Below, piece by piece: positions 1-64,000 of a DNA stretch of 64,000 nucleotides; position 1 is the first letter of the stretch; each line of letters opens with the position of its first letter. The notes below the pieces were generated by a model. It was not told the origin of the DNA, made no database searches, and saw only the letters and a program-made list of their open reading frames with translations. The position numbers and the translations under genes are program-made. Location of the stretch: the NCBI GenBank assembly GCA_038728085.1, contig JAVYUU010000004.1:20674-84673 (forward strand), written 5' to 3'. This stretch comes from Candidatus Bathyarchaeia archaeon (GTDB taxonomy: Archaea; Thermoproteota; Bathyarchaeia; Bathyarchaeales; Bathycorpusculaceae).

Positions 1-1
1 G

Positions 2-1652
<1,651 letters not shown>

Positions 1653-1656
<4 letters not shown>

Positions 1657-2090
1657 CAAGCGGCATAAAATTCACAACAACAGAGATGAAGTATATAGCC
1701 CTCTTCGAAAGCATAAGCGGCGCCAGCGTCAAAGACTGCATAGTCGATGAAGAACAAGGCCGCGTAATTTTCGTGGTTAAGGAAGGCGACCTAGGAGCAG
1801 CCATAGGAAAAGGCGGAAGAAACATAAAACTCCTAGAACGTATGACTGGCAAGAAACACGAGGTAATCGAATACTCAGACGACCCTGTTCAATTCATCAA
1901 AAATGCCCTAAAACCAGCCACAGTACAAGAAGTCAGAATAACAGAGAGGCCGGACGGAAAAACAATCGCCGTGGTGACGGTTCATCCACGAGACAAGGGC
2001 GTCGCCATAGGCAAAAACGGCAGAAACGCCGAGCGCCTCCGCATGCTGGTGAAACGCTACTTCCAAATACAAAACGTCAGCATAGTCTAA
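1653..2090 (+). CDS. nusA: archaeal NusA-like transcription termination factor (two KH domains)
   Basis: The 145-aa ORF has two KH GxxG motifs (AAIGKGGRNIKLLE and VAIGKNGRNAERLR). The ATGA overlap with rpl30e and the operon position are conserved. Confidence 0.9.
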
Positions 2091-2102
2091 ACAGCCAAGG
2101 AT

Positions 2103-2294
2103 ATGGAGGACCCAAACGTGAAGGCAAGGTTAGCCTTAACTATCTGGGTTTTCCTCGCTTCTGCCTTAATTAACGGCATTTATGCTGATGAAAACTCGCT
2201 TCTAAACCAATTTCTGGAAAGTCCACTTTTGTCTCTCACCGCCATTATAATCATCGTTGTTACAGCTTCCCTATACCGCAAAATTAGAAAGTAG
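2103..2294 (+). CDS. hypothetical small membrane protein
   Basis: The 63-aa ORF has two hydrophobic stretches and no recognisable family. The only support is its position and same-strand orientation after nusA. Confidence 0.3.
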   Translation: MEDPNVKARLALTIWVFLASALINGIYADENSLLNQFLESPLLSLTAIIIIVVTASLYRKIRK

Positions 2295-2307
2295 GCGGAA
2301 AATGTCA

Positions 2308-2868
2308 TCATTTCGACAAAAGTAGGTCTATTAACGCCTTTTGGTCTACCTCCGCCCTTGTCCGCCAGTCCAAGTATAGCTGTTGATTCTCATCTTGGGA
2401 TATATAGCCATACCTTATATAGCGGTCAATGTTTAGGCTTGTCTTCCAACCAGGAAGTTTTTCGCGTAGAAGCTCTTCCACCTCTCTACGGGGCGCCTTG
2501 CCTTTCTTCGATATTATGTAGGCTATTGTTATGGCTAGCCCCGCTAGATCGTCTATTCGCCACCCAATCATCTTAGCCTCTTTTGGCGTTAATTCCCCGC
2601 GAAGGGTTATGTAGAATCTCGCCCTGTCCAGCTCTTCAAGCGTCGGCTTCTCAGACTGCGGCTTTTCACCCTCTTCAAAGACTGTTTTAACTTGGAGGTC
2701 TAGGGGTTTCAAGTATTCGTCTAATATGCTCAGCACTTTCGGGTAATCTGCGCCTAGGGCTTTGCGGAGCTCCCACCCCTTCACTCCAGGCTTTGCATGT
2801 CTACGGTAAAAGAGCATGTGAACAGCGCGTTTGATTTTGCTAGCATAGACGGCTTTCCGCTTGCTCAT
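2308..2868 (-). CDS. ScpB/KITE-like tandem winged-helix protein (third gene of SMC-like operon)
   Basis: LAGLAITIAYIISKKGKAPRREVEELL resembles the ScpB second winged-helix motif (LAIIAYKQPITRAEIEEIRG). A first winged-helix-like segment is GVKGWELRKALGADYPKVLSILDEYLKPLDLQV. The start overlaps the upstream stop by 4 nt. Confidence 0.65.
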   Translation of the reverse strand: MSKRKAVYASKIKRAVHMLFYRRHAKPGVKGWELRKALGADYPKVLSILDEYLKPLDLQVKTVFEEGEKPQSEKPTLEELDRARFYITLRGELTPKEAKMIGWRIDDLAGLAITIAYIISKKGKAPRREVEELLREKLPGWKTSLNIDRYIRYGYISQDENQQLYLDWRTRAEVDQKALIDLLLSK

Positions 2869-3695
2869 TGGGCTTTAACGCTCCTTCTCCATTTCTCCCA
2901 CTCCTCACGGGTTATGGCTATCGGCAGCGAAACCATCTGTTTTTTGGCTGTTCGCCTCTGCTGTCTCTCGAAAGGCTTAATGAATATCTCCTCCTCTAAG
3001 GGGTGAACTTCAAGGGTTGCATATCCATAAGTGACGAGGAAACTAGTCAAAAAGGCTCTATAAACGGTCTCCTCGTAGGTTTCCGCCCCAACAAAATCCC
3101 AATACCTAATTTTGCCATTTTCGCCTCTTTCCGCCACAAGCCTCTTCAACTCGCTCCAAAAGTTCTCTAACTCCTCCGTGAAAGCCTTATCCCGCAAGAT
3201 TTTAAGCCTTAAAAGCTCCTCGCGGGAGGCAACGCCGCCAGCCTCTTCAAGCGGCGGAAACTCTTTCCACCTATCCTTTAAGGGTGGAAGGTTTTCCCAG
3301 TAAAGCAGTGCCTCCTTCAGGCTGTAGAGGGAGATTTGTTCAAGTTCAACTATTGGGTGCCAAGCTCCGAGAAAAGCGTCCACTATGGCTTCTTTATCAA
3401 GGTTCTTTATCTTCTCCTCTAAGAGAAATGGATCTGTATAGAGGGATGTGGAGCGATGCTTAACCCATTCGCTCTGAAGCTTTATAACTGAGGCGAGGCG
3501 GTTTATTGCCTCAGCATCCAAACACAGATCTTCAGGCTGCTCCCAGTCTGGGAAAAACTCCCTCACAACCCTAATGATCTCGTCCACATCTACCAGGAAG
3601 GGGTCAAGACCGCGCTCCTCAACAGCTTTACACATCTCAATTATCCTTTGAAGTCTCTCCCGCCCAACTTTGACGCGTTCCTTCTTCGACTGCAT
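2865..3695 (-). CDS. ScpA-like kleisin (second gene of SMC-like operon)
   Basis: The N-terminal GLDPFLVDVDEIIRVV and the C-terminal winged helix ETVYRAFLTSFLVTYGYATLEVHPLEEEIFIKP resemble ScpA N- and C-terminal domains. The start shares 1 nt with the SMC-like stop (TAATG). Confidence 0.65.
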   Translation of the reverse strand: MQSKKERVKVGRERLQRIIEMCKAVEERGLDPFLVDVDEIIRVVREFFPDWEQPEDLCLDAEAINRLASVIKLQSEWVKHRSTSLYTDPFLLEEKIKNLDKEAIVDAFLGAWHPIVELEQISLYSLKEALLYWENLPPLKDRWKEFPPLEEAGGVASREELLRLKILRDKAFTEELENFWSELKRLVAERGENGKIRYWDFVGAETYEETVYRAFLTSFLVTYGYATLEVHPLEEEIFIKPFERQQRRTAKKQMVSLPIAITREEWEKWRRSVKAQ

Positions 3696-5614
3696 TAGGC
3701 AACCTCTTTAACTATGGATTTTCCCTCAACATTCTGGACTGTGATAACGTGAATGGCATCCTCTGCGAAAGTGATTTGGCTTGGAGTTATAATCACATAC
3801 TGGGCATCTGAACTCTTAACCGTTGAAATCAGCATCTGCGCTATCAACTCGCGGTTTTTCGGATCCATGTGGACGTCAAACTCATCAACAGCGCGGAAAG
3901 GTGAGCGCACATGTTGCTGCAAAGCCAACAAGAAACTCATGGTGGCTGTTGTCCTTTCGCCTCCGCTCTGGGTGTAAGCGTTAAGCGGCACCGGTTTACC
4001 GCCCTTAAAGCCTACAAGAATCTCAAGTCCAGCCGCCTCGATGTCATGCTCATTTACAAGCCTAACTTCGCCGACAGCTTGAACCTGCGCCAAAATCCTC
4101 TGATACTCCAGATTTACACGATCTAGAAGGCTCTGGATCACCGTCCGCCAAGCCTGCATTCGCGTCTTAACCTCTTCCAATGCTTTCTCCCGGTTTTCAG
4201 CCACAAGCCGCGCCTTTTCCTTAAGCTCAAGGTAAAGCTGCGAGTATGACTCATACATGCGCTCGACATCCTCCGAGACACTCGCCAAAGCGGCTAAGTG
4301 CCCATCAGTTATGCGGATTTCATTTAGGATTTCGCCGGCGCTTTTTATGACGGCTATCCTTGGACCTGTTTCCTCAGCCCTCTTAATGGCATTGTTAAGC
4401 TGAAACCTTGCATCTTTAAGTGCCGCCTTCAACTCTTCAATGTTCGCCTTTGCGTTTTCCATTCTGTAATTTAGCAGTGCAAGTTTAACCCGTGTATCTA
4501 TGATTTGACTTCTAGCCTTCTCTATTTGCTCTTCAAGAATCTGGGTTTCCAATAATTTCCTGTTCAATTCCTCGTCCAGCTTGGAAACTTTTAGCCTCGA
4601 ATTTTCCATAAGCTCTTTTAGGCTTTCAGTTCTCAAAAGTTTCAAGGGTTTACCGCTGATAGCCTCGTTCTCTATGAGGGCTGCTTCAGCCACAAGCTGT
4701 TCACAAAGCGAGAGTGCAGCTTGGCTTCCGGCCTTCTCCCGTTCTAGGCTTATCACGCTTTCCAGATTTTTCTTCCATTCACTTTTCAACTTTTCAATCT
4801 GGTTTTGCTGAATTTGAAGTTGCTCCTCAGCTGTTTTGGCTTCTGTCTCGATTTGTCTTAACAACGCCAACTCTTTTTCACGTTTGGCTTCCAACTCTTC
4901 TACGATGGCTTCACGGCGGTTCACTTCAGCCCATGCAAGCTCCCGCTCTAGAAAGCGTCTTTTCGCCATCAGCTGCTTCTTTTCTTGGAATCTCTCGTAT
5001 TGCTCCCGCCAGTAGTTGAGCGTTTGCTCCGCCGACTCCAAAAGCTTGTTTATAGACTCTTCTTGGCTCAGTATACAGGTAAGCTTCCTCTGGGCTTCAA
5101 GCACGTTTTCACGGTAAGCCTCAAGCCCAACCGCTGCCTCCACCATGCGGAGCTTTTCCTGAGGCGAAAGAATCGTGAACTGCTCCACCATGTTCTGGTG
5201 CATGATAATCAACATGTTGTCGGGGTCAACGCCAAGCTTAGCCAGAAGCCTCTCTACATCCTGCTTTGAAGCCGCCCGGTTTTCAAGCTCAAACCAATAC
5301 TTGCCATCCCGCCTCAAAACCCGAGTCAGAAAAATCTGGTCCTTGTTAAACTTTGGAACTGGACGTTTACCGCCCCGCCTAGAATTATCCAGTATAAGCG
5401 TCACACGTGCCTGATCCTTACCCCAACGGATCAAGTCGCTAAGCTTTCTAGAGCGCTCCGTGTAGGATTGGCCCAGAGCCACAGAAATAGCCAGTAAAAG
5501 CGAGGACTTTCCAGCGCCATTGGGGCCACAGACAACGTTTACGCCGGGTTTAAAGGGTACTCTAGCATATTCGTAGCTCATGAAATTTTCGAGGATCACC
5601 TCGCTGATGAGCAC
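3695..5614 (-). CDS. SMC-family ABC ATPase, half-size (639 aa), short coiled coil, no recognisable hinge or zinc hook
   Basis: Walker A is GPNGAGKSS, the signature motif is QSGGERT, and the Walker B/D-loop is AVDEFDVHMD. About 330 aa of Glu/Lys/Leu heptad-rich sequence lies between the head halves. Confidence 0.85.
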   Translation of the reverse strand: MLISEVILENFMSYEYARVPFKPGVNVVCGPNGAGKSSLLLAISVALGQSYTERSRKLSDLIRWGKDQARVTLILDNSRRGGKRPVPKFNKDQIFLTRVLRRDGKYWFELENRAASKQDVERLLAKLGVDPDNMLIIMHQNMVEQFTILSPQEKLRMVEAAVGLEAYRENVLEAQRKLTCILSQEESINKLLESAEQTLNYWREQYERFQEKKQLMAKRRFLERELAWAEVNRREAIVEELEAKREKELALLRQIETEAKTAEEQLQIQQNQIEKLKSEWKKNLESVISLEREKAGSQAALSLCEQLVAEAALIENEAISGKPLKLLRTESLKELMENSRLKVSKLDEELNRKLLETQILEEQIEKARSQIIDTRVKLALLNYRMENAKANIEELKAALKDARFQLNNAIKRAEETGPRIAVIKSAGEILNEIRITDGHLAALASVSEDVERMYESYSQLYLELKEKARLVAENREKALEEVKTRMQAWRTVIQSLLDRVNLEYQRILAQVQAVGEVRLVNEHDIEAAGLEILVGFKGGKPVPLNAYTQSGGERTTATMSFLLALQQHVRSPFRAVDEFDVHMDPKNRELIAQMLISTVKSSDAQYVIITPSQITFAEDAIHVITVQNVEGKSIVKEVA

Positions 5615-5770
5615 CAGATTTGCCTCTTCTCTTTCCTACTGCAGTATAGAAAGAGGTTAAAAACTCTTATTAAAGCAATTAGGCGCCTAGAAGCATGAAA
5701 AAGAAAGGGAGAAAGGGAAGAAAACGGCTGAAGTTGCCTAAGATAATGTGTTGGAGAAAAGATTGTGAAT

Positions 5771-6847
5771 TTACCGCAGTTTTATTGGTCCTATGCGTTT
5801 TTCGCTTCGTCTTAAGAACGCGCTTTCCACGCCGGTTACAACGGCCATGACGGAGACGCTTCCATGCATTTCCTTGTCAACTCTTGCACCCCAAATCACC
5901 TTTGCCTTCGGTGGCAGCGAGCGCTTCACGATTTCAGCTGCATGGTTAACCTCGAAAAGAGTTAAGTCTTCGCCGCCGGAAACATGTATGAGCAAACCGC
6001 GGGCCTTAGTCACGTCCTCTATGTCCAGGAGGCGTCCATTTATCGCCTTTTCAACAGCCTGCTCCACTTGGCGGTGCAGGATCAAACATAATAACGTGGA
6101 TCAAGGAAAAGGGGATTGTCGGAGCAAAACTTGTGGCGGTTAACACCGACGCCAACCACCTTAGAATAACGAAGGCTGACAGGAGAATTTTGATAGGTGC
6201 AAACCTCACGAAGGGCTTGGGCTGCGGCGGCTACCCAGAGCTTGGAGCGAGAGCCCTCCTTGAAAGCGCCGACAAGGTAATCCAAGAAATAGCCGACGCC
6301 AACATAATATTCCTAGTTGCCGGGTTGGGCGGCGGGACAGGAACAGGTGCAATAACAGCCCTATCAGAGGAGTTGCGCAGAAGATTTGCAGAGTCGCCGG
6401 TTCCACGCCTTGTCATTGGGGTGGTTACCCTCCCCTTTGAGGTTGAAACCGCTAGGATGGAGATAGCCAAGAAGGGATTGGATCGGCTGAAGAAGTCATG
6501 CGATACAGTCGTTGTGATCGACAACAATAGGCTTGTTAAGATTGCCGGAAACCTGCCGTTTAAGGAGGCCTTAGGTGTTGCAAACACGACTATTGGAAAA
6601 TTCATTAAAGGCATAACAGAGACCATTACCACGGCAAGCCTAATCAACCTAGACTATGCAGACCTAAGAGCCATAATGCAAGGCGCGGGCCTCGCCTCGA
6701 TAGGCGTCGGCGAGGGCACGGGAGAAGGTCGAGGCCTACAGCCATTATCGATGGTTGGGCGAGTCTTGCAAACTGTTCGATTTCTTCCTCTTTTACGTAG
6801 GTGGAGGATGGTACTTCGGAGGGGGTGACTGTTAGCTCGGCTTTCAC
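5771..6847 (-). pseudogene. ftsZ: cell division GTPase FtsZ, disrupted by internal inversion of 6067..6733
   Basis: The N-terminus (MKAELTV...QPSIMAVG) is on the minus strand at 6847..6734. The core (LGGAGSN...GGGTGTG...NLDYADLRAIM...GEGR) is on the plus strand at 6067..6733. The C-terminal domain (VEQAVEKAINGRLLD...GGEDLTLFEV...) is on the minus strand at 6066..5771. The piece lengths 114+667+296 sum to 1077 nt, which is in frame after re-inversion. Confidence 0.9.
6067..6733 (+). other. inverted segment carrying FtsZ codons ~39-260
   Basis: The plus-strand frame reads ...LGGAGSNIITWIKEKGIVGAKLVAVNTDANHL...GVGEGTGEGR. FtsZ homology stops abruptly at both ends. Only a 2-bp complementary microhomology (CT..AG) lies at the breakpoints, so the boundary is ambiguous between 6067-6069 and 6731-6733. 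Confidence 0.85.
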
Positions 6848-6984
6848 AAGGGTTCACCTCTGTCTGTATTAAAGTGCGACGCACAAACTAATAAATATTA
6901 CGTCTTACGAATCACGATATATCCTATTTTCCAGAATACCCCTTATAAGACTCAACACCATCATCAAGCCAACGGTGGCAAAAC

Positions 6985-7311
6985 ATGAACAAACTTGAAT
7001 TAATGAAAAAATTCATGTACACGTTTGTTGGAAACGGCCTTCACTTAATAATAAGGGAACAGGACAATAGCTATCTAATACACACGATAGAGATCATGCA
7101 GAAGACGGATGAAACATGTATCGTGAAGGAGATCCCTGTTGGCGACTACTTCCTCCACATGGTTGCTGTTGACAAAAACGGTGAGGAAGCCTCAATAATA
7201 TGCAATTGGAGCCCCGAGCTCCTGCAAAGCCTTCTAGAAAGCTCTGAAATAGCCAGGGAGGCGGGATGCTCAAGCATCATAGTGTTCAAGGATCCATTGA
7301 CCAACAATTAG
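6985..7311 (+). CDS. hypothetical protein
   Basis: This is a 108-aa ORF divergent from ftsZ with no recognised motif. Confidence 0.45.
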   Translation: MNKLELMKKFMYTFVGNGLHLIIREQDNSYLIHTIEIMQKTDETCIVKEIPVGDYFLHMVAVDKNGEEASIICNWSPELLQSLLESSEIAREAGCSSIIVFKDPLTNN

Positions 7312-7435
7312 ATGATAGTCTTCGGGAAACCAGGCGAACAAGGCGTGAGAAGTCAGACAACCTATGTTGTTTGAATTCGCATCCTCCCATTTTTGGGCGT
7401 AAAGCTTTAGTTTTCAGCATGTTCGTTTATGACTA

Positions 7436-8134
7436 GTGGTGTTTATGGTTGTTGCTGGCAAGGTTTTTAGACTTTCTGAGGATCTTTCACTTGACGAAAT
7501 TGCTTCTAGGCTTGGGGGCTATCGCCTCGAGGAGCCTTATGAGGAAGGCGATCATCGTTTCACGCTTGTAACGGAGGTTGTTGGGCTTTCGCCTAAGGAG
7601 AATATGTTGAGGGGTGTTTTTTCCCACGATCATGTGGTCCATGTTTTTCATAGAGGCGAGGTTGTGCCGCTGCCCCGCACGATCGAAGCCCTATTCAGCT
7701 TTTCTCGTCTGGAAAAAGCCACTCTCCTAACAGTCGTCGAGAAGAAGCGCCTAGCAAACTTCATAGCCAATAAACTCAGCGAAATCCTCTTCGATAGAGT
7801 CGGCGGCATAGTTGAGGCGCGGATACCGCCGGAAACCCTCCGCGAATTCCACTTGAAAAATCCAGAGGACACCAAAATCACTTTTTTCGACAACGTCGAC
7901 ATTCCAAATGTGAACAAGCTTTCACTTTATGGACCAGATCTTGTGAACACTTCGCTTTTTGAAGATTACTGTAAGCACGGCGACCTGTGGTACATTGTGG
8001 CTAGGGCAAGGGAGTATGGCTATGTAGTGGGCATAACAAGAGATGCCTCTGTAACAATATTCAACTTGACAGATAAAGAAAAATACCTCGAGTACGTTGC
8101 CAAAGAGGTTTACCCGCTAATCTTAACATCATAG
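7436..8134 (+). CDS. hypothetical protein
   Basis: The 232-aa ORF has coding-like composition and only a short shadow ORF opposite. No family was recognised. Confidence 0.55.
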   Translation: MVFMVVAGKVFRLSEDLSLDEIASRLGGYRLEEPYEEGDHRFTLVTEVVGLSPKENMLRGVFSHDHVVHVFHRGEVVPLPRTIEALFSFSRLEKATLLTVVEKKRLANFIANKLSEILFDRVGGIVEARIPPETLREFHLKNPEDTKITFFDNVDIPNVNKLSLYGPDLVNTSLFEDYCKHGDLWYIVARAREYGYVVGITRDASVTIFNLTDKEKYLEYVAKEVYPLILTS

Positions 8135-8221
8135 GAGCGGCTTAGCTGACGAATCATCATCAGCAAGGGCAAAGTTTAGGTGTAAGTACCGCATACCTAT
8201 AAGGCAGTATGAGGAATCTGA

Positions 8222-8749
8222 ATGTCTGAAAAGGAGACGTTGGAAAAGGTTAAGGATCGACAGGGACTTTTTGCCAAGATTCAAAACATTTTCGGTTTGG
8301 GCTACGCCACAAGGGAGGATTTGCGGGAAATTGACAAGAAACTCCGCGACCTCTACTACGCGGACTTCAAGAGTCTACGCCACAAGTGGGAGGAAATATA
8401 CCTTTCAGCCCTCAATGCCGGAAAAGCCACAGATGACTTCAAGAAGGTTATTCAGATCATTGACCGGGTCGGCGAGAAAGTTCACCGTGCAGATTATGGC
8501 TATGCAGGTTTAATGGACCGTAAGGGAAGCATTCGCGAAACAGAGCTTACTCGAGTTCTGAATTATGATAGGGCTTTAAATGATGAAATCCAAGGGATTG
8601 TTAAGGCTGTGGATGAACTTTACAATGAGACTCAGGCTGGAAATTGGGCAGATGTCGCCGCTAAAGTGCGGAACATTAAATCCTTAATACTTGGTTTTGA
8701 GTCTAAATGGGATGAACGTGAAAGACAGTTTAGACCCTTGGAGGTTTAG
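8222..8749 (+). CDS. hypothetical alpha-helical protein, coupled to SPFH-like gene
   Basis: The 175-aa ORF is rich in charged, helical-looking sequence. Its stop lies 5 nt before the next start. Confidence 0.55.
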   Translation: MSEKETLEKVKDRQGLFAKIQNIFGLGYATREDLREIDKKLRDLYYADFKSLRHKWEEIYLSALNAGKATDDFKKVIQIIDRVGEKVHRADYGYAGLMDRKGSIRETELTRVLNYDRALNDEIQGIVKAVDELYNETQAGNWADVAAKVRNIKSLILGFESKWDERERQFRPLEV

Positions 8750-8754
8750 GTTGG

Positions 8755-9828
8755 ATGCCAATAATTGAGCGTGTTGCATGGGATAATGCTGGGCCAGAGG
8801 ACATTGCATATCGTTTTCCAAAACTCACGCTTAAGTATGGAAGCCAAGTTATTGTGAAGGAAAATCAGTGGGCAGTCTTCTTCCGAGACGGAAAAGCCTA
8901 CGACGTCCTTGGGCCTGGAAGGCATACCATAACCAGCAGCAATATTCCGCTTTTAACCGGCGCCTTGAAGGCTTTGGGGATCATAGGCGACATCTTTGAC
9001 TGTGAAGTTGTTTTTGTAAGCAACAGTCAGTTCCGGGCGAACTTTGGCGGAAAAGCCTACTCGGCGCCAAGCGGCGACATAAAATATCAGGCGGAGATAG
9101 GCTTTTATGGTTATATGCTTTACAAGGTTGAGGATCCGAAGCTTTTCGTTGTAGAGTTTTTTGGCAACAGGGGTGCAAGCACTTCACGGGACGTGGAAAA
9201 CTACATTAGAGGCTTCATTAACGAGCGAATTATAAGCGAATTTGGACGCCACGACATTTTCGAGATTGTTAAAAATGCGGACGCCACCACTGACAAAGTA
9301 GCCCTAAAAATCAGCGACGAAGCCGCAAGAATAGGCTTAAAAGTGATCGACTGCGTCTTCGAAGGCATAAACATACCTGAGGAGGCTAGACGCTTTGCTT
9401 CGGGACTAGGCACCCAAGCCATGATGATGCAATACATGAAGGAAACCGCAGGCGAACTAAAGGGGGCTGAGGGTGGAGGCGCCGCAGCCGCAGGCTTAGG
9501 CGCAGGTGTGGGCTTAACAATGCCCTTCTTGATGGCACAGCAGCTGCAGCAAGCCCAAGCCCCCCAACAACTAATTGTCTGCCCGAACTGTGGAGCTAAA
9601 AATCCGGCTGGCATGAAATTCTGTGGTCAATGCGGTTCAAGTCTATTGCCGCCGGCGAAGGTTAAATGTCCAAACTGTGGAGCTGAAAATCCGGCTGGCA
9701 TGAAGTTCTGCGGAAACTGCGGCTCGCCACTAACCCAAACTGGCGTAGAAACCACTTGCCCCAAATGCGGTGCAAAGAATCCACCCGGCATGAAGTTCTG
9801 CGGAAACTGTGGAACAAAACTGGGCTAA
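8755..9828 (+). CDS. SPFH/band-7-related protein (YdjI/COG4260-like) with three C-terminal zinc ribbons
   Basis: The N-terminal KYGSQVIVKENQWAVFFRDGKAYDVLGPGRHTITSSNIPLL resembles YdjI-type SPFH proteins. An Ala/Gly/Gln linker follows, then three copies of CPxCGAxNPxGMKFCGxCG. Confidence 0.7.
   Translation: MPIIERVAWDNAGPEDIAYRFPKLTLKYGSQVIVKENQWAVFFRDGKAYDVLGPGRHTITSSNIPLLTGALKALGIIGDIFDCEVVFVSNSQFRANFGGKAYSAPSGDIKYQAEIGFYGYMLYKVEDPKLFVVEFFGNRGASTSRDVENYIRGFINERIISEFGRHDIFEIVKNADATTDKVALKISDEAARIGLKVIDCVFEGINIPEEARRFASGLGTQAMMMQYMKETAGELKGAEGGGAAAAGLGAGVGLTMPFLMAQQLQQAQAPQQLIVCPNCGAKNPAGMKFCGQCGSSLLPPAKVKCPNCGAENPAGMKFCGNCGSPLTQTGVETTCPKCGAKNPPGMKFCGNCGTKLG
9580..9813 (+). repeat. three tandem zinc-ribbon coding repeats (about 57 nt each, spaced 87-90 nt)
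   Basis: The repeats are tgcccgaactgtggagctaaaaatccggctggcatgaaattctgtggtcaatgcggt, tgtccaaactgtggagctgaaaatccggctggcatgaagttctgcggaaactgcggc and tgccccaaatgcggtgcaaagaatccacccggcatgaagttctgcggaaactgtgga. Confidence 0.85.
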
Positions 9829-9831
9829 ACC

Positions 9832-10155
9832 TTAACCTTCCCCTTTTATTATCCCACCTTCCTTGAGGGGAGAGCCGCATCTCCAACAAAACTTCATGTC
9901 CCGAGGCATGGGCAAACAGCATTTTGGACACTTTATAGATGGTGGAGGATACAACGCCTCGCCACAGTGCCAGCAAAACCTGTTCTTAATGCTGTTTTTG
10001 CCTCCACATTTTAGGCAGACAATAACCTCTCTAACCAGTAGCCGGGAAAATCCAAAAGCCTGAAGCATGCACCCCGCCATAGCCAAGCCTAAGGCGAAAC
10101 CCAAACCAGCCGAGAAAGCCTCACCGGTAATCACAGGTCTGTCCAATCTTAACAT
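9832..10155 (-). CDS. membrane-anchored double zinc-ribbon protein
   Basis: An N-terminal hydrophobic segment is followed by CLKCGGKNSIKNRFCWHCG and CPKCCLPMPRDMKFCWRCG. The gene is convergent with the SPFH gene. Confidence 0.6.
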   Translation of the reverse strand: MLRLDRPVITGEAFSAGLGFALGLAMAGCMLQAFGFSRLLVREVIVCLKCGGKNSIKNRFCWHCGEALYPPPSIKCPKCCLPMPRDMKFCWRCGSPLKEGGIIKGEG

Positions 10156-10223
10156 CCACGCTGAAACCTAACCTTGGCAAGGCTTTAAGGTTTCCTTCGC
10201 CCAAAAATATTCAAGCGGGGATT

Positions 10224-10844
10224 GTGACGGGCAGCCTCAAAGGTTTATGGCTTATTGTCTTAAGCGGTTATCCCGGCTCCGGCAAAACCGTACTAGCAAA
10301 AAGGCTTGTCGCCGATTACCCTCACTTGGCTCGAATCGGAGTCGACGAGTTGAGGGAAATGTTCTTTAATGAGGCCTATCCCTGCCGCGATGAATATCTG
10401 GTTTATTCCATGATCGCTGAGATGCGGGATGCCCTTCTGAAAAAGGGCTATAGCGTCGTAATAGACTCAACAGCTCCGGACAATGTGACTCGGGAGTTCC
10501 TCTTAACGTCAAAGGTTTCACCCGTCAATAGCTTGCTTGTGATATTCAATGTTGATAGGGAAATTTTGATTGAGAGAAGCCTCGAACGCTTTGGCACCTC
10601 AAGTCCCATAAATGCCTATGATAGACGCTGGGAAAACCCGAAGGGCTGGATGGCCATTTTCAAGTTCAAAAGCAACACGCCGGAGGAGTTTGAAGCCTAC
10701 TATGCCCGGCTAAGGGAGCTTCTTGAAAGCGAAATCCACCCCTTCAAGCCAGAGTTCCAGCCGAAGCTTCTAACATTAAAGGAGATAAGGGCTGCCCTCA
10801 GGGATTTTCTAAAGAAGCGCCAAAAACAGGACGGTTCGCCTTAA
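10224..10844 (+). CDS. P-loop kinase-like ATPase (AAA_33/zeta-toxin-like fold)
   Basis: A Walker A motif (GYPGSGKTVLAKRL) sits near the N-terminus of the 206-aa ORF. Confidence 0.6.
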   Translation: MTGSLKGLWLIVLSGYPGSGKTVLAKRLVADYPHLARIGVDELREMFFNEAYPCRDEYLVYSMIAEMRDALLKKGYSVVIDSTAPDNVTREFLLTSKVSPVNSLLVIFNVDREILIERSLERFGTSSPINAYDRRWENPKGWMAIFKFKSNTPEEFEAYYARLRELLESEIHPFKPEFQPKLLTLKEIRAALRDFLKKRQKQDGSP

Positions 10845-10877
10845 TGTCTCTAAGTTTTTACGCAGATATTGGTTTAA

Positions 10878-11141
10878 TTGTTATGTGCTGGAGGAAAGGT
10901 GTTGGAAGCCTATATTTTGATTAATGCTGAACCAGGCATGATTTGGGAAGTAGCTGAGGCAGCCTTGAAGATTAGTGGAGTCAAGATGGCGCATGCGGTC
11001 ACGGGGCAGTTTGACGTTGTCGTTTATGCTGAGTTTGCAAGGGTTGAAGAGCTTGGAAGGATGATAGAGCAGCTTCAGCAGATTAAGGGTGTGCGTAGAA
11101 CCCAAACCTTGATCGCCGTTCCACCACCCGTCAGAAAATAA
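10878..11141 (+). CDS. stand-alone Lrp/AsnC-type ligand-binding (RAM) domain protein
   Basis: EAYILINAEPGMIWEVAEAALKISGVKMAHAVTGQFDVVVYAEF...IKGVRRTQTLIAV fits the AsnC C-terminal domain pattern. The real start may be internal. Confidence 0.65.
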   Translation: MLCAGGKVLEAYILINAEPGMIWEVAEAALKISGVKMAHAVTGQFDVVVYAEFARVEELGRMIEQLQQIKGVRRTQTLIAVPPPVRK

Positions 11142-11146
11142 CCCTT

Positions 11147-11758
11147 TTAGATTATTCCAAGCCAGCTTCCCAAGGCTTCGCCGAAAAATGCTAAAAGCAT
11201 AAAAACCACAAGCCTAGGTGTAAAACTTAAAATCAGAAAGGTTCGGATCCGCGTCTTCAAAAGCCCGCATATTAGGGCGAGAAACTCCACGGGCAGCACT
11301 GGGATGAGTCCAAACAAGACGTAAATCGCCCAGCCCCATCTATTCCAGATAGCCGTTGCCGCTTCAAGCTCCTCAGCCCCCATTTTCTTCTCTAGGTAGG
11401 GTCTTCCAAGGCGGCAAGCCAAAAAATAGTTTACAGTCATGCCTATTGTAAATCCTATGGTGGCAATTAATGCAAGCAACGCGGGATTAAGTCCAAAAGA
11501 GGCGGCTGCTACCACGAGGGCTGGGCTTCCAAGGGGCACAACGGTTCCAGCCAAAATTGTTGCAAGGAAAACTCCGGCGAAGCCATACTCCCTAACAAGG
11601 TTTTTCGCATTCAAAAACAGCTGGGTCTCTCCAAGATTGAAAACCTTGAAAACGAGGATTAAGACTATGCCAATTATGAGGAAGGCTAGCCCCAACTTTA
11701 AGGAGGATTTAACCCAAGGTATTTCCAGAATGCTTTGCTTTTGGCTGTTGCCGCTCAA
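11147..11758 (-). CDS. DedA/YqaA-family (VTT domain) membrane protein
   Basis: This is a multi-TM ORF with YGFAGVFLATILAGTVVPLGSPALVVAAAS...NYFLACRLGRPYL. It overlaps the cobO stop by 4 nt. Confidence 0.65.
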   Translation of the reverse strand: MSGNSQKQSILEIPWVKSSLKLGLAFLIIGIVLILVFKVFNLGETQLFLNAKNLVREYGFAGVFLATILAGTVVPLGSPALVVAAASFGLNPALLALIATIGFTIGMTVNYFLACRLGRPYLEKKMGAEELEAATAIWNRWGWAIYVLFGLIPVLPVEFLALICGLLKTRIRTFLILSFTPRLVVFMLLAFFGEALGSWLGII

Positions 11759-12285
11759 TAGTCTATTCCCATTCTGGCCGGGTATCCTTTTCTATATGGG
11801 TGTTTAATCTCCCTCATTTCTGTGACGAGGTCAGCTGCCTCTATTATCTCGCTGGGTGCATAGCGTCCAGTCAAGACAAGTTCCACGTGCTCCGGCTTAT
11901 TCTTGATGAGTTCCAAAACTTTCTCTAGGCTTATTAGTTTGAGGCTTAGAGCCACGTTAATCTCGTCCAATATAACCATGTCATATTCACCGCTCTCCAC
12001 AACCTTCTTGGCCAGATTGAAAGCTTCCTCGGCTAGGGCTACATCCACTTCGTCCGGCGGCTTATGGGTCACGAATTGGCCCCTTCCAAAGGCCTTTAAA
12101 GTGAGGTTTGGAAGCTTATCCACAATGTAGAGTTCGCCGTAGTCGAAGCCTCCCTTGATAAACTGAACTATGTAGACCTTTAGGCCCCTCCCTATGGCTC
12201 TTAGGGCAAGCCCGAAGGCGGCTGAAGTTTTTCCCTTCCCGTTTCCGGTGTAAACCTGCACGAGTCCCTTTTCAAGCTTAGGCAT
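11755..12285 (-). CDS. cobO: cob(I)yrinic acid a,c-diamide / cob(I)alamin adenosyltransferase (CobA/CobO/BtuR type)
   Basis: GLVQVYTGNGKGKTSAAFGLALRAIGRGLKVYIVQFIKG...LDEINVAL...LTGRYAP..ADLVTEMREIKHP matches the CobA/BtuR family. Confidence 0.85.
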   Translation of the reverse strand: MPKLEKGLVQVYTGNGKGKTSAAFGLALRAIGRGLKVYIVQFIKGGFDYGELYIVDKLPNLTLKAFGRGQFVTHKPPDEVDVALAEEAFNLAKKVVESGEYDMVILDEINVALSLKLISLEKVLELIKNKPEHVELVLTGRYAPSEIIEAADLVTEMREIKHPYRKGYPARMGIDY

Positions 12286-12291
12286 AGGCAG

Positions 12292-13239
12292 CTACTCCAA
12301 TTCTTCTTGGTTTAGAAGCTTTTCCGCTGCGGTGGCAGGGTCTAATTCTCTGTCAACGATTTTTTGGAGGATTATTTCGAATCGTTTTTCCCTTTTCAAC
12401 TTTTCAATTATTGAGCTTGTCACCTTGTCCCTTATTGCCTCTATCAGTTCGATTTGGGCTTTCTCCCGGCTTTTCTTCCGCCATAACTCTTTCTGGAGAA
12501 ACTGCTTGTGCTCCTCTATTTTGTCTAGGAGTTGGGGGACACCCTCACCTGTAATGGCAACGGTCTTCACTATAGGCGGGTTCCATGCTTTTTCCCGGTC
12601 GTCCAGCTGGAGCACCGCTTGGAGGTCCATGACCGTTTTGTTGGCGTTTTCTCTGTCCGCCTTGTTCACGACGAATATGTCGGCTATCTCCATTAACCCG
12701 GCTTTAATGGCTTGTATTTCATCGCCGAGGCCCGGTGCGTGCACCACAACCACTGTTTGGGCGACTTTAACGATGTCCACTTCGGATTGTCCCGCCCCAA
12801 CGGTCTCCACTATTATGATGTCTTTTCCAGCTGCATCCAAAATTTTCACGGCGTCCTTTGTGGCTTTAGCTATGCCTCCCGGATTATTGCGGGTTGCCAT
12901 GCTCCGTATAAAAACGCCTTCGTCCGTGCTTAGTTCTTGCATGCGGATCCTGTCGCCAAGAAACGCTCCGCCAGTGAAGGGGCTTGTGGGATCTACGGCT
13001 ATAACCCCTACAGTTTTGCCTCTCCGCCTATACTCGCGAACCATCTTCTCTATTAGAGTGCTTTTCCCGGCACCACCTGGCCCCGTCAAACCTATTACAT
13101 GGGCTTTTCCGGTGTGGGGATATATGGTGGCGATGAGCCTTTGCGCCTCTTGCGGGCTGTTCTCCACCATGGATATGGCTTTAGCTATGCTTCTCTTGTC
13201 TCCGGCAAGCACGCCTTTCGCTATTTCGTCAACCTGCAA
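12292..13239 (-). CDS. meaB: methylmalonyl-CoA mutase-associated G-protein chaperone MeaB/ArgK
   Basis: GLTGPGGAGKSTLIEK (P-loop), VIAVDPTSPFTGGAFLGDRIRM, ETVGAGQSE and VVNKADR are MeaB hallmarks. Confidence 0.9.
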   Translation of the reverse strand: MQVDEIAKGVLAGDKRSIAKAISMVENSPQEAQRLIATIYPHTGKAHVIGLTGPGGAGKSTLIEKMVREYRRRGKTVGVIAVDPTSPFTGGAFLGDRIRMQELSTDEGVFIRSMATRNNPGGIAKATKDAVKILDAAGKDIIIVETVGAGQSEVDIVKVAQTVVVVHAPGLGDEIQAIKAGLMEIADIFVVNKADRENANKTVMDLQAVLQLDDREKAWNPPIVKTVAITGEGVPQLLDKIEEHKQFLQKELWRKKSREKAQIELIEAIRDKVTSSIIEKLKREKRFEIILQKIVDRELDPATAAEKLLNQEELE

Positions 13240-13255
13240 GGCTTATACGCTTCTC

Positions 13256-13693
13256 TTAGCGTCTTTTAGGAGCGTTTTCCAACACGTACTTCACAATCCT
13301 GTCCGTGGGAGTTCCCGGCCCGAAAACCTCTTTTATCCCAATCTTTTTCAGTTCTGGAATGTCCTCCTCTGGAATTATGCCGCCCGCAAACACAAGCACA
13401 TCTGTTAAACCTTTCTCCTTGAGGAGCTCCATGATTCTTGGGAAAAGCGCCATGTGGGCGCCTGAAAGGATGCTTAAGCCTATGACGTCCACATCCTCCT
13501 GCAAGGCTGTTTCAACTATTTGTTCGGGAGTCTGCCTAAGCCCCGTGTAGATTACCTCCATTCCAGCGTCGCGAAGAGCCCTCGCCACTATTTTGGCTCC
13601 CCTATCATGGCTGTCCAGCCCCGGCTTGGCTATCAAAACCCTGATTTTTCTTTGGCTTGTGCCTTCGCTTTGCATGCCTTTCCGCCTCACCAA
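13256..13693 (-). CDS. methylmalonyl-CoA mutase, B12-binding small subunit
   Basis: It carries the DxHxxG cobalamin-binding motif ([13 protein letters not shown]) plus SILSGAH...GGIIP. Confidence 0.9.
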
Positions 13694-13703
13694 CTTTTAG
13701 ATT

Positions 13704-15386
13704 CTAGATTATTATTAGCTCTTTGTATTCTCCGTAAACTTTTCGCAGCACATCCATTATTTCGCCAAGGGTGGCGTAAGCCTTAACCGCCTCGATGATT
13801 GTTGGCATGAGGTTTTCATCCTTAGCTGCTGCATAATGCAGCTTTTCAAGAACTTCCCTAACTTTTCTATTGTCTCTCTCCCTTCGGAGCTTCTGCAGTC
13901 GCTCAATCTGCTTTTTCTCAACGCTTGGGTCAACCCTCAAAAGCTTCACTGGACACTTCTCGCCTTCAACGGTATACTCGTTTACGCCGACCACTATGCG
14001 TTTTTTCTCTTCTATCTCCCTCTGATATCGATAGGCGGCTTCGGCTATTTCCCTCTGGAAGAAACCCTTTTCTATGGCGGCTATGGCTCCGCCCATGTCA
14101 TCCACTTTTTCAATGTATTCCATGACTTTTTCCTCCATCTCGTTTGTCAAAGCCTCCACGTAGTAGGAGCCCGCCAAAGGATCAACGGTATTTGCCACGC
14201 CGCTTTCATAGGCGATTATCTGCTGGGTTCTAAGCGCCACACGCACAGATTCCTCTGTCGGCAAGCATAAAGCCTCATCGAAAGAGTTCGTGTGCAGGGA
14301 TTGAGTTCCACCTAGCACAGCGGCTAAAGCCTGAATGGTTGTGCGGACAATGTTGTTTAGGGGTTGCTGCGCCGTCAAGGTGCAGCCTGAAGTCTGCACG
14401 TGCATACGCATCCACATGGAGCGCGGGTTCTTGGCGTGGAACCGCTCCTTCATTATCCTAGCCCATAAGCGTCTAGCCGCTCTAAATTTGGCTATTTCCT
14501 CGAAGAAGTCGTTGTGGGAGGCGAAAAAGAATGACAGGCGTGGTGCAAAATCGTCCACCTTTAAACCCCGTTTAAGAGTCTCCTCCACATAGGCTATGGC
14601 GTCGCAGAGGGTGAACGCCAACTCTTGGACGGCGGTGGCGCCTGCCTCGCGGATGTGATAGCCGCTTATGCTGATGGGATTCCATTTGGGCAAGTGTCTA
14701 GCACAAAACTCAATTATGTCCACCGAAAGCTTCAGGGATGGCTTAGGCGGGAAGATGCAGAGCTTTTGAGCGAAAAACTCCTTCAAATTGTCATTCTGGG
14801 TTGTGCCGCCAAGCTTTTCCCTAGGGACGCCTTGCTTGTCGCCCACGGCAATATACATGGCTAGCAAAACAATTGCCGGACCATTAATCGTCATGGAAGT
14901 CGTAACCTTATCCAAGGGTATGCCGTCAAAGAGGATTTCCATGTCCTGCAGCGAGGACACGGCTACACCGCAGACACCGACTTCGCCCCGAGCCATGGGA
15001 TGGTCAGAATCATAGCCCATGATTGTTGGGTAGTCGAAAGCCGTACTTAATCCGGTTTCACCCTCACTCAACAAATATTTGAACCGTCTATTGGTATCTT
15101 CAGCGGTGCCGTACCCCGCGAACATGCGCATCGTCCACAGTCTCCCGCGGTACATGGTGGCGTGTAAACCCCGTGTGAACGGGTATTCGCCTGGAAATCC
15201 AAGATCCCGCATGTAGTCCAAGTCCTTAATGTCTTCGGGCGTGTACAATCCCTTAATCGTCATGCCTGAATGATTCTTGAACTCTTTCTGGCGTTCGGGG
15301 CACTGCATGATCCAGTTTGGCAGCGTGGATTTTTCCCAGCGTTCCCTTTCCCTCGCTATTTCCTCAATTTTCTGTTTGTCAAACAT
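13704..15386 (-). CDS. methylmalonyl-CoA mutase, catalytic large subunit
   Basis: The 560-aa ORF contains [36 protein letters not shown] and [36 protein letters not shown]. Confidence 0.9.
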
Positions 15387-15490
15387 TTTGTGTTAACCCT
15401 CGCGTATAATCCGTTTTGACTAAACTATTGGCGTTAAGCCTAAAAAGTTATTTCCCAAAAAGCCATCAGTCCATCAAGAAGGTGCCGTAA

Positions 15491-16669
15491 GTGGATACGG
15501 AAAACTTAGGCTTCTCAACAAAAGCGGTGCGCGGCGGGGAAAAACCAGACGCGCTGGGAGCCGTCTCCGCACCCATCTATGAAACCTCGGTTTTCGCCTT
15601 CATGAGCACTAAGAGGCTTATTGACGTTATAAGTGAAAGGGCAGAGGGCTACATATACACAAGGTTTGACAATCCCACCGTCAGAGCCGTTGAAGAGAAG
15701 ATGGCGGTTCTGGAAGACGCCGAAGACGCGGCAGCCTTCTCCTCGGGCATGGCGGCCATAACAACCACGATTCTGACATTAACTTCAAAAGGCGACCATA
15801 TAATAGCCTCCATGGACCTTTACGGTGGAACCCTAACCTTCTTCCAAGAGGTACTCCCAAGATTCGGTGTTGAAGTAAGCCTTGTGGACGCATCAAACCT
15901 AGGCGAAGTGGAGAAAGCCCTACAGAGCAACACAAGGGTCATTTACGTTGAAACTCCCACAAATCCAACGTTAAAGATAGTTGATTTGCGCGGGCTAGCT
16001 GCCATAGCCAGAAAAAGGAGAATCACCACCGTGGTTGATAGCACTCTTGCCTCGCCCTACAACTTACAACCGCTAAATTTTGGCACAGACATCGTTGTCC
16101 ACAGCGCCACCAAATACCTAGGCGGACACAACGATTTAACCGCCGGAATAGTCTGCGGCTCAAAAGAGTTCATTCAAAAACTGAAGAGAACTAGAAAAAT
16201 ATTGGGCGGAACCCTTGACCCAATCGCTGCATGGCTATTGCTACGCGGCCTAAAAACCCTAGCCGTTAGAATGGAAAAGCACAACCAAAACGGCATGCAA
16301 GTAGCCCAATTCCTAGCGGAGCATCCAAAAATCGCCAAAGTCTATTATCCCGGCTTACCAAGCCACCCCCAACATGAACTCGCCAGAAAGCAAATGCGCG
16401 GCTACGGCGGAGTGGTGAGCTTCGAAATAAAAGGCGACTTTGAAAAAACCATGCGGTTTATTGAAAACCTTAAACTTTGCCTTTTAGCCGCCAGCCTCGG
16501 CGGGACGGAAACCTTGGCTACACAACCAGCCACATCATCCCACTACTTCATAACGCCGGAGCAGCGCCAAAAACTAGGCATAACCGACCAGCTTGTACGC
16601 TTGGCTCTCGGCATAGAAGACGCGGAAGACATAATCGCCGACCTAAAACAAGCCCTCGAAAAAATCTAG
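15491..16669 (+). CDS. Cys/Met-metabolism PLP-dependent enzyme (cystathionine gamma-synthase / methionine gamma-lyase family)
   Basis: YTRFDNPTV and HSATKYLGGHNDL (PLP lysine) fit a 392-aa trans-sulfuration family enzyme. The exact specificity cannot be called. Confidence 0.8.
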   Translation: MDTENLGFSTKAVRGGEKPDALGAVSAPIYETSVFAFMSTKRLIDVISERAEGYIYTRFDNPTVRAVEEKMAVLEDAEDAAAFSSGMAAITTTILTLTSKGDHIIASMDLYGGTLTFFQEVLPRFGVEVSLVDASNLGEVEKALQSNTRVIYVETPTNPTLKIVDLRGLAAIARKRRITTVVDSTLASPYNLQPLNFGTDIVVHSATKYLGGHNDLTAGIVCGSKEFIQKLKRTRKILGGTLDPIAAWLLLRGLKTLAVRMEKHNQNGMQVAQFLAEHPKIAKVYYPGLPSHPQHELARKQMRGYGGVVSFEIKGDFEKTMRFIENLKLCLLAASLGGTETLATQPATSSHYFITPEQRQKLGITDQLVRLALGIEDAEDIIADLKQALEKI

Positions 16670-16952
16670 AGGGGCTACTATTCTACACAGCCTAATTGAC
16701 ATTGAAGCCCAAGCTTGCACTTTTAACTCTTTAATGACTTTTCGTTTCAATACGAGTAATCTATGCGCTTCTGTTGCTGAAAAACAATATAAAAAGGATT
16801 TTTCTACATTTATGTCTCTTTTCGGTTCCAATCTCGCACGGAGATTTGCGTTTTTGGGTTTCACTTCACATAGAATGCTACTAAATTTTGTATATTTCCA
16901 GCTTTGGGCTCGCATTGAATTTTAATTTTTGCTGCACAAATGGTTAAAAGCA

Positions 16953-16968
16953 ACACTACATTTAGTGT
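16953..16968 (+). promoter_or_regulatory. NrdR box 1 (ACACTACATTTAGTGT)
   Basis: This 16-bp palindrome matches the bacterial NrdR-box consensus acaCwAtATaTwGtgt at 14 of 16 positions. It lies 47 nt upstream of the nrdR ATG. Confidence 0.6.
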
Positions 16969-16984
16969 ATGAAAATAGTTTAAA

Positions 16985-17000
16985 ACACTAATGGTAGCAC
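16985..17000 (+). promoter_or_regulatory. NrdR box 2, weaker (ACACTAATGGTAGCAC)
   Basis: The left half-site is perfect and the right half-site is degenerate. The start-to-start distance to box 1 is 32 bp, the typical tandem NrdR-box phasing. An A/T-rich TATA-like stretch lies between the boxes. Confidence 0.4.
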
Positions 17001-17014
17001 GCGATGGAGTCTTT

Positions 17015-17464
17015 ATGAAATGTCCATATTGCGGCTCAGAGAACATCAAAACCCTGGAAACCCGCGATTCGGCAGACAACACCATAAGAAGGCGTAAAGA
17101 ATGCAGCGACTGTGGAAGACGTTTCACCACATACGAGTATATAGAAACCATCGAGTTGATGGTGCGAAAACGCGACGGCAGAATAGAACGCTTCGACCTA
17201 AACAAAATCATAAGGGGCCTGCAGAAGGCATGCGAAAAAAGACCCGTAACCATGGAGCAAATCCGCTCCCTGGCGGAGAAGGTTAGGCAAGAATTAATGC
17301 AACTAGGCAAGGAGGAAGTGTCTTCACAAGAAATCGGCGACCTGGTCATGAAACACTTAAAAAGCCTAGACCGCGTAGCCTATGTGCGCTTCGCCTCAGT
17401 ATACCGCAGATTTGAAGAACCGGAAGACTTCCGTCGCGTGCTCCAAGAGGTGAATAAAACTTGA
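17015..17464 (+). CDS. nrdR: transcriptional repressor NrdR (zinc ribbon + ATP-cone)
   Basis: MKCPYCGSENIKTLETRDSADNTIRRRKECSDCGRRFTTYEYIE is followed by an ATP-cone (VRKRDGRIERFDLNKI). GGAG lies 5 nt upstream of the ATG at 17015. The listed ORF start at 16991 is probably too early. Confidence 0.85.
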   Translation: MKCPYCGSENIKTLETRDSADNTIRRRKECSDCGRRFTTYEYIETIELMVRKRDGRIERFDLNKIIRGLQKACEKRPVTMEQIRSLAEKVRQELMQLGKEEVSSQEIGDLVMKHLKSLDRVAYVRFASVYRRFEEPEDFRRVLQEVNKT

Positions 17465-19584
17465 AATTTGTTAGAAAGCGGGATGGAAGATTAGAACCAT
17501 TTGATCAGGAGCGTATAACAAACGCCATTTGGAAGGCCGCCAAGGCTGTTGGCGGGAAAGACCGTGAACTAGCCAAAAAACTAAGCGATCAAGTGGTCGC
17601 CGAGCTGAAGAAGCGGTTCGGCGAGGACGGAGTCCCTACAGTTGAGGAAATCCAAGATGTTGTAGAAAAAGTTCTTATAGAGAATGGTCATGCACGCACC
17701 GCTAAGGCTTACATTCTCTACCGCAAACAGCATCAGGACATACGGGAGTTGGCAGCCCTCCTAAGCCAAGCAGACCTTGTAGACCAGTATTTGGAGATGG
17801 AGGACTGGCGGGTTAAAGAAAACTCCAACATGAGCTACTCGCTTCAAGGCTTAAACAATTATCTATCATCCACAGTTATCGCCAAGTACTGGATAAGCCG
17901 CATTTACCCACCTAACATAGCAGAAGCCCACTTTTCAGGAGATATGCACATCCACGACTTAGGCGTGCTTGGACCCTACTGCGTGGGCTGGGACATAAAA
18001 GACCTGCTATTAACAGGCTTTGGAGGCGTTCCAGGCAAAATTGAAAGCACACCGGCCAAGCACTTCAGAACAGCCCTAGGCCAAGTAGTAAACTTCTTCT
18101 ACACATTGCAGGGTGAGGCAGCCGGTGCTCAAGCCTTCTCAAACTTTGACACTTACCTTGCGCCTTTCATAAGGTATGACAGCTTAAGCCAAAAAGAGGT
18201 AGAGCAGGCCCTTCAAGAGTTCTTTTTCAATATGAACGTGCCAACCCGTGTTGGCTTCCAAACACCATTCACAAATGTAACCCTAGACTTGAAGGTGCCG
18301 GACTTCATGAAGGATGAACCCGTCATAATTGGCGGGAGAGTCATGGATGCCACTTATGGCGAGATGGAAAAGGAAATGGAGATGTTCAACATTGCCTTTG
18401 CAAAGGTTCTAAGCGAAGGCGACGCTAAAGGAAGAGTTTTCACGTTTCCAATTCCAACATACTGCATAACAAAGGACTTCGACTGGGACTCGCCAGTTTC
18501 CCAGAAAATCTTCGAGGTAGCCGCCAAGTATGGAGCCCCCTATTTCTCAAATTTTGTGAACAGTGACATGAAACCTGAAGACGTCAGAAGCATGTGCTGT
18601 CGCCTAAGAATAGACAACCGGGAACTCCGCAAACGCGGCGGGGGCTTCTTCGGAGCCAACCCATTGACGGGCAGCATAGGCGTCGTAACTATAAACCTTC
18701 CAAGAATCGGCTATCTAGCCAAAGATGAAGACGAATTCTTCGAGCGCCTCGAAAACCTTATGGAACTAGCCAAAGACAGCCTAGAAATAAAACGTAAGGT
18801 CCTAGAACAGTTCACGGAGAAGGGCCTATACCCATACTCGAAGCGGTATCTCCGCGGCGTAAAAGAGGCATTTGGAAAGTACTGGAAAAACCACTTCTCA
18901 ACCATAGGCCTGGTTGGCATGAACGAGGCTGTCCAAAACCTCTTTGGCTATAGCATAGCAACGCCGGAGGGCCTCGAATTTGCAGTGAAAGTGCTGAACT
19001 TTATGCGGAAGAAACTCGCCGACTTTCAGGAGGAAACGGGCAACATTTACAATCTAGAGGCCACGCCTGCCGAGGGTGCAAGCTACCGTCTAGCCCGCAT
19101 AGATAAACGCAAATATCCAGACATAATCGTGGCTAACGAGAAGTACCTGGCTAAGGGCGCTGAACCCTTTTACACGAACTCAACACAGTTGCCCGTGGAC
19201 TGGGACGGCGACCTCTTCGAGGCTTTGGAACACCAGGACAAGCTTCAACCCCTCTACACGGGTGGAACAGTATTCCACATTTATCTCGGAGAACGCTTAT
19301 ACTCGTGGAAGTCGGCAGCGGAGCTCGTCCGCAAGGTAACCTGGAACTTCCGCATACCATACTTCACGTTGACTCCAACATTCAGCGTCTGTCCAACCCA
19401 CGGCTACTTAAGCGGTGAACACAAGCAGTGCCCCAAATGCGGAGCCCGCTGCGAGGTTTATTCGCGGGTTGTGGGTTATCTCCGCCCAGTAGACCAGTGG
19501 AACGATGGGAAACAAGCCGAATTCGCAATACGCAGAACCTTTGAAAAAGCCGTCATCACCCCTCAGGCAGTGGCAGCTCGGTGA
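17461..19584 (+). CDS. nrdD: anaerobic ribonucleoside-triphosphate reductase (class III) with N-terminal ATP-cone
   Basis: It has an ATP-cone (KRDGRLEPFDQERI), a C-terminal Zn site (CPTHG...CPKCG) and a glycyl-radical motif (SRVVGYLRPVDQWNDGKQAEF). The TTG start overlaps the nrdR stop. Confidence 0.9.
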   Translation: MKFVRKRDGRLEPFDQERITNAIWKAAKAVGGKDRELAKKLSDQVVAELKKRFGEDGVPTVEEIQDVVEKVLIENGHARTAKAYILYRKQHQDIRELAALLSQADLVDQYLEMEDWRVKENSNMSYSLQGLNNYLSSTVIAKYWISRIYPPNIAEAHFSGDMHIHDLGVLGPYCVGWDIKDLLLTGFGGVPGKIESTPAKHFRTALGQVVNFFYTLQGEAAGAQAFSNFDTYLAPFIRYDSLSQKEVEQALQEFFFNMNVPTRVGFQTPFTNVTLDLKVPDFMKDEPVIIGGRVMDATYGEMEKEMEMFNIAFAKVLSEGDAKGRVFTFPIPTYCITKDFDWDSPVSQKIFEVAAKYGAPYFSNFVNSDMKPEDVRSMCCRLRIDNRELRKRGGGFFGANPLTGSIGVVTINLPRIGYLAKDEDEFFERLENLMELAKDSLEIKRKVLEQFTEKGLYPYSKRYLRGVKEAFGKYWKNHFSTIGLVGMNEAVQNLFGYSIATPEGLEFAVKVLNFMRKKLADFQEETGNIYNLEATPAEGASYRLARIDKRKYPDIIVANEKYLAKGAEPFYTNSTQLPVDWDGDLFEALEHQDKLQPLYTGGTVFHIYLGERLYSWKSAAELVRKVTWNFRIPYFTLTPTFSVCPTHGYLSGEHKQCPKCGARCEVYSRVVGYLRPVDQWNDGKQAEFAIRRTFEKAVITPQAVAAR

Positions 19585-20270
19585 TTATCCAAATGAAGTT
19601 CAGCGGCTTGCAAAAAACAAGCCTAATAGATTATCCAGATCGAGTGGCAGCGGTTCTCTTTACGCCTGGCTGCAATTTGCGCTGTCCTTACTGCTACAAC
19701 TGGCGCATAGTAGTCAATCCACAGCCGCCCTTCCTCAACGAAGAAGCGGCCCTCCAAATACTGGAGGAACGCAAGAGATACGTGGATGCTGTCGTCATAA
19801 CAGGCGGCGAGCCAACCATCCACAAGGAGCTGCCCCGCTTCCTAAAGAGGCTTAAGGAACGCGGCTTCGCCGTCAAGCTGGACACAAACGGCTTAAATCC
19901 AAGAGTGCTGGAAGAGTGCCTCCCATATGTGGATTACGTGGCTTTAGACTTCAAAACCACGCCGGAAAAATACCATATTCTAGGAGCAAAGGAAACAGAC
20001 GCGCTTCTAAAAACCATTGAACTATTGAAGAGCGGAAAAGTGGAGTATGAATTCAGGACTACCATTGTGCCAAAGATCGTTGAGGAAGCGGACATAACCC
20101 TCATGGGCGAAATAGCAAAAGGAGCCAAAAACTACGCCCTCCAACAGTTCATACCAGGCGACACGCTAAGCGAAGAATACAAAAACATACAACCCTACCC
20201 ACCAGACATACTTGGGAAATATGCAGAGATCTTGAAAAAATACGTATGCACAGTTGTAACACGCTTTTAA
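19581..20270 (+). CDS. nrdG: anaerobic ribonucleotide reductase activating protein (radical SAM)
   Basis: CNLRCPYCYN is the CxxxCxxC radical SAM motif, and GGEPT is present. The start overlaps the nrdD stop. Confidence 0.85.
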   Translation: MIIQMKFSGLQKTSLIDYPDRVAAVLFTPGCNLRCPYCYNWRIVVNPQPPFLNEEAALQILEERKRYVDAVVITGGEPTIHKELPRFLKRLKERGFAVKLDTNGLNPRVLEECLPYVDYVALDFKTTPEKYHILGAKETDALLKTIELLKSGKVEYEFRTTIVPKIVEEADITLMGEIAKGAKNYALQQFIPGDTLSEEYKNIQPYPPDILGKYAEILKKYVCTVVTRF

Positions 20271-20297
20271 TTAGATACTTAACAAAGTGATTAGTCA

Positions 20298-20711
20298 GTG
20301 AAGAAGTGCACCATCACGTTGGCTTTGTTTTCCTTGTGGGCGATAGTAATAGTACATGACGTAGATGCGGGAGTTAATGCTGTTATAATTCCGCCAATGG
20401 AGACATTTTCCCTTAACATAAATCTAAACAATTCAAGCAGTATACATGGAAGTTTCTATGCAGTGAACGGAATTATTAATTTCCTGTTTTCCGCTCCAGA
20501 CGGAAAAGTATTGTTTGAGGCAAACAACACATGTAACGGTACAATAAACTTTGAAGCATCTAAAACTGGAACATACGTTCTCCGTATATTAAATCCTAGT
20601 GAGGAGCATGCTGTAGAGGTTATTTATCCCGTCAAATTATGTAATAACATCACTGTATCCTTGACTTTAAAAATACAGCTAGTCCCACCGTTACCTCTAA
20701 TCCATCATTGA
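20298..20711 (+). CDS. hypothetical secreted protein
   Basis: The 137-aa ORF has an N-terminal signal-like hydrophobic segment (MKKCTITLALFSLWAIVIVHDVDA). It is AT-rich relative to its neighbours. Confidence 0.5.
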   Translation: MKKCTITLALFSLWAIVIVHDVDAGVNAVIIPPMETFSLNINLNNSSSIHGSFYAVNGIINFLFSAPDGKVLFEANNTCNGTINFEASKTGTYVLRILNPSEEHAVEVIYPVKLCNNITVSLTLKIQLVPPLPLIHH

Positions 20712-20876
20712 TGCATATTTTACTTATAATTTGTCCATGGTGCTTGCTGTGATTAAACCTTTAAGCGATGTTTTGAAGAGACTATTGGATACAAAGATAG
20801 TGGTTATGAAAGAGCTTGTTAGTTATAAAAGCCCAGAATTGCCAATACGAAGTGGTCTAATAGAAAAATAAGAGTG

Positions 20877-22253
20877 CTAGTAGGCTGATATACCTACGAA
20901 GCGTAGTTTTTTCAGTTTAACCATTGGCACGGTTGCTGTTTCAAGGGTTAAGAGTTCTTTTCCAATCATTGGGATTTCCTTCAGGGCTGAGAGCATACTG
21001 TCTGTGAAGCGCATGTTGACGATAGGCTTTGTTATTTCGCCATTTTCGATAAGGAATGTTCCGTCTCTTGTTAGCCCGGTTAACACGAGTTTTGTTGGCT
21101 CAACCGGGTTGACATAGTGGAACGTGTTGACGAATATTCCATGTTTCGTGTCGGCGATTGCCTCCTCTAAGGCGGCGTCCCCGGGCTTCATTATCATGTT
21201 GTAGGGCAGGGGCATTTCGCCATAGAAGTCGCCCAGCGGTGGAAGCGCATGCCCCGTGCTTTTCTTTCCCTCCTTGCCAGCGGTGAAGGAGTTGTGGCAT
21301 ACGCTCTTCTCTGAAACCACACCGTTCACTATGAGCCCCAGAGGCTTCTTTGGAACACCCTCACCGTCAACAGGCACTGCATAGAGGGTCTTCGGGTTTC
21401 TGGCGTTATCAACCACGCTGAGTTTGCCATCGAAGACCTGCTGGTTAGCAAAAAACTTGACAAAGGATTGTCCATCTTGATAGGATCTGGCTGAAAAGCC
21501 CACGTAACCCATGTATTCCAGAATTACAGCCACCGCTAAAGGCGATAGAACAACCTCGTATTCACCGGGCTCGATCTTTACAGGGTGGAGGCTTCTCACA
21601 GCCTTGTCCGCAGCATCCTCAGCCAAAGCCGCTGGATTAAGCTCTTTCACTTTCCTAGAGTATTGCTGGGCTGCACCAAAGCCCTCTGACTCTCCGTCCC
21701 TTGCCATAACCGTAGTTTTCATGTAAGCCACAGAAAGCTGAGCCCAGGCTGAAACTCCCAAAGAGTTTACAACAGCATAGCCTAACGCGCCAGTGCACAA
21801 GTATCCAGCGACGGCAGCCACCTTGGATGATTTGGAATGTGCCGTCTCAATTGCCTCACCAACCATTTCAGCCCTAAAGTCTGGAGTGCACTCGGCTGTC
21901 TGCTTGTCAAAGGCTCCCCGCACCGGTTTCCAAGCCTCTGGCTCCGGAAGGCTCTTAAAGTCCTTGTTCGGCGAGGAAGCCCTTGCCACTTTAACGGCAT
22001 GCTCCACAGCCTCCCTTATGCCCTCCTCTTCAAGGGTGTTCGCTTGAATGGTGCTTATCCGCTTGTCCTCCAAGACAACCTTAATTGCAACTCCGCCAAT
22101 TTTCTGGGCGACATTCTGGTGTATCTGGGAGTTTGCAAAACGTGTCAGAGCGTTATCAGCCATAAATGCCACAGCCTGCGCTTGACTAACATTCTGCTTT
22201 AAAGCATAATCAACGGTTTTTTGGGCTATCTCCCTAAGCCTTCCCACATCCAT
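20877..22253 (-). CDS. pmbA: TldD/PmbA-family metalloprotease, PmbA-like subunit
   Basis: This 458-aa TldD/PmbA-fold paralog lacks the HExxxH motif and is adjacent to tldD. Confidence 0.8.
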   Translation of the reverse strand: MDVGRLREIAQKTVDYALKQNVSQAQAVAFMADNALTRFANSQIHQNVAQKIGGVAIKVVLEDKRISTIQANTLEEEGIREAVEHAVKVARASSPNKDFKSLPEPEAWKPVRGAFDKQTAECTPDFRAEMVGEAIETAHSKSSKVAAVAGYLCTGALGYAVVNSLGVSAWAQLSVAYMKTTVMARDGESEGFGAAQQYSRKVKELNPAALAEDAADKAVRSLHPVKIEPGEYEVVLSPLAVAVILEYMGYVGFSARSYQDGQSFVKFFANQQVFDGKLSVVDNARNPKTLYAVPVDGEGVPKKPLGLIVNGVVSEKSVCHNSFTAGKEGKKSTGHALPPLGDFYGEMPLPYNMIMKPGDAALEEAIADTKHGIFVNTFHYVNPVEPTKLVLTGLTRDGTFLIENGEITKPIVNMRFTDSMLSALKEIPMIGKELLTLETATVPMVKLKKLRFVGISAY

Positions 22254-22266
22254 ATCACTTTCCCTC

Positions 22267-23715
22267 CTACCTTATGAGGCCAACACAAACCTTCCGAAAG
22301 CGGGCTGTTCCACAGCCATGCCCCACATACATGACTTGTCCAGGCACACCCTTGCCACAGTTAGGTGTACCCCACATTTTCCAGTCGTCTTTGCTGACGG
22401 CGTCGCATGAACCCCAGAATTGGGGCGTTATACCCATGTATGTCGGATTTTTAACCATCTTCTCAATGCTTCCATTTTTTATAAGCCATCCTATCTCCGT
22501 GCCGAACTGGAAGTTTATTCGTTTGTCATCTATGCTCCATGAACGGTTCGTCATCATTAAAACACCCTCCTTGGTGTCTTCAATTATCTCTTCAGCCTTA
22601 TAGTCGCCTGGAAGCAGGTTAATGTTCGTCATCCTTATCAACGGCAAGGCTAAAGGCGAATCAGCCCGCATGCCTCCGCTGCTCTCCTTTAGTCCAAGCT
22701 GGGCAGCGGTCTCCCTTGAACTCTGATAGCCTACGAAAATGCCCTCCTTGACGAGGTAGACTTTTTTCGCCTTAACGCCTTCATCATCAAAGCCAAAGGT
22801 TCCAAGCCCGAGAGGCACAGTGGCATCCGCAACAATATTCACCTTCTCGGAGCCGTAACGGAATTTCCCAAGCTTTTCAGGCGTTAGAAAGCTTGTCCCA
22901 GCGTAGTCGGCTTCTGTCCCAAGAACTCGATCAAGCTCCGTGGGATGCCCGCAACTTTCATGAATCTGCAAAGCCAACTGATCGCCCCGCAGAATCAAAT
23001 CCATTTCGCCGGAAGGACACTTCTCAGCATCAAAAAGTTTGATAAGTTCCTCTCCAACGTTTTTGGCGTGATCCATTAAAGCCAAAGACTCAAAAAACTC
23101 GTAGCCGCTTGTGGCAAAATCTCCACGGAAAGCAGACGGATAAGACCTAACCTGAACCTCTGAGCCTTTAACGGCTATGGCAGATATTCCCCCACCGCAC
23201 CAGGTTATCTGTTGATGTATCTCAGCGCCTTCACTGCTCATGAAGAGCTTGTTTTCCCGGTAACCCCTATAATGGGCGTATGAAACATTCACCAACGGCG
23301 AAAACTCCTTCAGGAAGCAGCTGGCTTCAACGAGAACTCCAAGCTTCTCTTCCAACGGAACCTTGAAAGGATCCTTCTTAAAGCTGGTGGCATACTTCTC
23401 CCGATAAGCCTTTTCCTCCGCTAAAACAACATCTCTTTTCTTCAGCTTGGCGCTGGCCTTCGCAATTTTCACAGCCAACTCAACGCAGCGTTTAATCTCC
23501 TCCCTTGTTATGTCAACCGAGCCAGCGAAACCCCATGCACCGTCAACGATTACTCTTATGCCAAACCCCTTCATCTGCGAGTAGGATATGGTTTCCGGTT
23601 GACCATTTTTAGCCGTTAAATTCTCGTTTAGGATCTCGCTAATTCTTATGTCGGCGTAGGAAGCCCCCATCCTTGCAGCTTCTTCAAGGGCTAGCTTTCC
23701 AAAATCCACAGGCAT
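22267..23715 (-). CDS. tldD: TldD-family metalloprotease
   Basis: The 482-aa ORF carries the zinc motif IHESCGHPTELDR. Confidence 0.85.
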   Translation of the reverse strand: MPVDFGKLALEEAARMGASYADIRISEILNENLTAKNGQPETISYSQMKGFGIRVIVDGAWGFAGSVDITREEIKRCVELAVKIAKASAKLKKRDVVLAEEKAYREKYATSFKKDPFKVPLEEKLGVLVEASCFLKEFSPLVNVSYAHYRGYRENKLFMSSEGAEIHQQITWCGGGISAIAVKGSEVQVRSYPSAFRGDFATSGYEFFESLALMDHAKNVGEELIKLFDAEKCPSGEMDLILRGDQLALQIHESCGHPTELDRVLGTEADYAGTSFLTPEKLGKFRYGSEKVNIVADATVPLGLGTFGFDDEGVKAKKVYLVKEGIFVGYQSSRETAAQLGLKESSGGMRADSPLALPLIRMTNINLLPGDYKAEEIIEDTKEGVLMMTNRSWSIDDKRINFQFGTEIGWLIKNGSIEKMVKNPTYMGITPQFWGSCDAVSKDDWKMWGTPNCGKGVPGQVMYVGHGCGTARFRKVCVGLIR

Positions 23716-23843
23716 TTCAGTTCACCTTCCCGCTTGAACAGTATGATAATCCGGCTCTGAATTTTAAGCTTTGGCAAGCGTAAAGTTTAAGGCTTGCACC
23801 ATGCTAGAGTTCGAATACCCCAGTTCATACAAGAGGTTTAAAG

Positions 23844-24398
23844 TTGAGCGAGGAAGAGGAAACCCTAGAGGAACGTAAGGCGAAAATCCTGATCAAGCTA
23901 AGAGGCTACAAGCTAATCAAAAAGGAGAAAGAGAAAAACATTGCAAGCTACATCGTCGAAGACCCAAAGGAAGGAGAGAAAAAGCAGATCCTAATCTGGT
24001 GCGTTCCAGACGAAACAGTAGGCATACAAACCATAAACCGCATGGCAAAAGCCATGAAAGAAGCCCAAATAGAACACGGAATCCTCATAGCAAGCGGCCG
24101 CTACACCAACGCCGCCAAACAAACCGCAAAGAAAAAACACATAGAACTTCTACCTAAAACCTTTCCCGTATTCGACATATTCGAGCACGTGCTCGTGCCA
24201 AAACACGAAATCCTAACCCCCGAAGAACGCGAGAAAGTCCTAGCCCAATACCGTGTTAAGCCATACCAGCTACCCCAAATAAAAGCCTCAGACCCAGCAG
24301 CCAAAGCCATAGGCGCAAAACCCGGCGACATAATACGCATAATCCGCAAAAGCCCTACAGCCGGCGAGCACATAGCCTACAGATATGTCGTAGAATAA
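23844..24398 (+). CDS. rpoH: RNA polymerase subunit H (Rpo5) with long N-terminal Rpb5-jaw-like extension
   Basis: The C-terminal [69 protein letters not shown] is canonical RpoH. About 110 extra residues lie upstream in the same ORF. Confidence 0.85.
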
Positions 24399-24470
24399 GA
24401 GCACTAAACTCTAAAACTTTTAAAAGAATCATCGCTTAAGCCTAAACCTAAACTTTCTATCGTCGCTGGA

Positions 24471-24806
24471 TCATGTACTCATGCCTAGAACTTTGTTTAG
24501 GCGTTTCTCCGCGTTTCTATACCTTCTAAGAATGTCCTTTCCAAGTTTTGTGAGTCTTGCCCCTCCCCCACCAGCCCTCCCGCCTCGATGGGTCTCAACT
24601 ATGGGTTTGCCTAGCGCTTTCTCCACCCTCTTTACATAGCTCCATACATAGCGGTATGACATGCCGAGTTTTTTGGCAGCTTTAGAGATGGACTGTTCCT
24701 TTTCTATTTGTTCTAGGATTTGGGCCCCATCCTTGCCTATCAATGGTTTCCCGTCGTATTCAAGCCAAATCTTGCATGAGAGTTTCGTCTTAGGTTTTGT
24801 TGACAT
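24471..24806 (-). CDS. ModE N-terminal-type winged-helix regulator (no TOBE/Mop domain)
   Basis: GAQILEQIEKEQSISKAAKKLGMSYRYVWSYVKRVEKALGKPIVETHRGGRAGGGGARLTKLG matches the ModE/LysR-type N-domain. The start is taken at the internal ATG 24806 (MSTKPKTK...). Confidence 0.7.
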   Translation of the reverse strand: MSTKPKTKLSCKIWLEYDGKPLIGKDGAQILEQIEKEQSISKAAKKLGMSYRYVWSYVKRVEKALGKPIVETHRGGRAGGGGARLTKLGKDILRRYRNAEKRLNKVLGMST

Positions 24807-24998
24807 TCTGTTACTTTTTTGCGCGTTATTTTTATAAGAGTATTCGATATGAATAGCAAAGCACAACGAGGAGGCTAGATTATAAAGATAAATAGGTCTT
24901 TAGCAACAGGCAAGGTTCCAGTTGCTTTTCTCTTTGGTTTTATTCTCGGAGTTGCTGCTGGGCTGATAGGTGTTGGTGGAGGGGAGTTTAGGATACCC

Positions 24999-25682
24999 GT
25001 GCTGCTTCATGTTGTTGGCCTTCCCATTGTGGCGGCTATAGCTGTTAATTTGCTTGTGGGCTTGTTAACGGTGGTTGTTTCTTTTATGAGGCGCTTTCAA
25101 TTAGGCTTGCTAAATGGGCACAGTGTAAACATCGCATTAACCATGTCGGCAACATCAATTATCGGCGCTTATTTGGGTGCGCTTTTGACTGATAGGATTC
25201 CGGAAAAACCGTTAAAGCGGCTTTTAGCAGTTTTCCTTGTGGTTGTTGGCTTAAAAATCGGACTTGAACCATTTATCGAAACTCCATTAACACTGGCCTT
25301 CACGTTGGGTTTTGTGGAAGAAGCCCTACTCGCTGCGTTAATTGGTTTGGCGATAGGGGTGATATCCGGAGCCCTTGGAGTTGCAGGCGGCGAATTCCGC
25401 ATTCCAGCATTAATCTACGTTTTTGGCCTTGACATCGTGGCGGCTGGAACGGCAAGCCTTCTCGTTTCTATTCCAACGGTTGCCTCGGGTTTTCTGAAAC
25501 ATCATAATATGGGGCACATGAACCGGGAGGCTGCTCTTATCGCGGCTGTTATGGGGGCTGGTTCAGTTATCGGCGCTCTCATTGGGGCTTCTTATGCTGG
25601 CTTTGTGGAGAAAGACGTCCTTAAAGTGTTACTTGGCGTGACTCTTGTTTTGGCAACTGTGCGAATGGTCACTGAGCCTTAG
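24999..25682 (+). CDS. TauE/SafE (TSUP) family anion exporter; conserved N-terminus extends upstream of the first canonical start
   Basis: This is a multi-TM protein with two GxGGGxxxxP-type repeats (GVAGGEFRIPALIYV internally). A further GLIGVGGGEFRIPVLL is encoded in frame upstream of GTG 24999, in a frame open from 24879. Confidence 0.75.
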   Translation: MLLHVVGLPIVAAIAVNLLVGLLTVVVSFMRRFQLGLLNGHSVNIALTMSATSIIGAYLGALLTDRIPEKPLKRLLAVFLVVVGLKIGLEPFIETPLTLAFTLGFVEEALLAALIGLAIGVISGALGVAGGEFRIPALIYVFGLDIVAAGTASLLVSIPTVASGFLKHHNMGHMNREAALIAAVMGAGSVIGALIGASYAGFVEKDVLKVLLGVTLVLATVRMVTEP

Positions 25683-25911
25683 TTTTTGCCTCATTTTTTA
25701 GTTCGTGGAGGATAACTAGGGCTTCGCCTAATGGGATGCCAAGTTTGGATGCTAGTTCTTGGGGTGTTATGTCAGGCTTTTCATGGAGTATTACATCTCT
25801 TGTGTAGGCTTTATGGTGGGGATACATTACCATGGCGTGAACTGTTTCCACCAGAATCGGCCAGAGCTTCTCTTTTACATATTCTTCGAGGCTCATGGCT
25901 ATCAGAAACAA
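25669..25911 (-). CDS. hypothetical small protein, possible HTH
   Basis: The 80-aa ORF has an HTH-like segment (ITPQELASKLGIPLGEALVILHEL). Confidence 0.4.
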   Translation of the reverse strand: MFLIAMSLEEYVKEKLWPILVETVHAMVMYPHHKAYTRDVILHEKPDITPQELASKLGIPLGEALVILHELKNEAKTKAQ

Positions 25912-25930
25912 TTAGGAAAGCTCGGGTTTT

Positions 25931-26464
25931 TCAGCATTCTGCATAGGCGCCAAACTCTTCGAAGCTAACTATTTCCTTCAGCTTTTTCCGCCGCCTCAGT
26001 AAGTGGAGAATTTTGCCCTGAACATCAATTTTCTTCCGTGGGTAGCCCAAGGCCAATAGTGCGATAACGCGGTAATTTTCCGGAATTTTTAATATTTCCC
26101 GCACTTGATCCTCGTCAAAGCTTCCAACCCAGCATGTGCCAAGCCCTTCACTTGTGGCCGTTAAAACCATGTTCTGCATGGCTATGGCTACATCCACCAT
26201 AAACCATTTTGGAGAAGCCTTTTGGTCGCCGCAGCCAACAATAACGACTGGTGCCTCTTGCAGGAATTTTGCGAAAGGAGCTCTTGCAAGTTTCCCCCGT
26301 TTTTCAGCGTTTGTCACAACAATGAAGTGCCATGGTTGAATGTTGCCTGCGGAAGGCGCAAGCCTAGCTGCCTCCAAAACTTTTGCAAGTTTCTCCCGGG
26401 GCACCGGTGTCTGTTCATAGGCGCGGACTGAACGCCTTATCTGGATAACTTCAAACACGTCCAT
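25931..26464 (-). CDS. nitroreductase family protein
   Basis: IQIRRSVRAYEQTPVPREKLAKVLEAARLAPSAGNIQPWHFIVV is the classic nitroreductase N-terminus. Confidence 0.85.
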   Translation of the reverse strand: MDVFEVIQIRRSVRAYEQTPVPREKLAKVLEAARLAPSAGNIQPWHFIVVTNAEKRGKLARAPFAKFLQEAPVVIVGCGDQKASPKWFMVDVAIAMQNMVLTATSEGLGTCWVGSFDEDQVREILKIPENYRVIALLALGYPRKKIDVQGKILHLLRRRKKLKEIVSFEEFGAYAEC

Positions 26465-26549
26465 TTTCTAATCACCAGCGAGGCTTATAGAAAGATGGTT
26501 GTGGTAAAGTTTATCTTTAACGAAACATTAGGCTACATTTTCAAGGTGC

Positions 26550-27242
26550 ATGAAGGTCTTGATGATTAAGGCTGTAGTCTTCGACTTGGATGGAACCCTA
26601 GTAAGGTTTAACATAGACTTTAGGGCTGTGAGGGCGGAGGTTAGAAGCCTTCTGATAAGTCAAGGAGTGCCCGCTTCGGTTTTATCTCTGAACGAAAGCA
26701 TATTTGAGATGCTGAAGAAGACTGAGATTTTCATGAGAAATAGCGGCAAATCTGAAAAGGTTGTGGAGAGTGTTCAAAGGCAAGTGTTTGCGATAGTTGA
26801 GAGATACGAGTTGGAAGCCGCGAAAACCACAACATTATTGCCCGGCGTAACTGAAGTTCTGAAAACATTGAAGGAGATGGGGCTAAAACTTGGCGTGTGC
26901 ACGGTTAACAGCGAAAGATCGGTAAATTACATCATCCATAAGTTTAAAATGAATGGATTCCTTGACGCTGTAACTCCAAGAGAGCATGTTAAAAACGTTA
27001 AGCCGGACATAGATCACCTTGAAAGAACTTTGAAGACCATGGGGGTTTCCCCGAAAGAGGTTCTGGTTGTGGGGGACAGCCCGGCGGACATGAAGTGTGC
27101 GAAAGGGCTTGGCGCCGTCGCCGTGGGATTATTGACGGGAATATCCACGGCGAGGGAGCTTGCAGACGCTGGCGCAAACTATCTAATAACCTCGATCATG
27201 GACCTGCCGATGCTCGTTAAACAAATTAACAAGGATAATTAA
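26550..27242 (+). CDS. HAD-superfamily hydrolase (phosphoglycolate phosphatase-like)
   Basis: Motif I is VVFDLDGTLV, and a motif IV-like VVGDSPADMKCAKGLG is present. Confidence 0.8.
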   Translation: MKVLMIKAVVFDLDGTLVRFNIDFRAVRAEVRSLLISQGVPASVLSLNESIFEMLKKTEIFMRNSGKSEKVVESVQRQVFAIVERYELEAAKTTTLLPGVTEVLKTLKEMGLKLGVCTVNSERSVNYIIHKFKMNGFLDAVTPREHVKNVKPDIDHLERTLKTMGVSPKEVLVVGDSPADMKCAKGLGAVAVGLLTGISTARELADAGANYLITSIMDLPMLVKQINKDN

Positions 27243-27265
27243 TTAATGGCGCGTGTTCTTGTATC

Positions 27266-27667
27266 TTAGGTTGGCTTAAAATAGTATCTTGGCCATTGGG
27301 GCCATCCTTGGGTTTGCGGTGTTTCCTCAAATTCCACCTTTAAAGGCATTCCGATCCTTATTTTGTCAAGCGGCACTCCCTTTATGATCCCCGGGAGCTT
27401 AACACCATTTTCCAGTTGGATTATCCCAACCGCGTAGGGCGCCATGTTCTGGAATTGGGGTGGCGCCACATGGATCACTGTATAGGTTAGGAGCTCCCCC
27501 TTTTGAGGCATTTCAGCCCATTCGAATTCTGTCGACAGGCATTTGTCGCACAGGGGGCGTGGCGGCATATGGATTTTTCCGCATTTACGGCATTTTCCGC
27601 CCATCAGTTTTTTCTGGCCTATGTTTTTGTAGAACTGTTCAATTGTGAAGGCTGTTTGTCCGTTCAT
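27266..27667 (-). CDS. DUF35 (Zn-ribbon + OB-fold) thiolase-associated protein
   Basis: It has the zinc ribbon CRKCGKIHMPPRPLCDKC plus an OB-fold tail. The start is set at ATG 27667, with GGAGGGG 7 nt upstream and 4 nt after the thiolase stop. The listed 27721 start overlaps the thiolase gene. Confidence 0.8.
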   Translation of the reverse strand: MNGQTAFTIEQFYKNIGQKKLMGGKCRKCGKIHMPPRPLCDKCLSTEFEWAEMPQKGELLTYTVIHVAPPQFQNMAPYAVGIIQLENGVKLPGIIKGVPLDKIRIGMPLKVEFEETPQTQGWPQWPRYYFKPT

Positions 27668-27671
27668 GTTT

Positions 27672-28850
27672 TTATCCCCTCCTGTATATGTGGACTGTGG
27701 CTGTTGCACCTGAACCGCCAACGTTGTGGGTTAAGCCTACCTCAGCGTCGTCCACTTGTCGCTTGTCCGCCTGCCCGGTTAGTTGTAGGTATATCTCGTA
27801 GGCTTGGGCTGTTCCCGTGGCGCCTACTGGGTGGCCCTTTGCCTTTAGGCCTCCGCTCGTGTTTACGGGTATTCTTCCATTAAGGGTTGTTTCGCCGTTT
27901 TCCGCTAGGCGTCCGCCCTCGCCTGGTTTGCAGAAGCATAGATCCTCGTAGGCTATTATTTCGGCTATGGTGAAGCAGTCGTGCACTTCCGCCACGTCTA
28001 TGTCTTCTGGCTTCACTCCAGCCATTTCATAGGCCTCTTTTGCGGCGAGTTTGGCTGCTCTGAGCGATGTGAAGTCGTCCCTTTCATACAAGCCTATGGT
28101 GTCGCTTGCTTGGCCTGTGCCGATTATGTGGACTGGTGTGTCCGTGTACCTTTTCGCGATTTCAGGCTTTGTGAGTATGAGGCAGCTTGCTCCATCGCTT
28201 ATGGGCGAGCAATCGTAGAGTTTTAGGGGCCAAGCGATAACCCGTGACGTCAATACCTGTTCAATAGTTATTTCCTTTTGCATGTGGGCTTTCGGGTTTA
28301 GGCTTCCATTATAATGGTTTTTCACGGCCACGTGGGCTAGCTGCACCTCTGTGGTGCCATACTTGTGCATGTGAGCTGTGGCCATTAGGGCAAACAGCCC
28401 TGGAAAGGTTAATCCATGCCACTGTTCGAAGGGGAAGTCTGAAGCCATGGCTAAAAAATCCGTGACTTCGGGAGTACTTCGATGGGTCATTTTCTCAACA
28501 CCACCAACCATGACAACGTCGCACATGCCTGAAGCTATCGCATATATTGCGGTTCTAAGAGCTGCCCCTGAAGAACTGCAAGCCGCTTCCATCCTCACCG
28601 CTGGAATATGCAGTAGCCCAGCCCAGTCCGCTACTGCGGCGCCTGTGTGCCCTTGATGCTCATAGGATTCACCCATGTGTCCAATGAAAAGGGCTTTTAT
28701 GTCCTTTTTTGGGTCTAGGCGTGGGCAGCGCTCGTAGGCTTCCCTAGCGGCTTGGGCGAAGATTTCTCGGGCGTATAAACCTTCAAGTTTTCCGAATTTT
28801 GAGAGTCCTGCAGAAACTATTGAAGCGAGGGGTTTTCCCTTCAAATTCAA
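27672..28850 (-). CDS. SCP-x/archaeal-type thiolase (acetyl-CoA C-acyltransferase), catalytic residues present
   Basis: The nucleophile context is VRMEAACSSSGAAL. GHPVGATGTAQ and THNVGGSG are also present. Confidence 0.85.
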   Translation of the reverse strand: MNLKGKPLASIVSAGLSKFGKLEGLYAREIFAQAAREAYERCPRLDPKKDIKALFIGHMGESYEHQGHTGAAVADWAGLLHIPAVRMEAACSSSGAALRTAIYAIASGMCDVVMVGGVEKMTHRSTPEVTDFLAMASDFPFEQWHGLTFPGLFALMATAHMHKYGTTEVQLAHVAVKNHYNGSLNPKAHMQKEITIEQVLTSRVIAWPLKLYDCSPISDGASCLILTKPEIAKRYTDTPVHIIGTGQASDTIGLYERDDFTSLRAAKLAAKEAYEMAGVKPEDIDVAEVHDCFTIAEIIAYEDLCFCKPGEGGRLAENGETTLNGRIPVNTSGGLKAKGHPVGATGTAQAYEIYLQLTGQADKRQVDDAEVGLTHNVGGSGATATVHIYRRG

Positions 28851-28906
28851 CTTCTCCCAAGCTCATGGAGAAAAAACCATAGTTAAAAACAAGTATTTTT
28901 GAGTTT

Positions 28907-28966
28907 CCTATGGCTTAATTGTTTTCTCACGAAAGTTTTATGTGAACTTTAGCTTAAACCTATAGG
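28907..28966. promoter_or_regulatory. imperfect inverted repeat in divergent thiolase promoter region (CCTATGGCTTAA ... TTAAACCTATAGG)
   Basis: The two arms (28907-28918 and 28954-28966) match 11 of 13 positions as reverse complements. They lie between the divergent genes starting at 28850 (-) and 28998 (+). Confidence 0.25.
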
Positions 28967-28997
28967 CTCTAAAAACTGGAGAAGGAAGGGAAAGGTT

Positions 28998-30155
28998 ATG
29001 AGTAGGGTTGCCATTGTTGGTGTTGGATGTGTTGGCTTTAGACCAATGACGCTTGAGCTATCCTTTAAGGAGTTGATGTTTGAGGCGGCTGTTAAAGCCT
29101 ATGAGGATGCCGGCGGATTAAACCCGCGGAAGGACGTAGATGTTTTCGTGACGTGCGCCGAGGATTATTTGGAGGGCTTCAGCATATTTGACGAGTTTGT
29201 CCCAGACCAGCTTGGCGCAGCCATGCGCCCATTGTTCACGGTTTCAGGCGATGGAATGCTTGGACTGGCAACAGCCTACATGCTGATAAAGACTGGGCAA
29301 TTTGACACTGTTGTTGTAGAGGCACACAGCAAGGCCTCGGACATTTTAACATACATGGATATTGTGCAGTTTGGGTTAGACCCAATTTTCAATAGACCTT
29401 TGGGTGGTCATCCTTACTATGTTGCGGGTTTGGAGATGAACCGCTATCTACATGATACGGGCACAACGGAGGAGCAATGCGCGCAGGTTGTTGTCAAAAA
29501 TAGGAGGAACGCCATACTTAACCCTCATGCGGCTTATGGGGCGGAGGTATCAATTGACCAGGTTATGGGCTCTGAGAGGCTTTTCCATCCATTGAAAAGG
29601 TTGGAGATCAGCATTCCAGCTGACGGCTGCATAGTCATGGTTTTAGCCTCTGAAGGGGTTGCTGAAAAGCTTACGGACAAGCCCATCTGGGTTAGGGGCA
29701 TTGGCTGGTGCACGGAAACTCCAAGCCTTGAAACCCGCGACTGGACGAGAGCCGTTTACACGCGGCTAGCAGCCGAAATGGCCTACAAGGAGGCGAAGAT
29801 CACTAATCCATGGCGGGACATAGACTTCGCCGAAGTCCACGACTTGTTCGCCTACAAGGAGCTCCAGCACATGGAAGCCCTCAAACTATGCGACTATGGC
29901 GAGGCTGGAAAACTAACCGAGGAAGGCCTAACAGCCTTGAACGGAGAGCTTCCCATAAACCCGTCTGGCGGGCTTCTTGGAATGGGCTATGGGTTAGAGG
30001 CTTCTGGACTGCAAAAAGTTTTGGAAGTTGTTCTGCAATTGCGAGGCGAGGCTGGCGCAAGGCAAATTGACAACGTTGAGGTGGGCCTAGCCCATACATG
30101 GCGGGGGATTCCAACGGCAACAGGCGCCGTAGCCATATTAAGCAGTGTCAAATAG
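28998..30155 (+). CDS. thiolase-fold protein lacking the nucleophilic Cys (Cys->Ser by hand alignment)
   Basis: The overall SCP-x thiolase layout is present (MSRVAIVGVG..., VVEAHSKAS, FAEVHDLFAYKEL, NPSGGLLGMGYGLEASG). However, VSGDG replaces AACSS, and Tyr replaces the His of the GHP motif. Confidence 0.8.
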   Translation: MSRVAIVGVGCVGFRPMTLELSFKELMFEAAVKAYEDAGGLNPRKDVDVFVTCAEDYLEGFSIFDEFVPDQLGAAMRPLFTVSGDGMLGLATAYMLIKTGQFDTVVVEAHSKASDILTYMDIVQFGLDPIFNRPLGGHPYYVAGLEMNRYLHDTGTTEEQCAQVVVKNRRNAILNPHAAYGAEVSIDQVMGSERLFHPLKRLEISIPADGCIVMVLASEGVAEKLTDKPIWVRGIGWCTETPSLETRDWTRAVYTRLAAEMAYKEAKITNPWRDIDFAEVHDLFAYKELQHMEALKLCDYGEAGKLTEEGLTALNGELPINPSGGLLGMGYGLEASGLQKVLEVVLQLRGEAGARQIDNVEVGLAHTWRGIPTATGAVAILSSVK

Positions 30156-30162
30156 GAGGTGG

Positions 30163-31335
30163 ATGGACATGTTTGGGAAAAAGCGTGTAGCCATAGTTGG
30201 TGCCGGTGTAACTCTTTTCAGGCGGAATCTGAAGGAAACAGGGAAGGAATTGGCTTATCACGCGGCGAAGATGGCTCTTGAACAGGCTGGAATGGAGCTT
30301 CGCGACATCCAAAGCGTAGTGATGGGATCTGCGCCAGACGCTTTTGACGGAGTTCACATGAAGGGTGAGTATTTGGCTGACGGCGCCGGAGCATACCACA
30401 AGCCATACATGAGGGTTTTCGTGGGCGGCGGCACAGGCGTGTTTGCGCCCATAGCCGGCTGGTGGCATGTCGCCTCTGGACAATTTGACACTTGTCTGGT
30501 GGTGTGTGAAGAGAAAATGTCGTCTTGTTATCCGCACCCGCAATATGCTTTCACAACGATATTTGACCCCATTCTCGAGCGGCCCATCGGCATGAACCTC
30601 ATTTGGATTTTCGCCTTGGAAATGAACCGTTACATGCACAAGCACAACATTAAGAAGGAGGATATAGCCCTTGTCTCGGTTAAAAACAAGCGGAATGCCC
30701 TTGACAACCCCATTGCCCAGTTGGGCGCCAACATAACCGTGGAGGACGTTTTAAACTCGGAGATTATGGCTTGGCCTGTTCAACGCTTGGATGTAAGCCC
30801 CACAAGTGATGGGGCAGCCGCCGTTGTGCTTGTTTCCGAAGACGTTGCTAAAGAGGTCACGGACAACCCCATTTGGATTGACGGTGTAGGCTGGTGCATA
30901 GACTCCACCCACTGGACGAACCGAGACCTATACTATCCGGATTATGTGGAGTATGCAGCTCGCATGGCTTATAAAATGGCTGGAATCAAGAATCCGCCGA
31001 AGGAAATTGACGTGGCTGAACCCTATGACCCCTTCGACTATAAGGAGCTTCACCACATGGAAGGCTTGCTATTATGCAAGAAGGGCGAAGCGCCAAAGCT
31101 CACCAAGGAAGGAGTAACCCAAAGGGACGGCGACTTGCCTATTTGTCCATCCGGCGGGCTTTTGGGATGCGGAAACCCCATTGCAGCGGCTGGTTTAATG
31201 AAGGTTTGCGAGATCTTCTGGCAGCTACGGGGTGAAGCTGGCAAGCGACAGGTGCCCGGAGACCCACGCACTGGCTTGGCGCAGGCTTGGGGCGACCTCA
31301 TGCAGTATGGCTCGGTAATAGTGTTAAGGCGTTAA
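30163..31335 (+). CDS. thiolase-fold protein lacking the nucleophilic Cys (Cys->Gly by hand alignment)
   Basis: VGGGTG occupies the nucleophile position, and GCGNPIAAAG replaces GHPxGATG. GGAGG lies upstream. The start could be 30163 or 30169; the listed 30145 overlaps the previous gene. Confidence 0.8.
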   Translation: MDMFGKKRVAIVGAGVTLFRRNLKETGKELAYHAAKMALEQAGMELRDIQSVVMGSAPDAFDGVHMKGEYLADGAGAYHKPYMRVFVGGGTGVFAPIAGWWHVASGQFDTCLVVCEEKMSSCYPHPQYAFTTIFDPILERPIGMNLIWIFALEMNRYMHKHNIKKEDIALVSVKNKRNALDNPIAQLGANITVEDVLNSEIMAWPVQRLDVSPTSDGAAAVVLVSEDVAKEVTDNPIWIDGVGWCIDSTHWTNRDLYYPDYVEYAARMAYKMAGIKNPPKEIDVAEPYDPFDYKELHHMEGLLLCKKGEAPKLTKEGVTQRDGDLPICPSGGLLGCGNPIAAAGLMKVCEIFWQLRGEAGKRQVPGDPRTGLAQAWGDLMQYGSVIVLRR

Positions 31336-31352
31336 ATGGAGGTGATTAAGGA

Positions 31353-31868
31353 ATGAGCGTTAAAATTAAGCATTTTCCGGGAGAAGAGATTGAAACCAAA
31401 GACTTTCGTGAAGGCAAAGTTCTGTTTGAAAGTTTCCGTTCAAAGGCGAGGTATGCGTGGAGCGCTGGCATAGCCGTAAGCCGCTTCCTAGAAGAGCTGA
31501 AGAATGGGCGAATCCTCGCCTCCACATGCAGCAAGTGTGGGCGCATAATGGTTCCGCCGCGGATCTACTGCGAGAAATGCTTCAAGCCGACGGACGGCTG
31601 GACCTATGTGAAGGATACGGGCATCATCAACACATTCTCAGTTTCGTTTATAGCAGCCGATGCCTCTAGGCTGAAAGAGCCGGTAGTGGTGGCTGTCATA
31701 GAGTTGGACGACGCCTCACCGGGCATGGGTATAGTCCACTGGCTAGGCGAATATGGCGATTGGCGTGAAATCAAAATCGGCATGCGTGTCCAAGCTGTCT
31801 GGAAGCCTCCGGAAGAACGCACGGGCGCCATCACCGACATAAAGTACTTTAAGCCCTTGAAGGAGTGA
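31353..31868 (+). CDS. DUF35 (Zn-ribbon + OB-fold) protein
   Basis: It has the zinc ribbon CSKCGRIMVPPRIYCEKC plus an OB-fold C-terminus ending in DIKYFKP. Confidence 0.8.
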   Translation: MSVKIKHFPGEEIETKDFREGKVLFESFRSKARYAWSAGIAVSRFLEELKNGRILASTCSKCGRIMVPPRIYCEKCFKPTDGWTYVKDTGIINTFSVSFIAADASRLKEPVVVAVIELDDASPGMGIVHWLGEYGDWREIKIGMRVQAVWKPPEERTGAITDIKYFKPLKE

Positions 31869-31874
31869 AAAGCC

Positions 31875-32345
31875 ATGAGCCTTGAAAAGATAACCAATCC
31901 GTTAAACGCACGCCACTGGCTAGGCCACATGGAAACCGACTACCGTTACACGTTAGGCGTGGCTGGCGAACGCTTCTTGAAGGAAATTAAGGAGAACGCC
32001 CGCATAATGGGTGCTAAATGTCCCAAATGCGGCGTAGTCTTTGTCCCGCCAAGGCTTTACTGCGAAAAGTGTTTTGCCAAACTTGAAGAGTGGGTGGATG
32101 TCGGCACACGCGGCGAAGTCTACACGTACACGATTGCCACTATAGACGTGGATGGCAAAAAGCTGGAGAAACCGCAGATGTACGCGCTCATAAAGTTTGA
32201 GGGCGCCCACGGCGGATTAATCCACCGCCTAGGCGAAACAGACAAGGTCTACATCGGCATGAAGGTGGAAGCGGTCTTCAAACCGCCAGCCGAGCGGAAA
32301 GCCTCCATAAACGACATAGCCTACTTCAAACCAGTAGAACATTAA
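31875..32345 (+). CDS. DUF35 (Zn-ribbon + OB-fold) protein
   Basis: It has the zinc ribbon CPKCGVVFVPPRLYCEKC plus an OB-fold C-terminus ending in DIAYFKP. Confidence 0.8.
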   Translation: MSLEKITNPLNARHWLGHMETDYRYTLGVAGERFLKEIKENARIMGAKCPKCGVVFVPPRLYCEKCFAKLEEWVDVGTRGEVYTYTIATIDVDGKKLEKPQMYALIKFEGAHGGLIHRLGETDKVYIGMKVEAVFKPPAERKASINDIAYFKPVEH

Positions 32346-32547
32346 ACCCCAGCCTCTCATATTTTTTAAAGTCAAATTTGTTGCCGTCGACGAATTACAA
32401 AATTGATAGCCCCCTCTAGAATTTTGTGCTAACCTTAGATTATTTGAGGTTATGTTTTCAGCTGTTAAGCTTTCTTTAATGTCAGTGACGTATGTGAGGA
32501 AAGTTTATCTTTTTTCCTTCCCAGTAAACTGAGAGGTTTCAGGGCGA

Positions 32548-33408
32548 TTGAACCTATTAACGTGGTTTGATCCTTGGCGTTCACCGCTTTGCACTTGCCC
32601 GCCAAAGTTGACCTTTAATCCTTACACTGGATGCGACCACCGCTGCGTTTACTGTTACGCCACCAGCTATATTCGGCGCTTTTACGAGTGCCGCCCTAAA
32701 AAAGACTTAGTTTTAAGGCTGAAGCGGGAGGCTGCTAAACTGAAGGGCGAGCTTGTTTCCATTTCGAATTCCTCAGACCCTTATCCAACAATCGAGGCTG
32801 AAACTGGTTTGACTAGGCAGTGCCTCCAAGTTTTGGCGGAATGCAACTGTCGAATCCAAATAATAACAAAGTCAAATATCGTTCTAAGGGATATAGACCT
32901 CCTAAAGCGGGTTCCATCCATGGTGGCTTTAACCATAACCACGGATGATGCGGAAACAGCCAGAATCCTTGAGCCTTATGCACCGCTGCCCGCTGAACGC
33001 CTAAAAACAGCTGAAAGGCTTTTGGCTGAGGGCATACCGGTGGCAGTGCGCATAGACCCCATAATTCCCTACGTGAACGAGAATCCGGAGTCGCTGGTTA
33101 AAGCCTTAGCCGAATTAGGTGTTCCCCATATTACGGCTTCCACCTATAAGGTTAGGATGGACAATTGGCAGAGACTAAGCTTAGCCATGCCAAAAATCGC
33201 CGAAAAACTAAAACCACTATACTTTGAGAAGGGCGAAAAAATGGCGCGGTACATTTACCTGCCAAAAGAGCTGAGGCTTAGGCTCTTGGAGAACCTGGCA
33301 AAGCTGGCCAAAAAATATGGTTTGAAGTTTGCGATATGCCGTGAGGGCTTAAGGGGATTAAATACGGCTATCTGCGACGGCTCATGGCTTATTAAAGAGG
33401 GACGTTAA
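32548..33408 (+). CDS. radical SAM protein, SplB/COG1533-like
   Basis: NPYTGCDHRCVYCYA is a CxxxCxxC motif. The 286-aa protein is a paralog of 34715..35458. Confidence 0.75.
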   Translation: MNLLTWFDPWRSPLCTCPPKLTFNPYTGCDHRCVYCYATSYIRRFYECRPKKDLVLRLKREAAKLKGELVSISNSSDPYPTIEAETGLTRQCLQVLAECNCRIQIITKSNIVLRDIDLLKRVPSMVALTITTDDAETARILEPYAPLPAERLKTAERLLAEGIPVAVRIDPIIPYVNENPESLVKALAELGVPHITASTYKVRMDNWQRLSLAMPKIAEKLKPLYFEKGEKMARYIYLPKELRLRLLENLAKLAKKYGLKFAICREGLRGLNTAICDGSWLIKEGR

Positions 33409-33411
33409 ATG

Positions 33412-33822
33412 CTACCAAAACCCGCCCTTCGAAACTATTTTAACCTCCGCCTCCAGAGAGCCTAAACCCGCCGTTGCAAAGGCGAAGTTATACCGTCCGC
33501 TTGCCAGCCTTATCCAGTCGCTAGTGTAGGTTGTTTGGCCGCCCTGCGAGGCTGTGTGGCTCCAAACAGCATCTTCGCCATCCAAAATCCTAGCCGTCCA
33601 CAAGGCGTTGCCGCTACTGACATGCACTTCCACCCGCACATATTCATGGAGAAACGGAACCTCAAACTCGACACGCTTAACATCAGCGCCTATAGTGAAG
33701 GAAACAGTGAAGGCAATTAGAACCCTCGGGTAGGTGAGCGCCAAATAGGCGACAAAAACCCCAATAATCATGAGTATAGCCGCCATAACCGCAACCTTTC
33801 TTGATGATATTGTCAAAGTCAA
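33412..33822 (-). CDS. hypothetical membrane-anchored protein
   Basis: It has an N-terminal TM segment (VAVMAAILMIIGVFVAYLAL) followed by a beta-rich domain. Confidence 0.5.
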   Translation of the reverse strand: MTLTISSRKVAVMAAILMIIGVFVAYLALTYPRVLIAFTVSFTIGADVKRVEFEVPFLHEYVRVEVHVSSGNALWTARILDGEDAVWSHTASQGGQTTYTSDWIRLASGRYNFAFATAGLGSLEAEVKIVSKGGFW

Positions 33823-33908
33823 ACCTCCATTTCAAACTCGGCTTCGGAACAATGTCTGATTCCCGGGAGATCATTATCTAGATTGTGAAGACAAAATCAA
33901 AATTAACG

Positions 33909-34118
33909 CTAAACAGACGCCAAACCAGCCAAAGCAACAACCATGAGAATTGCCCCCGCAAAAATCAAGATGACAGCTAAACCCATAACGAAAATCGCCC
34001 ATGGATTAATCGCAAAAAGCACATTTGAGCCATGCGACATGAGCAGTATGCCAATAACTACAAGAACAAACGCTAAAAGGAGAGTCCTCAAAGAGAGCCT
34101 TTCCCTAATGCTCACCAA
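33909..34118 (-). CDS. hypothetical small membrane protein
   Basis: The 69-aa ORF has two hydrophobic helices. Confidence 0.4.
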   Translation of the reverse strand: MVSIRERLSLRTLLLAFVLVVIGILLMSHGSNVLFAINPWAIFVMGLAVILIFAGAILMVVALAGLASV

Positions 34119-34225
34119 ACCACCTTAAACAGCCAAACACTAGCTCGCCTTGCACTGTTAAAACTTTCGAACCGCTGATGGCAAGTGTTAAATTCTGTGG
34201 CGGCTAAAGAATGGACGGTGAGTAA

Positions 34226-34674
34226 ATGTCAAAACCAAAGGATAAAGATGAGGAGATACTACAGGTTTTAAAGGAAATTAAAGCCCTATTAGAGCCCAAG
34301 CCGCCACCTCCACCGCCGCCACCGCCAAAAGGCCTTTGGAATGAATTCATAGATTTCATTTAAAATATAAGGTGTTAGGACTTGCCGTGGCCTTCATTAT
34401 GGGCATGTATGTCGGCCAAGTTGTGCAATCCCTCGTCAAGGATATACTGATGCCACTGATAGGGCTTGCGATTCCCGGACTTGGAAACTTATCCACTTAT
34501 AAAATTGCTGTTCCACCGACAGCTTTGGACGCTGAAGGCAAGCCGCTGGATCCAAAGTGGACGGGGCAACTCTTCGGCGTCGGAAATTTCCTTGTATCAA
34601 TAATAACCTTCATAATAGTGGCCTTCGTAATCTTCTTAATAGTGAAAATCACTAAAAAATGGGGAATTGAGTAA
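34226..34674 (+). pseudogene. mscL: large-conductance mechanosensitive channel MscL, interrupted by a frameshift at 34359-34365; N-terminal poly-Pro extension
   Basis: An unlisted 45-codon ORF (34226..34363) ends ...PPPPPPPPPKGLWNEFIDFI*. The listed ORF (34372..) continues VLGLAVAFIMGMYVGQVVQSLVKDILMPLIGL. Together these match the MscL N-terminus (EFxxFxxxGNVxDLAVGxxxGxxFxxxVxSLVxDIxMPxxG). Adding one T to the T3 run restores the frame. Confidence 0.8.
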
Positions 34675-34714
34675 GGCTTTTCGCAGATCCCCCTTCTATT
34701 TCTTGTGAAAAGGC

Positions 34715-35458
34715 ATGATTGTTAGGGAAATTTACGCCAAAAGCATCCTATCCAAGTCGAAGGTTTTAGATTATGTTGTTAATCCCTACGTTGGATGCGA
34801 GCACGGCTGCACTTACTGCTATGCCCGCTATGTCAAGCGTTTCACCGGGCACACTGAGCCATGGGGCGAGTTTGTGGACGTAAAAGTTAACGCGCCAACG
34901 CTGCTTCAATGGGAAACCCGCCGCAAAAAGGTTGGAAGGGTTTGGATTAGCGGACTCTGCGATCCCTATCAGCCTCTGGAAAGGCAATACAACCTAACAA
35001 GGAGGTGCCTCGAAGTATTGTTGAAGAGGAATTGGCCAATCACAATACAGACGAAGTCAACCCTTGTGCTGCGTGACATAGACCTTTTAAGGGGACATGA
35101 CAACGTTGAGGTTGTCCTAACCATTACAACGGCAGATGAGGGTATCAAGCGGATTTTCGAACCAAAAGCTCCCTCCATAAAGGAGCGATTGGACACCTTG
35201 GAGAGGTTGCATTTGGCCGGTGTGAAAACATGTGTTATGATTGCGCCTATGCTTCCGGGGGTTGAGGGCCTAATTGAGAAGATTGTCGGAAAGGTGGATC
35301 ATGTGCTGGTTGATAGAATGAACTATCACTATGCGGACTGGGTTTACAGGCGGCATGGTCTCGAATACGCAATGACCGACAAGTACTTTCAGCGAAAGAA
35401 AGTGGAAATAGCCCGACTTCTCGAGCGGGAGGGGATACCCTACGAATTCGAATTTTAA
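34715..35458 (+). CDS. radical SAM protein, SplB/COG1533-like
   Basis: NPYVGCEHGCTYCYA is present in this 247-aa protein. LVLRDIDLL is shared with its paralog. Confidence 0.75.
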   Translation: MIVREIYAKSILSKSKVLDYVVNPYVGCEHGCTYCYARYVKRFTGHTEPWGEFVDVKVNAPTLLQWETRRKKVGRVWISGLCDPYQPLERQYNLTRRCLEVLLKRNWPITIQTKSTLVLRDIDLLRGHDNVEVVLTITTADEGIKRIFEPKAPSIKERLDTLERLHLAGVKTCVMIAPMLPGVEGLIEKIVGKVDHVLVDRMNYHYADWVYRRHGLEYAMTDKYFQRKKVEIARLLEREGIPYEFEF

Positions 35459-35482
35459 GCGGAGAGTAAAGGTTATTTCGGC

Positions 35483-36067
35483 GTGAATTCTGGCTTGTTG
35501 TGTATGAACCCCCACTATGTTAGGCTTAGACTCGGAGAGAAAACCCGTTTTAAATGCTTAAGATGCGGGCGGTGCTGCGGCAGCGGACCGAATGTTGGAC
35601 TTACGGCCTTCGACATACAGCGAATGGCCCAATTCCTAAATGTGGACTGGCATGAGCTTAAGGGAAAATATGTTGTGGCAGTTATAGCCGACATGGTAGC
35701 GGTTCCAACCCTCCGTGGCAGAGTGGACGGCACATGCATTTTCCTCGAATACAAAGATGGACAACCCTCATGTAGCATTTATCCAGCCCGTCCCATGAGG
35801 TGTAGGCTTTACCCCTTCATGCCCTACAGTCCAAGCAACAGCGAAACAATTTATTTGGACACTTGCTGTCCCGGGTTGAACGCTGAAACGGAAACAGAGC
35901 CTCCGTGGGAAACCCTCAAAGAATACTACTTCGAGGTTAAACTCCACTATGCAAGGCTCTACACCCTCATATTCCAAGAGGGATGCGAACCCCTAGAGGC
36001 GCTGGAGAAAACCATTGAGGACTGTACAAAGGAGAAGGCTTCCCTCCTCTCCATGAAAGCATTTTAA
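35483..36067 (+). CDS. YkgJ/UPF0153-type Cys-cluster (CxxCxxCC) protein
   Basis: FKCLRCGRCCGSG and later Cys residues (CSIYPARPMRCRLYP) are present. The start may be the internal Met (MNPHY...). Confidence 0.65.
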   Translation: MNSGLLCMNPHYVRLRLGEKTRFKCLRCGRCCGSGPNVGLTAFDIQRMAQFLNVDWHELKGKYVVAVIADMVAVPTLRGRVDGTCIFLEYKDGQPSCSIYPARPMRCRLYPFMPYSPSNSETIYLDTCCPGLNAETETEPPWETLKEYYFEVKLHYARLYTLIFQEGCEPLEALEKTIEDCTKEKASLLSMKAF

Positions 36068-36096
36068 ACCCCACGGCTTATCAGTCTTGGGGAACC

Positions 36097-36555
36097 ATGT
36101 TGTTATTAGTGAATGACGTTATGGTGACAGACGTCGTCACCGTTGAGTCCCACGTCGACGTTAAAAGAGCTGTAAGAGTTATGAACGACTTTGAGATTGG
36201 CTGCTTAATCGTGGTTGAAGCAGGCCGCGTGATCGGCATCCTAACCGAAAGAGATGTGCTTAAGCGGGTTGTGGACGAGGGGAGGAAACCCGAAGAAACC
36301 ACCGTAGGAGAAGTCATGTCTAAACCGCCAATAACCATAAGCCCGGATGCAGACCTCGAAACCGCCATAGCATTGATGTTCAAACATAAAATCAAGAAGC
36401 TTCCGGTGGTGGAGAACGGCAAACTCGTCGGGCTTGTCACGTTCACGGATCTTGTACGCGCCCAACCAGCCCTAATACAAACCATAAGGAGGCTTATGGA
36501 AACCCATGAGATACCCAAAAGCCTAAGCAAAGTCATAAAATACTACATTGTATAA
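36097..36555 (+). CDS. CBS domain pair protein
   Basis: It has two CBS repeats (VMVTDVVTV...IGCLIVVEAGRVIGILTERDVL and VMSKPPITI...IKKLPVVENGKLVGLVTFTDLV). Confidence 0.85.
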   Translation: MLLLVNDVMVTDVVTVESHVDVKRAVRVMNDFEIGCLIVVEAGRVIGILTERDVLKRVVDEGRKPEETTVGEVMSKPPITISPDADLETAIALMFKHKIKKLPVVENGKLVGLVTFTDLVRAQPALIQTIRRLMETHEIPKSLSKVIKYYIV

Positions 36556-36571
36556 CGTTGTATAACCGCAG

Positions 36572-36925
36572 TCATTGTTCAAAAATTTTTATTATGAACG
36601 CCTTTATTTCATCCATCGACGTGGCAACATCAACCATCAGCCTTCCAAGATCTGTAAGCCTATAAACCCTTTTCTTCCCTCTCCTCGCAACAAGCTTGAT
36701 TAGACCCTCCCTTTCCATAGAATACAACCTAGAATAAACCGTTCCCGGGCTCAAAAGCAGACCATGCTGCTTCTGAACAAAAGTTAAAACGTCGTAGCCG
36801 CTGAAAGATTTATCCCTAAAATGAGCCATTACAATGACATCTAAAAAACTTGTTACTATCCGCTCAATGAACTCTCTTTTCATTTTAGAAACGCCTGAAT
36901 TCCCAGCAGCACCAACCGACGCCAT
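36572..36925 (-). CDS. PadR-family transcriptional regulator
   Basis: FSGYDVLTFVQKQHGLLLSPGTVYSRLYSMEREGLIKLVARRGKKRVYRLTDLG fits the PadR winged helix. Confidence 0.8.
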   Translation of the reverse strand: MASVGAAGNSGVSKMKREFIERIVTSFLDVIVMAHFRDKSFSGYDVLTFVQKQHGLLLSPGTVYSRLYSMEREGLIKLVARRGKKRVYRLTDLGRLMVDVATSMDEIKAFIIKIFEQ

Positions 36926-36988
36926 AGTTGCTGACTAGTTGAGGACGCATATTATCTTTACCTAAAAGTTGGAATAGTCAATTTGAAA

Positions 36989-37064
36989 TGGTAGCCCGGG
37001 GGAGATTCGAACTCCCGTCAGGGGCTCCAGAGGCCCCCATGCTTGACCGCTACACCACCGGGCT
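36989..37064 (-). tRNA. tRNA-Gln (anticodon CTG), CCA encoded
   Basis: The reverse complement AGCCCGGTGGTGTAGCGGTCAAGCATGGGGGCCTCTGGAGCCCCTGACGGGAGTTCGAATCTCCCCCGGGCTACCA folds as a cloverleaf. The acceptor stem is AGCCCGG/CCGGGCT, the anticodon stem is GGGGC/GCCCC with loop CTCTGGA, and the T arm is GGGAG-TTCGAAT-CTCCC. Confidence 0.9.
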
Positions 37065-37104
37065 TCATGGCTACTGTGCATTAATCCAGCTCAAGATAAT
37101 AACT

Positions 37105-37656
37105 TTAACGTTTGTATTTCAACACAAATATGCCCGTTGTGGCTTGACATCCGGAGCAGATGAAGAATAGGGTCTCAAATCCCACCTTTGTGGCTATAAC
37201 CGTGGACAGTAGGGCAGCAGCCGCCTCTGTGATATCATATATGGATTCAAACATTCCAAGAATGGTGCCCCTCTTCTTTTTCTCGCCTAAATCCGCCACC
37301 AAGGCCAGTATGGATGGACGTTGCAGGGCGTAGGATATGCCAAACATGAATTCGATTATATATAGGCCTGTTATGTTTGGCACGTAAACATAGCCCAACG
37401 AGCAGAGAGCACCCATCATGACTCCGGCGCAGAAAACGCGTTCCATGCCATAAGTGTCCGCCAACTTCCCGGCAACAACCTTGAAGAGGGCTGCTACGCC
37501 GCAGAAGAGCGCGTATAAGAGGCCTACATCCATTACGGATGCGGAAAATCGGTTAATGACGAATATGGGGTATATGGGGCCTAGCAAGCCTACTCCTAAA
37601 GAGTATAGAGTACTCAAAGCTAGAGCTAGCATGAGCGTGCGGGATGACTTCAGCAT
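37105..37656 (-). CDS. half-size (about 6-TM) MFS-like membrane protein
   Basis: The 183-aa ORF is multi-TM and resembles one half of an MFS transporter (KVVAGKLADTYGMERV). It may be a truncated remnant. Confidence 0.5.
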   Translation of the reverse strand: MLKSSRTLMLALALSTLYSLGVGLLGPIYPIFVINRFSASVMDVGLLYALFCGVAALFKVVAGKLADTYGMERVFCAGVMMGALCSLGYVYVPNITGLYIIEFMFGISYALQRPSILALVADLGEKKKRGTILGMFESIYDITEAAAALLSTVIATKVGFETLFFICSGCQATTGIFVLKYKR

Positions 37657-37828
37657 GCATCCTTCCTCCTGCTGAAGTCACCGCGAAACCATAGACCACT
37701 TTATCCATACACATTTCCGAGTCGGCTTGCCTCCGGGCTTGGTGAAGAATCCCGATTAAGACATAAAAATAAACTTTTTGGTGAGGGTTAAGCCTCCGCC
37801 ACGCTGCAGTCCAAGCCCAATTGGCAGT

Positions 37829-38293
37829 TTACTTTGTCACTAAAACGGGGCATGGGGCGTTTCGGATAACGCCGTCGCTAACGCTTCCCAGAATTATCTC
37901 CTTGATTCGGCTTAGGCCCCTTGCACCCATAACAATGAGGTTGAATTCGCCCTCCTTGGCGGCTTTAACTATTTCCTGAACTGTATGGCCCTCCCTCAGT
38001 ATGGTTTCAGCTTCAACGCCTTGCGCCCTAGCCCTTTCCACCCCCTCAGCTAGGATTCTCTCCCCCGCCGCCTTCACAGCTTCAGCAACCTTGGAATATT
38101 CTGCGGGAGCCATCATTGGAACGCCTGGAGCTAAAGTTGCTGGTTCAGGCACAACCACAGGCCTCACGCTGACCGAGTAGACGTGGATTAGGGTTATTTT
38201 TCCCTCAAACCTTTTGGCTATTTGTATGGCGATGTCCAAGGCCCTCATGGAATGCTCAGAGCCGTCCAGGGGGACAAGAATCTTCTTAAACAA
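37829..38293 (-). CDS. universal stress protein (UspA family)
   Basis: MFKKILVPLDGSEHSMRALDIAIQIA...IVMGARGLSRIKEIILGSVSDGVIRNAPCPVLV matches the UspA family. Confidence 0.9.
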   Translation of the reverse strand: MFKKILVPLDGSEHSMRALDIAIQIAKRFEGKITLIHVYSVSVRPVVVPEPATLAPGVPMMAPAEYSKVAEAVKAAGERILAEGVERARAQGVEAETILREGHTVQEIVKAAKEGEFNLIVMGARGLSRIKEIILGSVSDGVIRNAPCPVLVTK

Positions 38294-38378
38294 AGGGAAG
38301 AGTCCTCCAAAAATTTAGTCATCCCCTAACCTTAATATGCTTTTGGAAAAAAGCAGCCGAGAGGGCGATGTGACGGTG

Positions 38379-38606
38379 TTATAGTAGCCAGAAATCTGTG
38401 GATTTTATTCTACCCTTAGCGTCAATGACTACTTCGAAGCGTTCAGCCCATGGGTGGCCTTCAAGATCTATGGGGCATGTTCCCCTCACAATCCAGCACC
38501 CATCCCGTTGCTCAATGGCGGAAATATCAATTTTTTCAGTCTTCTTCCTCTTTTTCAGAAATTCTAAGGCTATTTTTTGGGCATCTGCTTCCACTAGAAC
38601 TTTCAT
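38379..38606 (-). CDS. hypothetical small protein
   Basis: This is a 75-aa ORF starting at ATG 38606, with GAGAGG 7 nt upstream. No family was recognised. Confidence 0.4.
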   Translation of the reverse strand: MKVLVEADAQKIALEFLKKRKKTEKIDISAIEQRDGCWIVRGTCPIDLEGHPWAERFEVVIDAKGRIKSTDFWLL

Positions 38607-38813
38607 GATCCAGCCTCTCGAGTTCCAGTTATTTTCACAATAGGTTGGCATTAAAAGTTATGAACCTAAAATCCTTAGCGCAGCTAAAGTCATGTCATAC
38701 AGGTGTTTTGCGGGAAACCCTTATAAGTGGCTTTTAGCCATACATGGTGACGTGCAGAACTGCTTCTTCTAGGCGGTTTTTGCACAATAAATAGGTAAAG
38801 GAGTGAGTGCGAA

Positions 38814-38954
38814 ATGTCAAGTAGGGAAATGCATAAGGCAGTTTGCTCTGACTGTGGTCAGGAATGTGACGTTCCATTTGTTCCAGACCCCAGCAGGCCA
38901 GTTTACTGCCGAGAATGCTGGATGAAGAGAAGAAACCAGAGGAGAAGGTATTAG
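38814..38954 (+). CDS. 46-aa CxxC-x17-CxxC zinc-ribbon microprotein (below the ORF-track cutoff)
   Basis: The translation is MSSREMHKAVCSDCGQECDVPFVPDPSRPVYCRECWMKRRNQRRRY. AAGGAGTGA lies 8 nt upstream of the ATG, and the C-terminal tail is basic. Confidence 0.6.
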   Translation: MSSREMHKAVCSDCGQECDVPFVPDPSRPVYCRECWMKRRNQRRRY

Positions 38955-39065
38955 GTTTACATGCGTTTTTCTAAGCCCGCTTTTTCCATATTTTCTTTTA
39001 AGACCTAAATTTTGGGTGATGTTAACTTTTAATAGGCTGGTGTGTATTTTCATGGTGTGATTGTT

Positions 39066-39548
39066 ATGGGCGAGGATAAGGTCTTGATAGCTTATGCCAC
39101 TAAGGGTGGGACTTCCGCTGAAGTTGCCATGCGAATTGCGGATGTTTTGCGGCGGAAGTATGGATTCGATGTTGACGTTGTTAACCTGAAAGAGAAGCCT
39201 TCACCAGACCTTTCGCTGTACAAGCATGTTGTCGTTGGAAGCGGTGTTAGAGCCCAGCGGGTCTACAAGGAAGCGGTGAACTTTCTAAAGAACAACGATT
39301 TTGAAGGGAAGAATGTCGCCATCTTCATTCTATCCTTGGAGGCTGGAAGCCCGAAAACCTATCCTAAGGCCGTGGCAAAGTACATAGAAGCGCTTTTGGG
39401 GAAGTGTCCCCGCGTAAAGCCTGTTGCAGCGGAAGCCTTTGGCGGGAGAATAAAGTTTTTAGGTTTCACGGTGGCTGACGCAGTCAATTTTGGCAAGGTT
39501 GAGGCTTGGGCGGAGAGCCTTGGAGAAAAGTTCCGCGGTAAAACTTAA
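39066..39548 (+). CDS. flavodoxin-domain protein
   Basis: KVLIAYATKGGTSAEVAMRIADVL is a flavodoxin-like FMN-binding N-terminus. The start is taken at the internal Met 39066. Confidence 0.7.
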   Translation: MGEDKVLIAYATKGGTSAEVAMRIADVLRRKYGFDVDVVNLKEKPSPDLSLYKHVVVGSGVRAQRVYKEAVNFLKNNDFEGKNVAIFILSLEAGSPKTYPKAVAKYIEALLGKCPRVKPVAAEAFGGRIKFLGFTVADAVNFGKVEAWAESLGEKFRGKT

Positions 39549-40099
39549 GCCTTTAAACTGTTGATTTTGAACTCCCACATGCACCACAAGTCTTTTGGAT
39601 GGGGATCCGGCGGGCAGACTAGGCAGTTTACCTCCACCTTTGGGTTTAAAGTGTTTACAAAGGTTTTCAGATAGCCAAACCTAACCGTTTTGCATGGGAA
39701 CTCAGCGAGCCCCTTCCTAAGCCTAGCCTCTTGGGTTCGGCATCGGTTTATGCTCAAAATAGCCTTCCCAGCGGACACCTCCACAGTTTTGAAGGGCTGA
39801 TCTAATGCCCAGCTTGTCAGCTGCAGAAGCTCCATTATGGCGGGGATGTCGGGGTTTTCGCCGATTCCAAACATCTTCTGGAGGCTTTTCGCCTCTAAGA
39901 CTGCCATGCTCTCCCAGACATTGGCGTCAATTTGGGCGGCTGCCTTCGTCCCGAACATTTTCTCTATTTCGAGGAAGTATAAGCCGTCGACACGCCACAG
40001 ATTCCTAATTTGGAGGAAAAGGTAGTCCAAAAGTTTTTCCGTGGGCATTTTAGCCAGTTTCTTGCGGTCTTCGTGGCTTCCGGGTGGATATTCTCCCAA
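39545..40099 (-). CDS. hypothetical cytosolic protein
   Basis: The 184-aa ORF has coding-like composition. No confident family assignment was made. Confidence 0.5.
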   Translation of the reverse strand: MGEYPPGSHEDRKKLAKMPTEKLLDYLFLQIRNLWRVDGLYFLEIEKMFGTKAAAQIDANVWESMAVLEAKSLQKMFGIGENPDIPAIMELLQLTSWALDQPFKTVEVSAGKAILSINRCRTQEARLRKGLAEFPCKTVRFGYLKTFVNTLNPKVEVNCLVCPPDPHPKDLWCMWEFKINSLKA

Positions 40100-40185
40100 A
40101 CCTCTTCACCATTCAAGAGTTTTGGCGATAGTTTAGGCGTGATAACCTTTTAAACTTAATTGAAGTAAAAGGCAAGGCGTGAGGC

Positions 40186-40986
40186 GTGTTGGAGCAATTG
40201 GTTAAGACCATATTATTGGGTGTGGTTCAGGGCTTAACCGAGTGGCTTCCCATATCAAGCACCGGCCACCTTAAGGTCTGCGAGCGCCTCCTCGGATTAA
40301 GTGTTCCCCTTCTTTTTGATGTAGCTCTACATGTTGGCACTTTGCTTGTCGTCTTGGCCTTTTTTAGAAGGGATGTTAAAGCCGTCTTAGGGGCGGTTGC
40401 AAGCTTGAACTTTAAAACGGGGCATGGAAGGCTTATTCCATTAATAATTGTTGGGACAGTGCCAACGGCGGTTATTGGATGGCTTTTATCAGAGCTTTGT
40501 GGATATGTCTTCCAAAACCTTTCAATCATTGCCTTGGCGTTCATTATATGTGGCTTTATCCTTTATTTGGCGAGAACTGAAGGGGGCGGGTCTGGCACTA
40601 TTCGTTTTAGGGAGGCTCTCTTAATAGGTGTTGCCCAAGGCTTCGCTGTTGTTCCGGGGCTTTCCAGAAGCGGATTAACTATTTCCATCGCCCTTTTGCT
40701 TGGGATTAAGCGGGAGGAGGCTTTCAGATTTTCCTTTCTTCTATCTGTCCCAGCGGTTGTCAGCGCCTCGGCTTTAACCCTACATAGGGAGTTTAATGTT
40801 CTCATAGCTTCTAGCCTCGGCTTTGTGGACGTTGCCGCTGGGACGATGGTAGCCTTGGTTGTTGGCTACTCAGCCCTAAAATTGTTGTGGAGGGTTTTGG
40901 CTAAAGGAAAATTTTACCTATTTGCCTTTTACTGCTGGGTCTTCGGCGCCCTTCTGCTTTCAGCCATGTTCTTAGGCTTTTTCTAG
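40186..40986 (+). CDS. uppP: undecaprenyl-diphosphate phosphatase (BacA/UppP)
   Basis: GLTEWLPISSTGHL and VPGLSRSGLTISIALLLG are the BacA signature regions. Confidence 0.9.
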   Translation: MLEQLVKTILLGVVQGLTEWLPISSTGHLKVCERLLGLSVPLLFDVALHVGTLLVVLAFFRRDVKAVLGAVASLNFKTGHGRLIPLIIVGTVPTAVIGWLLSELCGYVFQNLSIIALAFIICGFILYLARTEGGGSGTIRFREALLIGVAQGFAVVPGLSRSGLTISIALLLGIKREEAFRFSFLLSVPAVVSASALTLHREFNVLIASSLGFVDVAAGTMVALVVGYSALKLLWRVLAKGKFYLFAFYCWVFGALLLSAMFLGFF

Positions 40987-42423
40987 CCATTTAGGCTTTC
41001 CCTGGAGAAACTCCGTTAAGAATTTGGCAAATTCGCTGTTTCTAGAGTAGACTTCAACTATTTCCGCGTTTTTGTATATTTTGAAGCTCCTGCTCAACGC
41101 TTGGGCTATTTCCTTGGCTACGCCGGCGCTTCTCCCTCCATCTCTGAGTTTTTCGCTTAGAAGCGTGGTGGCATCTGTTTGTTTTCGCTTGATAAGCACA
41201 ACCCATCTATCGTCTTCAATGTACGGTCCAGAAACGGTTTCGGGGTTGGCGGAATGTTTAGCCAAAAACTTTTGGCAGTCCTCAATTTTCTCCAATGGTG
41301 GTCCAAGATGCCTCTTAACCGGCGGGAGGATGTGGCTTTCAAGCTCGAATATGAAGGCGTTTAGGTTTTCCTCGTCGCTCCAAACCGTGTGCCGAAGCAC
41401 TACGAAATCGTTTGTCTCCAAAAGTTTTGCTAGTGAACGCTGAGACCTATACAGTTGCCCCCATAAGACGTCTGGAACTGCCTCTACTCTGCCGAAGATA
41501 ATGAAAACCAATGTGGAACCGCGTTTTTGAAGGGCCTCTTTCAGCTCCCCAACGGTTAACGGCTTTGTTTCGGGTGGATAAAAGAATTTTAGGCTTGGGT
41601 TTTCAAGGAACGCGCGGGCTGCCGCCACGAAGGTGTAGAGTTTTTGGCGCTGCACGGCTGATGCAACGTTTCGTCCCATATCCACCGGGTCAACCACCAC
41701 TAAAGGCTCGTTGAAGAGAAGTGGCAATTCGTCCTTCCTACCCTCGTAGTGGTTTTCTGTGTCCACCACCATCCGCTGCCTGAGGTTGGCGAATGTCCTC
41801 AAAACTTCTAGGAAAGAGCCATAGTGGATGATGAGGAGCTCGCATAGGTATCCGCTGAACCCGCCAACCTTGATCTCAGCACCATAGACGCCTATGCCCT
41901 TCATGAACTTTTTTAGGAGACGTACTTCCCCGCGCATTTGAGGGGTTAGACGTGCCTTCACATAGTCCGTGTGATAAGGTGTGCGGTCTGTGGCGCTTAA
42001 CCATTCTCCACGTTTAGCCTCATAGCATGGCACGATGTTAACGCGGACACCATCCACAAGGGCTTCAAGGTAGGGATGCTCGGCAAACCTCTCTACCTGC
42101 CTAGCGCCCTCCGTGGCTTTCCTAGCAACTTTTAGGGCAACCTCGCCAAGTGCAGTGCGCGGCACCGTGGGGGGTAAGCGCATGAAGATGTCTATGTCTG
42201 GTTCCCCGCTGAGCCACGTGTCCTTAGCCACGGAGCCCTCTAGGCGCACTGCCGCCTTCACGCCGAAATACTCCGCTGCTTCTGCAACCTTCCTTTCTAA
42301 CGTTTTCGCCAACCCCTCTATTTTCTTGCGTTCATCCGGTTTGGGCGTAATTCTCTCTAAAACGGTTTTGCAGACGGCTTCCAGCTTGCCCTGTGTTGGC
42401 ATAAGGTTCAGCCTTGAGGGCAA
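40972..42423 (-). CDS. cca: archaeal class I CCA-adding tRNA nucleotidyltransferase
   Basis: RLEGSVAKDTWLSGEPDIDIFM is the nucleotidyltransferase motif. RTPYHTDYV is present, and the length is about 480 aa. Confidence 0.85.
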   Translation of the reverse strand: MPSRLNLMPTQGKLEAVCKTVLERITPKPDERKKIEGLAKTLERKVAEAAEYFGVKAAVRLEGSVAKDTWLSGEPDIDIFMRLPPTVPRTALGEVALKVARKATEGARQVERFAEHPYLEALVDGVRVNIVPCYEAKRGEWLSATDRTPYHTDYVKARLTPQMRGEVRLLKKFMKGIGVYGAEIKVGGFSGYLCELLIIHYGSFLEVLRTFANLRQRMVVDTENHYEGRKDELPLLFNEPLVVVDPVDMGRNVASAVQRQKLYTFVAAARAFLENPSLKFFYPPETKPLTVGELKEALQKRGSTLVFIIFGRVEAVPDVLWGQLYRSQRSLAKLLETNDFVVLRHTVWSDEENLNAFIFELESHILPPVKRHLGPPLEKIEDCQKFLAKHSANPETVSGPYIEDDRWVVLIKRKQTDATTLLSEKLRDGGRSAGVAKEIAQALSRSFKIYKNAEIVEVYSRNSEFAKFLTEFLQGKPKWLEKA

Positions 42424-42977
42424 TATTCCCGAAGCGTCGTATATATGGGTCCCTTAGGCGTTAAGTCGCTTCTCTTAAGCCTCAAACAGTTAGCCTTCAC
42501 GGTTCCAAACTCGAGGTTCATGTTCTCCATCAGACACTTGGCAAGCTGCGCCTTGTTGCGTCCAGACCTTACACGGGCAATCGTCAAGTGAGGGCTGAAC
42601 CCCTTTGGGTCTGGAGCAAACCCCAAGCTTCGAAGGAAAGGCTCCAGCTGCTCGAAGATTCCTCGAAGCTGGAGGGCTCCATCCCTAATCCCAGCCCAGA
42701 TAACCCTCGGGTTCCGCTGGTTTGGAAAGGCGCCCAAACCCTGAATCTTCACAATAAAAGGTGTAAACTGAACTTTACACATCCCCTCGTAAATTCTATT
42801 CACCATTGGGGGTGTGATGTTGCCCAGAAAACGCAAGGTTATATGAATGTTCTGAGGTTCAACAAACTTCAAATCCGCGCCAGTTCCAGCCAAAATCCTC
42901 TGTACTTTCGTAATGTTTTCTAGAACACTAGAATCCTCAATGTCGAAGGCTATAAAACTCCTTATGGTTTCAGGCAT
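42408..42977 (-). CDS. thpR: RNA 2',3'-cyclic phosphodiesterase (2H family, ThpR/LigT)
   Basis: Two HxT/S motifs are present (NIHITLRFLG and SPHLTIARV). The gene overlaps cca by 16 nt. Confidence 0.85.
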   Translation of the reverse strand: MPETIRSFIAFDIEDSSVLENITKVQRILAGTGADLKFVEPQNIHITLRFLGNITPPMVNRIYEGMCKVQFTPFIVKIQGLGAFPNQRNPRVIWAGIRDGALQLRGIFEQLEPFLRSLGFAPDPKGFSPHLTIARVRSGRNKAQLAKCLMENMNLEFGTVKANCLRLKRSDLTPKGPIYTTLREYCPQG

Positions 42978-43042
42978 CCGACATTCCCTTGCATATCCCT
43001 TTAGCCCAAAACAGCCATAAATGCTTAACCATTTTACCTGAT

Positions 43043-44275
43043 TTACCTGAAAACCTTGAAGGCTAAATATGCCGCCAAGAATGTTAGGCTGCTCGCCAAA
43101 AACACGTATTGGAAACTAAGCTTCTCAGCCAAGAATGGACCAATCAAAGAGCCGCAGGCCCTCCCAAAGCCCTCCAGCGCATTGTAAGCTCCGACTTTCT
43201 CTCTTGGAAGAAGCTCCATTGACAATGCACTTGTGTAGACGGCAAATAAAGCATAGAGAAAACCCAACAGAAATAACACAATAGCCACAGTGAATGTTCT
43301 TAGGAGGAGAGTGTGAATAGAGGCTAACAGCCCAAGGGAAAGCAGACCTCGAAAGAGGGCAACCCGACACAGCATCATTTTCTCCGTATCAATGTTCGGA
43401 TAGCCCCGCATGGTAATGAAATACCCAATGATGCCTCCAATAGAGTTCACTGCGAAAAGGGCGAAAACCAAGTTCCCAGAGTATCCAAGCCCCTTAGACA
43501 GGAATATAGCCATAGGCGTGAACAGAACGTTTGTAGCCAACGAGAAAAGCGCAAAGCCAACACAAAAGGCTTTGACGTTGTCAGCCTTAAGCTCCATCCA
43601 AGCCTCACTGGAAAGCCTCAAAAGAGCCGTTGCACCCCTCAATGTAAGGTCCACTGAGCGCTCAATAGTCACCAGCCCCCTTTCAATTATTAAGATTGGA
43701 TCCCACACGAAAATAAGCGACAGTGCAAAGGCGAGGAAGTGTAGGCCGCTGCAGACCAGCAGAGTTAAAACTGCACTGGCATGGAACATTGCCATGAAAA
43801 AGCCTAGAAGCAGCCCCACAAGCAGTCCGAATTCTGTAAACCCCCTATACCATGCAAAGGCTCTCTCCCATTCCTCGCGGGTGTAAAGCTCAGCTATCAA
43901 AACGTTTCTGGGCGGATCATGAGCCACATGGAAAAACCACAACAAGATGTACAAGAACGTTAAGATTTTGACGTCCACAGTAAACGTGAAAAAATATAGA
44001 ATAACGGCCATGGACAGGAAGGAGAGGAGAATATACCGCCTATAGCGTCCCTCCTTTTCGCAGGCGTATCCCCAGAGGAACGATGATGGAATGGTGACGA
44101 GAATGGCTAGTGCGGACATAAAGCCCACATCGATGAGCGATCCACTGATGGAAACAATGTAGAGTGGAAGGAAAACTGACAGCAAACCGAAGGCCATCTC
44201 GTGAAGGACGAAGCCGAGCCACCACATAAGTGAAGCAACCCAAAATAATGGGATAAAAAGTTTGCCGCCAAACAT
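43043..44275 (-). CDS. MFS transporter
   Basis: This is a 410-aa ORF with about 12 TM segments and the typical MFS layout. Confidence 0.7.
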   Translation of the reverse strand: MFGGKLFIPLFWVASLMWWLGFVLHEMAFGLLSVFLPLYIVSISGSLIDVGFMSALAILVTIPSSFLWGYACEKEGRYRRYILLSFLSMAVILYFFTFTVDVKILTFLYILLWFFHVAHDPPRNVLIAELYTREEWERAFAWYRGFTEFGLLVGLLLGFFMAMFHASAVLTLLVCSGLHFLAFALSLIFVWDPILIIERGLVTIERSVDLTLRGATALLRLSSEAWMELKADNVKAFCVGFALFSLATNVLFTPMAIFLSKGLGYSGNLVFALFAVNSIGGIIGYFITMRGYPNIDTEKMMLCRVALFRGLLSLGLLASIHTLLLRTFTVAIVLFLLGFLYALFAVYTSALSMELLPREKVGAYNALEGFGRACGSLIGPFLAEKLSFQYVFLASSLTFLAAYLAFKVFR

Positions 44276-44377
44276 TATGTGGGATGAATGGAAAACCGCT
44301 AAGTGCCCAACGTGTTTCGTAAACGCTTTTAACCATCAAAAGGCATTGCTATTAGAAACCGTGAAGAAGGGCTTTAA

Positions 44378-44944
44378 GTGGAAAGCGAGAAGCTTGTCGT
44401 CGGTTTGGTTGGAATGCCTGGGGCTGGAAAATCCGTTGTGGTTAATGTGGCGAAAGCATATGGCTATGGCGTCGTCGTCATGGGCGACGAAGTGCGAGAA
44501 GAAGCCAAAAGGCGAGGTTTAGAGCCAACTCCGGAGAATCTTGGCCGCATCATGTTGGAACTGAGGCGTTTAGAAGGTGAAACAGTCATAGCGAAGCGGT
44601 GCATTCCCAAAATAGCCGCAATGGCTGAGGATAAAGTTGTCGTGGATGGCATAAGAAGCCTAGCTGAAGTTGAAGAGTTTAGGCGAAACTTCCCCAAATT
44701 CGTGCTTGTAGCCGTACATGCATCCCCCGAAACACGATTTAAGCGGCTTTTCCACAGGCGGAGAAGCGACGACCCTAAAAGTTGGGAAGTTTTCCACGAA
44801 AGAGACGTGCGGGAACTCAGTGTGGGACTCGGAAACGCCATAGCCCTAGCCGAGTACATGATAGTCAACGAGGAAAGCCTAAACACCGTTAAAAAGCAGG
44901 CCGCTGAAATCTTGAGGAGGATAGAAGCCAAATGGATGAAGTAG
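44378..44944 (+). CDS. UPF0200-type P-loop nucleotide kinase
   Basis: VGLVGMPGAGKSVVVNVAKAYGYGVVVMGDEVREEAKRRGL fits the archaeal UPF0200 family (dephospho-CoA kinase-like). Confidence 0.75.
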   Translation: MESEKLVVGLVGMPGAGKSVVVNVAKAYGYGVVVMGDEVREEAKRRGLEPTPENLGRIMLELRRLEGETVIAKRCIPKIAAMAEDKVVVDGIRSLAEVEEFRRNFPKFVLVAVHASPETRFKRLFHRRRSDDPKSWEVFHERDVRELSVGLGNAIALAEYMIVNEESLNTVKKQAAEILRRIEAKWMK

Positions 44945-45336
44945 AAGTTTATGTTGAAGTGGAAATAAACCCGACAGAATCAGAGGAAAAAGTGAAGAGG
45001 GCCGTTGAAAACGTGTTCGGCAGCATACCCACCCAAATAAAGCCACTGGCAAAGGGTAGCCTATTAACCGCAGAGGCGAAAGGCCTTGAGGCCCTAACAA
45101 AGCTCTACAATCTACTGCGGAGAGAGCGCATCCGCGACGCCGCCCGCAGTGTTCTCTTCGAGGGTTTGAGCGGAAACACAATAACCTTTTACTTAAACAA
45201 GCAAGTCGCTTACGCCGGACACTTGTCCTTTTCAAAGGCCGTGGCAGAATCACCCCTAGGCCCAATAAAAGTGCAGATTAAGTGCGATGATCCAAGGCAG
45301 TTGATTGACTGGCTTGCACCAAAAACAGTCCAGTAG
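44932..45336 (+). CDS. UPF0201/COG1931 archaeal protein (putative RNA-binding)
   Basis: VEVYVEVEINPTESEEKVKRAVENVFG is characteristic of the family. The pairing with UPF0200 is conserved. Confidence 0.7.
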   Translation: MDEVEVYVEVEINPTESEEKVKRAVENVFGSIPTQIKPLAKGSLLTAEAKGLEALTKLYNLLRRERIRDAARSVLFEGLSGNTITFYLNKQVAYAGHLSFSKAVAESPLGPIKVQIKCDDPRQLIDWLAPKTVQ

Positions 45337-45339
45337 AGG

Positions 45340-46708
45340 TTGGATGCTATGGGTTTGGATGAAGTTTACCGCTACATTGATGAGCACGCAGACTCGTTCA
45401 TAGAAGACCTTGTTAGACTTGTTAGGCAGCCAAGCGTCTCAGCAAAGGGCGAGAGCATGGAAGACTGCGCAAAACTCGTTGAGGAAATGATGCTTAAAGT
45501 CGGGCTTAATGCAAGGATTTTGAGGGGTGAAAGGGGAAACCCCGTTGTATATGGCGAAGTCAAATCTGAAAAAAACCACTAAAACGCTTCTATTCTACAA
45601 CCATTATGATGTACAGCCTCCGGAGCCTCTGGAAGAATGGAAGTACGATCCCTTCAGCGGCAAAGTCGCCGACGGAAAAGTGTACGGCCGAGGCGCCGTG
45701 GACAATAAGGGAAACCTTGTTTCAAGACTTAAGGCTATCCAAGCTTACATGGAAACGGCTGGCAGTGTCCCAGTAAACATTAAGTTTGTTGTAGAAGGCG
45801 AAGAGGAAATTGGAAGCCCAAACTTGGAGCCAATAATCAAAAAGCACAGACGGCTTTTTTCGGCAGACGCTGCCCTATGGGAGTTCGGCGGCACCGATAG
45901 GCATGGAAGACCCCATCTATATTTGGGTTTGAAGGGAGTTCTATCCGTGGAGCTGCGGGCTAAGTGCGCCCTTAAAGATGTACATTCCGCCAATGCACCC
46001 CTAATCCCAAATGCAGCTTGGAGGCTTGTTTGGGCTTTAAGCACGCTGAAAGACAAGAATGAAAAGATCCTGATTGAGGGTTTTTACGACGGGGTTCAGC
46101 CCCCCTCCGATGAGGAAATCGGATGCTTAAAGAATATTCCCTTCGAGGAAAAAGAACTCAAAGAAGAGCTTGGCCTAAAACAGTTTTTGAGGGGCTTATC
46201 TGGCTTTGAAGCCTTGAAGGCTCTGCTTTTCCAGCCCACATGCACCATAAATGGCTTGTTGTCCGGCTATACCGGCAAGGGCTCCAAGACAGTTCTGCCC
46301 CGAGAGGCTATGGTTAAACTGGATTTTAGGCTTGTCCCAAACCAGAAACCCAACGAAATACTTAGGAAGTTGAAACGCCACCTAGAAGTCCAAGGCTTCA
46401 GCGACATTGAAATAGTCCAGTACGGCTCCACGGAACCCGTTAAAACACCGGTCAGCGACCCTTTTGTGGGTTTAGTGGCAAAAACAGCTGAAAAGGTTTA
46501 TGGAAATAAAGCCGTTATATACCCGCTTAGCGCAGGCTCTGGACCCATGCACTTGTTCCGAAATCTTTTAGGTTTTCCAGTGGTTTCAGCCGGATGCGGC
46601 CATCCAGAATCCAACACCCACGCGCCAAACGAAAACCTCAGGATTGAAAGCTTCATTAAAGGAGTCAAGTTCATCGCCGCCTTAATAGATGACTTTGCCA
46701 AATGGTGA
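45340..46708 (+). pseudogene. M20-family metallopeptidase (ArgE/DapE/CPG2-like) interrupted by a +1 frameshift in an A7 run (45569-45575)
   Basis: ORF1 ends ...GNPVVYGEVKSEKNH*. ORF2, in the next frame, carries TLLFYNHYDVQPPEP...GRGAVDNKGN. Deleting one A gives a continuous 455-aa protein (..VKSEKTTKTLLFYNHYDV..). Confidence 0.85.
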
Positions 46709-47717
46709 TGCCAGTTTGTCATCCAAGGCGACGATAACCGACAGGGGTGCCATAATCCTCGGCAAAAGCGTGGCATGTGACGCCTTCGAGGAATCCAGAC
46801 CCATCAGAATCGTAACCCACGCCCATGCGGACCACATGATTGGCTTGCAGCAAAGCCTCCGCACATGCGAAAAAGTCCTCATGACGAAAGCCACGAAGGA
46901 TCTAATTGACGTTATGCGGAGTCCCCTTTTCCTCATGGGCGGATACGTGGAAACACTGGATTATGGTAAGGTCATGAATTACGGAGAGGAAAGCATAACC
47001 CTTTTCCCCGCGGATCATATTCTAGGCGCGGCCCAAGTGCTTGTTGAAGACGCTGAAGGCACAAGGATAGTCTATACGGGAGACTTTAGGCTTGAAGGAA
47101 CACCAGTGCTGGAGGCAGATATCCTCGTAATAGAAGCCACATACGGTAGCCCCTCATGCAGACGCCCCTTTAACCGGGACGTTAAGGAAATGCTTGTTTC
47201 CATCGTGGAGGAAGGCCTAAAACACGGCGCCGTTTATGTTTTCGGCTATCATGGCAAACTACAAGAGGTCATGCAGATCCTTTATGAGGCTGGCTTAAAG
47301 GCACCGTTCATAGCACCAGAAAGGGTCTTCCAAGTTTCAAAAATATGCGAAAGGCATGGCATGCGCATTGGGCGCGTTTACAGGCTTGAGGAGAAGGAGT
47401 TTAGGGGCATGCTTGAAAGAAATCAGCCCTGCGTGGCTTTCTATCACATGGGCTCGCGGGGCAGAGTTGGGCGGGGATGCTTCTGCATCTACGTTAGCGG
47501 CTGGGAGTTTGACATGCCATGTCGGGAAATCGCCGAGAAAGAGTATGTTATAGCCCTCAGCGACCATTCGGATTTTGACGGTTTAATGGAATATGTGAGG
47601 CGTTCAAAACCCAAATTTGTTATAACTGATAATTTCCGTGTCGGTTATGCTGAGACTTTGGCTAGGTGTATACAGCGTCGTTTCAATGTTTCGGCTGTGG
47701 CTTTGCCTAGGCGTTGA
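46689..47717 (+). CDS. metallo-beta-lactamase-fold, beta-CASP-like hydrolase (putative nuclease)
   Basis: IVTHAHADHMIGL (HxHxDH), EATYGSP and ALSDHSDFDGL are present. The start is uncertain, because the listed start overlaps the previous gene by 20 nt. Confidence 0.7.
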   Translation: MTLPNGDASLSSKATITDRGAIILGKSVACDAFEESRPIRIVTHAHADHMIGLQQSLRTCEKVLMTKATKDLIDVMRSPLFLMGGYVETLDYGKVMNYGEESITLFPADHILGAAQVLVEDAEGTRIVYTGDFRLEGTPVLEADILVIEATYGSPSCRRPFNRDVKEMLVSIVEEGLKHGAVYVFGYHGKLQEVMQILYEAGLKAPFIAPERVFQVSKICERHGMRIGRVYRLEEKEFRGMLERNQPCVAFYHMGSRGRVGRGCFCIYVSGWEFDMPCREIAEKEYVIALSDHSDFDGLMEYVRRSKPKFVITDNFRVGYAETLARCIQRRFNVSAVALPRR

Positions 47718-47776
47718 GCGTTTGTATTAAGTATTACTACACAAGATTTATCTTCTATTCTGCAATTTATACTATT

Positions 47777-47801
47777 GAGTTCGGATATAGATTCCGAACT
47801 C
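47777..47801 (+). terminator. perfect 9-bp stem hairpin (GAGTTCGGA-tatagat-TCCGAACTC) downstream of the MBL gene
   Basis: The hairpin is seen directly in the sequence, 60 nt after the stop at 47717. No oligo-T tract follows it, so a terminator role is uncertain. Confidence 0.25.
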
Positions 47802-47849
47802 GTATGACTTAAATAAGAAGAAACCAGACCACTCGGATGCGGAAAAGGC

Positions 47850-48557
47850 ATGCCCTCCCCACTGCAGCCAGAGTTCTTCGTATTGGTAGGCATAGACCTA
47901 TTCCTAGCCATGAGCCTCCTCACATGCCTATTAGACCGCCACTTCCCATGGCAGCTTCCCTACGTCTATCAGCTTGCCGCCCTAGCCGGTTTTGGACATC
48001 TCCTTGTAAGCCGAGAATTCATGATGGCCTTCGGCGAGTACATGCGTTTCTGGTACAGCCTCCTATATTTGGCGATAGCCCTAGCCAACATCATAGCCCT
48101 AAACATCTACCTAGGCATGGTTAAGAGGCTCATGAACTACGCCAGAATCTTCATGGCAACCGTCACAATCCCATCGCTAACCCTCGCAGTTTTCTTCCTA
48201 TCCAACTATGCAGAAGTAGCCGCCCACCCCCTGGTCATGATTCCTCAAATGGGCTGGGAAGCCACCTTCGTGGGCATAGTGGCCTTCGACACCCTCGTAG
48301 TGGGGCTGGGCACATATGTATTCTTCAAACCACGATGGTGGTACATAGCCCTAGGCGCAGGCACCATAATAGCCGCAGCAGCAGCCTACGCCATATACAA
48401 ACCCACGTGGGGAGAGGCAGCCTTCATCGCATCCGCCACAGCCCTAGCAATAGCCTGCGCCGTAGTCCTAGCCCTAAGCCTCTACATCCTCGTAAAAATC
48501 TGGATAGAAACCCTAAAAGAAAGGAAAAAACGAAAAGGAGGTGAAAACACAAAATGA
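47850..48557 (+). CDS. hypothetical polytopic membrane protein
   Basis: The 235-aa ORF has about 7 hydrophobic helices and a Lys/Arg/Glu tail. Its stop overlaps the next start (ATGA). Confidence 0.6.
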   Translation: MPSPLQPEFFVLVGIDLFLAMSLLTCLLDRHFPWQLPYVYQLAALAGFGHLLVSREFMMAFGEYMRFWYSLLYLAIALANIIALNIYLGMVKRLMNYARIFMATVTIPSLTLAVFFLSNYAEVAAHPLVMIPQMGWEATFVGIVAFDTLVVGLGTYVFFKPRWWYIALGAGTIIAAAAAYAIYKPTWGEAAFIASATALAIACAVVLALSLYILVKIWIETLKERKKRKGGENTK

Positions 48558-49069
48558 AAACAAACTACAAGAAAATACTAAAATTTGTAACGTTGCTAGC
48601 ATCAACATTGCTCATTGGAACAGCGAGCGCCGCAGTGTATAGGTACATGTACATAGAGGGTACTATTACGGTCGGTAAGCCTTTACTTGTATGGATAAAA
48701 GGTGAGGACGTAACATCCCAGATTGTTGGCAGTACAGCAATCTTGGATGTAAATGTAGAAAAAGACCGTCCACAAAACTTTACAAATGCTTTGTATCTAA
48801 AAAACAATGCTACATACTCGGTAAACGTCAACTACAAAATAACTATTTTAACGTCTCTCTCGAGCTCTGATTTTGAAGTGGCTAAGATACACATATACAC
48901 AAATGCGTCTGGAATTTGGGAATACCTAAATACTCTTGACCTAACAAATTCTGCGGACTACTATCAAGGCGTATTGGAGCAAGGCAAATACCTACGTCTT
49001 TCAATCGAAGTAAAGGCAACTGCAGAAGTGGCAAAGTCATTCAAAGTTCAAGTAGAATACTGGACATAA
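48554..49069 (+). CDS. hypothetical secreted protein (TasA/DUF1102-like signal peptide impression)
   Basis: It has an N-terminal signal peptide (MKTNYKKILKFVTLLASTLLIGTASAAVY) followed by a beta-rich, Asn/Thr-rich domain. The gene is markedly AT-rich. Confidence 0.55.
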   Translation: MKTNYKKILKFVTLLASTLLIGTASAAVYRYMYIEGTITVGKPLLVWIKGEDVTSQIVGSTAILDVNVEKDRPQNFTNALYLKNNATYSVNVNYKITILTSLSSSDFEVAKIHIYTNASGIWEYLNTLDLTNSADYYQGVLEQGKYLRLSIEVKATAEVAKSFKVQVEYWT

Positions 49070-49223
49070 TTACTCATCTCTCTTTTTCTAACACTTTTGC
49101 TTCTTTATTGTTAACAAGGTTGGATGGAACATTTTGTAATCGTAAACTCGTTCTCTGCCAAAGTTTAAATTTGAGGGGTAATATGTATCATTCGGTTTGG
49201 CACATCTGGATGGTGAATAACGA

Positions 49224-50501
49224 ATGGGCAAGTCGTCTTTGTTTTCGGGTTTTTATCGGCTTAGTCCAAAGGAGCGTTTGGCGTTTGTTAAGGAGTTTGC
49301 TGGTTTGACTGATGAGGAGTGTGCTTTGCTGCAGAATACTGGTGGTTTGCCGCTGGAACTGGCTGATCGCATGATAGAGAATGTAGTAGGTGCTTTTCCA
49401 GTGCCGCTTGGAATTGCCGTGAACTTCCTCATTAATGGGCGGGACTATTTGATTCCTATGGCGATTGAGGAGCCTTCTGTGGTGGCTGCGGCTAGTTATG
49501 CGGCTAAAATGGTGCGGGAGGGCGGGGGCTTCCACACAAGCAGCACTCCACCAATAATGATTGGACAGGTGCAGGTGGTTCGCGTTAAAGACCCTTACGC
49601 TGCTAGGCTTCGCGTTTTAGAGGCTAAGGACGAGATTTTGAAGAAGGCGAATGAGCAGGACCCGGTGTTGGTTTCGGTTGGCGGCGGAGCCAAAGACCTA
49701 GACGCCAAAGTCATTCACACTGTGCATGGGCCGATGGTTATTGTGGAGTTGCATGTGGACGTCCGGGACGCTATGGGCGCTAACGCTGTGAACACCATGT
49801 GCGAGGCTGTTGCCCCGCTGGTTGAGCGGATCACCGGAGGCCGCGTTTATCTGCGAATAATCTCGAATCTAGCGGTTAAACGTCTAGCCAGAGCATGGTG
49901 TGTCGTGCCCAAGGAGGCTGTTGGCGGCGAGGAGGTTGTGGACGGCATCGTGAACGCTTGGGCTTTCGCCGCTGCTGATCCATTTAGGGCTGCCACGCAT
50001 AATAAGGGGATTATGAATGGCATAATTGCCGTTGTAATCGCCACATGCAATGATCATCGCGCCGTGGAGGCTGGCGCCCACGCGTATGCTGCCCGAAGCG
50101 GCCACTACACAACACTTTCCACATGGGAGAAAAACGAGAACGGCGACTTGGTTGGATCCATTGAGCTGCCTATGGCTGTTGGCATAATAGGTGGGGCGGT
50201 GCGAACCCATCCCGTAGCCAAAATCTGCCTAAAAATCTTGGGCGTGAAGACGGCCAACGAATTCGCCGAAGTCTTGGCGGCGGTGGGCCTAGCCCAAAAC
50301 CTAGCCGCCTTAAGAGCCCTAGCCCAGGAGGGTATCCAGCGAGGTCACATGGAGCTTCACGCCCGAAACATCGCCATCATGGCGGGTGCCACAGGCGAGC
50401 TGATAGACCTAGTTGCCCAGAAAATGGTTGAGGAACGCAAAATCCGCATGGACAGAGCCAAAGAACTCATCGAACAGTATAAGGCAACGGGAAAAATCTA
50501 A
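49224..50501 (+). CDS. hmgA: hydroxymethylglutaryl-CoA reductase, class II
   Basis: MIENVVGAFPVPLGIAVNFLINGRDYLIPMAIEEPSVVAAASYAAKM, VDVRDAMGANAVNTM, ATHNKGIMNG and GIQRGHMELHARNIA are class II (Pseudomonas mevalonii-type) signatures. Confidence 0.9.
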   Translation: MGKSSLFSGFYRLSPKERLAFVKEFAGLTDEECALLQNTGGLPLELADRMIENVVGAFPVPLGIAVNFLINGRDYLIPMAIEEPSVVAAASYAAKMVREGGGFHTSSTPPIMIGQVQVVRVKDPYAARLRVLEAKDEILKKANEQDPVLVSVGGGAKDLDAKVIHTVHGPMVIVELHVDVRDAMGANAVNTMCEAVAPLVERITGGRVYLRIISNLAVKRLARAWCVVPKEAVGGEEVVDGIVNAWAFAAADPFRAATHNKGIMNGIIAVVIATCNDHRAVEAGAHAYAARSGHYTTLSTWEKNENGDLVGSIELPMAVGIIGGAVRTHPVAKICLKILGVKTANEFAEVLAAVGLAQNLAALRALAQEGIQRGHMELHARNIAIMAGATGELIDLVAQKMVEERKIRMDRAKELIEQYKATGKI

Positions 50502-50536
50502 AAGACGCGCTCGCCGCATTAAGAAGCGGCGGTACA

Positions 50537-51421
50537 ATGAAGATTCTCCCCGGACCAGCCTCCAAAGAGCTCGGCGAAAAAATAGCCAGCCTCCTAGGCC
50601 TGGAGCCAACCTCCGTCTTTTTTAAGGCTTTTCCAGACGGTGAATCCTACGTGAGGATTGAAGGCTCTGTTGATGGTGAAACCGCAGTTATTGTGCAGAC
50701 CACAAGCCCTCCGCAAGATCAGCGGCTTATCCAGTTAGCTTTGATGGCGGATGCCGCTAAAAGGAACAACGCTAAAACCGTTGTGGCCGTTGTGCCCTAT
50801 TTGGCTTATGCCCGCCAAGACAAGATTTTCCTCAAGGGCGAACCAATAAGCATAGAGGCCATTGCAAGAATGCTGAAGGCTGCAGGTGTCGACAGCTTAA
50901 TTACCGTAAACATCCACGAGAAGAACGTGCTGGCAAGGTTCCCCTTTCCAGCTAAAAACCTTTCAGCTATACCACTTCTAGCGGAGCACCTCAAACAGAG
51001 AGGTTTCAAGGATTCATTTGCACTCGCTCCGGATAAGGGCGCCGTGGGCATAGTTCAAGAAGCCTCCATGGTTCTGGGCTGTGATTGCGGCTATTTGGAA
51101 AAGCAAAGGGACCGCTATACTGGGCTGGTAAGCGTGGAAAAAAGGGAATTCAACGTTAAGGGCAAAGCGGTCATAATTTTCGATGACATCATTAGCACCG
51201 GCGGAACCATCGTGGCAGCTGCAAACCTCCTTTACGAGCTTGGAGCCACGGAAGTTTACGCTGCGTGTGTGCATCCACTGCTGGTGGGGGAAGCTGAAAA
51301 ACGCTTGCGGGAAGCCGGCGTTAAAGAGGTTATTGGAACAGACAGCGTTCCCAGCCCCGTTAGCAAGGTTTCACTAGCACCGCTCATAGCTCAAGCCCTA
51401 AGGGAGCTTCAAAGTGGCTAG
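50537..51421 (+). CDS. prs: ribose-phosphate pyrophosphokinase
   Basis: YLAYARQDK and the PRPP-binding loop VIIFDDIISTGGT are present. Confidence 0.9.
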   Translation: MKILPGPASKELGEKIASLLGLEPTSVFFKAFPDGESYVRIEGSVDGETAVIVQTTSPPQDQRLIQLALMADAAKRNNAKTVVAVVPYLAYARQDKIFLKGEPISIEAIARMLKAAGVDSLITVNIHEKNVLARFPFPAKNLSAIPLLAEHLKQRGFKDSFALAPDKGAVGIVQEASMVLGCDCGYLEKQRDRYTGLVSVEKREFNVKGKAVIIFDDIISTGGTIVAAANLLYELGATEVYAACVHPLLVGEAEKRLREAGVKEVIGTDSVPSPVSKVSLAPLIAQALRELQSG

Positions 51422-52451
51422 GCTCTTCTTCCTCTTGTCAGGCGAGCATGAAACCCTGCCCGCCGCTGAGCTAAAAGCTATCTTGGAGGCTGAAGGCTAT
51501 GCCTATGCAGTTCTGGAGAAGCTTGATCAGGTTTTGAGGGTTGAAGCCGACGCGAAGTGTGTGGAAGCCGTTAAGAGGCGGGCAGCCCTAACAAGGCTTT
51601 GCGCATTAGAGCTCTTCACATGCGAGGCTGACTCCAGCGAGGCTGTTAAGGCCCTCCGTGCAGTAAACGTCAGCGCCTTTCTGGAGAAGGGCGAAAGCTT
51701 CGCAGTACGCATAAAACACGTGAAAAACCATGCTAAGCATGTAGATGGATTGATTTTGGAGCGGAAACTCGGCGAAATAATCCTAGGCATGGCTGAAAAA
51801 GCCAAAGTAAACCTTCAAGCACCGCAGAAAACTTTTACGGGAATACTAACAGACAACAAGCTTGTTTTCGGCTTGAGGCTGACAGAGATCCCGCCAAAAC
51901 CCTTCATGGAGAGACGCCCAAAAAATAGGCCCTTCTTCCACCCCTCAGCCATGCATCCGAAACTGGCAAGATGCATGGTGAACCTAGCTAGGCCGAAGGC
52001 TGGCGAGCTGGTTTTTGACCCTTTTTGCGGAACAGGGAGCATGCTGATCGAGGCGGCGCTGATAGGCTGCCGTGTCCTAGGCACCGACATTCAGAGGCGA
52101 ATGGTGAAAGGATGCAAATCTAACCTCGCCTATTACGGCATAAAACCCGAAGGGCTTATTGTGGCGGACGCCAAAAACCCGCCAATGGCCAAAGTGGACT
52201 GTGTTGTGGCGGATCCGCCCTACGGGAAAAGCGCCACAACCCTCAAGCGGGCAACAAAACAGATAGTTGAAGAATGCCTAAGCGCTGTCCGAGACATGCT
52301 CAGCGAAGGCGGGCACGTGTGTATGGCGGCGCCAAAAACAGTGAGCATAAGCCAAATAGGCAAAGCGTTAGGCTACAAGCACGTGGAATCTCACATAGTC
52401 TACATACATAGAAGCCTAACCCGCGAAATCGCAGTATTCGAGAAAATTTAA
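51414..52451 (+). CDS. trm11: tRNA (guanine(10)-N2)-methyltransferase, THUMP + class I MTase (Trm11/Trm-G10)
   Basis: An N-terminal THUMP-like region (FFLLSGEHETLPAAELKAILE) is followed by FDPFCGTGSMLIEA and DPPYG motifs. Confidence 0.8.
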   Translation: MARLFFLLSGEHETLPAAELKAILEAEGYAYAVLEKLDQVLRVEADAKCVEAVKRRAALTRLCALELFTCEADSSEAVKALRAVNVSAFLEKGESFAVRIKHVKNHAKHVDGLILERKLGEIILGMAEKAKVNLQAPQKTFTGILTDNKLVFGLRLTEIPPKPFMERRPKNRPFFHPSAMHPKLARCMVNLARPKAGELVFDPFCGTGSMLIEAALIGCRVLGTDIQRRMVKGCKSNLAYYGIKPEGLIVADAKNPPMAKVDCVVADPPYGKSATTLKRATKQIVEECLSAVRDMLSEGGHVCMAAPKTVSISQIGKALGYKHVESHIVYIHRSLTREIAVFEKI

Positions 52452-52511
52452 CGTTTAGAAGGGTTATTGCCTTACCTTGGCTTAATAATATTCTTAACAG
52501 CTTTGACTCAA

Positions 52512-52780
52512 ATGGTTAAGGCACGACGAAAGAGGCTTTTAACCAGTGGGCTTTACTCGGTTGTCAGACACCCCAATACCTCGGAATTATTGTTATGACT
52601 TTAGGGTCAACCATAATGTCCATACAATGGTCAGAACTGACATCTAGCGTTGTTTTAATGTGGCTCGCTGAAGTTTTCGGCTACGTTTTGTTGGCAAGCT
52701 ACGAAGAGCGCTACCTATTAAGCGAGCTTGAAAAGACTATCAACAATACAAACAAAAAGTTCCATTTATTTTCCCAGTAA
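52512..52780 (+). pseudogene. remnant of an isoprenylcysteine carboxyl methyltransferase (ICMT/PEMT)-family gene, N-terminally truncated and frameshifted in a C4 run (52571-52574)
   Basis: RRKRLLTSGLYSVVRHP in one frame continues as QYLGIIVMTLGS...SYEERYLLSE in the frame of the listed 52595 ORF. This matches the LxTxGxYxxxRHPxYxG...EE motif. The usual N-terminal TM half is absent, because the trm11 stop lies immediately upstream in the same frame. Confidence 0.65.
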
Positions 52781-52837
52781 GAGTAAGCAAAATGCCCGAA
52801 CCAGTTCTCACATTAATAATAGTACTTAACAATATCT

Positions 52838-53215
52838 TTAATGCTTACACTCATATAAACTCGCATACAAGGCTATTATGGATATTGTTGGTACGATTAG
52901 GCCGATGGCAGCAGTAAATTGTATCGTTAATCCCCATAAGTCGAAAGCGATGGTTGCAAAACTAGCCAGCATTGCACTCCAAAAACCCCACTTCTGTCCC
53001 GCCAATAAGCCAAGGGCAGCGATGAGCCCCAAAACACCCAGAAGCAGAAACATGGCAAAGAGTATGGCCGAGGTCATTGGCGAGATAGGTATGTCCAAAA
53101 ACTGGCCCATCCCCTCTGGTGTTCCGACTGCTGCAAAGCAAAGTCTGCCTACAGACTGAACAATCCATAAAAAGCTGACAAAAACCACTATCTTGTCCCT
53201 TGCCATGGAAGTCAC
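52838..53215 (-). CDS. hypothetical membrane protein
   Basis: The 125-aa ORF has 4 hydrophobic helices and overlaps the upstream flavodoxin stop by 4 nt. Confidence 0.5.
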   Translation of the reverse strand: MTSMARDKIVVFVSFLWIVQSVGRLCFAAVGTPEGMGQFLDIPISPMTSAILFAMFLLLGVLGLIAALGLLAGQKWGFWSAMLASFATIAFDLWGLTIQFTAAIGLIVPTISIIALYASLYECKH

Positions 53216-53688
53216 CCTTTTTCATGTTCTCTCTTAAGCTGAATGGCTATGTTCTTACCGAATTCTTTACATTTCGGCAGTTCATCTTCTAGGATGGGGC
53301 CCTTAATTCCCTTAACTTTTATTGATAAGCCAGCAACTACGCGTTTAAAGTCCGGAGCCTTTTCGCTTATGTGCTTTTCCATTTTCTTAACCGCCTTCTT
53401 GAAGTCCCCACCCATAAAAGTGTCAAAAACAGCATACCTCCTTCCCTCCAATCTTAATCCCCCAAGCCTGTCGATGAAGCCTCTAATGCCTCTTGTAGGT
53501 CCGCCGACGTGATTTGGAGAACCAATCAATATCGCGTCAAATAGGGAAATTTCATTTAAGTCTACATCCTTCACCTCTCTTAGAGAAACATCAATTCCAT
53601 CGTTTTCCTTTATTCCCTCGGTGATGGATTCTGCCACGCGTTTGGTGTTGCCATAACGCGATTCAAAAACTATAAGCACTTTCGCCAT
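53212..53688 (-). CDS. flavodoxin-like protein
   Basis: MAKVLIVFESRYGNTKRVAESI and ILIGSPNHVGGP are flavodoxin-fold FMN-binding motifs. Confidence 0.8.
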   Translation of the reverse strand: MAKVLIVFESRYGNTKRVAESITEGIKENDGIDVSLREVKDVDLNEISLFDAILIGSPNHVGGPTRGIRGFIDRLGGLRLEGRRYAVFDTFMGGDFKKAVKKMEKHISEKAPDFKRVVAGLSIKVKGIKGPILEDELPKCKEFGKNIAIQLKREHEKG

Positions 53689-53829
53689 GAATAACCAAAT
53701 CCACTAATATGTTCTCCACCAGCCTTTTAAGGCTTGTGGACCAACATGGAGTTTTACCATACTGTGATCTCGGAAAGCATAAAGGCTAACAAGGATATGC
53801 TGTATACTCTAAACGGTGCAGTGCGCCTC

Positions 53830-54753
53830 ATGGACTTAAAAGTTATCTTTTTAGGCACGGCTGGAAGCGTTCCAACACCAAAAAGGAGTTTGCCAGCTAT
53901 CCTAGTGAAGCGTAAGGGCGAGCAGTTGCTTTTTGATTGCGGTGAGGGCGTGCAGAGGCAGATGGTGATGGCCAATGCTAGCTTCCACAAGCCTACGAGG
54001 GTTTTCGTTACACACATGCATGGCGACCACGTTTTAGGCCTGCCGGGGCTAATGCAGACCATGGCTTTGCATGATCGGGACAAGCCGCTCATCGTTTATG
54101 GGCCTCCTGGAATAGGGAGGTTTATCGAGTGTATTCGGGAAACAGTGCAGTTTGCCCTAACCTTTCCCATAGAAGTCCACGAAGTCAGCGAGGCCGGCGT
54201 GGTGTGCGAAACCCTAGAATACACGGTTCAAGCAGTTTGGGCGAATCATGTAACGCCAAGCCTAGCCTACGCTCTAGTGGAGAAGCCTCGCCCCGGAAAA
54301 TTTTATCCGGAGAAGGCTAAAGCCTTAGGGGTTCCGGAAGGCCCCTTGTGGGGACAGTTGCAGCGGGGAAAAGCCGTCCAACTTCCAGATGGCAGAATCA
54401 TAAAGCCCGAAGATGTTTTAGGTATACCGAGACCTGGAAGGAAGATTGTTTATACTGGCGACACTAGGCCCTTTGAAGGTTTAGTTGAGTTTGCAGCCAA
54501 TGCAGACCTGCTTATTCATGACGCCACCTTGGGCGACGAGCTGGCTGATAGAGCCGCTGAGGATGGGCATTCAACGCCGAGTCAGGCAGCTGAAACAGCC
54601 AAGAAAGCAGGCGCCAAAAAGCTTGTTTTAACCCATATTAGTGCAAGGTATGAGGATGCTTCCACGCTTTTGGAGCAAGCCCGCAGAATTTTCGAGAACA
54701 CCATTGTGGCTGAAGATTTATTAGCTGTTGATGTTCCATTCTCAAGCGAGTAA
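53830..54753 (+). CDS. rnz: ribonuclease Z (tRNA 3' endonuclease)
   Basis: MDLKVIFLGTAGSVPTPKRSLPAILV, THMHGDHVLGLPGLMQTM and the HST...THIS tail are present. The start is set at the internal Met 53830. Confidence 0.85.
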   Translation: MDLKVIFLGTAGSVPTPKRSLPAILVKRKGEQLLFDCGEGVQRQMVMANASFHKPTRVFVTHMHGDHVLGLPGLMQTMALHDRDKPLIVYGPPGIGRFIECIRETVQFALTFPIEVHEVSEAGVVCETLEYTVQAVWANHVTPSLAYALVEKPRPGKFYPEKAKALGVPEGPLWGQLQRGKAVQLPDGRIIKPEDVLGIPRPGRKIVYTGDTRPFEGLVEFAANADLLIHDATLGDELADRAAEDGHSTPSQAAETAKKAGAKKLVLTHISARYEDASTLLEQARRIFENTIVAEDLLAVDVPFSSE

Positions 54754-55524
54754 AGCCTTAAGCCTTTCAACGCTTTCTTGAACATGCTCCACGGACTCGA
54801 CAACCACTGTTTTGTTGTAGCCGATTTGCCTCAAAACTTCAGCGAATTTTTCCCAGTCCACTGTTCCACGGCCGACGCCTAAATGCTCATCCTCCCTTCC
54901 GTTGTTGTCGTGGGCATGAATGTGCACAATCTTGTCGGGAAAGGTTTTTAGGAAAAGCTCAATCTGCCCGTTGAGGTTGGCGTGTCCCACGTCGAAGGCT
55001 AGACCGATATCCTCGCTAACCTCCGCATAGAACCTTTTGAAGTGCTCCACGCTCTTCATTAGGAAGGGATAGGGCTCCGGAACGTTTTCGATGACTATCC
55101 TCACACCGTGTTCTTCGGCGATTCTGTAAAGGGCCTTTGCGGTTTCACGGTTCTGAATCCAATCTACCCCGGGATAGAACATGCTTATGCCCGTTTTCAG
55201 CCCCGGATGGAAAACCCAGACATCCGCCTCTAGTAGGCTTGAAAGCCTCATGGACTTTTCCAGCCGCTTAATCATGGCATTCAACATGCATTTAGAGGGC
55301 GAGGCAATGTTTATGTCTGCGAAGGGCGCATGGATCGAAAAATGTAGATTATAGCTTTCTCCAATCTCCTTAAGTTTTAAGGCTCTCCTCCTGTTTAGGG
55401 TATGTAAGCCGTCATCCACAATTTCCACGTGGTTGATGGTCATGTTTTTTAGGGCTTTAACTGCCTTTTCGAAGGGCTCGCTCAGACAGTGGAGCATTGA
55501 AACTCCGACTTCTATCTTGGCCAA
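54742..55524 (-). CDS. sugar phosphate isomerase/epimerase (xylose isomerase-like TIM barrel)
   Basis: The 260-aa ORF carries the FHPG, IENV, DVGHANL and HAHDN metal-ligand pattern of the AP-endonuclease-2/TIM barrel family. Confidence 0.75.
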   Translation of the reverse strand: MAKIEVGVSMLHCLSEPFEKAVKALKNMTINHVEIVDDGLHTLNRRRALKLKEIGESYNLHFSIHAPFADINIASPSKCMLNAMIKRLEKSMRLSSLLEADVWVFHPGLKTGISMFYPGVDWIQNRETAKALYRIAEEHGVRIVIENVPEPYPFLMKSVEHFKRFYAEVSEDIGLAFDVGHANLNGQIELFLKTFPDKIVHIHAHDNNGREDEHLGVGRGTVDWEKFAEVLRQIGYNKTVVVESVEHVQESVERLKALLA

Positions 55525-55686
55525 ACAGTTTTCACCGTAATTCGGTAATGGCTTATTTTCTCCTTTTATAGCTTGGGGCGTTATCCCAAAATTCGATTCT
55601 GGTGTTAAGATTTTTGGTGAGCAAAGCTTTTATGGTAGTCATTTTAAGTAGCTACCCAGGGTGGCTATTCGTGCACCCGCCAAGCG

Positions 55687-56531
55687 ATGACCCCACGGGG
55701 AGGGTGCAGCGAGACGTCCAAACAAACTTTTAGACCTCTCAATATTGGGAGGATCTTGGCTTTTAACGAAAACCAAAAGATTTACGGCCTCGCCATAGAA
55801 TCAAAAATTGAACAGGGAAATCTTAGAAAGTTGGCTGAGTTGGCGGATAGCCTTGGCATAATAATCCGATACATCCAGTTTTCCATGGAGGAAACTCACA
55901 AGCCAGCGATAAACGCCATAGCCTTCCTAGACTTTACAAGGGCAAAGGCCACACCGGAGGAAGCTCTAGAAATTCTCACAAACAGCTACGATTTCGTCAA
56001 AAACGCGGAAATAATAAAACCTCAGGGAAAGGGCGTCCTGTTCGACGACTTCTTCTTCCCTCTAGTTGCAGCGGGTGAAAGAGCCGTTGTCTTCAGAAAA
56101 TCTGTTTATAAAGCCCTTATCAACGGTGTAAGGGAAAAGTTTGGAACAGCCGGCGAGGTCATGCTATACTATCAGGGCTTCAGCATAGGCGCTGAAATCT
56201 TCAATCATTACCTGGAAGTGGCAAAGTCCGGCAGGGTTGAAGACTTGGTTGCTGTGGCTAAAGCCATAAACATGACACTAGGCTGGGGTATAATAGACAA
56301 TATATAAGAATAGACCGGAAAAAGGGGCGTGCAAAACTGCGAATCTACCAAAACTTCGAATGCGAGTTAAGTCATGGAAAAGATAAACCTCAAAGCCAGT
56401 TTTACAGAGGCGCCATTGCCGGGGTCTTTGCGCGTTTCTTTGGAAGGGACGTTGAAGTTGAAGAGACGAAATGTATTGCCATGGGCGACCTCTACTGCGA
56501 GTTCGAGGTAAAAGCTAGGGACTCTTCCTAA
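55687..56531 (+). pseudogene. V4R-domain (hydrocarbon/small-molecule binding) protein interrupted by a 2-nt frameshift in a TA repeat (56300-56306)
   Basis: ORF1 ends ...INMTLGWGIIDNI*. The shifted frame continues RIDRKKGRAKLRIYQNFECELSHGKDKPQSQFYRGAIAGVFARFFGRDVEVEETKCIAMGDLYCEFEV, the V4R C-terminal Cys pattern, up to the stop at 56529-56531. Removing one TA restores a 280-aa ORF. The real start may be TTG 55756, which lies after a GGGAGG. Confidence 0.75.
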
Positions 56532-56588
56532 AACTTTTGTATCCACTGCATGTTTTTATGTTGGAAGTGTTGGGGCGCGTAGGCGCCT

Positions 56589-56783
56589 ATGGCCGGTGAA
56601 GGCAAAGGCAAAGTTGTTGATAGAGGTAAGAAATACCATAAAATTTTCATCTATATACCCAAAGAAGTTTCATCGGATACGAGTTTCCCCTTTAAGGTTG
56701 GAGAGGACGTAACCGTGAGAATTGACGGCGAGAGGCTTGTGATAGAGAAACGTCAGCAACAAGTAAGGGCCAACCAGCCTTGA
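56589..56783 (+). CDS. AbrB/SpoVT-like small DNA-binding protein (tentative)
   Basis: The 64-aa ORF contains IFIYIPKEVSSDTSFPFKVGEDVTVRIDGERLVIEK, which resembles a swapped-hairpin barrel. Confidence 0.45.
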   Translation: MAGEGKGKVVDRGKKYHKIFIYIPKEVSSDTSFPFKVGEDVTVRIDGERLVIEKRQQQVRANQP

Positions 56784-56831
56784 AACTGAACATTTATACC
56801 TCCAGCCGCGACTATTTAAACTGGGACGGTT

Positions 56832-58085
56832 ATGGCGGATGAAAAGGACATAGTAGAATTTCTCAAAACGCGGAAGGCGGGGGCTTCCCTAAGCGAGATC
56901 GCTGAGGGGCTGGGAATCCCAAAGTATGGACCAAACTCCGCCTATGCGCTTCTACAAACCCTCAAAAACAAGGGGATCGTTGAACGCCGCGGCGAGCTCT
57001 GGGCGCTCACTGAGGAGGCAAGGCCCAAAATTGTCGAAAAGCCCCCTGCTGAAGCTCCAGCGGCAAAGCCTGTTGAGGAGGCTAAACCGAAAACCGAGGC
57101 GGCTTTGGCTCCGGAAATCGAAACCCTGGTTAGGGCCATGGCTCAAACACTGGCTGAGGCCATGAAAACTGCCAGGATGCCGGCGGACGAGTGGGAGCTT
57201 GCCATAAAACCCATGACTGCGGAAATCCGAGAGGGAAAGGAGAAGCTGGAGGCTTTTGTGCTCCGCCCAGACGCGGCCATTGAAGCCAAAAAGCCTCTGC
57301 TTGGCTTTCCAACAGGCACGTTTCTCGACAACCTGTTCCTAACGCCTGAAGGCAAGCCTTTGGGCGGCATCCCCATTTGTGGACAGTTCGCCATAACAGG
57401 TTTGCCGGGTGCCGGGAAATCCATTCTTGTCGAGGAAATAGCTGTTAGAGTGGCGGCCTCCGGTAGAAAGGTGCTTTATGCCACGGCTGAGGACACTTGG
57501 AAGAGCGCTACACCTCGCTTTGACTTACAGTCTAGGCTTAAGCAGAAAGCCGACATTCTGGGCTTGGACTGGGAGAAGATCCGCCAAAACCTTTTCGTTT
57601 TGGATACTGTGGCGTTTCCGGAGCTCCGTGATTGGAACACTTTTGCGGAAACCTACCGCTACGTGGCGGAGAAGGAGAAAATTGAACTAGCCATAATTGA
57701 CTCCGTGACGGTACTTGAGTCCTACCGGGGCGCCCTAAAATACCGTGTCATGGAGCTAGCCCGATACAACCAAGTGCACGGCATAACCGCCCTATACGTG
57801 AACCAGCGCAGCTCCGAAGTCTGGGACAGCTATGACATGGCTGGCGGCATAGGCCTAGCCCACAATCTGGACGGAACAATAATTGTGGATTATGGGCGCG
57901 TCTACTGGCAAGACCAGCAGGTGGATTTAGGCGTTGAAAGAGGAGAATTCGTCCGCATAGTCCGCGTTTTAGACTGCAGAATGTGCAACTTTGAACGTCG
58001 AAGAATAAGAGTTGACATAACAAAAGATGGTTTCTTAAGAATCGTCGAACCCTTGCCAAAACAGTCCCAAATCGAAGCGAAATAA
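56832..58085 (+). CDS. KaiC/RadA-like RecA-superfamily ATPase with N-terminal winged helix and Ala/Pro/Glu/Lys linker
   Basis: It has a wHTH (ASLSEIAEGLGIPKYGPNSAYALLQTLKNKGIVERRG), Walker A (GLPGAGKS) and Walker B (ELAIIDSV). Confidence 0.8.
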   Translation: MADEKDIVEFLKTRKAGASLSEIAEGLGIPKYGPNSAYALLQTLKNKGIVERRGELWALTEEARPKIVEKPPAEAPAAKPVEEAKPKTEAALAPEIETLVRAMAQTLAEAMKTARMPADEWELAIKPMTAEIREGKEKLEAFVLRPDAAIEAKKPLLGFPTGTFLDNLFLTPEGKPLGGIPICGQFAITGLPGAGKSILVEEIAVRVAASGRKVLYATAEDTWKSATPRFDLQSRLKQKADILGLDWEKIRQNLFVLDTVAFPELRDWNTFAETYRYVAEKEKIELAIIDSVTVLESYRGALKYRVMELARYNQVHGITALYVNQRSSEVWDSYDMAGGIGLAHNLDGTIIVDYGRVYWQDQQVDLGVERGEFVRIVRVLDCRMCNFERRRIRVDITKDGFLRIVEPLPKQSQIEAK

Positions 58086-58092
58086 CCTATAG

Positions 58093-59901
58093 TTGGCGAA
58101 AGCCATGTCAATTGTTAAGCCGCCAACTCTGAAGGAGCTGATTGAGGCTTATGGTTCTCCCAAAGAAGCCATCTTAAGGCTTATTGAGGCAGGCTTTACA
58201 CCTGAACAGATCGAGTGGCGGACAGGCATACCCTATCATTTGATACGCCTATACATGGAGGGCATACAGCCTAAAAAAGACGTGCCCTTCGCAAAGGTTG
58301 TTGAGGTCTATGAGCGGCTGGCTGTTCTCCGCGGGAAAAAGGGCAAAGAAACCGAGCTGGCAAAGTTTTTCCAAAATCCAGCTTTGCCCCTCGAGGTTAA
58401 GGCGCGCTTCGCCCTTGGAACATTAACGGAGGAAAGCCTAAAGGTTGGACCCGGCCTAATCGAGAGGAGCATAAGCCTAGCCACTGGGGCTTCTATAAGC
58501 GAAGTTAAAAGGCTGATGATAGACTATGGCGAGCATGGTGAGGTTGCCTACCTTCTGAAAAAGCCCTCAGAGGCTGTTCTATCCGTCAACGAAGTCTACG
58601 AGGCGATTCGGCTTCTTCCAAAACTGGGGAGCATTAGGGAACGCGAGCTTTACGTTTCCAGCCTCCTGCGGGTCAGCACGCCATTAGAGGCAAAATATAT
58701 CGTCCGGCTTCTTTTAGGCGACTTAAAGCTTGGCTACTACGCAAGCACGGTCATGAGGGCGGCGGCGAAAGCTTACCAAGTTCCAGTGGAGCTTATCCAA
58801 AACGCATGCGCCATAATGGGCCTAGCCGAGGGCATAAGCCTAGCCTCTGAAGGATTGCTTAAACTTGCAGAGGTGAAGATGCGTCCAGGCCAGTTCATCA
58901 AGCCCCAGCTGGCCCACCTTTACGAGCCGGATAAGGTTGTTTATCCTGTTAGGGCTGAGTATAAGATTGATGGAAGCCGCCTCCAAGTGCACAAGTGGGG
59001 CACCCAGATATGGCTTTTCTCAAGACGTGGTGTGGAGAAATCGCAGACGCTTCCTGAAATCGTGGAGATAGCCAAAACATTCAAGGCTCAAAGCTGCATT
59101 GTGGACGGTGAAGTTTTCGCCGTAGACCCTAACGGCAACCCCTTGCCCTTCCAAGTGATGCTTGAGCGAACGGTTCCCAGGGAACTCGCGCCAGAGGAGC
59201 TTGCCGAGAGAATGGCCAAGGTTCGCGTCACCTATAGGGCCTTCGACATCCTATTCCTAAACGGGAAAGAGCTTATCGACTTGCCGCTTTCCGAAAGGCG
59301 CAAATACCTATTGGAAGTGGTTCCACAGGAGTATTTGGCTGAGGGCGTTGAATGTCAAAACGAAGTTGAGTTGATGCGCTTCTACGACGAAGCCTTGAAG
59401 AGGGGCTATGAGGGTATCGTGGTGAAAAACTTGAATTCACCCTACGAGATTGGGCAACGCACCTACACTTGGCTGAAGCTAAAGCCGGAACGCGACACCA
59501 TAGACTGCACAATCGTGAAAGCCTTATATGGAAAGGGCAAGCGCGCAGGGCTATACTCTTCCTTTCTGCTGGCGGTGCGTGACCCTAAAGAGCGCAAACT
59601 CTACACTATTGGGAAGGTCTCCAACCTGCCGGAGCAAGCCATGGACGCTCTCACAACAATCATCGAGAAAACGAAGACTAGCAGAGACGATGAGGGCGTT
59701 TTCGTAAAACCAACCGTAGTTGTAGAGGTAACATACCAAGAGATTCAGGAGACCGATGAGTACACAAGCGGCTTTGCCCTGCGAGTCCCAAAGATAGTGC
59801 GGTTCAGAACGGATAAAACTGTTGAGGAAATAGACACCATCGAAAAACTTAGGAAGCTTTACGAGTTGCAGTATGAACGCTTTCCAATGCAGTCCATTTA
59901 A
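58093..59901 (+). CDS. lig: ATP-dependent DNA ligase (Lig1-type)
   Basis: Motif I is EYKIDGSRLQVHK, and EGIVVK, SFLLAV and FPRF-type (ALRVPKIVRFRTDK) motifs are present. About 55 aa of N-terminal extra sequence precede the usual start. The alternative Met is at about 58255. Confidence 0.9.
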   Translation: MAKAMSIVKPPTLKELIEAYGSPKEAILRLIEAGFTPEQIEWRTGIPYHLIRLYMEGIQPKKDVPFAKVVEVYERLAVLRGKKGKETELAKFFQNPALPLEVKARFALGTLTEESLKVGPGLIERSISLATGASISEVKRLMIDYGEHGEVAYLLKKPSEAVLSVNEVYEAIRLLPKLGSIRERELYVSSLLRVSTPLEAKYIVRLLLGDLKLGYYASTVMRAAAKAYQVPVELIQNACAIMGLAEGISLASEGLLKLAEVKMRPGQFIKPQLAHLYEPDKVVYPVRAEYKIDGSRLQVHKWGTQIWLFSRRGVEKSQTLPEIVEIAKTFKAQSCIVDGEVFAVDPNGNPLPFQVMLERTVPRELAPEELAERMAKVRVTYRAFDILFLNGKELIDLPLSERRKYLLEVVPQEYLAEGVECQNEVELMRFYDEALKRGYEGIVVKNLNSPYEIGQRTYTWLKLKPERDTIDCTIVKALYGKGKRAGLYSSFLLAVRDPKERKLYTIGKVSNLPEQAMDALTTIIEKTKTSRDDEGVFVKPTVVVEVTYQEIQETDEYTSGFALRVPKIVRFRTDKTVEEIDTIEKLRKLYELQYERFPMQSI

Positions 59902-59911
59902 CGAAACAATT

Positions 59912-60655
59912 TTAGGTTTCTCTCCATTTCGCCTTAAACGCCACAAGCAGAATGGTAAAGACGAGCATTGCTAAGAGCGCAATCCATCGGATTAAAATCA
60001 TTTCCTGCGGGTAAACTGCAAGACCCGAGTAAGCCCTTATCAACCCAGCAGCGTTTGATGTGGGGAAAATTATTGCTATCCAGCTAAACCCTCCCAGCAA
60101 CTCTTCTGGATAGTAGACTGGCGGAATGAAAACCAAGCCTATCCCAAGGATGCTGGAAAGGTTATTAAGCGTGTATATGCTTGCCCTCCGCAGGTATGTG
60201 GATATAACGAAGCCTATACCGCTCAAAACCGCCCAGCATAAAATTAGAATCACTATTATCCAGCCTAAGGCATGCGGTGGCAAATAGCCAAGCCACAATG
60301 CCAGCGCCATGAAAAAGGCGACGCCAGGAGAGGCGAACAATAATGGGGCTAACGCGGCTCCAACCATGTATGATATTGGGTGAACAGGCATGGCAACAAT
60401 CATCTCTCTAATCTTCACGTACCTATCGAAGGTTAAGTCCTGAATGGCGGAGGCTATGCCTATAAACCCCACAGTCGATATCATGGCGCCCACAAGGCCG
60501 TAGCTGATTTGGCCGCCGAAGACCAGCATTAAGAAGAGGGGTATGGCGCTTATCAAGCCCATAACCATCAAAATCAACGGTTGCCTCTTTAAGTCCGGAA
60601 CAGCCTTTAACTCGGCGATTATTAGGGCGTCTCTAACCAATTTTCTAACGTTCAT
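59912..60655 (-). CDS. ABC-2 type transporter permease
   Basis: The 247-aa, 6-TM ORF overlaps the upstream ATPase gene by 11 nt. Confidence 0.75.
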   Translation of the reverse strand: MNVRKLVRDALIIAELKAVPDLKRQPLILMVMGLISAIPLFLMLVFGGQISYGLVGAMISTVGFIGIASAIQDLTFDRYVKIREMIVAMPVHPISYMVGAALAPLLFASPGVAFFMALALWLGYLPPHALGWIIVILILCWAVLSGIGFVISTYLRRASIYTLNNLSSILGIGLVFIPPVYYPEELLGGFSWIAIIFPTSNAAGLIRAYSGLAVYPQEMILIRWIALLAMLVFTILLVAFKAKWRET

Positions 60656-61565
60656 TCAGCTCCATTCCTCCAACAAGCTTTACAAACACATCCTCAAGCG
60701 TGATGGGCGCAGCTTCCGCCTTCAACCCGCTTTTCAGAGCCTTTCCGACAAGCTCTATGGCTTCATCACCATCGTCAACGTAGATCACCCGTTTGCTTCC
60801 AAAACTTGCCGAAGAATGGTTGTTGGCGATTTTCTCCAAAAGCTTTGGGCTGCCTTCAACCACAACCCTAAACTTTTCCTCAGCCAAATTCTTGATTTCC
60901 TCAACTTTTCCCTGGGCGATTAACTGTCCCCTATTGATTATGGCGAGTCTATCTGAAACCATTTCAGCCTCTTCCATAATGTGGGTTGTCAAAAGAATTG
61001 TCTTGCCCTGCTCTATCATCCCCCTCAAAGCAGCCCAGACTTTCCTACGGGCAACAGCGTCCAAACCGCTTGTAGGCTCATCCAGCATCAGCACCTCAAC
61101 ATCTGACGCCAGAGCCGCCGCGATGACAGCCCTTTTCCTTTCTCCTCCAGAAAGCGTAGCACATGTGCGATTTCGCAACTCCCACAACTCAACAGCCTTC
61201 AAGGCCCTTTCAGAAACTTCTTTAGCCCTCTGCCTTGTTATGCCGCGGAGCAACGAAAAATAGTAACAGTACTCCCAAGGCGTAAAATTGCCATAGGTGG
61301 CGACGTCCTGCGGAACAACAGCAATGTGCTCCCGCACCTTCTCAGCTTCATCCAGAACATCAAACCCCAAAACGTAGGCTTCACCGTTCGTGGGCAGCAA
61401 CTGCGTGGAAATGATCCGCAGGAAAGTGGTTTTCCCAGCACCATTTGGACCCAGTAAAGTGAAGAGTTCACCCTTTTTGACGGAGAGGTTTATGCCCCTT
61501 AACGCTTCAACGGCTTCCCTTCCACGATAAACCTTGACAAGGTTCTCCGTCCTCACGGCTTCCAA
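60645..61565 (-). CDS. ABC transporter ATP-binding protein (DrrA/ABC-2 exporter type)
   Basis: Walker A is GPNGAGKTT, the signature motif is LSGGERKR, and Walker B is VLMLDEPTSGLD. Confidence 0.9.
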   Translation of the reverse strand: MEAVRTENLVKVYRGREAVEALRGINLSVKKGELFTLLGPNGAGKTTFLRIISTQLLPTNGEAYVLGFDVLDEAEKVREHIAVVPQDVATYGNFTPWEYCYYFSLLRGITRQRAKEVSERALKAVELWELRNRTCATLSGGERKRAVIAAALASDVEVLMLDEPTSGLDAVARRKVWAALRGMIEQGKTILLTTHIMEEAEMVSDRLAIINRGQLIAQGKVEEIKNLAEEKFRVVVEGSPKLLEKIANNHSSASFGSKRVIYVDDGDEAIELVGKALKSGLKAEAAPITLEDVFVKLVGGMELNER

Positions 61566-61655
61566 GACTTCAAGCCCTCACTTTTCAAGGATTAAGCGTG
61601 GAGCAGCTTGTTAAGGATTGTGGACAAAAGTGGTCAGAAAACCGGCCACAAATTG

Positions 61656-62189
61656 CTAGAATATTCTCCGCAACGGCATTGGCTGCTGTATTGAGCCTAT
61701 GTTTGCAGTGGTTTTACACTGCTCCCTACGGACTCCTAGGGCTATCTCTATGAACTCCCTAACCGTTTGGTTTGCAAACTCCCATGTAGGTGCTCCGTAG
61801 CGGAGGCCTGTACACGTTGAATCTGCATAAACGTAGAGGATTTTACCCAAATACGGGTAGGCTGCTTCTCTTGTATATCCATATTTCGGAGATGTTAAGA
61901 TTTTGAAGGGCCAAAGCTTGCATGCAGTGGGTTTCATGTGCTGCAGCCCACACAGATGCATGTTTGAAAGTCTATAGAGGAAAATGCATGAACCGTCGCT
62001 TTTCCGTTTCAAGTAAAGCTTGTTTAAGCCTGAAACCGTTGTTTCCACTCCATAGTTCTTAACTATGTTCAGCCACTCCTGAAAATTTAGAACTACACTG
62101 TAGGCTTTACAGCACAAACCACATGTGTTGCATTTCCAATCTGCAATGTAACGCCATGGAACGAACAGCATACTCAACGACACCAGCAA
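61656..62189 (-). CDS. YkgJ/UPF0153-type Cys-cluster protein
   Basis: WKCNTCGLCCKAY (CxxCxxCC) and later Cys residues are present. It is a paralog of 35483..36067. Confidence 0.6.
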   Translation of the reverse strand: MLVSLSMLFVPWRYIADWKCNTCGLCCKAYSVVLNFQEWLNIVKNYGVETTVSGLNKLYLKRKSDGSCIFLYRLSNMHLCGLQHMKPTACKLWPFKILTSPKYGYTREAAYPYLGKILYVYADSTCTGLRYGAPTWEFANQTVREFIEIALGVRREQCKTTANIGSIQQPMPLRRIF

Positions 62190-62328
62190 CTTATCAAAAT
62201 TCTGGATGAAACGAACACTCGTTAAAGGTTTACGTAGATATCTCTACCTTTTTAACGGCTGAAATCTCTCAAAAATTCGACAGGATTAAATATTCCGAAA
62301 TACTTCTAGTTAAATTGCTGGTGACAAA

Positions 62329-62681
62329 GTGCTGATTGAAATTTTTGTTCGCTCAGCCTCTCCGTCTATCGACATAGGCTTTTACAGAGAGATGTCGCAG
62401 CATACATATTGCATGCCTGAACTGGTTAATTGGGCTAACCGTGATTTAGAGTCTAAATTAAAGGGGCGAATATTACGGCAAGAAGACCACATGGTTATCG
62501 AGCAGGCCCTCCGAGTAATCAAAGAGACAGATAATCTGCTGGTTTATGATGTTTCACGCTTAACCGACAGATTAAAGGCTTTGAAAAAGGGGTAAAGAAG
62601 ACACCAACAATAATAATTGATGGTAAAAAGTACGAGGGTTTGTCGGAAATCCTCAAGGCTTTGGAAATAGCCTCCACATAA
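62329..62681 (+). pseudogene. thioredoxin/glutaredoxin-fold-like small protein interrupted by a frameshift at an A5G4 run (62584-62592)
   Basis: ORF1 ends ...DRLKALKKG*. The shifted frame reads (K)GVKKTPTIIIDGKKYEGLSEILKALEIAST*, which is typical of a thioredoxin-fold C-terminus (PTxxxxG). Adding one A or G restores the frame. No CxxC was seen. Confidence 0.5.
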
Positions 62682-62749
62682 CAAATCAAACTACCCGATA
62701 AAGACGTCTGGACGATTTCCCATTTTCTGTTTATCGCGTATCGTTAGGG

Positions 62750-63172
62750 CTATTTTGTTCCCCCAGCGTTGCAGAATGCCCTAAGTTTCTCAAGGATTTC
62801 TTGTGGGATTTGAACAGCCTTCAACGTGTGTCTGTTTACGGCTACGGCTACTAGGTAGCCCTCTGCGATGAGCTCGTTTGTTTTCTTGTTGTAGATTTTG
62901 AAGCCATATTTCACCGATTTTTCTTTCAAGTCTTCCACGGTGAGTTCTATTTCAAGGAGGTCGTTGAATTTCGCCGGTTTCTTGTATTGGCAGTGGGCTT
63001 CAACTCTTGGCAGTATAACCTCCTTTGTTGCAAATAATTCCAGTAATCCGAGGTGTTCGTAGAAGTCTTCTTCGGCTTTGCTGAAGAACCTGAAAAAGTT
63101 TGAAAAGTAGACCATTTGGGCGGCGTCGGTGTCAGCCCATGAAACCCTATACAGGGTTTTAAAGGATGGCAA
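62750..63172 (-). CDS. acyl-CoA thioesterase, 4HBT/YbgC hotdog family
   Basis: YRVSWADTDAAQMVYFSNFFRFFSKAEEDFYEHLG is the typical 4HBT N-terminal motif. Confidence 0.8.
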   Translation of the reverse strand: MPSFKTLYRVSWADTDAAQMVYFSNFFRFFSKAEEDFYEHLGLLELFATKEVILPRVEAHCQYKKPAKFNDLLEIELTVEDLKEKSVKYGFKIYNKKTNELIAEGYLVAVAVNRHTLKAVQIPQEILEKLRAFCNAGGTK

Positions 63173-63201
63173 AAGGCTTCACGGCTTAAAATCTCTTTCC
63201 G

Positions 63202-63639
63202 TCAAATCTTCCTGTATAGGTATAGAGTGTGGGATGGATAGCCAAGTTTTGGATTTTCGCAGAAATTCTCAACTTTAACAGGTTTCCATCCAACAATTTC
63301 ATAGTCGTGGGAGACCACTCGGGCGCCAGGCTTAAGTTCCGCTTCAAGTTTGGGCTTAATTTTTTCATTGGCGCTTGTGGTTAGATACAAAAACACAACA
63401 TCAGCCGGGGACAAGTCAACGTTGAACATGTCGCCGTTAACTATAGTCACTCTGTCTTGGAGCCCTTCCTCATAGACGCTGGCCAGGGCTCTTTTCGCCA
63501 GGTCTTCGCGGAGTTCAACGCCGACGGCTCTTGCGCCGAACTCCTTCGCCGCCATTATTACTGTTCTGCCGTCTCCGGCGCCTAGGTCGAAGAAGACTTC
63601 TCCGGGTTTTAGCTGGGCTAGAATAAGCATTTGGCGCAC
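63202..63639 (-). CDS. class I SAM-dependent methyltransferase
   Basis: Motif I is VFFDLGAGDGRTVIMAA, and GVE is present. The conserved-looking ...APYVPSPIPVV continues in frame upstream of GTG 63639 as far as the stop at 63703-63705, with no canonical start. Confidence 0.75.
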   Translation of the reverse strand: MRQMLILAQLKPGEVFFDLGAGDGRTVIMAAKEFGARAVGVELREDLAKRALASVYEEGLQDRVTIVNGDMFNVDLSPADVVFLYLTTSANEKIKPKLEAELKPGARVVSHDYEIVGWKPVKVENFCENPKLGYPSHTLYLYRKI

Positions 63640-63738
63640 AACTGGAATGGGGCTTGGAACATAGGGAGCTATGAACAGGTTAGGGCGCCTCCCTTCTAGG
63701 ATTTAGCAGTGCTTCTCCAAATTTTAAGATTTTCTGGT

Positions 63739-63996
63739 CTACGCCACATATGTTGCCTTCTTGGGTGTTGGACGCCTGGACTCTCCACACTTCATGGCGC
63801 TCTGGGCGCACAACTCAAGATATTTCGCCTCATCCCCTGCACCCACGGCTTCAGCTGCTTTACGGCAGAGTTCACTGGGCTCCTCGCATCCCTCCTCCTT
63901 ACATAAGCCTGCAATATAGAGGCAGATGTCATGCACGTCTTTAGGCTCAAGGACAGCTCTGTTCGTGCGGATTATGAGGCAAAGTTCCCTAGCCAA
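63739..63996 (-). CDS. hypothetical Cys-rich protein (possibly continues beyond window end)
   Basis: The 85-aa ORF has 8 Cys residues, and the frame stays open to the window edge. Confidence 0.3.
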   Translation of the reverse strand: MARELCLIIRTNRAVLEPKDVHDICLYIAGLCKEEGCEEPSELCRKAAEAVGAGDEAKYLELCAQSAMKCGESRRPTPKKATYVA

Positions 63997-64000
63997 AACA

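Follow-up and report, generated by a model that had tools for sequence, protein, structure and literature searches.

Which reaction can be carried out by thiolase-like proteins that have lost the catalytic residues of a thiolase? The question is raised by a gene cluster in the window, the 64,000-nucleotide stretch of a Bathyarchaeia genome analysed here, where a canonical thiolase/DUF35 pair (T1 and D1) is divergent from an operon with the gene order T2-T3-D2-D3, hereafter the module. A previous sequence-only reading had described three thiolase-fold and three DUF35 genes in two divergent units, and the ORF map, which contains all six reading frames where they had been placed, and Pfam agree with it: T1, T2 and T3 have thiolase folds (Thiolase_C_1 and Thiolase_N), and D1, D2 and D3 contain zf-ChsH2 and OB_ChsH2_C, i.e. 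DUF35. The features of the cluster are:

27266..27667 (ORF 27266-27721), minus strand: D1, DUF35 partner of T1 with a zinc ribbon and an OB fold (Pfam PF12172 and PF01796); start probable
27672-28850, minus strand: T1, canonical SCP2/archaeal-type thiolase (NCBIfam PRK06064, 518 bits, cut-off 420)
28851..28997, no strand: intergenic (promoter) region that separates the divergent genes T1 and T2 (ORF map)
28998-30155, plus strand: T2, 385 residues (PRK06066 / NF004722, 526 bits, cut-off 516)
30169..31335 (ORF 30145-31335), plus strand: T3, ORF of 396 residues (PRK06065 / NF004721, 711 bits, cut-off 455); start probable
31353-31868, plus strand: D2, first of the two dedicated DUF35 subunits (Pfam); its Cys4 zinc ribbon is conserved
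31875-32345, plus strand: D3, second dedicated DUF35 subunit (Pfam), ortholog of SSO2064 (PDB 3IRB)

The D1 reading frame extends without a stop as far as the TTG at 27721, and the gene probably starts at the ATG at 27667, which leaves the four-nucleotide gap to T1 that had been described before. T3 probably starts at M9 (30169), because its homologues are 388 residues long; T3 residue numbers nevertheless follow the 396-residue ORF starting at 30145. The region between T1 and T2 contains only a weak 10-nucleotide inverted repeat (28886-28895 / 28916-28925).

The catalytic columns were read from alignments to solved thiolases and from MAFFT alignments. T1 retains the nucleophilic cysteine (EAACSSSG), HDCF and GHP, its catalytic columns are conserved, and it matches the structure 7yvy (2e-98). 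T2 and T3 both lack all three catalytic residues of thiolases: the nucleophilic cysteine, the cysteine of HDCF and the histidine of GHP. In T2, the nucleophile is replaced by serine beside a three-residue deletion, HDCF by HDLF and GHP by GYG. In T3, the corresponding changes are cysteine to glycine, HDCF to YDPF and GHP to GNP. The alignments thus bear out the earlier assignment of serine in T2 and glycine in T3 and the loss of the GHP histidine; the lost acid/base cysteine of HDCF was absent from that list.

The sequence-only reading had treated T2 and T3 alike. Both are indeed Cys-less, but they are not equivalent. In 80 of 80 sequences, T3 shows the same substitutions without variation, and G94-G95, E122, K182, Y294-D-P296-F, N344 and W382/D384 are likewise invariant; no cysteine column of T3 is conserved above 84%. 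The catalytic columns of T2 are variable at each position among 76 orthologs; 16 positions of T2 are invariant versus 120 of 396 in T3. T2 is therefore most likely a non-catalytic, degenerate copy, judging from these columns. T3 is 63-97% identical everywhere, and in 2346 of 2346 genome pairs none of the other three subunits is as well conserved (mean identity 76% versus 55, 57 and 46% for the others). In the phylogeny, T2 and T3 group as sister clades, their trees agree in part, and the pair is inherited together with two DUF35 proteins of its own, whose Cys4 ribbons are conserved (94-100% for the D2 columns).

About 96 independent loci, spread over several archaeal phyla and a small number of bacteria, keep the order T2-T3-D2-D3, and of 401 genomes belonging to the phylum 21% have the module. 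Chance falls far short of explaining a gene order that recurs in so many loci and T3 substitutions that are fixed. The earlier framing as a peculiarity of a single archaeon does not hold, because the family is widespread, already has NCBIfam entries (PRK06065/PRK06066) and is found in model Sulfolobales, for which one solved subunit (SSO2064, PDB 3IRB) and expression of the operon are already known. Its members are routinely annotated as "acetyl-CoA acetyltransferase". The pairing of T1/D1 with the module, also noted before, is real in the window and limited to a subset of about 35 loci, all from Bathyarchaeia; most lineages (Sulfolobales, Nitrososphaerota, Asgard, Thermoplasmata and bacteria) have no T1-type gene near the module.

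By gene order and annotation, the module orthologs of Sulfolobus acidocaldarius are probably contained in Saci_2230-2235, and Saci_2230-2233 is a reported operon. Expression of Saci_2230-2235 is higher on amino-acid-rich medium (NZ-amine) than on xylose and is up under glutamate/glucose excess. The D3 protein of the presumed S. acidocaldarius genome aligns with 3irb along its full length (E = 5.6e-66), and D3 and D2 of the window score 93 and 64 bits against it.

The metabolic context was counted over the 96 module loci. Recurrent neighbours are genes for acyl-CoA dehydrogenase (25/96), an isobutyryl-CoA-mutase-type (ICM-type) B12 mutase (23/96, in three different arrangements), short-chain CoA ligases (ACS-type in 17/96), indolepyruvate oxidoreductase, acetoacetate-CoA ligase and aldehyde oxidoreductase. 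None of this context figured in the sequence-only reading. Aldehyde oxidoreductase lies 3' of D3 in two Asgard loci, one of which also contains Fe-ADH; in Sulfolobales, IorAB is 3' of the module, and in Nitrososphaerales the acetoacetate-CoA ligase gene sits between T3 and D2. In the window, a B12 operon, identified by tblastn and by Pfam on orthologs, is located 12 kb upstream of the module:

11755..15386, minus strand: B12 operon
13704-15386, minus strand: isobutyryl-CoA-mutase-type large subunit
13256-13693, minus strand: B12-binding small subunit
12292-13239, minus strand: MeaB GTPase
11755-12285, minus strand: ATP:corrinoid adenosyltransferase

In close relatives, this operon is directly downstream of D3. 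The F/A/Q specificity signature identifies the mutase as the non-carboxylate ICM type and not as methylmalonyl-CoA mutase, and it is present in 13 of 14 module-positive versus 7 of 27 module-negative genomes (Fisher p = 5e-5). Elsewhere in the genome, classical beta-oxidation is encoded by a complete cluster that includes a canonical thiolase, and the module is thus not needed for ordinary thiolysis. It is also not the thiolase/HMG-CoA synthase/DUF35 complex of the mevalonate pathway, as recognised earlier: the cluster contains no HMG-CoA synthase, and the copy of the genome is on another contig (C5:54123-55631; NF003274, 377 bits, cut-off 244).

We propose, with a probability of roughly 45%, that D2-T2-T3-D3 is a complex in which T3 performs a cysteine-independent, retro-aldol-type C-C cleavage of amino-acid-derived acyl-CoAs; the first suggestion, a so far uncharacterised enzyme of C-C bond chemistry on CoA esters, stays the best reading. 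The four proteins would be subunits of one conserved hetero-oligomeric enzyme, for which we infer a pseudo-symmetric arrangement, probably on the plan of Ltp2-ChsH2(DUF35) and Sal-Shy(DUF35). T2 would be the obligatory dimer partner of T3, and two different DUF35 proteins would be required because the T2-T3 core is asymmetric. With glycine at the nucleophile position and no conserved cysteine, T3 cannot form an acyl-enzyme. As the putative catalytic subunit, it would have replaced the Cys/His/Cys machinery by an invariant set of acid-base residues: Tyr294 from Y-D-P-F, Asn344, Glu122, Lys182 and Asp384. Its most likely reaction is the cleavage or formation of a C-C bond in a beta-hydroxyacyl-CoA by a retro-aldol/aldol mechanism, which would give acetyl- or propionyl-CoA and an aldehyde or ketone. 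In the breakdown of short or branched amino-acid-derived acyl-CoAs, the module may act downstream of acyl-CoA dehydrogenase. Despite the acetyltransferase annotation, the complex has the shape of a thiolase but cannot be one. In favour of aldol chemistry are the carbonyl-handling enzymes 3' of D3, the acetoacetate-CoA ligase and IorAB, and the alignment of the T3 tyrosine with the catalytic-base tyrosine of Ltp2 and of Sal. Against it, the second catalytic residue of each is missing in T3, where Asn aligns with Ltp2 Tyr344 and Pro with Sal Cys304. Furthermore, the operon encodes no hydratase, 10 of 17 genomes with the module lack MaoC hydratases, crotonases, although found in 17 of 17, are rarely near the module, and the heterogeneous neighbourhoods do not converge on a single substrate.

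The same observations leave some room for T3 catalysing another cysteine-independent acyl-CoA reaction, such as decarboxylation, hydration or dehydration of the acyl-CoA dehydrogenase product, a combined hydratase-lyase reaction or isomerisation, which we regard as unlikely. The invariant polar residues of T3 differ from the full catalytic set of Ltp2 or Sal, the module directly follows an acyl-CoA dehydrogenase gene with no hydratase gene, and TbSLP, a Trypanosoma brucei protein with a YDCF loop, is reported to have weak malonyl-CoA decarboxylase activity (PMC12329534). However, the non-carboxylate specificity of the linked mutase removes the obvious substrate for a decarboxylase. A hydratase would lack precedent, since to our knowledge there is no thiolase-fold hydratase. 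A lyase that releases a carbonyl compound agrees better with the downstream aldehyde oxidoreductase, Fe-ADH and acetoacetate-CoA ligase.

It is improbable that the four proteins form a non-catalytic scaffold or acyl-CoA-binding chaperone organising the dehydrogenase, ligase and mutase, on the model of DUF35-mediated assembly of a fatty-acid synthase in archaea (bioRxiv 10.1101/2024.07.05.601840). Both paralogs have lost all canonical catalytic residues, DUF35 proteins do mediate multi-enzyme assemblies (same preprint), and many protein interfaces could explain the very high conservation of T3. However, the fixed residues map exactly to the former catalytic loops and include the tyrosine that is catalytic in related aldolases. 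A scaffold has no need for invariant Gly, Y-D-P-F and G-N-P, positions at which T2 drifts freely, and T3 stays 63-97% identical even though the module partners vary by lineage. That T2 and T3 are accessory or regulatory subunits of T1/D1, with T1 performing the thiolytic or acyl-transfer chemistry, is very improbable: it would suit the divergent Bathyarchaeia loci and the precedent of PhlABC and MucABC, in which active and inactive thiolase-superfamily subunits are mixed with DUF35 and PhlA accompanies the Cys-bearing PhlC, but most module lineages lack a nearby T1-type gene, and T2 and T3 have one another as nearest relatives and are inherited with DUF35 proteins of their own.

Several known systems resemble the proposed aldolase-type complex. 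The nearest fold relatives are in the archaeal acetoacetyl-CoA thiolase/HMG-CoA synthase/DUF35 complex (PDB 6ESQ/6ET9; TM about 0.93), in which a thiolase-fold subunit is likewise bound by a DUF35 protein. T2 and T3 descend from this thiolase lineage, but the thiolase of the complex keeps the nucleophilic cysteine and the GHP histidine and pairs with HMG-CoA synthase. SSO2064, the founding DUF35 structure, was determined without partners and entered the PDB as an uncharacterised protein; the paper took PhlABC as an analogy, and membership in T2-T3-D2-D3 was unrecognised there. The multicomponent acyltransferases PhlABC and MucABC (PDB 5M3K, 9VBO) also combine two different thiolase-superfamily subunits, one inactive, with a DUF35 protein. 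Of the analogues named in the sequence-only reading, the Cys-less thiolase-fold/DUF35 systems are the closest, whereas BbsAB and PhlC are poor ones, since they keep the catalytic cysteine: PhlC retains Cys88 and the histidine, unlike T3. PhlA has a KAS III/HMGCS-like fold, and there is a single DUF35 type. TbSLP (PDB 5AB4-7) shares the Cys-less SCP2-thiolase fold and Y-D-x-F loop with T3, but is eukaryotic and homodimeric, has no DUF35 partner and keeps the cysteine of YDCF. It has no agreed function, and an aldolase role was proposed (PMC12329534).

The closest systems are the steroid side-chain retro-aldolases Ltp2-ChsH2 (PDB 6OK1) and Sal-Shy (PDB 9MYR). They are homodimers whose DUF35 domain is fused to a MaoC hydratase, in contrast to the predicted heterodimer of two paralogs, one degenerate, with two free-standing DUF35 proteins. 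The module hosts are archaea without steroid metabolism, with a context of short or branched acyl-CoAs. T3 differs in the second catalytic residue and lies outside the Ltp2/Sal clade, at about 25% identity. By sequence, tree and Foldseek search (AF2 model of T3, pLDDT 93.4), it is nearer to archaeal thiolase folds, which rank first, than to Ltp2 or Sal at rank 37-40, so any aldolase chemistry of T3 would be convergent. Nevertheless, all three have an SCP2-thiolase fold without the nucleophilic cysteine, with glycine in its place in Sal and T3. The former HDCF loop begins with tyrosine in each: YDHF in Ltp2 with Tyr294 as the base, YDCY in Sal with Tyr302 as the base (PMC12329534), and YDPF in T3. 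Like Ltp2 and Sal, the module has obligatory DUF35 partners and an adjoining acyl-CoA dehydrogenase gene, and it would be expected to release an acyl-CoA and a carbonyl compound.

The thiolase-fold and DUF35 genes of the window form two divergently transcribed units, a canonical pair (T1 and D1) and a four-gene operon of the order T2-T3-D2-D3, which we call the module. A B12 mutase operon is located 12 kb upstream of the module.

Features of the window that are discussed in the text
11755-15386, minus strand: mutase operon
15491-16669, plus strand: Cys/Met-metabolism PLP-dependent enzyme (PF01053, 500 bits)
27266-27667 if started at ATG, minus strand: D1, DUF35 protein (Pfam zf-ChsH2 + OB_ChsH2_C)
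27672-28850, minus strand: T1, canonical thiolase of 392 aa (NCBIfam PRK06064)
147 bp, between the strands: divergent region separating T1 and T2
28998-30155, plus strand: T2, thiolase-fold protein of 385 aa (PRK06066)
30145-31335, plus strand: T3, thiolase-fold protein, ORF of 396 aa (PRK06065)
31353-31868, plus strand: D2, DUF35 protein (Pfam zf-ChsH2 + OB_ChsH2_C)
31875-32345, plus strand: D3, DUF35 protein (Pfam zf-ChsH2 + OB_ChsH2_C)

The ORF map agrees exactly with the six reading frames of the sequence-only reading, and the 4-nt gap that it described between T1 and D1 is present if D1 starts at the ATG at position 27667. The real start of T3 is probably M9 at position 30169, because T3 homologues are 388 residues long; the residue numbers used here refer to the 396-residue ORF. 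The intergenic gaps among the four plus-strand genes are 6-17 nt, and a repeat search recovered no promoter palindrome. T1, T2 and T3 have the thiolase fold (Pfam PF22691/PF00108). The three DUF35 proteins pass the Pfam cut-offs for this family (PF12172 + PF01796), with a zinc ribbon followed by an OB fold, and the Cys4 zinc-ribbon columns of the DUF35 subunits are kept at 94-100%. T3 scores 710.7 bits against the PRK06065 profile (curated NCBIfam equivalog cut-off 455), and T2 scores 526.1 bits against PRK06066 (cut-off 516). The families are already catalogued, under the sole name "thiolase domain-containing protein", which is shared by PRK06064, PRK06065 and PRK06066, and we found no function assigned to the T2 and T3 families in the searchable literature.

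The catalytic residues were called from alignments to the solved thiolases 7yvy, 6esq and 4yzo, a MAFFT alignment of 192 sequences, and an eight-sequence alignment of all paralogs. All three catalytic elements (the nucleophilic Cys, HDCF as the SCP2-type acid/base loop, and GHP) are present in T1. In T3, the nucleophile is replaced by Gly, HDCF by YDPF and GHP by GNP, and each of these replacements is invariant in 80 of 80 orthologs. T2 from the window has Ser at the nucleophile position beside a three-residue deletion, followed by HDLF and GYG. The alignments bear out the earlier claim that both paralogs have lost the nucleophilic Cys and the GHP His, and the loss is wider, since the Cys of the HDCF loop is gone too. 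There is no Cys at the nucleophile position of either protein, and neither is a divergent HMG-CoA synthase (HMGCS): both have the SCP2-type thiolase fold, and the gene for the true HMGCS is located on another contig of the genome, C5. Relocation of the T3 nucleophile is ruled out because no Cys column of T3 is conserved above 84%. Judged by these residues, T3 cannot form an acyl-enzyme. A new residue has become fixed in each ex-catalytic loop of T3 (G94-G95, E122, K182, Y294/P296, N344 and A381-W382/D384). In the eight-sequence alignment, the Pyrococcus furiosus thiolase PFC_04095 (PDB 7yvy) keeps the nucleophilic Cys and GHP and has the loop HDAF, not HDCF, so even archaeal thiolases that bear the nucleophilic Cys do not all have the Cys of the SCP2-type acid/base loop.

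Residue conservation sets the two paralogs apart: the site of T3 is fixed, whereas that of T2 drifts. Among 76 T2 orthologs, the nucleophile position beside the deletion is S, T, P, C or A, and the other ex-catalytic positions vary as well (D/H/N/C/S; L/T/M/R/K/S; Y/N/H/W). T3 has 120 invariant positions out of 396, and T2 has 16. In the 69 loci carrying all four genes, the mean pairwise identity is 76% for T3, 57% for D2, 55% for T2 and 46% for D3, and T3 is the most conserved subunit in all 2346 genome pairs. T2 and T3 are sister clades in a maximum-likelihood tree (100/99), with partly congruent internal topologies and terminal branches that are about 3-6 times shorter in T3. The simplest reading is a single ancient duplication followed by asymmetric divergence, in which T3 would have kept or gained a constrained active site and T2 would have turned into a structural partner. 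The intact frames in about 96 loci, together with the 120 invariant positions of T3, rule out that the genes are decaying pseudogenes. One homologous protein of 679 residues (P0087), which joins T2 without its last ~40 residues to T3 without its first ~60, was considered as a Rosetta-stone fusion and rejected; the chimera is probably a deletion or an assembly artefact, not a natural fusion.

The order T2-T3-D2-D3 is kept in almost every locus of a sample made up of 80 kept from 593 confirmed relatives and 18 from complete genomes, the latter including Thermoprotei. The archaeal hosts are Bathyarchaeia, Nitrososphaerota, Thermoplasmata, Methanofastidiosia, Asgard archaea (Promethearchaeota and Hodarchaeota) and Geoarchaeota. 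The distribution is patchy: the module is present in 14 of 41 close relatives, five of nine genomes of the same genus, and 84 of 401 genomes and 37 of 158 genera of the phylum. The bacterial hosts are three deltaproteobacterial or unclassified bacterial MAGs (loci L056, L057 and L070) and Symbiobacterium thermophilum (L062), all of which carry the whole module with a T3 that is 72-76% identical to the archaeal protein. Bacterial sequences cluster with those of Methanofastidiosia and Methanobacteriota in the T3 tree, which suggests inter-domain transfer of the intact operon.

One subunit of the module already has a solved structure. D3 from a genome taken to be that of Sulfolobus acidocaldarius matches SSO2064 (PDB 3IRB) over the full length with E = 5.6e-66, whereas D2 of the same genome reaches only 2.6e-16; the window subunits rank alike, with 93 bits for D3 and 64 bits for D2. 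By these scores, SSO2064, the founding DUF35 structure, is an ortholog of D3. The paper on SSO2064 used PhlABC as an analogy and did not recognise the module. A passage of a preprint describes Saci_2230 to Saci_2235 as lower on xylose (bioRxiv 10.1101/2021.07.28.454237, citing Wagner et al. 2018), in a comparison of xylose with xylose plus NZ-amine (PMC11486757). Under glucose/glutamate excess, saci_2232-2235, annotated as two acetyl-CoA acetyltransferases, an acyl-CoA dehydrogenase (ACAD) and an acyl-CoA synthetase, were up with log2FC of 2.8-4.4 (PMC11486757). Their counterparts in the related locus L082 are T3, T2, ACAD and a divergent ligase; D2 and D3 directly precede T3. Because this gene order matches the annotations of saci_2232-2235, we infer that Saci_2230-2235 correspond to D3, D2, T3, T2, ACAD and the ligase. 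The Sulfolobales operon runs on into IorA (TIGR03336, 651.0 vs 650.9) and IorB.

The neighbours of the module were counted in 96 loci containing T3. ACAD genes flank the module in 25 of them and are within 4 kb of T3 in 22; a CoA ligase of the AMP-forming ACS family is present in 17. In 23 loci there is a mutase large subunit with its B12 subunit, in most cases together with MeaB (20 loci) and an adenosyltransferase (15 loci). The mutase and the module are linked in three different arrangements, one of which, a tight deltaproteobacterial operon, reads Hbd-TetR-ACAD-ATR-mutase-B12-T2-T3-D2-D3-MeaB. Among 41 relatives, the mutase is present in 13 of 14 module-positive vs seven of 27 module-negative genomes (Fisher p = 5e-5). 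The best PDB match of the window mutase is 2-hydroxyisobutyryl-CoA mutase (HcmA). All 23 module-adjacent mutases have Phe, Ala and Gln at the positions of Tyr89 of methylmalonyl-CoA mutase (MCM), Asp117 of HcmA and Arg207 of MCM, respectively, and their subunits are split into 560 and about 133 residues. Phe and Gln combined with split subunits of 560 and 133 residues are what we take to be the signature of isobutyryl-CoA mutase (ICM), and the linked mutase, which has all of these features, is accordingly predicted to be of the ICM type (IcmA/IcmB). A link to 2-hydroxyisobutyryl-CoA mutase was rejected, since the positions of Ile90 and Asp117 are here Phe and Ala. The large subunit encoded in the window (13704-15386) is 68% identical to a paralog at C5:19192-20856; the window copy has the Phe/Ala/Gln of the ICM type, whereas the C5 copy has the Tyr/Ala/Arg of MCM, as does the second copy in locus L043. 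A methylmalonyl-CoA decarboxylase coupled to MCM, similar to E. coli sbm-ygfG, is disfavoured, because it is a mutase with the ICM signature that is linked to the module, and not the MCM-type paralog. To our knowledge, ICM-type mutases are little documented in archaea. The PLP-enzyme gene is divergent from the mutase operon, and no link between it and the module was established.

The neighbourhoods are heterogeneous. In Nitrososphaerales, T3 and D2 are separated by an inserted acetoacetate-CoA ligase gene (947 bits), and the cluster also contains EtfAB, an Fe-S oxidoreductase, a class IV aminotransferase and a classical thiolase. Two Asgard loci have an aldehyde:ferredoxin oxidoreductase after D3, accompanied in one by an Fe-alcohol dehydrogenase and SCP2, and in the other by a CoA ligase. 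On one Bathyarchaeota chromosome, a fusion of formaldehyde-activating enzyme and hexulose-phosphate synthase (Fae-Hps; L028:9382-10827) directly follows D3; this adjacency may be due to chance, or it may indicate that formaldehyde can be the carbonyl product. The module operon was found to contain no dedicated hydratase, MaoC genes do not occur in the vicinity of the module, and 10 of the 17 module genomes lack MaoC altogether. Crotonases are encoded in all 17 of these genomes, seldom adjacent to the module.

The organism belongs to Bathyarchaeia according to its closest homologues, and its 1.43-Mb genome (completeness 98%) encodes further thiolase-fold systems. The cluster had been held not to be the archaeal thiolase/HMGCS/DUF35 mevalonate complex, and this is confirmed by the absence of HMGCS from it and by the position of the HMGCS of the genome on C5. 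This enzyme is an N-terminal DUF35-HMGCS fusion of 502 residues (NF003274, 377 bits vs cut-off 244). Directly upstream of it, within C5:54123-56846, outside the window, lies C5t, a thiolase-like protein of 404 residues in which the nucleophile is replaced by Ala, HDCF by YDQS and GHP by GNP. The tree places C5t with the Cys-less ST0096 (PDB 4YZO), which was rejected as a solved T2 ortholog because of this grouping and because it scores below the PRK06065 and PRK06066 cut-offs. Another contig (C2:14886-20674, also outside the window) encodes a canonical thiolase and, after it, a 468-residue HMGCS-like-DUF35 fusion that scores 212 bits vs the HMGCS cut-off of 244 and has, by eye, no Cys at the usual nucleophile motif. 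The pair is flanked by an Hbd/crotonase fusion and an MDR-type reductase, and the cluster looks PhlABC-like or archaeal fatty-acid-synthase-like. At 512-522 kb of contig C1 lies a classical beta-oxidation cluster that is complete and includes a canonical thiolase/DUF35 pair of its own; therefore, the module is not needed for ordinary thiolysis.

Based on the residues and gene neighbourhoods, a function of the module can be proposed. The four proteins probably assemble into a single complex, as solved thiolase-fold/DUF35 systems do, and the asymmetry of its T2-T3 core would explain the need for two different DUF35 proteins. We favour, with a probability of about 0.45, an aldol or retro-aldol reaction in which a beta-hydroxyacyl-CoA would give acetyl- or propionyl-CoA and a carbonyl compound in the catabolism of amino-acid-derived acyl-CoA. 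Retro-aldol cleavage is preferred because T3 can form no acyl-enzyme and its invariant polar site includes the base Tyr of the aldolases Ltp2 and Sal, and because an ACAD comes before T3 and enzymes for aldehydes, keto-acids or short acids come after it. Such an enzyme would be especially useful for beta-branched substrates with a non-oxidisable tertiary alcohol, for which 3-hydroxyisovaleryl-CoA and HMG-CoA are guesses. Ltp2 is explained by the same logic. We further speculate, although this fuller scheme is doubtful, that T3 is a convergent Cys-free C-C lyase that provides a thiolase-independent, aldolase-type exit from beta-oxidation in archaea and some anaerobic bacteria. An obligate heterotetramer of T3, its pseudo-enzyme paralog and two specialised DUF35 clamps would act on branched or non-oxidisable acyl-CoAs derived from amino acids, converting, for example, 3-hydroxyisovaleryl-CoA or HMG-CoA to a ketone and acetyl-CoA, and hydration and cleavage might occur in one T3 site.

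The weak points of the retro-aldol reading are that T3 lacks the second catalytic residue of known aldolases, that the operon contains no hydratase, MaoC is often absent and crotonases are seldom adjacent, and that the neighbourhoods differ so much. Another Cys-independent reaction at the rebuilt T3 site, such as decarboxylation, hydration or a combined hydratase-lyase activity, is rather unlikely. Loss of the Cys from both paralogs would also fit a non-catalytic scaffold of T2, T3, D2 and D3, which is improbable beside the fixed residues of T3. A role of T2 and T3 as accessory subunits to a genuine thiolase, for example T1, is more improbable still: T1/D1 adjoin the module only in about 35 Bathyarchaeia loci and are therefore not a core part of it.

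Three points seem new: the division of the paralogs into a catalytic one with a rebuilt site and a partner that is a pseudo-enzyme, the recognition that SSO2064 is D3, and the association of the module with an ICM-type mutase in particular. In hundreds of archaeal genomes, the module genes carry the incorrect annotation acetyl-CoA acetyltransferase, and metabolic reconstructions of Bathyarchaeia, Asgard archaea, Nitrososphaerota and Sulfolobales count them among the thiolases, although they cannot carry out thiolysis. If T3 is recognised as a conserved, rebuilt site beside a pseudo-enzyme, this would establish a new enzyme in the archaeal breakdown of acyl-CoAs and amino acids, and the founding DUF35 structure would gain a function. 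The putative orthologs Saci_2230-2233 belong to the genetically tractable S. acidocaldarius.

Known thiolase-fold aldolases provide the closest comparison for the chemistry. The HDCF loop is YDHF in TcLtp2, with Tyr294 as the catalytic base, YDCY in CtSal, with Tyr302 as the base, Cys304 as the acid and Gly at the nucleophile position, and YDCF in TbSLP (PMC12329534). T3 resembles Ltp2 and Sal in the invariant Tyr at the base position (Y294) and the lack of a nucleophilic Cys, and it shares with Sal the Gly at the nucleophile position; the base-position Tyr is not found in T2. The general acid of Ltp2, Tyr344, lies +50 from Tyr294, and the spacing from the first position of the HDCF loop to the GHP His, counted from the sequences, is also 50 in T1, T2 and T3. 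Tyr344 was therefore assigned to the GHP-His position, where T3 differs from Ltp2 in having Asn344; the window T2 has Tyr there, as do only 34 of 76 T2 sequences. Cys304 of Sal aligns with Pro296 of T3. In these alignments, T3 has the first defining feature of the aldolases and lacks the second. In Ltp2 and Sal, the DUF35 is a domain of a MaoC-type hydratase, whereas D2 and D3 are free-standing zinc-ribbon and OB proteins. The AF2 model of T3 (pLDDT 93.4, pTM 0.94) has TM scores of 0.87-0.93 to 7yvy and 6et9. A Foldseek search with this model returned the archaeal thiolases 7yvy and 6et9/6esq and the Cys-less ST0096 on top, and Sal (9myr) and Ltp2 (6ok1) at ranks 37-40 with ~25% identity. In the tree, which was calculated without Ltp2 and Sal sequences, T2 and T3 are grouped in a clade of their own next to archaeal thiolases. 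These comparisons place T3 outside the Ltp2/Sal clade, so that any aldolase chemistry of T3 would be convergent. The idea of a thiolase-fold aldolase, known only from bacterial steroid degradation, would then extend to a convergent and far more widespread archaeal system.
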